Source: a virus. Taken from it: a stretch of 12,423 nt of DNA. The translations under genes and the position numbers were made by a program. The stretch is from the UHGV virus genome UHGV-1781828. The stretch is one strand, 5' to 3'. The stretch's first letter is position 1. Each line of letters begins with the position of its first letter. The notes beneath the pieces are model-generated. The model saw nothing but the letters and a program-made list of their open reading frames with translations, did not search any database and was not told where the DNA came from. This document shows, in pieces, positions 1-12,423 of this stretch.

Positions 1-21
1 AGACGTGTGCTCTTCCGATCT
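1..21. other. Illumina TruSeq adapter remnant (reverse complement of AGATCGGAAGAGCACACGTCT)
   Basis: Positions 1-21 read agacgtgtgctcttccgatct, an exact 21-nt match to the reverse complement of the universal adapter stem. Confidence 0.85.
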
Positions 22-377
22 TCTCGTTTTGCTTCACCGAGCTTTCGTCTTAATTCCATGTTTTCTGATTCAAGCTTTTCCATGTCTTGTTGGTATCGAT
101 CGCGGTGTTCTTTCCATGCTTTTCGATACGCCTTCATGTACGTTGTATTGGCCTTTCTCTTTGCCTGACGAACCGCATGGTGGTTTTTCACAAACCAGTC
201 AGGGTCGTTAAATGCTGCTCTGGCGCATGTATACCAATAATTTGTTGCCTCCCTGTTTAGCCAATAAATAATGATAAATGGCAACCGGATAGACACCATT
301 TTTCGTTGTGACTCTTTCTCGCCAAACATGTGCCCTTTTTTGATGCTAAGGCCAAATCCAGGTTGAATTAAAAGCAT
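1..377 (-). CDS. Hypothetical nin-region protein, partial (3' end runs off the window; last ~7 codons read into adapter)
   Basis: Own translation of the minus strand: open frame from ATG at 377 to position 1 with no stop (MLLIQPGFGLSIKKGHMFGEKESQRK...). GAGGA Shine-Dalgarno 7 nt upstream, overlapping the ninE stop. Not in the ORF track because it has no stop in the window. No family recognised. Confidence 0.5.
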   Translation of the reverse strand, partial: MLLIQPGFGLSIKKGHMFGEKESQRKMVSIRLPFIIIYWLNREATNYWYTCARAAFNDPDWFVKNHHAVRQAKRKANTTYMKAYRKAWKEHRDRYQQDMEKLESENMELRRKLGEAKREDRKSTR

Positions 378-379
378 TG

Positions 380-556
380 TCATTTCCTCGCACGATGTCT
401 TAGCCACCGGATATCCCACAGGTGAGCCGTGTAGTTGAAGGTTTTTACGTCAGATTCTTTTGGGATTGGCTTGCGTTTATTTCTGGAGCGTTTCGTTGGA
501 AGGTATTTGCAGTTTTCGCAGATGATGTCGGTGAAACTTCGTCGCTGTCGTCTCAT
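380..556 (-). CDS. ninE: NinE protein (58 aa)
   Basis: Translation [58 protein letters not shown] closely matches lambda NinE as recalled. Start taken at the internal Met of the 73-aa track ORF; its ATG overlaps the ninB stop (ATGA). Confidence 0.85.
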
Positions 557-963
557 TCGTACCTCCTGTCGGTAAATCTGACACCCTGACCAATAGCCCA
601 TGCTGTCGTGTACTCAATCAGACTTGCCATACGCTTCACACTCATCTGCGCGCTGCTTTCGCGAATGTTGACGTATTCGCCTTCAAGGCCGCGCAAAACA
701 TCAGCTTCCTGTTTTGTTGCCACTGCATGACCGCTGATCAACAAAACCTTCCATTGTTCCGGTTTTAACCATTTTCCGCACCATTGAACCTGACGTGCGA
801 TATCCGCCAGCATCGCGTGAAATTTTGCGTTCTGGTCAAGGTTGCGCTTGTAGTCAGTAATGCGGATGGTGACTGGCTTGTCTTTATCGAGTGGTGTTGC
901 GAGGATGGCATTTATTGCAGCTTGCTGTTGTTGCTTAGTTCGGAGGAAGATTGTTTGCTTCAT
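553..963 (-). CDS. ninB: NinB recombination protein (Orf-family, 136 aa)
   Basis: Translation [21 protein letters not shown]...[19 protein letters not shown] resembles lambda NinB in length and motifs. Start set at ATG 963, which has a GAGGTG Shine-Dalgarno upstream, rather than the GTG at 969 used by the track. Confidence 0.85.
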
Positions 964-970
964 TGTCACC

Positions 971-1177
971 TCAACTCACAAAACGCCACGCCATTTTTGC
1001 TACGACAACAGGCATAACACCGATAATCCCCCACAGGAAAATGCTACCTAAAAGAATATTCCCCAGGTCTTTACCTTCGCCTACCAACCGGACAAAACAG
1101 CCAGCAACCACAATGAACGTCGCCACCATCCACAGAGCACCGAGAAGCCTCAATGCAGAGAAAATCAACTCAACCAC
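971..1177 (-). CDS. Small hydrophobic (probable membrane) protein, 68 aa
   Basis: Track ORF with GTG start. Sequence is dominated by hydrophobic residues (LLGALWMVATFIVVAGCF...IFLWGIIGVMPVVVA), consistent with two transmembrane helices. Sits between the helicase terminator and ninB. Weak evidence for expression. Confidence 0.4.
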   Translation of the reverse strand: MVELIFSALRLLGALWMVATFIVVAGCFVRLVGEGKDLGNILLGSIFLWGIIGVMPVVVAKMAWRFVS

Positions 1178-1192
1178 GATTTACTCTCCCCC

Positions 1193-1224
1193 AAATAAAA
1201 AGGCCTGCGATTACCAGCAGGCCT
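1193..1224 (-). terminator. Rho-independent terminator downstream of the helicase gene (tR2-like position)
   Basis: Minus strand reads AGGCCTGC-tggtaatc-GCAGGCCT followed by TTTTATTT: an 8-bp GC-rich stem, 8-nt loop and T-tract, 29 nt past the helicase stop. Confidence 0.65.
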
Positions 1225-1252
1225 GTTATTAGCTCAGTGACGTAGATGGTCA

Positions 1253-2689
1253 TCAGAATCCTCCTTTCTTCTTGGACTGCGGTTCCTCGCGTTCACGGCG
1301 GCGCATTTCAGCAGACTGTTGGTCTGTGTCATAAATAGCGCCATTTGCCTGAATGCAATACACCGTGCCGGTATTGCCATGACGATTGAGACGAAGGATT
1401 AGTTCGGTTTCACCAGGAGGAACGCTGTCATCAAAAGCACCTTCACGATGGATCCCGACCCAATAATCGCAATCCTGTTCAATCTGCCCTGTATCTCGCG
1501 AGTCACTTGGTAATGGGCGTTTATTGGTTCGGCTTTCCAATGCGCGGTTAAGCTGTGTCAGAAGCACAACAACGCAATCAAGCTCTTTGGCAAGGTTCTT
1601 CAGTCCTTTGGTGATCATGCCGTAAGCAAGGTCGTTGCGATCGGCCTTTTCAGCGGTCATTAGTGTCAGGTAATCGACCAGAATCATGCCAACACATCCT
1701 TTTTCTCGCTTGATTCGACGGCTTTCGCTGACGATTTGAGCCAGAGATAATCCCGGCGTGTCGTCGATGTAAAGCAGGTCGATTTCACTCAAGCGATTGG
1801 CTGTTTCGATCGCCCTGTTGAAGTCACCATCGTAATCACCCTGATAGCCGTCATCAGCGTCACTTGTCGCCGGAAGGTAAAAAATATTCGGGTTAACACC
1901 TGACTTCTGTCCCACCAGTTTTTCCAGTATCTGATCACCTGGCATTTCAAGGCTGAACATCAGAGCGGGCTTTTTCTCATGCACTGCGCAATTGATTGCC
2001 ATCTGGCTGTATAGCGTCGTTTTCCCCATCTTAGGGCGAGCGCCAATGACAAACAGAGAGCCTTTCACCAGACCTTTCGGTGACAGCATCCTGTCCAGCG
2101 ATGGGATCCCTGTGCTCATTCCCCGTTGTTCGCCTGATGGGTCAAATCGTTTCTCAAGGTCGCTAACCCAGTCTTCCATAACCTCACCAAATGAGCGAAG
2201 GCCGCGACGCGATCCGGTTTTTGCATGGTCTGTCAGTTGCGTGAAAATCGCCTGAATAGCTTCGTACTTCTGCGTCGCAGTCATTCCGTTGCGGGAATAG
2301 AGCAATTCCGTCGCTTCAGTCATGCGGTTGATGGCGTAGCGTTCCATTGCGGTTTCGCGAACCTGCATTGCATAGGCAACGATGTTTGCGGCGCTTGGCG
2401 TGTTCTTTGCGATCTCAGTGATATAAGCAAAACCGCCAACAGACGCCGTTAACGATTTACGCTCCAGTTCATCGAAAAGCGTCAGGCCATCTACTGGCTT
2501 TTGCTCCCGGTGCATTCTGGTTATTTCTTCGAAAATGATTTTGTGTGGTCGGCTGTAAAATGAATCAGGCTTCAGCATCGCCAGAACTTTCTGGACGCGC
2601 TCACTGCTGTCATCATCCAGAAGCAATCCACCAATCACCGCCTGCTCTGCCTCGATGCTATGGGGCGGCGCATAAAAATTATCGGTCAT
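1253..2689 (-). CDS. Replicative DNA helicase, DnaB family (P22 gene 12-like), 478 aa
   Basis: Track ORF with DnaB-like N-terminal region (HSIEAEQAVIGGLLLD), Walker A (GARPKMGKT) and a Walker B-like stretch (LILVDYLTLM). Start set at ATG 2689 (MTDNFYAPP...), which has a GAGGG Shine-Dalgarno; it overlaps the O-like stop by 11 nt. Confidence 0.9.
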   Translation of the reverse strand: MTDNFYAPPHSIEAEQAVIGGLLLDDDSSERVQKVLAMLKPDSFYSRPHKIIFEEITRMHREQKPVDGLTLFDELERKSLTASVGGFAYITEIAKNTPSAANIVAYAMQVRETAMERYAINRMTEATELLYSRNGMTATQKYEAIQAIFTQLTDHAKTGSRRGLRSFGEVMEDWVSDLEKRFDPSGEQRGMSTGIPSLDRMLSPKGLVKGSLFVIGARPKMGKTTLYSQMAINCAVHEKKPALMFSLEMPGDQILEKLVGQKSGVNPNIFYLPATSDADDGYQGDYDGDFNRAIETANRLSEIDLLYIDDTPGLSLAQIVSESRRIKREKGCVGMILVDYLTLMTAEKADRNDLAYGMITKGLKNLAKELDCVVVLLTQLNRALESRTNKRPLPSDSRDTGQIEQDCDYWVGIHREGAFDDSVPPGETELILRLNRHGNTGTVYCIQANGAIYDTDQQSAEMRRREREEPQSKKKGGF

Positions 2690-3569
2690 CGTGTTCACCC
2701 TCACGAACTTTCAGGTAGGTATTATCGTTAAGCAGGAAATCAAATCCCTTTTTGTGCCAGACGGTTCCGCGTTGATGGTTTTGGCGCTCTTCGAACATCC
2801 ATCGGCAATTTTCGCCTACGTAGCTCAAATAATTTCTCCAGTCCTGCATCGTGAACCCATGCCCGTCAAGCTGGCGGGTTATCACTCCGGCTTTGCGCCA
2901 GAACGTTCGGATCTGGTTTTTACGCTTGTCATTCAGTGCGCGGATTTTTGGCGCTTCAGGAAGGATTTCGTGGTAAGCATCGACAACATCCTGACAGCTA
3001 ACGGAAGGTTTTTTCTTGTCAGACTTTTTGTCTGCTGCGGTACTCTCTAATACGTCAGTATTAGAGATATTATTTATATTATTGTTTATGGACAACCGTT
3101 GGACAACCGTTGGACAATCTCCGCTGAGAGCCGCGCCATTACTGGTGTTTGCGTTGGACAACCGTTGGACAACCGTTGGACAATTTTTTGCCTGAAAATC
3201 GTCATATTTAACGATTGTAAACAGGCTAAATTTCTTCCCCATCGAGCAAATATTAAGCATCCCTTTCGACTCAAAAGTCCGTAATAAGCTCCGAACTTTG
3301 TTGTCGGGGATGAATGTTTCTCTGACCAGCGACGGGCGTCCAGTTATCATCTGACCGCGATCAACAGTTATCGGCCCGATATCCGTATTGACGACAGTAG
3401 ATTCGTGATTAGCCTTGAGGATTAAGTGAAGCCAAAGATGTACTGCCTGAGAGTCCTTATAGAGCCTGCTGTCCATAAACTGGCGGTGTATAGAGACATA
3501 CCCCATACTGGATGCCTCCTGATGTTGTACAGGGTTATGCCTGTAATCAGCTAACTTAACGACGCCCAT
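2679..3569 (-). CDS. Replication initiation protein, O-like (P22 gene 18-like), 296 aa
   Basis: Track ORF with strong AGGAGTG Shine-Dalgarno before ATG 3569. Sits directly upstream of, and is translationally coupled to, the helicase. Contains iterated DNA repeats inside the coding region (protein repeat CPTVVQRLS), as phage O-type initiators do. Confidence 0.85.
   Translation of the reverse strand: MGVVKLADYRHNPVQHQEASSMGYVSIHRQFMDSRLYKDSQAVHLWLHLILKANHESTVVNTDIGPITVDRGQMITGRPSLVRETFIPDNKVRSLLRTFESKGMLNICSMGKKFSLFTIVKYDDFQAKNCPTVVQRLSNANTSNGAALSGDCPTVVQRLSINNNINNISNTDVLESTAADKKSDKKKPSVSCQDVVDAYHEILPEAPKIRALNDKRKNQIRTFWRKAGVITRQLDGHGFTMQDWRNYLSYVGENCRWMFEERQNHQRGTVWHKKGFDFLLNDNTYLKVREGEHDDR
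3090..3183. repeat. Replication origin iterons inside the O-like gene
   Basis: Two clusters of the 11-bp unit ggacaaccgtt (2.5 copies each) at 3090-3117 and 3156-3183, separated by 38 bp, with an AT-rich tract (attagagatattatttatattattgtttat) immediately adjacent at about 3055-3089. Confidence 0.7.
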
Positions 3570-3717
3570 GTTTCACTCCTGCTTTGGCTAGTCTGTAAAC
3601 ACCAACAAGGCGCTCTGCGAACGCCCTGTTATTTGCTGCGGCTACCACTAATCCCTCAGGTGAATCAGGGTGTCGAATCTCTTCTTTTTCCTGGTATTTC
3701 TTACGACGTTTTGTCAT
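3556..3717 (-). CDS. Small ORF (53 aa) between cII-like gene and O-like gene
   Basis: Own translation: ATG at 3717, MTKRRKKYQEKEEIRHPDSPEGLVVAAANNRAFAERLVGVYRLAKAGVKHGRR, stop TAA at 3558-3556. Strong AGGAGTC Shine-Dalgarno. The RBS and first codons resemble the lambda O start region as recalled (CAGGAGTCATTATGACAAA). Overlaps the O-like start by 14 nt. Below the track length cut-off. Confidence 0.4.
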   Translation of the reverse strand: MTKRRKKYQEKEEIRHPDSPEGLVVAAANNRAFAERLVGVYRLAKAGVKHGRR

Positions 3718-3728
3718 AATGACTCCTG

Positions 3729-3804
3729 TGGATTGATCCAGTAATGACCTCAGAATTGCATATCAATTTGCTTAAAATCCTCGGTGGCGGCCGGGGATTT
3801 TTTC
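3729..3804 (+). ncRNA. oop: oop-like antisense RNA overlapping the 3' end of the cII-like gene
   Basis: Plus-strand ggattgatccagtaatgacctcagaa... resembles the recalled 5' portion of lambda oop RNA. A CATAAT -10 hexamer lies at 3715-3720 and an intrinsic terminator at the 3' end. The transcript is antisense to the cII-like C-terminus. Ends are approximate. Confidence 0.6.
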
Positions 3805-4046
3805 TTTGTGATTTCATCAAGCGCATACTTAAAAGCCCTACTAATCGGACTGATGTCTGATGCCATTCCTAAAGCACACAAGACCGAAGCAATAAATCTC
3901 CAGTCCGTTCTGCTTATCTTCGATTCATGACAGCCAATCATCTTTGCCAAACCGCGCTGGGTAAGCGTTGACAGGTTGATGAGTAAATCAGTTTCAGCGC
4001 GATCAATTTCTCGCTGTGTTGGCTTGCTGTAACTTGCTTGTGTCAT
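3750..4046 (-). CDS. cII: CII-like transcriptional activator (98 aa)
   Basis: Lies directly after cro and nutR. Its C-terminal tail KKKSPAATEDFKQIDMQF matches the lambda CII tail KKRPAATERSEQIQMEF as recalled; the N-terminal part is diverged. Confidence 0.8.
   Translation of the reverse strand: MTQASYSKPTQREIDRAETDLLINLSTLTQRGLAKMIGCHESKISRTDWRFIASVLCALGMASDISPISRAFKYALDEITKKKSPAATEDFKQIDMQF
3778..3806 (+). terminator. Intrinsic terminator of the oop-like RNA (to-like)
   Basis: TCCTCGG-tggcgg-CCGGGGA (7-bp stem with one G-U pair, 6-nt loop) followed by TTTTTTCTTT. Confidence 0.65.
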
Positions 4047-4130
4047 TTCTTAATATTTCCAATAGTGAATAGTTAGTTGAAAGGTATGCGTGGAAACGCA
4101 TATGGCCTTAGTTGGTCAGATATATTGGGA

Positions 4131-4147
4131 CTCGCTTTGTCAGCGAC
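4131..4147 (-). promoter_or_regulatory. nutR boxB-like hairpin, P22 type
   Basis: Minus strand reads TCGCTGACAAAGCGA, a stem-loop with the GACAA pentaloop of P22-type boxB (canonical GCGCUGACAAAGCGC as recalled), located between cro and cII. A further hairpin (TATGCGT-ttcc-ACGCATA, minus strand, 4085-4102) lies downstream at a tR1-like position but lacks a T-tract. Confidence 0.55.
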
Positions 4148-4184
4148 GTAGGACGAATGTCCATTGTGAAAATAGCGGTGTTAC

Positions 4185-4394
<210 letters not shown>

Positions 4395-4409
4395 TTAGTA
4401 CATGCAACC

Positions 4410-4481
4410 ATTATCACCGCTAGAGGTAAAATAGTCAACACGCACGGTGTTAGATATTTATCCCTTGCGGTGATAGATTTA
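4410..4481. promoter_or_regulatory. Right operator and divergent promoters PR / PRM (OR1, OR2, OR3)
   Basis: OR1 4412-4428 (tatcaccgctagaggta), OR2 4436-4452 (caacacgcacggtgtta), OR3 4459-4475 (tatcccttgcggtgata). PR -35 TTGACT and -10 GATAAT on the minus strand (plus 4433-4438 and 4410-4415). PRM -35 TAGATA at 4451-4456 and -10 GATTTA at 4476-4481, with the cI ATG at 4486 (leaderless, as in lambda). Confidence 0.9.
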
Positions 4482-4482
4482 A

Positions 4483-5199
<717 letters not shown>

Positions 5200-5217
5200 T
5201 TTTAAGGAAATATCTTC

Positions 5218-5658
5218 ATGAGAGAAGAAAAAATAATAACAATCTACACAACGGCGGTAAAACCCGGGCTGGCAATCACTCCTTTTATGACACCAGATCC
5301 TATAATAGTGTCGGAAGAATACCCTTGTTCCGGCTCATTTTACCTAACTGCAATAATGTACTTCGAGCACGAAAAAAAATACACTACCGAACTTGATGTC
5401 GTATTCAATGGAGAATCGGTTTTACCTGATATCTCTAGCAATCAAGAGCAACTGCAAACATTTATGTTTTCTCCTGTCAATGAAAAATATGTTGTGGTTG
5501 GCACATATCTTTTCGTTAAAAACATCAAACTTATAGAAACAGGAACATATGACATAATTTATCGCATCTTTGAAGACATTGATGGTAATCTTAGCGAAGT
5601 TATTGATGAAAAAAAATGCGCTCTTATTTCAACCACCCCGAACAGAGATAAGGAATGA
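5218..5658 (+). CDS. Hypothetical protein (146 aa), first gene of the cassette in the rexA position
   Basis: Track ORF starting 19 nt after the cI stop on the same strand, AAGGA Shine-Dalgarno. Visibly AT-rich compared with the flanks. Acidic, no transmembrane segment, no recognisable motif. Confidence 0.6.
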   Translation: MREEKIITIYTTAVKPGLAITPFMTPDPIIVSEEYPCSGSFYLTAIMYFEHEKKYTTELDVVFNGESVLPDISSNQEQLQTFMFSPVNEKYVVVGTYLFVKNIKLIETGTYDIIYRIFEDIDGNLSEVIDEKKCALISTTPNRDKE

Positions 5659-6011
5659 AACGACATCTGTACGCTGTGCCTCTTGACAGGAGTAAAGTTG
5701 ATAATTTTCCACATAACCACCATAATGATGAGACATATGGTGGTGGTAACGGTGGAGGTGGTGACATGTTACAGCGCATAAAAATTCTTGAAGATAAAGT
5801 CGCAACCATGGCGACCGACATCGCTGTAATTAAGTCTAACTATGCAACATCTGCCAATGTAGAATCTGTTAAAACAGACATAGCTAATGCAAAAGCAGAA
5901 CTTCACAGCGCAATGAGACTCCAAGCCATGGCTATTATTGGTTCAGTTCTTGCAGCCGTTGGAACTGGTGTTGGGTTAATAATAAAAATGATGCCATCAC
6001 TACCTCACTAA
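5655..6011 (+). CDS. Hypothetical membrane-anchored coiled-coil protein (118 aa; alternative start at 5766 gives 82 aa), second gene of the cassette in the rexB position
   Basis: ATGA overlap with the upstream gene. An in-frame ATG at 5766 has a strong GGAGGTG Shine-Dalgarno. Predicted amphipathic helical region (LQRIKILEDKVATMATDIAVIK...AKAELHSAMRLQ) followed by a single C-terminal transmembrane helix with small-xxx-small motifs (AMAIIGSVLAAVGTGVGLIIKMM). Confidence 0.6.
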   Translation: MKRHLYAVPLDRSKVDNFPHNHHNDETYGGGNGGGGDMLQRIKILEDKVATMATDIAVIKSNYATSANVESVKTDIANAKAELHSAMRLQAMAIIGSVLAAVGTGVGLIIKMMPSLPH

Positions 6012-6022
6012 GAATCTACACA

Positions 6023-6049
6023 ACCCGGCCTCAGCGCCGGGTTTTCTTT
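6023..6049 (+). terminator. Rho-independent terminator after the cassette (tImm-like position)
   Basis: ACCCGGC-ctcagc-GCCGGGT stem-loop followed by TTTCTTT, 12 nt past the stop at 6009-6011. Confidence 0.6.
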
Positions 6050-6200
6050 GCCTCACGATCTCCCCACCTAAAAACACATAACCAATTGTATTTGTTGAAA
6101 AATAAACAGATACAACTCACTAAACATAGCAATTCAGATCTCTCACCTACCAAACAATGCCCCCCTGCAAAAAATAAATTCATATAAAAAACATACAGAT

Positions 6201-6270
6201 AACCATCTGCGGTGATGAATTATCTCTAGCGGTGTTGACATAAATACCACTGGCGGTGATACTAAACACA
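6201..6270 (+). promoter_or_regulatory. Left operator and PL promoter (OL3, OL2, OL1)
   Basis: OL3 6201-6217 (aaccatctgcggtgatg), OL2 6221-6237 (tatctctagcggtgttg), OL1 6245-6261 (taccactggcggtgata). PL -35 TTGACA at 6235-6240 and -10 GATACT at 6258-6263, directing rightward transcription toward N. Layout matches the lambda PL region as recalled, with several point differences. Confidence 0.9.
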
Positions 6271-6331
6271 TCAGCAGGACGCACTACTCACCATGGCGGT
6301 GAATATACAACGATTCGAATATGAATCTACG

Positions 6332-6346
6332 GCGCTGACAAAGCGC
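6332..6346 (+). promoter_or_regulatory. nutL boxB hairpin, P22 type
   Basis: GCGCTGACAAAGCGC: 5-bp stem with GACAA pentaloop, matching P22 boxB as recalled. Lies about 65 nt downstream of the PL start in the N leader. Confidence 0.6.
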
Positions 6347-6607
6347 AATAACCAAAGTGAACTTTGGGGTGTGGTGAAGCCAGCTAGTCACTGGCAAGTG
6401 CTTACCTACTGTTGAGCGGTGAAGCGCTCCCAACGCTAGCAATAGCGTGGACGAGATGGGGAGCCGCGGGCGATAAGGCCGCCATAACGCGCACGTTGTC
6501 GCATGGAAAAATCACTGGGGTGCCGGTTATACCCCTCCGAATGAGACTCAACAAGCTGGAGCTAGACTACCAGCCACCACACCACCAAAGTTCATCAGGA
6601 GGTCTAT

Positions 6608-6991
6608 ATGACACGCAGAACTCAGTTCAAAGGCAATTCACGTTCTCGTCGTCGTGAGCGTTTAAAGGCAAAGGCATTAGCTAACGGCGTACTGGCCCGC
6701 GAAGAAGCAATAAGTTCAGAAGTATTACACCGCCCTACTCTAAGCAGAGCGCAGATTCAGGCTAAAGGTACTCACGAAACGCCTGAGCGCATAGAAGACG
6801 CTAAGCCAATTAAGTTCATGGCACAGGACGTGATCTGGCAACAGAAAGAATACAGACGCAATCTGGAGCGAGCGGCCATTGTGTACGCGAATGAGTTTGG
6901 ACATAAGCAACCAGAAACTGGTGTATGTCTTCCAAACGTAGCCATTTACGCGGCAGGCTACCGGAAATCAAAACAACTGACGGCGAGGTGA
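6608..6991 (+). CDS. N: N-like transcription antitermination protein (P22 gene 24-like), 127 aa
   Basis: First gene downstream of PL/nutL, AGGAGG Shine-Dalgarno. N-terminal arginine-rich motif (GNSRSRRRERLKAKALA). C-terminus PNVAIYAAGYRKSKQLTAR resembles the P22 gp24 C-terminus as recalled. Confidence 0.75.
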   Translation: MTRRTQFKGNSRSRRRERLKAKALANGVLAREEAISSEVLHRPTLSRAQIQAKGTHETPERIEDAKPIKFMAQDVIWQQKEYRRNLERAAIVYANEFGHKQPETGVCLPNVAIYAAGYRKSKQLTAR

Positions 6992-7050
6992 CTTGTGTTG
7001 GTCGCCAGAAAATGAAATTAGGCAGTAAGCTACTGTATGAGGGGTGAGAT

Positions 7051-7239
7051 ATGCATAAATGTCAGTTCTGTGGATACATGTTTGAATCAAATGAAATGCA
7101 ACGTATTTCGTTAAACCTTATCGGTAGGCCATACAACATTTGCCTAGGATGTAGCGAGAAATACAAAAACAAAGACATGTGGGACGACAATAAAAACGAT
7201 ATCGACTGGAATAAAGTGCCATGTATTGATGATAGTTAA
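7051..7239 (+). CDS. Small Cys4 zinc-ribbon-like protein (62 aa), hypothetical
   Basis: Track ORF with GAGGGG Shine-Dalgarno 6 nt upstream. Two CxxC pairs (CQFC ... CLGC). AT-rich. Occupies the lambda ral position immediately after N. Confidence 0.5.
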   Translation: MHKCQFCGYMFESNEMQRISLNLIGRPYNICLGCSEKYKNKDMWDDNKNDIDWNKVPCIDDS

Positions 7240-7319
7240 AAATAATTATGCCGCATAGTCGGCCTTCTTTTGGCATAAACAACAGAATAAACACTGCACT
7301 GAATTATTTGAGGTGAGAT

Positions 7320-7790
7320 ATGACAAAATCATGGAGCGTACCTTTTCCTGAATCAGAAACTGAACATGATGGAATGCCTGTTTTCTGGAGATTCCAAGCG
7401 ACAGTTGAAGAAGATGGAATCAAAATATTCGCACTTCAATATATAGCTTTTCATCAGACAGAGCATTATGCATGGTTGGTTCCTGCGCATTGGATTGTTA
7501 ATTTTAAACCAGCACCAAATCAGTGGTTACAGGAATGGAAACAAAGGAGAAATAGATATGCAATTAAGAAAGTAGCAAAAAATGCAGAAAGATCTTTTGC
7601 GTTCCCGACGAAGAAACTTGCCATTGAAAGTTTATTGCGCCGGAAGAAATACCATTTGATGAGAATCAAACAAGATTTGGCTGTTGTATCAACTCTTGTT
7701 GATGGGATGAAGAATATTGATACATCAACACCAGATATTGAATATAACTTTGGACACAACCAAGAAACAGAAAATTGGGTGTTTTATTAG
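7320..7790 (+). CDS. Hypothetical protein (156 aa)
   Basis: Track ORF with GAGGTG Shine-Dalgarno; the RBS context is nearly identical to that of the preceding gene (gaggtgagatATG). AT-rich. No recognisable domain. Confidence 0.55.
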   Translation: MTKSWSVPFPESETEHDGMPVFWRFQATVEEDGIKIFALQYIAFHQTEHYAWLVPAHWIVNFKPAPNQWLQEWKQRRNRYAIKKVAKNAERSFAFPTKKLAIESLLRRKKYHLMRIKQDLAVVSTLVDGMKNIDTSTPDIEYNFGHNQETENWVFY

Positions 7791-7892
7791 TATGAATAAG
7801 CACTGTGTATTCATTCCAACGAGTGAATACACGGAGCAATGTCGCTCGTAACTAAACAGGAGCCGACTTGTTCTGATTATTGGAAATATTCT

Positions 7893-7921
7893 TTGCCCTC
7901 CAGTGTGAGGGCAATTTTTTT
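7893..7921 (+). terminator. Rho-independent terminator in the PL operon
   Basis: TTGCCCTC-cagtgt-GAGGGCAA (8-bp stem, 6-nt loop) followed by seven T residues. Confidence 0.7.
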
Positions 7922-7933
7922 GACGGAGGATAT

Positions 7934-8671
7934 ATGAGTGAAGTAACAGATTTAGTTGTTATTGAAAAAGCAAATGCAATGACTGTATTTCAGTCTGCCG
8001 ACCAGATTGAAGAAATCCTTCAAAAGGTTGAACGTGAAGTTATGTCCTTTGTGCCTGATATCACAACGGCAAAGGGCAGAAAGGAGATCGCTTCTCTGGC
8101 GTATAAAGTTGCGCAGACGAAAACATATCTCGATGGTCTTGGAAAAGACCTTGTTGCTGAACTGAAGGAAATTCCAAAGCTAATTGATGCCAACCGCAAG
8201 ACAGTGCGTGATCGCCTTGATGAGCTGAAATCCAAGGCACGCCAGCCTCTTACTGATTATGAGGAGGAACAGGCACGGATTAAAGCCGAAGAAGAAGCTA
8301 AGGCCGCAGCGGAACGTGCAGAGCGTGAACGTATTGAAGCCGAGCAACGAGCACAGCGCGAAGCAAAAGAGGCAGCAGAACGAGCTGAAAGAGAAAAGCA
8401 GGCGGCAATTGAAGCAGAACGCCGAAAAGCACAGGAGGAGGCTGAACGAATCCGGCGCGAGGCTGAAGCAAAAGAGCAAGCCAGAATAGCAGAAGAAAAA
8501 AGAATCAAGGAAGAAGAAGAGTGTAGAGCAAAGGATAAAGCTCACCGGAAAGAAGTAAATAACAAAATACTTGCTGACCTTATCAAGGTTGGCGCATCAG
8601 AAGATGTTGCTAAAAATATCATAACAGCCATCGTAAAAGGCGAAGTATTCGCAACAAAAATAACCTACTAA
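7934..8671 (+). CDS. Hypothetical protein with a long E/R/A/K-rich coiled-coil repeat region (245 aa)
   Basis: Start set at ATG 7934 (MSEVTDLVVIEK...), which has a GGAGGA Shine-Dalgarno and lies just after the terminator. The track start at 7880 would put the terminator inside the gene. The central region is a low-complexity charged repeat (AEEEAKAAAERAERERIEAEQRAQREAKEAAERAEREKQAAIEAERRKAQEEAERIRREAEAKEQARIAEEKRIKEEEE). Confidence 0.6.
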   Translation: MSEVTDLVVIEKANAMTVFQSADQIEEILQKVEREVMSFVPDITTAKGRKEIASLAYKVAQTKTYLDGLGKDLVAELKEIPKLIDANRKTVRDRLDELKSKARQPLTDYEEEQARIKAEEEAKAAAERAERERIEAEQRAQREAKEAAERAEREKQAAIEAERRKAQEEAERIRREAEAKEQARIAEEKRIKEEEECRAKDKAHRKEVNNKILADLIKVGASEDVAKNIITAIVKGEVFATKITY

Positions 8672-8695
8672 TAAAACCAACATAAGGAACCACCC

Positions 8696-8827
8696 ATGAT
8701 TTACGCAATCGCGGGAGGCGCTCGCATGGGTGCCTTCCAATTAAATGAATCTTTACTTGAACGAATCACCCGTAAATTACGTGACGGATGGAAAAGAGTT
8801 GAGGTCTTATTATGCGCAATGAAATAG
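8696..8827 (+). CDS. cIII: CIII-like protein (43 aa; FtsH-inhibitor family)
   Basis: Own translation MIYAIAGGARMGAFQLNESLLERITRKLRDGWKRVEVLLCAMK. The core ESLLERITRKLRDGWKR matches the conserved lambda CIII helix as recalled. AAGGA Shine-Dalgarno. Below the track cut-off. Confidence 0.7.
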   Translation: MIYAIAGGARMGAFQLNESLLERITRKLRDGWKRVEVLLCAMK

Positions 8828-8964
8828 CCATCAATCACCAGATGCTTCGTGCTGCACAGAACAAAGCAGTAATAGCCAGATTTATTGGTGATTCAAAAAT
8901 GTGGCTTGAAGCAAATAAAGCGATGAAATCAGCTATCAACCTTCCGTGGTATCGCAGGAAATGA
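8812..8964 (+). CDS. Small protein (50 aa), possibly Kil-like
   Basis: Own translation MRNEIAINHQMLRAAQNKAVIARFIGDSKMWLEANKAMKSAINLPWYRRK. Sits immediately after cIII, as kil does in lambda. The motif IARFIGDSKM resembles my recollection of Kil/KilR; the assignment is tentative. GAGGT Shine-Dalgarno. Confidence 0.45.
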   Translation: MRNEIAINHQMLRAAQNKAVIARFIGDSKMWLEANKAMKSAINLPWYRRK

Positions 8965-9068
8965 GTTTTACGGATAACTGGTCAGACGAAGAATTCATTC
9001 GTCAGATGAACAAAATGCTCAATCAGCACAAAGAACAGGAGAAAGATGATGATTCTGACTCTGAATGA
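8961..9068 (+). CDS. Very small acidic ORF (35 aa), uncertain
   Basis: Own translation MSFTDNWSDEEFIRQMNKMLNQHKEQEKDDDSDSE. ATGA overlap with the preceding gene. Overlaps the start of the next ORF by 23 nt in another frame. May not be expressed. Confidence 0.2.
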   Translation: MSFTDNWSDEEFIRQMNKMLNQHKEQEKDDDSDSE

Positions 9069-9357
9069 TAAGCGTGAAATATCGCAAATAATCGCAAGTT
9101 TTACTGATGAAGATTACGAGCGAATCAACAGTGAAGTTGATCGCCTCTGCAAACGTTGCGACCCAATAAGCGAAATGCTTCGCTCATATAAACCAGATGA
9201 ACACACTAAGGACGCTATCGACTGGCTGGAAGATGATGACTGTAACTATCAGGAAAAAGCCGCTGAATGGTTCTGGGATGCAATAACCGAAAGAGTTAAG
9301 GCTGAATATGCCTTCGCAATATTTAAACGCAGACACATTTTTGGAGAAGCAGCATGA
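9046..9357 (+). CDS. Hypothetical acidic protein (103 aa) immediately upstream of recT
   Basis: Track ORF with AGGAGAAAG Shine-Dalgarno. Its stop overlaps the recT start (ATGA). Acidic composition (many D/E residues), no recognised domain. Confidence 0.55.
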   Translation: MMILTLNDKREISQIIASFTDEDYERINSEVDRLCKRCDPISEMLRSYKPDEHTKDAIDWLEDDDCNYQEKAAEWFWDAITERVKAEYAFAIFKRRHIFGEAA

Positions 9358-10265
9358 GCAATATCGTTGAATTCGTTAAACAGCAGGAGCAGTTATTCTG
9401 CGGAGCATTGACTGAACAGACGGTGACATGGGCTAAGGAAAGCCAGTTTGCAATTCAGTATTTCCAGAAAAACGATTACCTGGCTAAAACGGCACTGGCA
9501 AATCCAACCAGCGCACAGAACGCCATCATCAATGTTGCGGCGATCGGCATCACCTTAAACCCGGCCAGCAAACTGGCTTATCTGGTTCCGCGCGACGGCA
9601 TGGTTTGCCTTGATATCAGTTATATGGGATTGCTCCATATTGCAATGGAGTCTGGTGTTATCTCATGGGGTCAGGCAAAACTTGTTCATGCTAACGATAC
9701 CTATGAGTCAAACGGGCTTGATAAAGCACCAACCCATAAATACAACGCCTTCGGTGATCGTGGTGATATCGTTGGCGTTTACTGCACAGTTAAGACGCCA
9801 GCAGGTGATTATCTAACGGAAGAGATGAGTCTGGCTGAAATTGAGGCTGTAAGGAAAACAAGCAAGGCAGCATTCAGTGATAAAGGACCATGGGTAAATC
9901 ACTGGAATGAGATGGCGCGAAAGACGGTCGTAAAGCGTGCAAGCAAGTATTGGCCTAAGGCATCACGTCTTGATAGTGCTATTCACGTACTAAACGAAGA
10001 AGAAGGTGTGTGGACTGAACCAGTTATGCCGCACAAATCAGAGGAAGATATCCGCGAAGATGAACGGAAACTCCAGCAGGAAATTATGGAAAAAGCACAA
10101 CTTCTTTGTGATGAAATGGCTCAGGCAGAAAACATGGATGATTTGAAGCGATATTTTTCAGAAGCATATCGCCTGACATCTGGAATGAAATTGCAGCAGA
10201 ACGTACAAGCCATATACATAGAATGCAAAGCGAAACTGGAGGTTGCCAGTGAGCAAACTGTATGA
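9354..10265 (+). CDS. recT: RecT-family single-strand annealing recombinase (303 aa)
   Basis: Track ORF. The region GPWVNHWNEMARKTVVKRASKYWP resembles the conserved block of E. coli Rac RecT (GPWVTHWEEMAKKTAIRRLFKYLP as recalled). Located in the PL operon at the bet-equivalent position. Confidence 0.85.
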   Translation: MSNIVEFVKQQEQLFCGALTEQTVTWAKESQFAIQYFQKNDYLAKTALANPTSAQNAIINVAAIGITLNPASKLAYLVPRDGMVCLDISYMGLLHIAMESGVISWGQAKLVHANDTYESNGLDKAPTHKYNAFGDRGDIVGVYCTVKTPAGDYLTEEMSLAEIEAVRKTSKAAFSDKGPWVNHWNEMARKTVVKRASKYWPKASRLDSAIHVLNEEEGVWTEPVMPHKSEEDIREDERKLQQEIMEKAQLLCDEMAQAENMDDLKRYFSEAYRLTSGMKLQQNVQAIYIECKAKLEVASEQTV

Positions 10266-10731
10266 AATTGCCAATGAATACGCAAAATTGATGGATTCAG
10301 ATTTAGAACCAGAGATGATTGCTGACACAATAGAAGGCATGGAAGGAGAATTTACCGATAAAATAGAGCAACTTCTTTCCGTCATTAAAAATGAATCTGG
10401 TTATGCTGAACGCCTCAAGGAAGAGGCAAAGTCACTGAATGAGCGAGCCGCAGTAATCCAAAATAAGATTGACAGCATCAAATCATATATAGCGTCATCG
10501 CTTGAAATGGTTGGCAAGAAAAATATTCGAGCAGGTATTCACCAGGTAACAATCCGCAAACCGTCAGAAATTGTAGAAATAATCGACTCAAGCGCCCTTC
10601 CTCCTGAATACGTTGAGTTTGAAACGACAATTAAAGCCGACAAACTGGCAATCAAACACCAACTAAAAGCAGGAATAAATATCCCCGGCGCTCAACTCAA
10701 AGTTGGGAAACCTTCACTTCTTATCAAATAA
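10249..10731 (+). CDS. Hypothetical protein, possibly Siphovirus Gp157-like (160 aa)
   Basis: Start set at GTG 10249, which has a GGAGG Shine-Dalgarno 6 nt upstream and overlaps the recT 3' end. The family assignment is from overall helical character and its position next to the recombinase, and is tentative. Confidence 0.55.
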   Translation: MSKLYEIANEYAKLMDSDLEPEMIADTIEGMEGEFTDKIEQLLSVIKNESGYAERLKEEAKSLNERAAVIQNKIDSIKSYIASSLEMVGKKNIRAGIHQVTIRKPSEIVEIIDSSALPPEYVEFETTIKADKLAIKHQLKAGINIPGAQLKVGKPSLLIK

Positions 10732-10742
10732 CGGTATCGCCT

Positions 10743-11057
10743 ATGAAAAAGACTCCATGGGAGAAATGGGAAGTCGATTTCTTGCGCGAAGTAGCGGCGA
10801 CAATGCCAGTTGAAGTTATCGCTGAAAAACTGGAAAGGACTGAAAAAGCAGTAATGGCGAAAGCAACAAGGATTGGAGCTGACATTGTTAGCCGACTTCG
10901 TGGAAGACGATGGACAAGAGCCGAAGTATCACTTTTCGGTAAGTTCTCCGCAGAAGAAATAGCAATTGCAACCTGCCGCTCAATTTATTCAGTAAGAGCT
11001 ATGCGATACAAGCTAAAAAAACTCGATGAAGAAAGAGCAGGCATACGAATAAATTAA
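10743..11057 (+). CDS. Hypothetical protein (104 aa)
   Basis: Track ORF with a weak RBS. Contains two similar segments ([25 protein letters not shown]... and [25 protein letters not shown]...), suggesting an internal duplication. Confidence 0.5.
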
Positions 11058-11073
11058 CAAAGAGGAATTTACC

Positions 11074-11241
11074 ATGAGAGGACTTGCATACAATCCCGGC
11101 ATTCTTCCGGCAGAAATGATTATTCGCCAACGCGTAAAGCCAATGCCATCGAGAGAGGAATTGCTTAAGAGAAAGAGTTTCGGTTCTGTTAATGACAACA
11201 AATATCTGAATGCGATGTGGCGCAAAGGAGGCAACCAGTGA
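11074..11241 (+). CDS. Small ORF (55 aa), hypothetical
   Basis: Own translation [61 protein letters not shown] Shine-Dalgarno. Its stop overlaps the GTG start of the next gene (GTGA). Confidence 0.3.
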
Positions 11242-11882
11242 GCAAGATTGACTATCAGGTACTGCGTGAGGCAGCAGTAGCAATTGAAACAGTAGCAACA
11301 CCTCAAAAATTGCTGGCATTTCGTATGAAAGTCACACCTCAGGTTGTGCTGGCTCTACTGGATGAACGAGATGCATTAAATGAACGCCTAGCCGAACTGG
11401 AGGCTGATTTAGCAGGGCTGGCCGAAGACCACCAGAAAGCGACTGAGTCAATTAAGCAGGCTGATGCAGCTGTTAAGTTGGCACACGAGAAGTTTTCGGC
11501 GCTGGCGGCGGAGAATGCGATGTTGAAGCAACGGACACAGCAACTTATCGACATCATTAGTAATACTGACAATGACTACTGCATGTGTGGTTCTGCTATG
11601 AAAGACCACGTGCACAGCGGATGTGGTTATCCTACTGGCATGTTCGATTATTACTACAACCAGTGGCTGGAGTCAGATAACAAAACCCCAGCCACCGACG
11701 CTTTCCTGGCTGAAGTGCGGGCGCATGACCTCAACGCTTTCATTCGGCATCACAGTGCAGAACTGGATGCGCATATTAAAAACGGTGGTGAGCAGTTCGA
11801 CGAAAAATCAGTACGCATCAGAGACATCATCGTCTCAGCCCGCTTGTTCAGGGAGCAGATTCGCAAAGGAGTGCAGTCATGA
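11238..11882 (+). CDS. Hypothetical protein with N-terminal coiled coil and Cys/His-rich C-terminal part (214 aa), possibly Ea22-like
   Basis: Start set at GTG 11238 ([13 protein letters not shown]...), which has an AGGAGG Shine-Dalgarno 6 nt upstream. Coiled-coil segment ([28 protein letters not shown]). C-terminal part contains [20 protein letters not shown]. Family assignment is from memory and tentative. Confidence 0.5.
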
Positions 11883-12151
11883 GAAAATCATACATCGTTA
11901 TTCAGCAGTACTGGTGGTGCAACGAGAAAGGCCATGGAGTTGAATACACGACAGACGGCGTTGACTTCGATAAGCGCGATAAGGCAATCAAGCATGGTCT
12001 GAAAACACAAGGTAGTGATGATTTCAACATCGGCGTTATCGAAGGCGGTAAGCTTGTTTCCTTCGACTGGATGAATGAGCCAGTGGGTGAAAGTGCAGAG
12101 ACACTTGCTGAAATTGCAGAAGCCATCGGTTACGAAGGAACCGCCCAATGA
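11879..12151 (+). CDS. Hypothetical protein (90 aa)
   Basis: Track ORF. ATGA overlap with the upstream gene and with the downstream gene. No recognised motif. Confidence 0.5.
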   Translation: MRKSYIVIQQYWWCNEKGHGVEYTTDGVDFDKRDKAIKHGLKTQGSDDFNIGVIEGGKLVSFDWMNEPVGESAETLAEIAEAIGYEGTAQ

Positions 12152-12423
12152 GCAACATCGACAAACAGGCGTTAAATCAAGAAAAAATTGAATGGCTCAA
12201 TAAATTAGCTGATATGGAGTATTGCAAAAGCAATCCTGGGCATTGGCTGATGAGCTTGAAGGATACAAACATGCTTGCGAAATTGGCTCTGCGCTCAGTG
12301 GCGCTGCTGGATGAGCTGGAAGCCGCAGAGAAGCGTATTGCTAAACTGGAAGCGAAGCTCGATAGCGCAGATAAATTGCAAGATAGCGCATTTCGTCATG
12401 GTCTTCAGCATGGCTTCAGTTTA
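12148..12423 (+). CDS. Hypothetical protein, partial (3' end beyond window); N-terminus similar to the 11238-11882 protein
   Basis: Own translation from ATG 12148: MSNIDKQALNQEKIEWLNKLADMEYCKSNPGHWLMSLKDTNMLAKLALRSVALLDELEAAEKRIAKLEAKL..., open to the window end. Its N-terminus (MSNIDKQAL) parallels MSKIDYQVL of the upstream gene. Confidence 0.5.
   Translation, partial: MSNIDKQALNQEKIEWLNKLADMEYCKSNPGHWLMSLKDTNMLAKLALRSVALLDELEAAEKRIAKLEAKLDSADKLQDSAFRHGLQHGFSL

What the first reader, a model, noticed from the sequence alone, without database searches (positions are those of the whole stretch)
4410..4481. OR1 carries a point difference from canonical lambda at the position adjacent to the operator centre
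OR1 here reads TATCACCGCTAGAGGTA, whereas the lambda OR1 I recall is TATCACCGCCAGAGGTA. OR2 and OR3 match lambda. The changed base is next to the centre of the 17-bp operator, and OL2 carries the same substitution at the equivalent position (see next finding). Together with the apparent substitutions in cI and Cro, this may mark a natural immunity variant with altered repressor affinity at the highest-affinity site, or a history of operator mutation.
Basis: partly seen in the sequence, partly recalled or inferred. Interest (0 to 1): 0.45.

Follow-up and report, generated by a model that had tools for sequence, protein, structure and literature searches.

The report
Common natural variant of lambda OR1
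The single-base difference from textbook lambda in operator OR1 is real, but it is the usual form of this site in wild lambda-immunity phages such as HK97, it sits at a position the repressor barely reads, and so it is an ordinary, already sequenced polymorphism.

Summary
OR1 (4412-4428) reads TATCACCGCTAGAGGTA, with T at 4421 where reference lambda has C. OR2 and OR3 are identical to lambda. OL2 carries the same change at 6228. cI has T3A and K71N, and Cro has K39N.

The interpretation as a special immunity variant or a trace of operator mutation is not supported:
- The whole cro-OR-cI block is the HK97/mEp234/HK106 allele (99.2-99.3% identical). Eight named wild phages carry the T, and GenBank annotates the site as operator oR1.
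- T is the majority state in IMG/VR: 90 of 120 pattern hits and 79 of 100 distinct OR-OL haplotypes.
- T is as common as C in 5,426 complete E. coli genomes (177 vs 175).
- Counts of the C state are inflated by laboratory lambda DNA.
- Published single-substitution data for lambda repressor on OR1 give +0.4 kcal/mol for exactly this change, in the lowest quarter of the 51 tabulated substitutions.
- Natural variation in all six operators clusters at this inner, non-consensus position.
- The site shows ordinary allele frequency and linkage.

Best reading: a near-neutral polymorphism at a weakly read operator position, inherited with the HK97-type immunity haplotype. Already known; low interest. 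The effect on Cro binding and on PR strength was not determined.

The parts
4412..4428 (.). Operator OR1, HK97-type allele: TATCACCGCTAGAGGTA
   Evidence: It is identical to the feature annotated 'operator oR1, Cro; CI' in EF120460 and EF120461.
4421..4421 (.). The variant base. It is T on the + strand where lambda has C (G->A in lambda-map orientation). It is operator position 8', next to the centre in the non-consensus half, and about -18 in the PR spacer.
   Evidence: for the alignment. One search gives ddG +0.4 kcal/mol for G10->A. The promoter position was derived from the PR features annotated in EF120460.
4436..4452 (.). Operator OR2, CAACACGCACGGTGTTA, identical to lambda
4459..4475 (.). 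Operator OR3, TATCCCTTGCGGTGATA, identical to lambda
4410..4438 (-). PR promoter. The -10 GATAAT is at 4410-4415 and the -35 TTGACT at 4433-4438 (read on the - strand), with a 17-nt spacer that contains the variant. The transcript start is inferred at 4403.
   Evidence: By position-for-position identity with the pR features of EF120460
4451..4479 (+). PRM promoter (-35 TAGATA, -10 TAGATT). The leaderless cI transcript starts at 4486.
   Evidence: By identity with the pRM features of EF120460
4185..4385 (-). cro, 66 aa, K39N relative to lambda
4486..5199 (+). cI repressor, 237 aa, with T3A and K71N relative to lambda (precursor numbering). The cro..cI stretch (4185-5199) differs from HK97 at 8 nucleotides, 7 of them in cI.
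   Evidence: One search found many IMG/VR loci with 100% protein identity.
6201..6217 (.). Operator OL3, AACCATCTGCGGTGATG. The outermost base is G where lambda has A.
6221..6237 (.). Operator OL2, TATCTCTAGCGGTGTTG. It carries the same G->A at position 8' (base 6228) as OR1.
6245..6261 (.). Operator OL1, TACCACTGGCGGTGATA, identical to lambda

Best explanation
The T at 4421 is one of two common natural alleles of lambda-type OR1. It was inherited as part of the HK97/mEp234/HK106-type immunity haplotype (Cro N39 or K39, OR1-T, cI A3, cI N71).

It lies at operator position 8', next to the centre in the non-consensus half. Lambda repressor discriminates very little there, so the change costs about 0.4 kcal/mol (about 2-fold) of intrinsic OR1 affinity. 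OR1 is filled cooperatively with OR2. The repressor-dimer concentration needed for half-occupancy of the pair should therefore rise only about 1.4-fold, which is the square root of the 2-fold change (inference). On remembered Shea-Ackers / Koblan-Ackers binding energies, OR1 would still be the strongest site, and immunity specificity is unchanged.

The site behaves as a near-neutral polymorphism in a recombining phage population. It is not a mark of operator-constitutive mutation or of a new immunity type.

Shown: sequence identity, allele frequencies, linkage pattern, and the published ddG for lambda cI. Inferred: negligible phenotypic effect in this phage, whose own cI (A3, N71) and Cro (N39) were not the proteins measured.
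For: -: cro-OR-cI is 99.3% identical to HK97 and 99.2% to mEp234 and HK106, versus 97.1% to lambda.
- the T state is present in HK97, mEp234, HK106, HK244, HK542, CL707, mEp332 and PhiR5_2. The C state is present in lambda, HK544 and SfI.
- the GenBank records EF120456-61 annotate the T-bearing 17-mer as 'operator oR1' bound by Cro and CI.
- of the first 120 IMG/VR contigs matching OR1(N)-spacer-OR2, 90 have T and 30 have C.
- among 100 distinct OR..OL haplotypes, 79 have T and 21 have C.
- in 80 loci retrieved through cI alone, with no constraint on operator sequence, this base is the only polymorphism inside OR1.
- a 33-mer centred on the base matches 177 of 5,426 complete E. coli genomes in the T form and 175 in the C form.
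- C-state hits in non-enteric genomes are lambda or lambda-derived laboratory DNA (15 of 24 are exact lambda over the flanks), so C counts are inflated.
- PMC2194778 Table 3, which holds the experimental values of Sarai & Takeda 1989, gives G10->A = +0.4 kcal/mol. The other two substitutions at that position cost 0.5 and 0.2. The symmetric position in the consensus half costs 2.5-2.7.
- natural variation in all six operators clusters at positions 7'/8'/9.
- minor-allele frequency is 0.24, against a median of 0.135 and a maximum of 0.47 for informative sites. Four-gamete pairs within 100 nt are 4 of 14, against a background of 237 of 1056. So there is no sign of a hotspot or of unusual selection.
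Against: - The ddG was measured with lambda cI (Thr at codon 3, Lys at codon 71), not with this phage's cI (Ala, Asn).
- No value for Cro binding could be retrieved (papers not held). Cro here carries K39N.
- Any effect of a -18 spacer change on PR strength is untested.
- The key comparative paper (Degnan et al. 2007) could not be read. Its functional tests, if any, are not incorporated.
- The OR1 state is strongly associated with cI codon 3: T goes with Ala in 87 of 88 loci. This is what close linkage predicts, but it does not by itself exclude co-adaptation.
Confidence: 0.85

Rival explanations
1. Adaptive fine-tuning. The OR1-T, OL2-A and OL3-G operator changes are co-adapted with the cI (A3, N71) and Cro (N39) substitutions. 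Together they set a different switch threshold: the same immunity specificity but different lysogen stability or induction sensitivity.
For: - The OR1 state is strongly associated with cI codon 3. T goes with Ala in 87 of 88 loci. C is split 14 Thr / 14 Ala.
- Cro N39 is found almost only with T (33 of 34 loci).
- The same G->A occurs at the equivalent position of OR1, OL1 and OL2, at intermediate frequencies and in all combinations.
- cI residue 3 lies in the N-terminal arm, which reaches the inner operator positions (from memory: Clarke et al. 1991; Beamer & Pabo 1992).
Against: - The associated sites are 71-150 nt apart, so linkage alone predicts the association. Recombinant classes (C with Ala, T with Thr) exist.
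- The base lies in the non-consensus half. All substitutions there cost 0.5 kcal/mol or less, while the mirror position costs 2.5-2.7. This implies that the arm does not read this base.
- Allele frequency and four-gamete behaviour are indistinguishable from background sites.
Confidence: 0.1
2. Mutation or repair hotspot. The CCAG<->CTAG change recurs independently in OR1, OL1 and OL2. All three share the core CTGGCGGTG, and the position is either prone to C->T transition or subject to very-short-patch repair bias.
For: Parallel polymorphism occurs at the homologous base of three paralogous operators. The T allele creates CTAG, a tetranucleotide known to be depleted in E. coli and a partial Vsr context (from memory: Bhagwat & McClelland 1992).
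Against: - None of the three sites is a canonical Dcm site (CCWGG), as the sequence shows directly.
- Four-gamete incompatibility around the OR1 site is not elevated over background.
- Relaxed constraint at 8' is enough to explain polymorphism at all three sites.
- VSP repair would drive toward C, yet T is the majority allele.
Confidence: 0.04
3. Laboratory-type operator-constitutive (virulence, lambda-vir-like) mutation, or a sequencing error.
For: It is a single base change inside OR1, paired with a change in OL2. This superficially resembles the multi-operator mutations of lambda vir (from memory).
Against: - The identical allele is present in eight independently isolated wild phages, 177 complete E. 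coli genomes and 90 IMG/VR contigs.
- The ddG is only 0.4 kcal/mol.
- OR2 is wild type.
- The prophage-borne allele coexists with an intact cI.
Confidence: 0.01

Closest known systems
OR of coliphage HK97 (AF069529 / NC_002167), and of mEp234 and HK106 (EF120460, EF120461)
   Same: The 100-nt cro-cI intergenic region is identical base for base, including the T in OR1. The cro..cI stretch differs from HK97 at 8 of 1015 nt. The amino-acid changes cI T3A and K71N and Cro K39N lie at nucleotide positions where the window and HK97 agree (inferred from the difference lists; HK97 was not translated).
   Different: In those phages all three OL operators are the lambda sequence, whereas the window has OL2 G->A and OL3 A->G. 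The genes between cI and OL also differ: hicAB plus one ORF in mEp234 and HK106, gp49 and gp48 in HK97, and two unannotated ORFs here.
Reference lambda OR1 (NC_001416 37998-38014)
   Same: Same 17-bp operator in the same position relative to PR, OR2, OR3, cro and cI, with 16 of 17 bases identical.
   Different: Position 8' is G:C in lambda and A:T here. The lambda state is the minority in IMG/VR.
Lambda operator-constitutive / virulence mutations (v1, v2, v3, vC1, vs326 and related; recalled from Maniatis et al. 1975, Flashman 1978, Ptashne's 'A Genetic Switch')
   Same: Single base changes inside the 17-bp operators of OR and OL.
   Different: From memory, those mutations were selected in the laboratory for escape from repression and hit strongly read positions. 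This change costs 0.4 kcal/mol, is common in wild lysogens, and leaves OR2 intact. No mention of the variant 17-mer was found in the searchable literature.
mEp332 and SfI immunity regions
   Same: They show the same G->A at position 8' in other operators: mEp332 in OR1, OL2 and OL1, and SfI in OL1 only.
   Different: Different combinations of operators carry the change. mEp332 also differs in the spacers and in OL3.

Membership tests
Lambda-immunity-type right operator (OR1-OR2-OR3 with divergent PR / PRM) | Three 17-bp partially symmetric sites with 7-bp and 6-bp spacers, lying between divergent cro and cI | tested here: met
   OR1 4412-4428, OR2 4436-4452, OR3 4459-4475; cro on the - strand at 4185-4385, cI on the + strand at 4486-5199
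Lambda-immunity-type right operator (OR1-OR2-OR3 with divergent PR / PRM) | Operator sequences matching those bound by lambda cI and Cro | tested here: met
   50 of 51 operator bases are identical to lambda, and all 51 are identical to HK97, mEp234 and HK106
Lambda-immunity-type right operator (OR1-OR2-OR3 with divergent PR / PRM) | Cognate repressor and Cro of lambda specificity | tested here: met
   cI is 235/237 and Cro 65/66 identical to lambda
Lambda-immunity-type right operator (OR1-OR2-OR3 with divergent PR / PRM) | Homoimmunity with lambda (phenotype) | not testable with these tools
   Inferred from identity with phages deposited as 'immunity region' of wild phages with lambda immunity specificity (EF120457-61; paper title). 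The paper itself could not be read.
Operator-constitutive / virulence operator mutation | Substantial loss of repressor affinity at the mutated site | tested here: not met
   The published ddG for G10->A in OR1 is +0.4 kcal/mol, in the lowest quartile of the 51 substitutions tabulated
Operator-constitutive / virulence operator mutation | Arises by selection for growth on lysogens and is not maintained in stable wild prophages | tested here: not met
   Present in 177 of 5,426 complete E. coli genomes, and the majority state among IMG/VR lambda-immunity contigs
New immunity specificity (heteroimmune derivative of lambda) | Changes in recognition-helix residues of cI or Cro, with matching changes at strongly read operator positions | tested here: not met
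   The substitutions are cI T3A and K71N and Cro K39N. From memory, these lie outside the recognition helices. The only OR change is at a weakly read position.

The most novel reading that the evidence does not exclude
The inner non-consensus position (8') of OR1, OL1 and OL2 could be a natural 'tuning knob'. On this reading, the parallel G/A polymorphism at the same base of three paralogous operators is maintained by selection. It is seen in all combinations and at 20-30% minor-allele frequency. It would set different repression and induction thresholds together with the cI A3/N71 and Cro N39 alleles. Wild lambda-immunity phages would then form a graded series of switch set-points rather than one circuit.
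Probability: 0.08. Interest if true: 0.45.

Novelty: already known. Interest (0 to 1): 0.08.

Why it matters
It matters mainly as a caution. The textbook lambda sequence is a laboratory isolate and not the modal wild sequence. Its database frequency is inflated by lambda control or vector DNA in unrelated assemblies. A one-base departure from it is therefore not evidence of altered function.

The survey gives one small positive point. Natural variation in lambda-type operators concentrates where in-vitro substitution data show the repressor is least discriminating. This is an independent, population-level confirmation of the asymmetric recognition model. Nothing here opens a new question.

Tried and rejected
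- Reading Degnan et al. 2007, Sarai & Takeda 1989, Takeda et al. 1989 and Cumby et al. 2012 directly: none is held. The cI values were recovered from a secondary table. Cro values were not found in four other papers.
- Literature search for the variant 17-mer: only unrelated primer coincidences.
- Searches for an explicit statement of HK97-lambda homoimmunity: only the reference to Dhillon et al. 1980.
- 61-mer BLAST identity bands in E. coli genomes were too confounded by flanking variation to give allele counts. They were replaced by 33-mers centred on the base. About 200 of the roughly 560 genomes with the region have other flank variants and remain unclassified. One example, an O157:H7 prophage, has C plus changes in the spacer and OR2.
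- A first neighbour-joining / parsimony count was invalidated by a few indel-shifted sequences. It was replaced by filtered four-gamete tests.
- The GTDB representative-genome scan was uninformative about natural spread, because 24 of 25 hits are laboratory lambda DNA.
- Dcm-site deamination was considered for the parallel C->T changes and rejected, because none of the sites is CCWGG.
- Sequencing error and lambda-vir-type mutation were rejected on recurrence.

Full report
**What is in the window**

The window is the early region of a lambdoid phage or prophage, in reverse orientation relative to the lambda map. Searches identify the following:
- On the - strand: ninE, ninB, a DnaB-type P gene, an O-like gene, cII and cro.
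- On the + strand: cI, two unannotated ORFs, N, and a RecT / Gam-like recombination module.

No phage record or complete E. coli genome covers more than 66% of the 12.4 kb. The window is therefore a new mosaic of familiar modules.

**The observation**

OR1 is 4412-4428 and reads TATCACCGCTAGAGGTA. Alignment to NC_001416 shows that the 100-nt cro-cI intergenic region differs from lambda at a single base. That base is T at 4421, where lambda has C. It is operator position 10 of 17, next to the central base pair and in the non-consensus half (8'). OR2 (4436-4452) and OR3 (4459-4475) are identical to lambda.

- OL2 (6221-6237) carries the same G->A at the equivalent base, 6228.
- cI differs at T3A and K71N, and Cro at K39N.

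The window differs from lambda at 28 of 1015 positions across cro..cI. One change in a 17-bp site is therefore about what background divergence predicts.

**What it is**

The cro-OR-cI block is 99.3% identical to HK97 and 99.2% identical to mEp234 and HK106, against 97.1% to lambda. The intergenic region is identical base for base to those three phages.

The distribution among named phages is:
- T state: HK97, mEp234, HK106, HK244, HK542, CL707, mEp332 and PhiR5_2.
- C state: lambda, HK544, SfI, ev243 and ev099.

GenBank records EF120455-61 are the deposited 'immunity regions' of wild phages. [quoted passage not shown] The link between the records and the paper rests on my memory. The records that carry the T (EF120456-61) explicitly annotate the 17-mer as 'operator oR1', bound by Cro and CI. 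The variant has therefore been sequenced since the HK97 genome and was recognised as OR1 by specialists.

**How common it is**

Of these, 90 have T and 30 have C.
- Among 100 distinct OR-to-OL haplotypes, 79 have T and 21 have C.
- In 80 loci retrieved through the cI protein alone, with no constraint on operator sequence, this base is the only polymorphism inside OR1: 66 T and 14 C.
- In 5,426 complete E. coli genomes, a 33-mer centred on the base matches 177 genomes in the T form and 175 in the C form.
- About 200 further genomes carry the region with other flank variants and were not classified. One example is an O157:H7 prophage with C plus spacer and OR2 changes.

The C count is inflated by laboratory lambda. 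In the GTDB representative genomes, 24 of 25 hits are C-state contigs in unrelated taxa, many of them short or of about 1x coverage. Fifteen are exact lambda over the flanks and the other nine are close variants. The taxa include Enterococcus, Shewanella, Pseudomonas, Mycobacterium and Helicobacter. The only hit on a complete enterobacterial chromosome (Enterobacter adelaidei) has T.

The window's own four-site haplotype (Cro N39, OR1-T, cI A3, cI N71) occurs in 32 of 120 loci. The reference-lambda haplotype occurs in 16.

**What it does**

PMC2194778 Table 3 reproduces the experimental single-substitution free energies of Sarai & Takeda (1989) for lambda repressor on OR1. In that numbering the operator is T3..A19 = TACCTCTGGCGGTGATA, and the variant is G10->A.
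- G10->A costs +0.4 kcal/mol. The other two substitutions at that position cost 0.5 and 0.2.
- Only 12 of the 51 tabulated substitutions cost 0.4 or less.
- The mirror position in the consensus half (C12) costs 2.5-2.7, and the strongly read positions cost 2.9-3.7.

The base therefore sits at one of the least discriminating positions of the operator, on the side that the repressor reads weakly.

A cost of 0.4 kcal/mol is about 1.9-fold in intrinsic affinity. OR1 is filled cooperatively with OR2. The dimer concentration for half-occupancy of the pair should therefore rise by the square root of that, about 1.4-fold (inference). On remembered Shea-Ackers / Koblan-Ackers values, OR1 would still be the strongest site by more than 1 kcal/mol.

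In promoter terms the base is at about -18 in the 17-nt PR spacer. This follows from position-for-position transfer of the pR annotation of EF120460. It lies outside the -35, the -10 and the extended -10. Any effect on PR strength is untested.

**Population behaviour**

Across the IMG/VR loci, natural variation inside all six operators clusters at the same inner, non-consensus positions:
- OR1 position 10, OL2 position 8 and OL1 position 8, all the same G/A change.
- OR3 positions 7-8, OL3 positions 7-8, and OR2 positions 9-10.
- In addition, the outermost base of OL3.

Lambda's own six operators already differ at this position: G, G, G, T, T, C, read directly from the sequences.

After removing five indel-shifted sequences, the focal site has a minor-allele frequency of 0.24. 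Informative sites in cro..cI have a median of 0.135 and a maximum of 0.47. The focal site is four-gamete incompatible with 4 of 14 informative sites within 100 nt, against 237 of 1056 for background pairs. It therefore behaves like an ordinary weakly constrained site in a recombining population. There is no signal of a hotspot or of unusual selection.

**Rivals**

- Co-adaptation with the cI and Cro substitutions cannot be excluded, because the measured ddG is for lambda cI and no Cro value could be retrieved. However, the strong association of T with cI Ala3 (87 of 88) is what 71 nt of linkage predicts. Recombinant classes exist. The energetic asymmetry indicates that this base is not read by the repressor arm.
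- A mutation or repair hotspot (CCAG<->CTAG) is not needed and is not supported. None of the sites is a Dcm site.
- A laboratory virulence-type mutation and a sequencing error are both excluded by recurrence in independent wild sequences.

**Verdict**

It is the common HK97-type allele of lambda OR1. It is already in the public record and annotated as such, and it sits at a position where substitution is nearly free for the repressor.

Novelty: already known. Interest: low.

Residual uncertainty concerns the unmeasured effects on Cro binding, on the variant cI, and on PR strength.

Noticed in passing
window 5218-5658 and 5655-6011 (+ strand): Two ORFs (146 aa and 118 aa) occupy the slot between cI and the OL region, where lambda has rexAB and other lambda-immunity phages carry hicAB or other cargo. 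They have no Pfam or PADLOC hit. The second matches only phrog_6324 (unknown function); it has a Gly-rich N-terminal part and a hydrophobic C-terminal tail. They are candidate lysogen-expressed accessory (moron or defence) genes.
   Followed up: partly
window 6217 (OL3) and 6228 (OL2): OL3 ends in G instead of lambda's A (AACCATCTGCGGTGATG). OL2 has the same G->A as OR1. In IMG/VR every OL3-G locus also has OL2-A, while about a third of OL2-A loci keep OL3-A. The window's full OL haplotype recurs in 13 loci (8 distinct spans).
   Followed up: partly
OR and OL of loci L012-L213 (IMG/VR): Natural polymorphism inside all six lambda-type operators clusters at the inner non-consensus positions 7'/8'/9. 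The identical G->A at 8' segregates independently in OR1, OL1 and OL2. This matches the low-ddG positions of the Sarai-Takeda matrix.
   Followed up: partly
L214-L238 (GTDB representative genomes): 24 of 25 exact hits to lambda OR are contigs of lambda or lambda-derived sequence in assemblies of unrelated organisms. Many are short or of about 1x coverage. Fifteen are exact lambda over the flanks, and two are full-length (about 48.5 kb) contigs, in a Shewanella and a Pseudomonas assembly. They most likely reflect control-DNA or vector contamination, which inflates database counts of the reference allele.
   Followed up: yes
phage record MW057783.1 ('Campylobacter phage CJLB-4', 48,361 bp): It matches the lambda immunity region like lambda itself, including the exact lambda 33-mer around OR1. 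It looks like lambda DNA deposited under a Campylobacter phage name.
   Followed up: no
window 4185-4385 (cro) and 4486-5199 (cI): Cro K39N and cI T3A / K71N relative to lambda. Cro N39 occurs in 33 of 120 IMG/VR loci, almost always together with OR1-T. cI A3 / N71 is the majority protein allele. The functional effect is unknown.
   Followed up: partly
window 1-12423: The window as a whole is a novel mosaic. The best phage record covers 63% (vB_EcoP-683R2) and the best complete E. coli genome covers 66%, all at about 97% identity in pieces.
   Followed up: no

What the first reader, a model, noticed from the sequence alone, without database searches (positions are those of the whole stretch)
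5218..6011. AT-rich two-gene cassette in the place of rexAB, between cI and PL: candidate exclusion or abortive-infection system
In lambda the cI gene is followed on the same strand by rexA-rexB, a sensor plus membrane effector that is expressed in the lysogen and excludes other phages. Here that slot holds two unrelated genes. The first is a 146-aa acidic soluble protein. The second is an 82-118-aa protein with an amphipathic helical region and a single C-terminal transmembrane helix carrying small-xxx-small motifs. They are translationally coupled (ATGA overlap), start 19 nt after the cI stop, and end at an intrinsic terminator just before lambda-like OL, so they would be expressed with the repressor in the lysogenic state. 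The cassette is much more AT-rich than the lambda-like flanks, which suggests horizontal acquisition. A soluble partner plus a tail-anchored membrane protein is the minimal architecture expected of a sensor/membrane-disrupting effector pair. I recognise neither protein.
Basis: partly seen in the sequence, partly recalled or inferred. Interest (0 to 1): 0.75.

Follow-up and report, generated by a model that had tools for sequence, protein, structure and literature searches.

The report
Unknown two-gene cassette replacing lambda rexAB
A lambda-immunity prophage carries, exactly where lambda has its rexAB phage-exclusion genes, two real but uncharacterised genes (a small soluble Ig-like protein and a membrane-anchored coiled-coil protein) that recur behind the repressor gene of many enterobacterial prophages and are a good, untested, candidate for a new phage-exclusion system.

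Summary
Genes A (5218-5658, 146 aa) and B (5655-6011, 118 aa) start 19 nt after the cI stop, overlap by ATGA and end at lambda's own timm terminator. They replace lambda 35827-37225 (rexA and rexB) base for base.

Both genes are real: dN/dS is 0.12-0.18 for A and 0.3-0.4 for B. The pair recurs right behind prophage repressors in many Enterobacterales, with 15 different repressor DNA-binding domains among 17 compared. This exact cassette is rare: 4 of 5426 complete E. coli genomes and no sequenced phage.

A is a cytoplasmic Ig-like beta-sandwich with no specific relatives. B is a short N-tail, a Gly run, a coiled coil with a "YAT" beta-layer motif (probably trimeric) and a C-terminal glycine-zipper TM helix.

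- The Gly run encodes a conserved GGAGG plus ATG, so a short isoform of B is likely.
- The A + N-tail unit and the coil/TM unit recombine independently, and other small partners can replace A.

Distant homologues were already noted as unknown "rex-position" genes in phage epsilon34 (genes 45/44) and HK244/HK542.

Function is untested, and Pfam, NCBIfam and PADLOC give no hit. Lysogen-expressed phage exclusion through a membrane effector is the best guess, at about 0.45.

The parts
4486..5199 (+). cI repressor (lambda immunity). This is the upstream gene of the operon, included as context.
   Evidence: 237-aa ORF. Window 4171-5200 is 97% identical to lambda 38255-37226. Annotated as a LexA family protein in E. 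coli ABWA45.
5204..5208 (+). Shine-Dalgarno-like AAGGA, 9 nt before the gene A start codon.
   Evidence: Read directly from the sequence.
5218..5658 (+). Gene A: 146 aa, acidic (pI 4.56), cytoplasmic, single-domain Ig-like beta-sandwich.
5655..6011 (+). Gene B, long form: 118 aa, a tail-anchored coiled-coil inner-membrane protein. Its start codon overlaps the gene A stop (ATGA).
   Evidence: ORF. 68 homologue clusters. AF2 model: residues 1-35 disordered, helices 36-63 and 66-112. dN/dS is 0.3-0.4. PHROG 6324 at E 1e-11, function unknown.
5655..5738 (+). B N-tail (aa 1-28, MKRHLYAVPLDRSKVDNFPHNHHNDETY): a disordered cytoplasmic tail that co-varies with partner A.
   Evidence: Conserved as MKRHLYxVPLDG...PHND in class I pairs. 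Identity of the N-tail tracks identity of A (Spearman 0.28). Identity of the coil/TM core does not (0.02). dN/dS is about 0.25 in diverged pairs.
5739..5765 (+). Gly run (GGGNGGGGD). It acts as a linker and recombination joint. Its codons contain an internal Shine-Dalgarno GGAGG at 5754-5758.
   Evidence: G34 and G35 are at least 90% conserved. An SD-like pentamer lies 3-11 nt before the conserved Met in 24 of 27 diverse homologues. Synonymous-codon resampling expects 10.6, and none of 200000 simulations reached 24.
5766..6011 (+). Probable internal-start product B-short (Met38 to the end, 81 aa): coiled coil plus TM only.
   Evidence: Met38 is at least 90% conserved and is GTG in Salmonella L003. 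Gene callers chose this start in L004, L006, L113 and L114. Stand-alone 78-aa chromosomal homologues begin at this position.
5817..5858 (+). Core motif DIAVIKSNYATSAN. Heptads run into a Y63-A64-T65 beta-layer, a marker of trimeric alpha/beta coiled coils.
   Evidence: Invariant or near-invariant D55, A57 and S61-T65. The profile hits PDB 5apz, the Tcar0761 alpha/beta coiled coil, at E 4.1e-6. The published consensus is [aliphatic]-A-T-K-polar-[DE] (PMC4786415). All 8 a/d positions of residues 38-63 are hydrophobic.
5925..5984 (+). C-terminal transmembrane helix (about aa 91-110, AMAIIGSVLAAVGTGVGLII) with glycine-zipper-like small-xxx-small spacing. Eight residues follow it.
   Evidence: KD hydropathy maximum 2.23 for the window starting at residue 92, and it is the only such segment. 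Part of helix 66-112 in the model.
6022..6051 (+). Intrinsic terminator, identical to lambda timm. It marks the end of the operon.
   Evidence: 8-bp stem with 6 GC pairs plus TTCTTT. 100% match to lambda 35788-35826. Annotated as Timm in HK244. Equivalent hairpins follow B in 17 of 19 homologous loci.
5698..5726 (+). Weak lead only: a sigma-70-like TTGATA-17-CATAAT inside the B N-tail coding region. It could drive a transcript for B-short alone, as lambda PLIT does for rexB.
   Evidence: Scores 10 of 12. However, the number of such sites in the region (4) is not above the shuffled expectation (5.7). Conservation was not tested.
6235..6263 (+). PL promoter with OL operators. Context that marks the right-hand edge of the slot.
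   Evidence: TTGACA-17-GATACT. Window 6022-6302 is 94% identical to lambda 35826-35550.

Best explanation
Genes A and B are a mobile accessory ('moron') cassette carried as passengers of the prophage repressor operon, so they are made in the lysogen.

What the parts are:
- A is a small cytoplasmic Ig-like binding protein.
- B is a tail-anchored inner-membrane protein. Its cytoplasmic part is a probably trimeric alpha/beta coiled coil. Its C-terminal helix is a glycine-zipper TM segment.
- B is probably made in two forms. The long form has a flexible N-tail that is inferred to dock A. The short form starts at the internal SD/Met38 and lacks that tail.

Most likely role: protecting the lysogen against other phages. 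This would be the functional counterpart of RexA/RexB, built from unrelated proteins. In this reading A, held on the B stalk at the membrane, senses or is titrated by a component of an infecting phage. The coil/TM module then changes its oligomeric state and compromises the membrane (abortive infection) or blocks an early membrane-associated step.

Shown: the anatomy, conservation, synteny, modularity and the internal SD.
Inferred: expression from PRM/PRE, A binding to the N-tail, the trimeric state, anti-phage function and the membrane mechanism.
For: 1. Exact replacement of rexAB between the cI stop and timm.
2. Conserved operon anatomy in about 19 loci: repressor, then a short gap, then A, then B overlapping or within 3 nt, then a terminator.
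3. The pair follows S24 cI repressors with 15 different DNA-binding domains among the 17 compared. It also follows HTH-only repressors (L039, L052) and a Mnt-like RHH repressor next to arc/ant (L059). A B-like gene follows mnt, in the sieA slot, in phage UPF_BP1. The common factor is linkage to a lysogeny repressor.
4. Other occupants of this slot are exclusion systems (rexAB, bstA), and the slot is a described mosaic hotspot (PMC8585504).
5. Arms-race-like mosaicism:
   - The coil/TM modules are swapped behind a 97%-identical A.
   - Partner A is replaced by Zn-ribbon-like or other small proteins.
   - There is an IS2 insertion in one copy.
   - The distribution is patchy: 4 of 5426 E. coli genomes.
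6. Both genes are under purifying selection.
7. B has the beta-layer trimer motif and a glycine-zipper TM helix. Relatives are labelled XhlA-like, a membrane-associated lysis-cassette protein family.
8. The conserved internal SD and Met suggest control by isoform ratio.
Against: - There are no functional data of any kind.
- No PADLOC model matches.
- A's fold is generic and gives no clue to a ligand.
- B is predicted N-in, so almost nothing is exposed to the periplasm. A three-helix TM bundle is not obviously a pore.
- Many relatives of B's core are stand-alone chromosomal genes outside prophages. The module therefore has some non-defence role elsewhere.
- The conserved GGAGG could reflect a conserved recombination joint rather than a used start site.
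- Expression with cI is inferred from position only.
Confidence: 0.45

Rival explanations
1. Entry-blocking superinfection exclusion rather than abortive infection. The membrane-anchored B stalk with A at its tip would sit at the cytoplasmic face of the inner membrane. There it would interfere with the DNA-delivery conduit or with ejection proteins of incoming phages, or with a host inner-membrane protein they need. The cell would survive.
For: A B-like gene lies downstream of mnt, in the slot that holds sieA in P22 (PMC2629481 describes the 'ant moron'). [quoted passage not shown] A and B are both at the membrane or cytoplasmic. Ig-like domains are typical protein binders.
Against: B has one C-terminal TM helix and only about 8 periplasmic residues. 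SieA has three TM helices and is unrelated. Nothing here distinguishes blocking from abortive infection.
Confidence: 0.2
2. Not anti-phage. The cassette would be a lysogeny, host-physiology or induction-related accessory module. Examples are modulation of an inner-membrane protease or stress pathway, of lysis timing after induction (XhlA-like helper), or of host fitness.
For: Relatives of B's core are widespread as stand-alone chromosomal genes. One sits in a conserved site between a DUF903 gene and TerC/mutH in Pseudescherichia. Some are labelled XhlA, and 5 of 42 relatives weakly hit PF10779. No defence model matches.
Against: A lysis helper would be expected in the late operon, not behind cI or mnt. 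The extreme mosaicism and patchy distribution fit conflict genes better than housekeeping ones. The window's own B does not hit PF10779.
Confidence: 0.22
3. A toxin-antitoxin-like addiction module that stabilises the prophage. B-short would be a small membrane toxin. A, together with the N-tailed long form, would neutralise it.
For: Two tightly coupled small genes. A membrane-active short isoform is possible from the internal start. The antitoxin-like acidic partner is encoded first.
Against: No similarity to known TA families. An integrated prophage gains little from addiction. The partner classes are very diverse and lack DNA-binding features.
Confidence: 0.1
4. The ORFs are not functional genes (chance ORFs or decaying remnants).
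For: Annotated only as hypothetical proteins. One copy is disrupted by IS2.
Against: dN/dS is 0.12-0.4. Homologues have conserved length and order in many genera. The AF2 model of A is confident.
Confidence: 0.02

Closest known systems
Lambda RexA/RexB (abortive infection/exclusion)
   Same: Identical genomic slot, with base-exact replacement between the cI stop and timm. Two genes on the repressor strand: the first is soluble and the second is a membrane protein. A possible extra route to the membrane component alone (internal SD/Met38 here, the PLIT promoter for rexB in lambda).
   Different: No sequence or fold relationship: the phage tblastn searches with A and B matched no phage record, lambda included, and there are no family hits. 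RexA is 279 aa and RexB is a 144-aa polytopic protein (CDS lengths). Here A is a 146-aa Ig-like domain and B is a single-pass tail-anchored coiled coil. Function here is untested.
Phage epsilon34 genes 45/44, and HK244/HK542 genes HK24405/HK24404 (uncharacterised 'rex-position' genes)
   Same: Same cassette family. The epsilon34 gp45-type protein (P0109) is found by the A profile at E 9e-24, and gp44 has the N-tail, Gly run, coiled coil and C-terminal TM. HK24405 matches the A profile (hhalign 95.6%, E 1.3e-8), and HK24404 is a coiled-coil/TM protein. All lie directly behind the repressor. Villafane et al. [quoted passage not shown]
   Different: Only about 20% identity in A. The coil/TM modules are different (no NYAT beta-layer in epsilon34 gp44, and 206 aa in HK244). 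The window's own version is absent from all 50,697 phage records. None has been studied functionally.
BstA (BTP1 and other prophages)
   Same: Encoded immediately downstream of the cI-type repressor and expressed in lysogens. It shows that this slot is a home for abortive-infection genes (PMC8585504).
   Different: BstA is a single protein that localises to sites of phage DNA replication and has a DNA-based self-immunity element (aba). It is unrelated in sequence and architecture.
XhlA (PF10779; PBSX-type lysis-cassette membrane protein)
   Same: Same gross architecture: a short coiled coil plus a C-terminal TM helix. NCBI names several B relatives 'hemolysin XhlA', and 5 of 42 relatives weakly hit PF10779 (best E 2.3e-4).
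   Different: The window's B gives no PF10779 hit even at E up to 1. XhlA lies in late lysis cassettes, not behind repressors. XhlA has no N-tail, Gly run or partner A.
DUF3782/DUF1640-type alpha/beta coiled coils (Tcar0761; beta-layer proteins)
   Same: B's invariant IAVIKSN-YAT-xxD matches the beta-layer arrangement abcdefg-bbb-efg and the consensus [aliphatic]-A-T-K-polar-[DE]. The profile hits 5apz at E 4e-6. [quoted passage not shown]
   Different: The resemblance is limited to a short structural motif. There is no Pfam-level membership, and the function of those families gives no lead.
P22 SieA
   Same: Lysogen-expressed inner-membrane exclusion protein. B-like genes occupy its slot behind mnt in other P22-like phages.
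   Different: SieA has three TM helices, no partner and no similarity.

Membership tests
RexAB system | Sequence homology to RexA and RexB | tested here: not met
   Megablast of the cassette DNA matches lambda only at the terminator. The tblastn searches with A and with B against all 50,697 phage records, which include lambda, found no match. No Pfam or NCBIfam hit.
RexAB system | Position downstream of cI on the same strand, ending at timm | tested here: met
   The junctions fall exactly at the cI stop and at the rexB stop/timm.
RexAB system | Excludes T4 rII and other phages by membrane depolarisation | not testable with these tools
   Needs plating and membrane-potential assays.
Known anti-phage defence systems (PADLOC-DB v2.0.0) | Match to any defence-protein HMM | tested here: not met
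   0 families for either protein at E up to 1. The library dates from 2023, and DefenseFinder was not available.
XhlA (PF10779) | Pfam model match at the gathering threshold | tested here: not met
   No hit for the window's B at E up to 1. Only 5 of 42 relatives hit, with best E 2.3e-4.
XhlA (PF10779) | Located in a late lysis cassette with holin and endolysin | tested here: not met
   The gene lies between cI and PL, while the holin and lysozyme genes are kilobases away.
epsilon34 gp45/gp44 and HK24405/HK24404 cassette family (uncharacterised) | A-like protein detectable by profile | tested here: met
   P0109, which is 97% identical to epsilon34 gp45, is found by profile A3 at E 9e-24. HK24405 matches at hhalign 95.6%.
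epsilon34 gp45/gp44 and HK24405/HK24404 cassette family (uncharacterised) | Second gene is N-tail, (Gly run), coiled coil and C-terminal TM, coupled to the first gene, directly behind a lysogeny repressor and followed by a terminator | tested here: met
Beta-layer (alpha/beta) trimeric coiled coils | Heptads interrupted by a hexad or nonad with [aliphatic]-A-T-K-polar-[DE] | tested here: met
   The sequence is IAVIKSN-YAT-SAN-V. All 8 a/d positions are hydrophobic up to Y63. The profile hits 5apz at E 4.1e-6. The consensus is taken from PMC4786415. The window itself has S-A-N where the family consensus has K-x-D.
Beta-layer (alpha/beta) trimeric coiled coils | Trimeric oligomeric state | not testable with these tools
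   Only a monomer model was possible. Needs SEC-MALS, cross-linking or a multimer prediction.
P22 SieA | About 160-aa protein with three TM helices, homologous to SieA | tested here: not met
   B has one TM segment. SieA features are taken from PMC10883804. No phage tblastn match.

The most novel reading that the evidence does not exclude
The cassette is the founding example of a widespread, modular, repressor-linked prophage defence family.
- A constant, trimeric tail-anchored coiled-coil effector is made in two isoforms from a dual-start gene. The internal ribosome-binding site is written in the codons of a Gly linker.
- The effector is coupled through an exchangeable N-tail to interchangeable small sensor proteins: Ig-like, Zn-ribbon-like and others.
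- The ratio of tailed to untailed subunits in the trimer sets the trigger threshold for membrane disruption on infection.
Probability: 0.15. Interest if true: 0.8.

Novelty: new variant of a known kind. Interest (0 to 1): 0.55.

Why it matters
[quoted passage not shown] It has already yielded RexAB and BstA.

This work defines a third, unrelated occupant as a family spread across Enterobacterales, with looser relatives in Halomonas, Oceanimonas and Methylococcales. It gives clear module boundaries and a testable feature: an internal start that would produce a tail-less isoform.

If it is a defence system, it would add a compact, about 0.8-kb, two-gene membrane-acting system with swappable sensors. 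It would also explain genes left as 'no match' in phages epsilon34, HK244 and HK542 since 2007-2008.

If it is not a defence system, it still shows what else prophages express with their repressor.

Tried and rejected
- Phage database. Megablast and tblastn of the cassette and of both proteins against 50,697 phage records matched only the timm terminator.
- Family libraries. Pfam, NCBIfam and PADLOC gave nothing for either protein. PHROGs gave only unknown-function families for B and a marginal hit for A.
- PDB by sequence. Nothing for A. For B, only the beta-layer coiled-coil constructs and generic coiled coils.
  - The afdb50 library was unavailable.
- Literature.
  - Searches by WP accession found nothing.
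  - Degnan et al. 2007 is not held in the library, so its content is cited only through the GenBank records and through Owen et al. 2021.
  - The 434/21 genome note says nothing about this slot.
- Rfam and tRNA scans of the window were empty.
- Readings rejected:
  - XhlA membership.
  - SieA relationship.
  - An internal sigma-70 promoter as a solid feature, because the number of sites is not above the shuffled expectation.
  - Antisense ORFs inside the cassette (poly-Pro reading of the Gly codons), which I judge spurious.
Full report
**1. What is in the window**

The window is the early region of a lambdoid prophage with lambda immunity. The left arm, on the minus strand, holds cro (4185-4385), a cII-like gene, O-like and DnaB-like replication genes and ninB. 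On the plus strand, cI (4486-5199) is followed by two ORFs. Gene A is 5218-5658 (146 aa) and gene B is 5655-6011 (118 aa).

Gene A starts 19 nt after the cI stop, behind an AAGGA. Gene B overlaps A by ATGA. A hairpin with a T tract at 6022-6051 and a PL-type promoter at 6235-6263 follow.

BLAST against lambda places the junctions exactly:
- Homology (97%) runs through cI and stops at window 5200 = lambda 37226, one base after the cI stop.
- Homology resumes at window 6022 = lambda 35826, inside the rexB stop codon at the start of timm.

The 821 bp between these points therefore replace lambda's 1399 bp (spacer + rexA + rexB) as a clean cassette swap.

GC is 38.7% for the cassette against 45.7% for cI and 44.9% for the window. 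The cassette is AT-richer, but only moderately.

**2. Are these real genes?**

Yes.
- Against orthologues from Salmonella, Enterobacter, Serratia and metagenomic contigs, dN/dS is 0.12-0.18 for A and 0.3-0.4 for B. The B N-terminal 37 codons give about 0.25 in the diverged comparisons.
- A has 27 homologue clusters at phmmer level and 64 with a profile of divergent members.
- A has only 59 representatives among 1.84 billion proteins, nearly all single-domain proteins of 143-153 aa.
- B has 68 clusters.

**3. Distribution and context**

This exact cassette is rare. It is in 4 of 5426 complete E. coli genomes: ABWA45 at 100% identity, ECONIH5, Br_190_kylling and C236-04A. It is in none of 50,697 phage records, at either DNA or protein level.

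In C236-04A the cassette follows a different repressor, and its gene A is interrupted by IS2.

Every prophage-borne homologous pair I looked up lies in the same place, directly downstream of and co-oriented with the lysogeny repressor:
- Salmonella (L003-6), Enterobacter (L007-10), Serratia (L011), Pantoea (L015-17) and Pectobacterium (L021).
- Metagenomic contigs (L018-20, L023-25, L113-114).
- Dryocola, Brenneria, Siccibacter and Serratia sp. Ag1.

The 17 S24-type repressors involved fall into 15 different DNA-binding-domain clusters at 60% identity. In L039 and L052 the repressor is an HTH-only protein. In Photorhabdus (L059) it is a Mnt-like RHH protein next to arc- and ant-like genes.

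Operon anatomy is conserved:
- The repressor-to-A gap is mostly 0-100 nt.
- A and B overlap or are 1-3 nt apart.
- An intrinsic terminator lies within about 30 nt of the B stop in 17 of 19 loci.

The one clear exception is L043, where the pair sits among tail and baseplate genes.

**4. The proteins**

*Protein A.* It is acidic (pI 4.56) with no hydrophobic segment or signal peptide. AlphaFold2 with 23 sequences gives a confident all-beta sandwich (pLDDT 84, pTM 0.78).

Divergent partners of 136-157 aa align over their full length. The conserved pattern is (E/N)KI..(Y/F)P, a Pro near position 26, G-x-Y-x-(V/I) and a C-terminal YF-x-V.

*Protein B.* It has four parts:
- A disordered N-tail, residues 1-28.
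- A Gly run, GGGNGGGGD.
- A helix from Met38 with a perfect heptad pattern (8 of 8 a/d positions hydrophobic). It runs into the invariant motif IAVIKSN-YAT-xxD, followed by more coiled coil.
- A single C-terminal TM helix, about residues 91-110, with small-xxx-small spacing and 8 residues after it.

A profile of the family hits PDB 5apz, the Tcar0761 alpha/beta coiled coil, at E 4.1e-6. The motif matches the published beta-layer consensus [aliphatic]-A-T-K-polar-[DE]. In Hartmann et al. (eLife 2016, PMC4786415) this motif always gave trimers. It also marks DUF3782 and the membrane-protein family DUF1640.

I therefore infer a parallel trimer, anchored N-in by its tail. This is an inference, not a result.

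**5.

(a) *An internal start.* The Gly-run codons spell GGAGG (5754-5758), 7 nt before ATG-Met38 (5766).
- In 24 of 27 B-like genes from very diverse taxa an SD-like pentamer lies 3-11 nt before the conserved Met. In Salmonella L003 that codon is GTG.
- Resampling synonymous codons with locus-specific usage expects 10.6. None of 200000 simulations reached 24.
- Gene callers pick this internal start in L004, L006, L113 and L114, although the upstream frame is open and conserved.
- Stand-alone 78-aa chromosomal homologues begin exactly there.
- I conclude that a short isoform (81 aa, coil + TM only) is probably made besides the 118-aa form.
- Caveats: the loci are not phylogenetically independent, and a conserved recombination joint could also preserve these bases.

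(b) *Modularity.*
- Identity of the N-tail tracks identity of A (Spearman 0.28). Identity of the coil/TM core does not (0.02).
- The window and L023 share 97% (A) and 93% (N-tail) but only 25% in the core.
- At least four core types exist.

(c) *Partner exchange.* B-like genes with an N-tail and Gly run also pair with other partners:
- Proteins of about 110-127 aa with two CxxC motifs: Enterobacter phage ENT1 behind its cI, plus Mixta, Halomonas, Oceanimonas and Xenorhabdus.
- Proteins of about 90-97 aa in Methylococcales.

(d) *The core motif is widespread.* D[IV]A[VI][IM][KR]SNY occurs in many stand-alone coiled-coil/TM proteins of Gamma- and Betaproteobacteria, some with long repeats.

**6. 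Precedents**

- Salmonella phage epsilon34 genes 45 and 44 are distant members of the same cassette family. [quoted passage not shown]
- The wild lambda-immunity phages HK244 and HK542 (GenBank EF120457/8, from Degnan et al. 2007) carry HK24405 plus a 206-aa coiled-coil/TM protein between cI and Timm. HK24405 matches the A profile (hhalign 95.6%, E 1.3e-8).
- Owen et al. 2021 describe the cI-N interval as a mosaic hotspot that holds rexAB in lambda and bstA in BTP1.
- I found no functional study of any member.

**7. Interpretation**

*What is shown.* This is a real, conserved, mobile two-gene cassette tied to lysogeny repressors. It combines a soluble Ig-like protein with a tail-anchored coiled-coil protein that has a conserved internal SD and Met.

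*What is inferred.* Expression from PRM/PRE, docking of A on the B N-tail, trimerisation and function.

The prior from this slot, the mosaic and patchy distribution and the membrane effector make lysogen-expressed phage exclusion the best reading (about 0.45). A Rex-like sensor-to-membrane mechanism is less certain.

The rivals are:
- Entry-blocking exclusion (0.2).
- A non-defence lysogeny or physiology role (0.22).
- A TA-like addiction module (0.1).
- Non-genes (0.02).

The system is not a member of RexAB, XhlA, SieA or any PADLOC family on the tests run.

**8. Verdict**

The finding is sound, and its interpretation is plausible but unproven. It is not unprecedented, because homologous 'rex-position' pairs have been noted before. 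It is uncharacterised, and the dual-start and modular architecture gives concrete experiments.

Novelty: a new variant of a known kind, namely repressor-linked prophage accessory or exclusion cassettes. Interest: 0.55.

Noticed in passing
window 5754-5768, and homologous positions in L003-L114: The Gly linker of gene B doubles as a Shine-Dalgarno sequence (GGAGG) for a conserved in-frame Met. This holds in 24 of 27 diverse homologues against 10.6 expected from synonymous-codon resampling. It suggests a dual-start gene.
   Followed up: yes
L028-L035 (Pseudescherichia and Escherichia sp. ESNIH1), about 3007-3276; L012-L014: A stand-alone 78-85-aa homologue of the coil/TM core of B sits at a conserved chromosomal site. 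It lies between a DUF903 lipoprotein gene and TerC/mutH, outside any prophage, and is named 'hemolysin XhlA' by NCBI.
   Followed up: partly
L002 4681-5909 (E. coli C236-04A): An IS2 is inserted between the repressor and the cassette and truncates the 5' end of gene A (122 aa remain). The repressor there is of a different immunity type from the window's.
   Followed up: partly
L027 3048-3785 (Salmonella phage UPF_BP1); L059 2045-3222 (Photorhabdus): B-like genes (Gly run, coiled coil, C-terminal TM), preceded by a small gene, lie downstream of Mnt-type repressors in immI-like regions. This is the slot that holds sieA in P22.
   Followed up: partly
L026 3033-3749 (Enterobacter phage ENT1, PV358077, unannotated record): Behind its cI-like repressor, an isolated phage carries a 127-aa protein with two CxxC motifs plus a B-like gene. 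The coil/TM module of that B-like gene is 76% identical to the one in L023/L025.
   Followed up: partly
L076, L087, L088 and other Xenorhabdus loci: Very long relatives of the B core (up to 442 aa) carry many tandem repeats of about 11-14 residues between the NYATK motif and the C-terminal TM helix.
   Followed up: no
window 5655-5765 and homologues: A P-x-H or aromatic-His motif sits just before the Gly run (PHNHHND, PHNDF, FPQH, YKPH). It is conserved whatever the class of upstream partner.
   Followed up: no
window 6608-6991: The N antiterminator is not lambda's. Lambda homology ends at window 6302. This makes the prophage a mosaic of lambda immunity with a non-lambda N and PL operon. From memory only, the N looks like the H-19B/933W type. 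This was not tested.
   Followed up: no
window 7880-8671: A 263-aa ORF with an extremely Glu/Ala/Lys/Arg-rich central region (AT skew up to 0.66) lies in the PL operon. Its function is unknown.
   Followed up: no

Follow-up and report, generated by a model that had tools for sequence, protein, structure and literature searches.

The window analyzed here, a stretch of 12,423 nucleotides of the virus genome UHGV-1781828, carries an immunity region with the gene order cro, OR1-OR3, cI, two open reading frames in the rexAB slot (5218-6011), Timm, OL3, OL2, OL1, PL, and N. The open reading frames of cro, cI, cII, and N are intact. The cI repressor gene (4486-5199, plus strand) encodes a protein of 237 residues, which is the same as the CI of HK97 and mEp234 and is matched at 100% by many IMG/VR loci. 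It differs from lambda CI only by Thr2Ala in the N-terminal arm and by Lys70Asn, and the 66-residue Cro (4185-4385, minus strand) differs from lambda Cro only by Lys39Asn. Both genes are ~99% identical to those of lambda. All these substitutions are common to the plaque-forming phages HK97 and mEp234, and neither the two in CI nor the one in Cro falls in helix 3, leaving the recognition helices unchanged. The window has cognate cI and cro genes with the lambda recognition helices beside a matching OR. As a side observation, the Thr2 of lambda CI is the rare form, found at 4 of 80 loci (cI window positions 4492-4494 and 4696-4698).

The rexA/rexB slot between cI and Timm contains two overlapping open reading frames, 5218-5658 (146 residues) and 5655-6011 (118 residues), which are unrelated to the rexAB of lambda. 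Searches of Pfam and PADLOC gave no match for either, and the PHROGs matches were to families of unknown function only. In relatives, the cargo of this slot includes rexAB, hicAB, DUF3024, DUF2335, and DUF1828. The window's pair may constitute a module for exclusion or defence, as yet uncharacterised, that is expressed from PRM. Downstream of the slot, a terminator scan located Timm at 6022-6043 on the plus strand, where it ends the cI operon upstream of OL; mEp234 and HK544 have homologous terminators annotated as Timm.

The left operators and OR1

The J02459 sequence itself served as the lambda reference, and the plus strand of the window corresponds to the leftward (PL) direction of lambda. 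Three lambda operator-like, 17-bp pseudo-palindromic CI/Cro sites align with those of lambda without gaps. OL3 occupies 6201-6217 (AACCATCTGCGGTGATG; aligned to operator-l3 of J02459), OL2 occupies 6221-6237 (TATCTCTAGCGGTGTTG, aligned to TATCTCTGGCGGTGTTG in J02459), and OL1 occupies 6245-6261 (TACCACTGGCGGTGATA, the same as in lambda). The spacers, 3 bp between OL3 and OL2 and 7 bp between OL2 and OL1, are also those of lambda, and so are the -35 and -10 hexamers of PL. From OL3 through OL1, 59 of 61 bases are the same as in lambda OL1-OL2-OL3/PL (J02459 35591-35651). The differences from lambda OL/PL are 6217 A>G, 6228 G>A, the discriminator (AAACAC versus GAGCAC), and leader positions +17 to +19. 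The base at 6217 is position 17 of OL3, which ends in GATA in lambda. This is position 1 of the consensus half-site, where the change turns T into C; one half-site each of lambda's own OL2 and OR2 begins with C. The base at 6228 is position 8 of OL2, in the non-consensus half and at -42 relative to the PL start.

The right operators OR1 (4412-4428), OR2 (4436-4452), and OR3 (4459-4475) were placed within 4412-4475 by comparison with lambda and by the CI energy matrix described below. OR1 reads TATCACCGCTAGAGGTA on the plus strand, and its reverse complement is TACCTCTAGCGGTGATA versus TACCTCTGGCGGTGATA in lambda. The T at 4421 (C in lambda) is a G>A at position 8 of 17 on the other strand, at -18 of PR. 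OR1 and OL2 carry the same position-8 G>A in an identical 11-bp core, CTCT-A-GCGGTG. Across the six operators, the window departs from lambda at 3 of 102 bases, each of them a low-information position. The preliminary description had reported the OL2 substitution, the OL3 ending, the differences at the PL start, and the parallel with OR1, quoting lambda sequences for comparison. All of these bases are present in the window, and the quoted lambda sequences agree with J02459. Near OR1, the inferred +1 base of PR (window 4403, plus strand) also varies in relatives, being T in 68/80 and G in 12/80, and leader positions 4408 and 4409 are variable too. Below, the window alleles are named by their plus-strand bases, that is, OR1-T, OL2-A, and OL3-G.

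PL, its leader, and the N module

PL lies at 6235-6270 on the plus strand, with the -35 hexamer TTGACA at 6235-6240, the -10 hexamer GATACT at 6258-6263, and the start at A 6270, which is placed by homology with lambda and with the annotated pL of mEp234. In the promoter scan, the hexamers match at 10 of 12 positions and are separated by a 17-bp spacer. Consistent with a sigma-70 promoter under operator control, the -35 overlaps OL2 and the -10 overlaps OL1. Immediately downstream of the -10, the window reads CTAAACACA versus CTGAGCACA in lambda, with G>A at 6264 and 6266. In the leader, 6286-6288 are changed from GAC to ACT (GCACTACTCACC in the window versus GCACTGACCACC in lambda), and past ~6293 the two sequences are wholly unlike. 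The segment 6264-6293 on the plus strand is an HK97-type PL start and leader that leads into an HK97/mEp234-type nutL-N module. The window's bases in this segment are also those of HK97, mEp234, PhiR5_2, the prophage of E. coli ABWA45, and 46 of 78 IMG/VR contigs, and intermediate recombinant PL leaders are present among relatives. The sequence comparison indicates that the discriminator and leader changes mark a mosaic junction just after the PL -10.

Downstream of this junction, nutL and N are of the HK97 type in the window and of the lambda type in lambda. A putative nutL boxB (GCGCTGACAAAGCGC) at 6332-6346 on the plus strand is predicted to form a hairpin, and its position is homologous to that of the annotated boxB of mEp234 (EF120460). 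The N antiterminator gene (6608-6991, plus strand; 127 residues, HK97/mEp234 type) matches Pfam PF25694 N_peptide with E = 2e-15, and its DNA is 96-99% identical to N of HK97, mEp234, and PhiR5_2. As in an HK97-type N/nutL module, the PL leader has a boxB hairpin ahead of the N peptide gene. The RefSeq/PGAP annotation of several E. coli genomes reduces an intact HK97-type N gene of 127 residues to a 69-nt pseudogene named 'regulator, incomplete' (8824-8892 in L008; ~3108-3213 in L166, L167, and L169). In strain PD7, the HK97-type N is correctly annotated as an N peptide.

The leader also contains the 9-mer TGGCGGTGA at 6294-6302, which recurs in the window only once, within OL1; the chance expectation for the whole window is ~0.09 copies. 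The preliminary description had considered it an additional operator half-site-like element. The 9-mer is real, but a fourth CI operator at 6288-6304 is not credible in view of its energy and half-site spacing. This register is the best of the overlapping 17-mers and scores +9.3 kcal/mol with the CI matrix, a non-specific value; 262 other 17-mers of the window score at least as well. Both halves lack the essential A of position 2, and 5 bp separate the arms TCACC and GGTGA, versus 3 in an operator. The perfect 9-mer owes its existence to a rare G>T at 6294: the base is G in 47/47 HK97-type IMG/VR loci and in 4/4 inspected E. coli relatives, and the T is shared by ABWA45 only. The 9-mer is part of the inverted repeat TCACC-ATGGC-GGTGA (6288-6302, plus strand), a predicted RNA hairpin of the PL leader. 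RNA folding gives UCACC-AUGGC-GGUGA for the window leader and CACC-AUGAA-GGUG for the lambda leader at the same place. More generally, HK97-type and lambda-type leaders alike are predicted to form a hairpin of the type (U)CACC-N5-GGUG(A) at ~+19 to +33 of the PL transcript (complement of ~35552-35563 in lambda J02459), with conserved arms and different loops. The half-site resemblance of 6294-6302 is explained by this predicted leader hairpin or by plain shared ancestry at the mosaic junction.

Distribution of the alleles in relatives

We aligned the window with named sequences (lambda, HK97, mEp234, HK544, HK244, HK542, PhiR5_2, and the ABWA45 prophage) and with two samples of IMG/VR contigs. 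The cI-anchored sample comprises 80 contigs found via the cI protein, 75 of which provided loci for the OL counts; the OL-pattern sample comprises 78 contigs, with OR1 readable in 62. OR1-T occurs in 66/80 cI-anchored loci and in 46/62 OL-pattern contigs, and every aligned named sequence other than lambda and HK544 has it. In complete E. coli genomes, the 67-nt OR haplotype of the window is matched exactly in 147 records and that of lambda in 160, the latter including laboratory strains. Hence, the OR1 base of the window is the common wild allele, and lambda carries the minority base.

OL2-A and OL3-G occur together in 10/78 OL-pattern and 12/75 cI-anchored contigs, and one further contig has OL2-A alone. 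In the cI-anchored sample, each allele is found in 12/75 loci, and 6217-G accompanies OL2-A in every case. The IMG/VR occurrences represent ~15 distinct sequence contexts, none with the window's rex-slot genes. Among 582 complete E. coli genome records with this OL, 10 are exact to an 80-nt query and 10 have one mismatch. As the lambda-type OL differs from the query at two bases, each one-mismatch genome must carry at least one of OL2-A and OL3-G; the four that were inspected all have OL2-A. The sources of the ten exact matches are wastewater, chicken, human, river, and cattle; dog, crow, and pig are among the further hosts recorded for these genomes. In these E. coli prophages the rex-slot cargo varies from rexAB itself to DUF3024, DUF2335, and DUF1828. 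The pair is found in 0/35 GenBank phage collection records holding this OL, and in none of the named phages. The OL2-A haplotype is on an HK97-type leader in 11/11 cases (P ~0.003 against a 59% background), which is expected because the sites are 35-60 bp apart. OL2-A/OL3-G is an established, linked minor haplotype moving between mosaic prophages. The one new element is the absence of this allele pair from the sequenced phage isolates of the collection searched. The preliminary description had itself raised the objection that its differences might be the common alleles of related prophages; this holds for OR1 and for the PL start (66/80 and 46/78, respectively), and in part for OL2 and OL3 (12/75).

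Two records from these searches deserve mention. In L166 (E. coli strain 1190), OL2-A/OL3-G is combined with another OL2 change, T>C at its position 1 (equivalent to window 6221), and the rexA/rexB genes are of the lambda type. In the record MW057783.1, 'Campylobacter phage CJLB-4' (48,361 bp), the immunity region with rexAB, cI, and cro has the coordinates and the degree of identity of lambda; the record resembles lambda DNA and not a Campylobacter phage.

By sequence, the ABWA45 prophage (NZ_CP022154, ~3.609 Mb) is the closest relative of all, lambda OL/PL and the immunity regions of HK97 and mEp234 being the other close ones. The ABWA45 prophage is 100% identical over window 6100-6400, including OL2-A, OL3-G, and 6294-T; across 3791-6989 the identity is 98.8%, and both rex-slot open reading frames are shared. 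Its replication genes and the sequence past N are different, reflecting mosaicism, and it has an extra E>K in CI and an extra V>I in Cro. Its match to the window is confined to the immunity region, and among complete E. coli genomes coverage of the window reaches 66% at most. HK97 (AF069529) and mEp234/HK106 (EF120460/EF120461) are wild lambdoid phages with lambda-type cI, cro, and operators. They share with the window an identical CI, Cro K39N, OR1-T, the HK97-type discriminator, leader, and boxB, and the 127-residue N, whereas their OL2 (G) and OL3 (A) are of the lambda type and they have G at the equivalent of 6294. Their rex-slot cargo, hicAB in mEp234 and gp48/gp49 in HK97, is also unlike that of the window.

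The operators of the relatives are highly conserved. Common variants (minor-allele count at least 4) occur at 4/102 operator positions, compared with 24/101 positions in the flank 6100-6200. Three of these four are position 8 in the non-consensus half of OR1, OL1, and OL2, and the fourth is position 17 of OL3. Minor-allele counts at position 8 are 14/80 for OR1, 16/75 for OL1 (G>A at 6252, where the window has the lambda-like G), 12/75 for OL2, and 3/80 for OR3 (T>C at 4466); that at position 17 of OL3 is 12/75. The clustering at position 8 has P ~5e-4 under a uniform null and P ~0.01 if only positions cheap for CI are considered, both tests having been framed after the pattern was seen. Six OR1/OL1/OL2 combinations were observed, namely T/G/G, C/G/G, T/G/A, T/A/G, T/A/A, and C/A/G. 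All four OL1/OL2 combinations occur at a separation of only 24 bp, a pattern compatible with recurrent mutation or with recombination on a very fine scale, and one that could point to selection over pure neutrality. OL2-A/OL3-G assorts freely with the OL1 allele. A Dcm hot spot for C>T in CCAG was considered and rejected, the contexts being CCAGA or CCAGT instead of CCWGG. The preliminary description held parallel changes in OR1 and OL2 to be unlikely at random. It was right in that the position-8 G>A recurs, in OR1, OL1, and OL2, but the OR1 and OL2 alleles show no association beyond background: OL2-A is found with OR1-T in 12/12 cases, with P ~0.10 given the 83% background frequency of OR1-T. 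The regularity at position 8 is one of tolerance, not of coordinated change.

CI binding, immunity type, and rival explanations

The cost of each change for CI can be estimated from the systematic OR1 base substitutions that Sarai and Takeda measured with CI, whose values Table 3 of PMC2194778 reprints in the orientation used here for OL. At position 8 of TACCTCTGGCGGTGATA (G10 in the table), G>A costs +0.4, G>T +0.5, and G>C +0.2 kcal/mol, and A>G at position 17 (A19) costs +0.4 kcal/mol (PMC2194778). Substitutions at positions 9-13 and 16, in the consensus half and the center, cost 1.1-3.7 kcal/mol; Cro substitution values are not tabulated there (PMC2194778). We built a CI energy matrix from this table, assuming additivity of costs that were measured in OR1 and for CI only. 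The changed base of OL2 sits in the 11-bp core that is identical in OR1. The six operators are the six best of ~24,800 17-mers in the 12.4-kb window, from -0.2 to +3.0 kcal/mol, with the next at +4.8 kcal/mol. Specifically, OL1 scores -0.2, OR1 0.4, OL2 1.5, OL3 1.9, OR3 2.2, and OR2 3.0 kcal/mol, and the rank order is that of lambda. OL2 is at +1.5 versus +1.1 kcal/mol for lambda OL2, and OL3 at +1.9 versus +1.5 kcal/mol for lambda OL3. Since 0.4 kcal/mol amounts to a ~two-fold difference in Kd, the predicted effect of each operator change is a ~two-fold loss of intrinsic CI affinity. The high-information positions (2, 6, and 7 of the left half; 9-13 and 16 of the right half) are untouched in the window and in nearly all relatives.

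Like the virulent, operator-constitutive (v-type) mutations of lambda, the window changes are single-base substitutions inside OL2 or OR1. The v mutations strike high-information positions and strongly cut repressor binding, whereas the window changes cost +0.4 kcal/mol and are common in wild lysogens. We rejected an operator-constitutive mutation at this locus, since such a mutation should cost 1-3 kcal/mol or more, the OR1 value is +0.4, and many lysogens carry the alleles. In lambda, cooperative OL1-OL2 binding buffers a slightly weaker OL2, and with a slightly weaker OL3 the repression of PRM over long range could be marginally relieved. The changed base of OL2 is at -42 of PL and that of OR1 at -18 of PR, and nothing points to promoter effects. 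By analogy with lambda, any phenotype is expected to be a small shift, not heteroimmunity.

We consider the locus to be, with a probability of about 80%, the ordinary OL/PL of a lambda-immunity prophage, whose differences from lambda are natural, near-neutral alleles and confer no new specificity. By homology to lambda, CI dimers would bind OL1 and OL2 cooperatively and shut RNA polymerase out of PL, and OL3 would aid the long-range OL-OR loop that damps PRM. Upon induction, PL transcription would proceed through the HK97-type nutL into the HK97-type N. The analysis directly shows sequence identities, allele frequencies, and matrix scores; repression, looping, and homoimmunity are inferred from lambda. 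With ~two-fold weakening of CI binding per site and an unchanged operator rank, a lysogen of this prophage should stay immune to lambda, and a lambda lysogen should be immune to this phage; the identity of the proteins to those of HK97 and mEp234 and the small predicted ddG point the same way. A literature search for a statement on HK97-lambda homoimmunity returned nothing useful. The preliminary description implied a coordinated operator change that might give heteroimmunity. This reading does not hold, as the OR1 allele is in the majority, the leader is the standard HK97 type, each change costs +0.4 kcal/mol, and the recognition residues of CI and Cro are unchanged. A new immunity specificity, as in a heteroimmune lambdoid phage, was rejected on the unchanged recognition helices and on the 3/102 differing operator bases, all of low information.

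An alternative that we regard as unlikely is that the position-8 alleles of OR1, OL1, and OL2 and the position-1 allele of the OL3 consensus half are selected tuning variants. Through slightly weaker CI binding or altered Cro occupancy, they would then move the level of CI in the lysogen, the threshold of induction, or the tightness of PL. Selection, or else recurrent parallel mutation or gene conversion from operator to operator, would maintain their combinations. The same G>A is indeed found at the homologous position of all three operators carrying G there, the six allele combinations include four OL1/OL2 gametes 24 bp apart, and the enrichment of position 8 persists among CI-cheap positions (P ~0.01). 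The sites lie at -18 of PR and PL (OR1 and OL1) and at -42 of PL (OL2), where promoter effects are conceivable. Against these points, each change costs only ~0.4 kcal/mol for CI, position 8' already varies within the operator set of lambda itself (G, C, T, G, G, T by sequence), and three parallel events are unsurprising because G>A is the sole transition possible at G. There is also no association past physical linkage (OL2-A with OR1-T in 12/12, P = 0.10), and the lambda switch was reportedly found by Little and colleagues in 1999 to withstand far larger changes in operator affinity. It is similarly doubtful, though conceivable, that position 8 acts as a natural tuning knob, at which G>A in OR1, OL1, and OL2 (and T>C in OR3) would arise or spread repeatedly by recurrent mutation or short-patch conversion between operators. 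Combinations such as the A alleles of OR1 and OL2 with a weakened OL3 would then be maintained via CI occupancy, PRM autoregulation, and the induction threshold.

Much less probable is a diverging specificity, in which the operators have co-evolved with CI Thr2Ala and Cro Lys39Asn to give partial heteroimmunity to lambda. Thr2 belongs to the N-terminal arm of CI, which in repressor-operator crystal structures reaches the operator center where position 8 lies, and Ala2 and OR1-T occur together in all seven of the nine named sequences carrying either. The two sites are ~70 bp apart, however, and linkage alone would yield this co-occurrence. In the 80-locus sample they are uncoupled: the codon base for Ala2 (4492 G) is found in 76/80 and OR1-C in 14/80, so that at least 10 loci combine Ala2 with the lambda OR1 base, and we rejected co-evolution of Thr2Ala with OR1 position 8 on this ground. 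Moreover, HK97, mEp234, HK244, and HK542 carry Ala2 with OR1-T, and the mEp234, HK244, and HK542 records annotate the operators as Cro/CI sites; the high-information operator positions are intact in the window and nearly all relatives. Formally, Thr2Ala in the arm contacting the operator center could still bring about a subtle change of specificity. The least probable account, which we hold to be very improbable, is a sequencing or assembly error or the decay of a dead prophage with unconstrained operators. The restriction of OL2-A/OL3-G to prophages (0/35 phage records) would suit it. Sequencing error, which the preliminary description had named as a possible source of its differences, is excluded by the independent occurrences of the 80-nt haplotype in 10 complete genomes and ~15 distinct IMG/VR contexts, and ABWA45 is identical over 6100-6400. 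Decay is at odds with the intact cro, cI, cII, and N, with a CI 100% identical to that of HK97, and with the near invariance of operator positions besides position 8 in relatives, which implies continuing purifying selection.

As a standard lambda-immunity switch, the locus has little discovery value in itself. Because the OR1 base of lambda is a minority allele, textbook lambda is not the modal wild sequence. The ~80 wild prophages provide a natural mutagenesis of the best-studied operator, which is near-invariant except at the position cheapest for CI, in agreement with the biophysics. The OL2-A/OL3-G haplotype could offer a way of asking whether induction set points move when operator affinity changes two-fold.

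Follow-up and report, generated by a model that had tools for sequence, protein, structure and literature searches.

Two AT-rich genes downstream of N in a lambdoid prophage as candidate, separately exchangeable cassettes of the ral slot

The window, by which we mean the whole 12,423-nt stretch of the UHGV virus genome UHGV-1781828 that was analysed, comprises the immunity and early region of a lambdoid prophage, with its PL operon running on the plus strand. The setting of this operon is given by a lambda-type cI gene (4486-5199) and by two uncharacterised genes in the position of rexAB (5218-6011), which end at a terminator (6022-6043). On the plus strand follow the PL promoter (6235-6263; TTGACA-17-GATACT), the nutL site (6280-6346), which is identical to the annotated nutL of 933W in 65 of 67 positions, and the gene for a 127-aa antiterminator N of the 933W/H-19B type (6608-6991; Pfam N_peptide, E=2.1e-15). 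Directly 3' of N and on the same strand lie the two genes considered here, ORF1 (7051-7239) for a protein of 62 aa and ORF2 (7320-7790) for one of 156 aa. They are followed by a non-coding region with an intrinsic terminator (7893-7921), and the right edge of the interval is formed by the next gene of the PL operon (7934-8671, plus strand), a coiled-coil "TolA-like" member of the Sf6 gene 33 family that is outside the two-gene finding itself.

The coordinates and sizes that an earlier note on this DNA had given for both genes proved correct, as did its description of them as AT-rich: the GC content is 35.4% in ORF1 and 36.5% in ORF2, as against 44.9% in the window and 49.2% in N. When the reading frames were compared with orthologues of the same length that share 63-73% amino acid identity with them, Ka was 0.16-0.28 and synonymous sites were saturated; this coding pattern of substitution marks ORF1 and ORF2 as real genes under strong purifying selection.

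The PHROGs profile phrog_19863 matches ORF1 over its entire length (residues 1-62 of 62; E=5.6e-47), and the DNA between 7040 and 7286, which spans the gene, is 100% identical to the region of gp50 (YP_007112393.1) in mEp213. We assign ORF1 to the mEp213 gp50 family (PHROG 19863), which is represented among named phages also by Louie CDS0039 and HK225 gp39 (68% identical). Like ORF1, gp50 is located immediately 3' of N; unlike in the window, the N gene of mEp213 and Louie is of another type, with its stop codon 3 nt upstream of the gene and in frame, and no ORF2 is found behind the gene in these phages. The family is small and restricted to the Enterobacterales, Providencia included. ORF1 was found in only six complete E. 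coli genomes, and PGAP annotates the gene in none of the six. Searches of Pfam, NCBIfam, PHROGs and PADLOC yielded no named family for ORF1, the sole assignment being the PHROG of unknown function; the PADLOC defence models gave zero matches, and a PDB sequence search with the ORF1-family profile found nothing.

Two CxxC pairs had led the earlier note to suggest a possible zinc ribbon. Across 11 homologues of 65-98% identity neither pair (C4/C7 and C31/C34) varies, so that four invariant cysteines back this suggestion; Pfam gives just weak, sub-threshold matches to generic zinc ribbons. A C4 zinc ribbon as the predicted core of ORF1 is thus supported by its two conserved CxxC knuckles. The same 11 sequences share the motif MQRISLN..GRPY between the knuckles and an acidic, Trp-containing C-terminal tail in which W44, D45, N49, D50, I51, W53, P57 and D60 are invariant. 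The protein as a whole is mildly acidic, with a pI of 5.1, a net charge of about -2, and 10 acidic versus 8 basic residues.

RalR/Lar of the Rac prophage is a 64-aa zinc-ribbon restriction-alleviation protein and DNase toxin and, like ORF1, a small protein of a lambdoid PL operon with a CxxC...CxxC arrangement. In an hhalign comparison of the ORF1 family with K-12 RalR, both knuckles align (KCQFCG/PCPFCG and ICLGCSEK/KCNGCESR), in a weak alignment that reaches a probability of only 9.7% at a pairwise E of 0.0033. RalR differs from ORF1 in the spacing of its knuckles, and it is without the acidic, Trp-containing tail. No Lar family model was listed for ORF1 by Pfam or NCBIfam scans at E<=1-10, and no match was found between ORF1 and YdaE. 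We take the likeness to RalR/Lar as a lead and not as membership.

ORF2 matches the PHROGs profile phrog_1636 over all of its 156 residues (1-156 of 156; E=2.7e-112). Its amino acid sequence is 100% identical to that of 933W L0079 (ST933Wp19, NP_049479.1) and 99.4% identical to that of HK97 gp45, and the eight nucleotide differences from the 933W copy are all third-position and synonymous; we accordingly place ORF2 in the HK97 gp45/933W L0079 family (PHROG 1636). In these two phages the gene directly follows N and stands just 5' of a tL2a-type terminator, whereas in the window the ORF1 cassette and half of a boundary element intervene between N and ORF2.

The gene is widespread. It is present in 598 of 5426 complete E. 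coli genomes (11%), with up to four copies per genome, and the exact ORF2 protein was encountered on at least 1000 contigs of a large assembly collection, always under the name "hypothetical" or "prophage protein". Close orthologues (55-85% identity) reside in lambdoid prophages of Pectobacterium, Brenneria, Cronobacter, Rosenbergiella and others, always in early operons and either directly after N or just before xis-int; one orthologue opens an early operon, beside a ParB-like HTH protein. An exhaustive profile search extended the family to 87 cluster representatives, mostly of 130-160 aa and about 20-25% identity, and relatives were also recovered from virulent phages that infect many different hosts. 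For two distant homologues the genomic context was read, and both lie within arrays of small early phage genes. Two apparent multi-domain relatives (P0074 and P0088) were discarded as repeat-driven false positives. A plasmid search for anti-defence "leading region" contexts returned only 11 records with ORF2, all of them non-mobilizable and probably phage contigs.

Family searches assigned no function to ORF2: Pfam, NCBIfam and PADLOC gave no family match and PHROGs gave a family of unknown function only. The best PADLOC hit, to a Cas1 model (E=0.018, 12 bits, 45 residues), is noise, and nothing was found when the PDB was searched by sequence with the ORF2-family profile. A literature search with L0079 and HK97 gp45, their accessions and their locus tags retrieved no functional study, and neither ORF1 nor ORF2 appears in the supplementary data of Silas et al. 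(PMC12373910), who screened accessory genes.

A structural model was obtained with AlphaFold2. With 20 close homologues the prediction was poor (pLDDT 60); it became confident only with a 74-sequence alignment drawn from the exhaustive profile search (pLDDT 95.6, pTM 0.83). The model shows a three-stranded antiparallel sheet of long strands (residues 19-55) and then two short helices, a short strand (83-86), a 33-residue helix (98-130) and a conserved C-terminal tail, and it predicts a compact soluble alpha/beta domain. The protein is basic (pI 9.07) and Trp-rich, and its conserved basic residues cluster on the long helix, which bears the most conserved, K/R-rich motif of the family. A fold search with the model retrieved no solved structure, its neighbours being only uncharacterised proteins of diverse phages, and no similarity to known DNA- or RNA-binding folds was found. 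The earlier description of the 156-aa protein as having an unknown fold is supported, since a confident model is now at hand and finds no structural neighbour in the PDB. The idea, raised as a question in the earlier note, that the small protein might be a DNA mimic is not supported: neither protein is strongly acidic in the manner of Ocr or ArdA, as the pI values given above show, and the ORF2 model is without a PDB neighbour.

As had been noticed before, the two genes begin in nearly the same ribosome-binding context. An 11-nt sequence, GGTGAGATATG, start codon included, is found at both gene starts and exactly twice in the window (7043-7053 and 7312-7322), with a chance expectation of 0.14 and with two occurrences reached in 3 of 200 shuffles; the likeness of the two start contexts extends over 25 nt. 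The left linker (7010-7050, plus strand) bears the RBS of ORF1, and the 40 nt 5' of the ORF1 ATG are homologous to the last part of an N gene of the mEp213 type, with a remnant frame that ends in KMKLGSKLLYEG before the stop. A homologue of this linker also precedes L0079 in 933W and ECs1180 in Sp5. Because the linker is homologous to the 3' end of N and recurs before L0079 and ECs1180, we interpret the shared RBS as a common recombination linker, and not as a sign of co-regulation.

The segments 7240-7301, after ORF1, and 7796-7921, after ORF2, make up a single element between them and are nearly identical to their counterparts in Sf6, Louie and lambda. In these three phages the element is unbroken; it is annotated in Sf6 as "bsq4; boundary sequence" and "tL2A", and in lambda it is located between ral and ea10. 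In the window, as well as in HK97 and 933W, the ORF2 cassette interrupts or truncates it 9 nt 5' of the first hairpin. The 5' half (7240-7301, plus strand), which corresponds to Sf6 bsq4 and to the lambda ral-ea10 intergenic region, ends in GAATAAACACTGCACTG; it is succeeded by the linker and RBS of the ORF2 cassette (7302-7319, plus strand), AATTATTTGAGGTGAGAT, which also precedes L0079 in 933W, and the element resumes behind ORF2 (7796-7832, plus strand) with its first hairpin at 7805-7832. The insertion point of the cassette in this conserved non-coding element reads GCACTG^TGTATTC, with GCACTG found on either side of the cassette and repeated at 7801-7806. Each cassette is bracketed by short conserved linkers that are common to unrelated cassettes, for example lambda ral, Sp5 ECs1180 and Sf6 gene 34. 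A small hairpin with a T-rich run is also present at about 7250-7272; it was not called as a terminator.

The strong intrinsic terminator that had been described after the two genes is real, with an 8-bp GC-rich stem (7893-7914), a 6-nt loop and a run of seven T residues; it does not abut the genes, being located 103 nt 3' of ORF2. It is part of a conserved and highly structured non-coding element (7796-7925) with a folding energy of -45.4 kcal/mol (z=-5.3 versus shuffled controls). From 7801 to about 7915 the DNA is identical to the lambda ral-ea10 region save for one substitution (an A at about 7888), and it diverges from about 7915 onward. By this near-identity we equate the terminator of the window (7893-7921, plus strand) with lambda tL2a and with the 3' end of a PreS homologue. 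The predicted PreS/LPR1 homologue of about 88 nt would extend from 7834 to 7921 on the plus strand, its ends having been set from the published length. In lambda, the sRNA PreS (LPR1) depends on Hfq, measures about 88 nt, ends at tL2a and activates translation of dnaN (2024 preprint; 10.1101/2024.10.31.621285). If the terminator is the end of the PreS sRNA, PreS would form the 3' untranslated region of any cassette that occupies the interval between N and PreS.

The earlier note had placed the two genes in the neighbourhood of lambda ral, and the placement can now be made precise: the same conserved element lies 3' of the ORF1 stop codon as 3' of lambda ral, so that, judged by the flanking DNA, ORF1 occupies the exact position of ral. 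Lambda Ral is a 66-aa protein of restriction alleviation. Like ORF1, it is a small, Cys-containing early PL protein whose stop codon gives way to the conserved element leading into PreS and tL2a; the two proteins are without sequence similarity and differ in the spacing of their cysteines. BLASTP produced no alignment between ORF1 and lambda Ral at E<=100, and the Ral family was not listed in Pfam scans of ORF1 and ORF2.

To survey the occupants of this slot, we gathered 121 IMG/VR loci by the presence of the first PreS hairpin and counted the 107 that have at least 800 nt of upstream sequence. Ral was found upstream of the hairpin in 46 of the 107 loci, ORF2 in 19 and ECs1180 in five, while 37 carried none of these three. 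The gene that ends just 5' of the hairpin belongs, across the 107 loci, to at least 16 unrelated families, one of which is a membrane protein. Ral and ORF2 were never found together (0/107 loci; naive hypergeometric P=5e-6, with the relatedness of the loci uncorrected), an exclusion that the architecture of the slot and the common ancestry of the sampled loci alone may explain. ECs1180 of Sp5 was considered as a homologue and rejected, since it is a different, 83-aa cassette of the same slot. Residence in the ral slot says little about function, since membrane proteins and many unrelated genes are found there too.

We then asked how far ORF1 and ORF2 travel together. The suggestion that they form a pair did not hold up, since their co-occurrence across phages and genomes goes against a functional unit and each gene is found alone. 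HK97, 933W and nearly all of the 598 E. coli genomes carry ORF2 without ORF1, and only one of the six complete E. coli genomes with ORF1 has both genes. Conversely, ORF1 occurs without ORF2 in mEp213, Louie, HK225, ECONIH5 and all 13 of 13 loci with divergent orthologues. Each gene on its own is thus encountered in plaque-forming phages. The tandem arrangement is nevertheless recurrent: ORF2 stands behind the E. coli allele of ORF1 at 8 of 10 sites in the large assembly collection and at 5 of 12 informative loci from IMG/VR, and the tandem has been seen behind three different types of N. Some functional link between the two genes is possible, because about half of the informative contexts exceeds a background of about 18%. 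In directly adjacent tandems the distance from start to start is 269-271 nt; two further tandems have an extra gene in between. Because this spacing is so constant, the tandem looks like one ancestral recombinant junction that was later spread by descent. On these distributions and junctions, we view ORF1 and ORF2 as separately exchangeable cassettes and not as an obligate pair.

With regard to their expression, PL is the sole sigma-70-like site that our consensus scan predicted between 6000 and 8700, and this crude scan, from which weak promoters or Rho-dependent terminators could escape, predicted neither a promoter nor an intrinsic terminator between PL and tL2a. On this prediction, the two genes should be co-transcribed with N from PL. 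They would then be, together with N, the earliest products of PL when infection or induction begins, with no need of N-dependent antitermination, and would stay silent as long as the prophage is repressed. Homologous recombination at the linkers would shuffle the cassettes among phages. Searches of the Pfam and NCBIfam families gave no significant membrane-protein or secretion-related match for ORF1 or ORF2, and our guess is that both are soluble cytoplasmic proteins that act early on host components. For ORF2, a basic and Trp-rich protein with its conserved basic residues on one long helix, binding to nucleic acid or to an acidic host protein would be most plausible, whereas ORF1, with its zinc ribbon and acidic/aromatic tail, might most plausibly dock on a host protein.

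Taken as a whole, we think it probable that ORF1 and ORF2 are early accessory cassettes that occupy the ral slot independently of each other and whose products act on host targets in the cytoplasm. The part of this explanation that concerns cassettes and slot, taken alone, we hold with high confidence. What the cassettes do is a more tentative matter. By analogy with Ral, counter-defence or host takeover would be the most likely class of function, which we propose at clearly less than even confidence; the occurrence of ORF2 relatives in virulent phages fits a general phage function just as well as it fits anti-defence.

The alternative that survives best assigns the genes to the phage's own early programme and not to the countering of host immunity; one of them might, for example, bind nucleic acid and modulate transcription, replication/recombination or the lysis-lysogeny decision, in the manner of cIII, Kil, Ea10 or genes of the Xis region. 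The basic character of ORF2 and the conserved K/R-rich long helix would suit such a role, the orthologues of ORF2 always lie in early operons by recombination or regulatory genes, and the spread of the family across many unrelated phages suggests a general phage need. ORF2 is, however, patchy among near-identical lambdoid phages and is swapped there for unrelated cassettes, and is hence dispensable for the core programme; moreover, the model bears no likeness to a known DNA- or RNA-binding fold. We rate a role in the phage's own programme as unlikely.

Prophage defence or superinfection exclusion, by sieB- or rexAB-like genes expressed in the lysogen, is an improbable account of the locus. Lambda and P22 do carry sieB in this neighbourhood, the AT-rich, moron-like composition is typical of such genes, and deletion of ECs1180, a cassette of the same slot, from an Sp5 lysogen was not achieved (PMC5155283). 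Expression in the lysogen is hard to reconcile with the position of both genes within the PL unit, 5' of tL2a, and with the consensus scan, which saw no promoter-like site between PL and the genes. PADLOC gave no meaningful match, no significant membrane-protein match was obtained and ORF2 is predicted to be a compact soluble domain, and the ORF2 relatives of virulent phages have no lysogen to protect. Membership in a SieB or Rex type was rejected for both genes, given that the consensus scan predicts no promoter of their own and that PADLOC, Pfam and NCBIfam contain no match. Least probable of all, and only marginally credible, is a two-component anti-defence (or other) system whose genes act together: adjacency, co-orientation, the common RBS context and the recurrent tandem behind three N types speak for it, but the disparity between 598 and six E. 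coli genomes with a single one carrying both, the many phages and loci with one gene alone, a spacing that points to a single junction spread by descent, and an RBS that is a linker present before unrelated cassettes too all speak against it.

That the early-left operon of lambdoid phages carries mosaic accessory genes between boundary sequences is already known, and both genes had been deposited as hypothetical. What our analysis adds is the exact placement of the two genes relative to ral and PreS and their reading, from the comparisons above, as separate cassettes, along with a confidently predicted ORF2 model that has no solved counterpart and the connection of ORF2 with a broad family of phage proteins. 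ORF1 and ORF2 are ordinary for their region, and they provide a tractable target without overturning the current understanding of it. In its most far-reaching form, which we consider doubtful, our reading would make the ORF2 family an unrecognised fold class of immediate-early effector, distributed from lambdoid prophages to virulent phages with many hosts, that binds a nucleic acid or protein of the host, thereby disarms a defence or takes over a host process, and functionally replaces Ral in about one-fifth of lambdoid PL operons, including those of major Shiga-toxin phages, with ORF1 as a second, independent zinc-ribbon effector. The N-to-PreS slot is shown here concretely as a site of cassette exchange. 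ORF2 is among the commonest uncharacterised prophage genes of E. coli and is also present in the Stx phage 933W and in HK97; knowing its function would bring annotation to thousands of genomes and to a family extending over many unrelated phages.

The 62-aa ORF1 protein, a member of the mEp213 gp50 family, is under purifying selection, despite the fact that PGAP leaves its gene without annotation in all six complete E. coli genomes carrying it (e.g., at ~5658-5846 of the compared locus L005). The identical protein is encoded on 542 contigs of the large assembly collection. Directly in front of ORF1, a 40-codon frame on the plus strand (6925-7047; ending in ...KMKLGSKLLYEG*) is what is left of an mEp213-type N gene, namely its 3' end, retained behind the intact N of the 933W type. 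In phages of the mEp213 type, the N stop codon (TGA) and the ATG of ORF1 are in frame and only 3 nt apart; certain fragments of ORF1 carry the PGAP name 'antitermination protein N, partial'.

A small plus-strand hairpin (ATGCCG...GGCAT / GCCG-CATAGT-CGGC), followed by CTTCTTTT, is positioned directly 3' of ORF1 (7249-7277). At the equivalent position, a short GC stem with a T-run follows ral in lambda and gene 34 in Sf6, while the bases forming the stem differ. The folding energy of the 7249-7277 hairpin is no better than that of shuffled sequence (z = -0.5), and the structure may function as a weak terminator or as a processing site.

On the 3' side of ORF2, the window contains a conserved non-coding element (7796-7921, plus strand) that is the counterpart of the lambda ral-ea10 intergenic region; it contains tL2a, and the Hfq-dependent sRNA PreS/LPR1 has a predicted homologue there (~7834-7921, plus strand). 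An A replaces the lambda C at ~7888, in a single-stranded stretch 5' of the terminator, and this substitution could affect the seed region. In one metagenomic ORF1 variant (P0037), residue 49 is followed by the last 25 residues (window 8594-8671) of the TolA-like protein, the product of the next PL gene; such a fusion implies that the phage encoding it has undergone a deletion across both ORF2 and PreS.

In prophage Sp5 of E. coli Sakai, the slot between N and tL2a, bounded by the same linkers, holds a different cassette, the 83-aa acidic ECs_1180 (4721-4972 of locus L024, minus strand), one of just two Sp5 early genes whose deletion from the lysogen failed (PMC5155283). As with Ral, the ECs_1180 reading frame runs into the start of the boundary sequence, which supplies the codons for its final residues (NKAA*). 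One E. coli assembly (L152/L153; GCA_000351345.1, KB732598.1) has two copies of the N-ORF1-ORF2 block as a direct tandem, which is either an artefact of assembly or a real duplication via the repeated linkers.

Two overlapping AT-rich plus-strand genes (5218-5658, 146 aa, 36% GC; 5655-6011, 118 aa, 41.5% GC) separate cI from a strong terminator (6022-6043). Lambda has rexA/rexB at this place, and the pair therefore probably shares a transcript with cI in the lysogen. Their proteins had no significant match in Pfam, NCBIfam or PADLOC, and PHROGs returned weak matches to families of unknown function only. The two genes, which are also present in E. coli ECONIH5, are candidate exclusion genes of the prophage.
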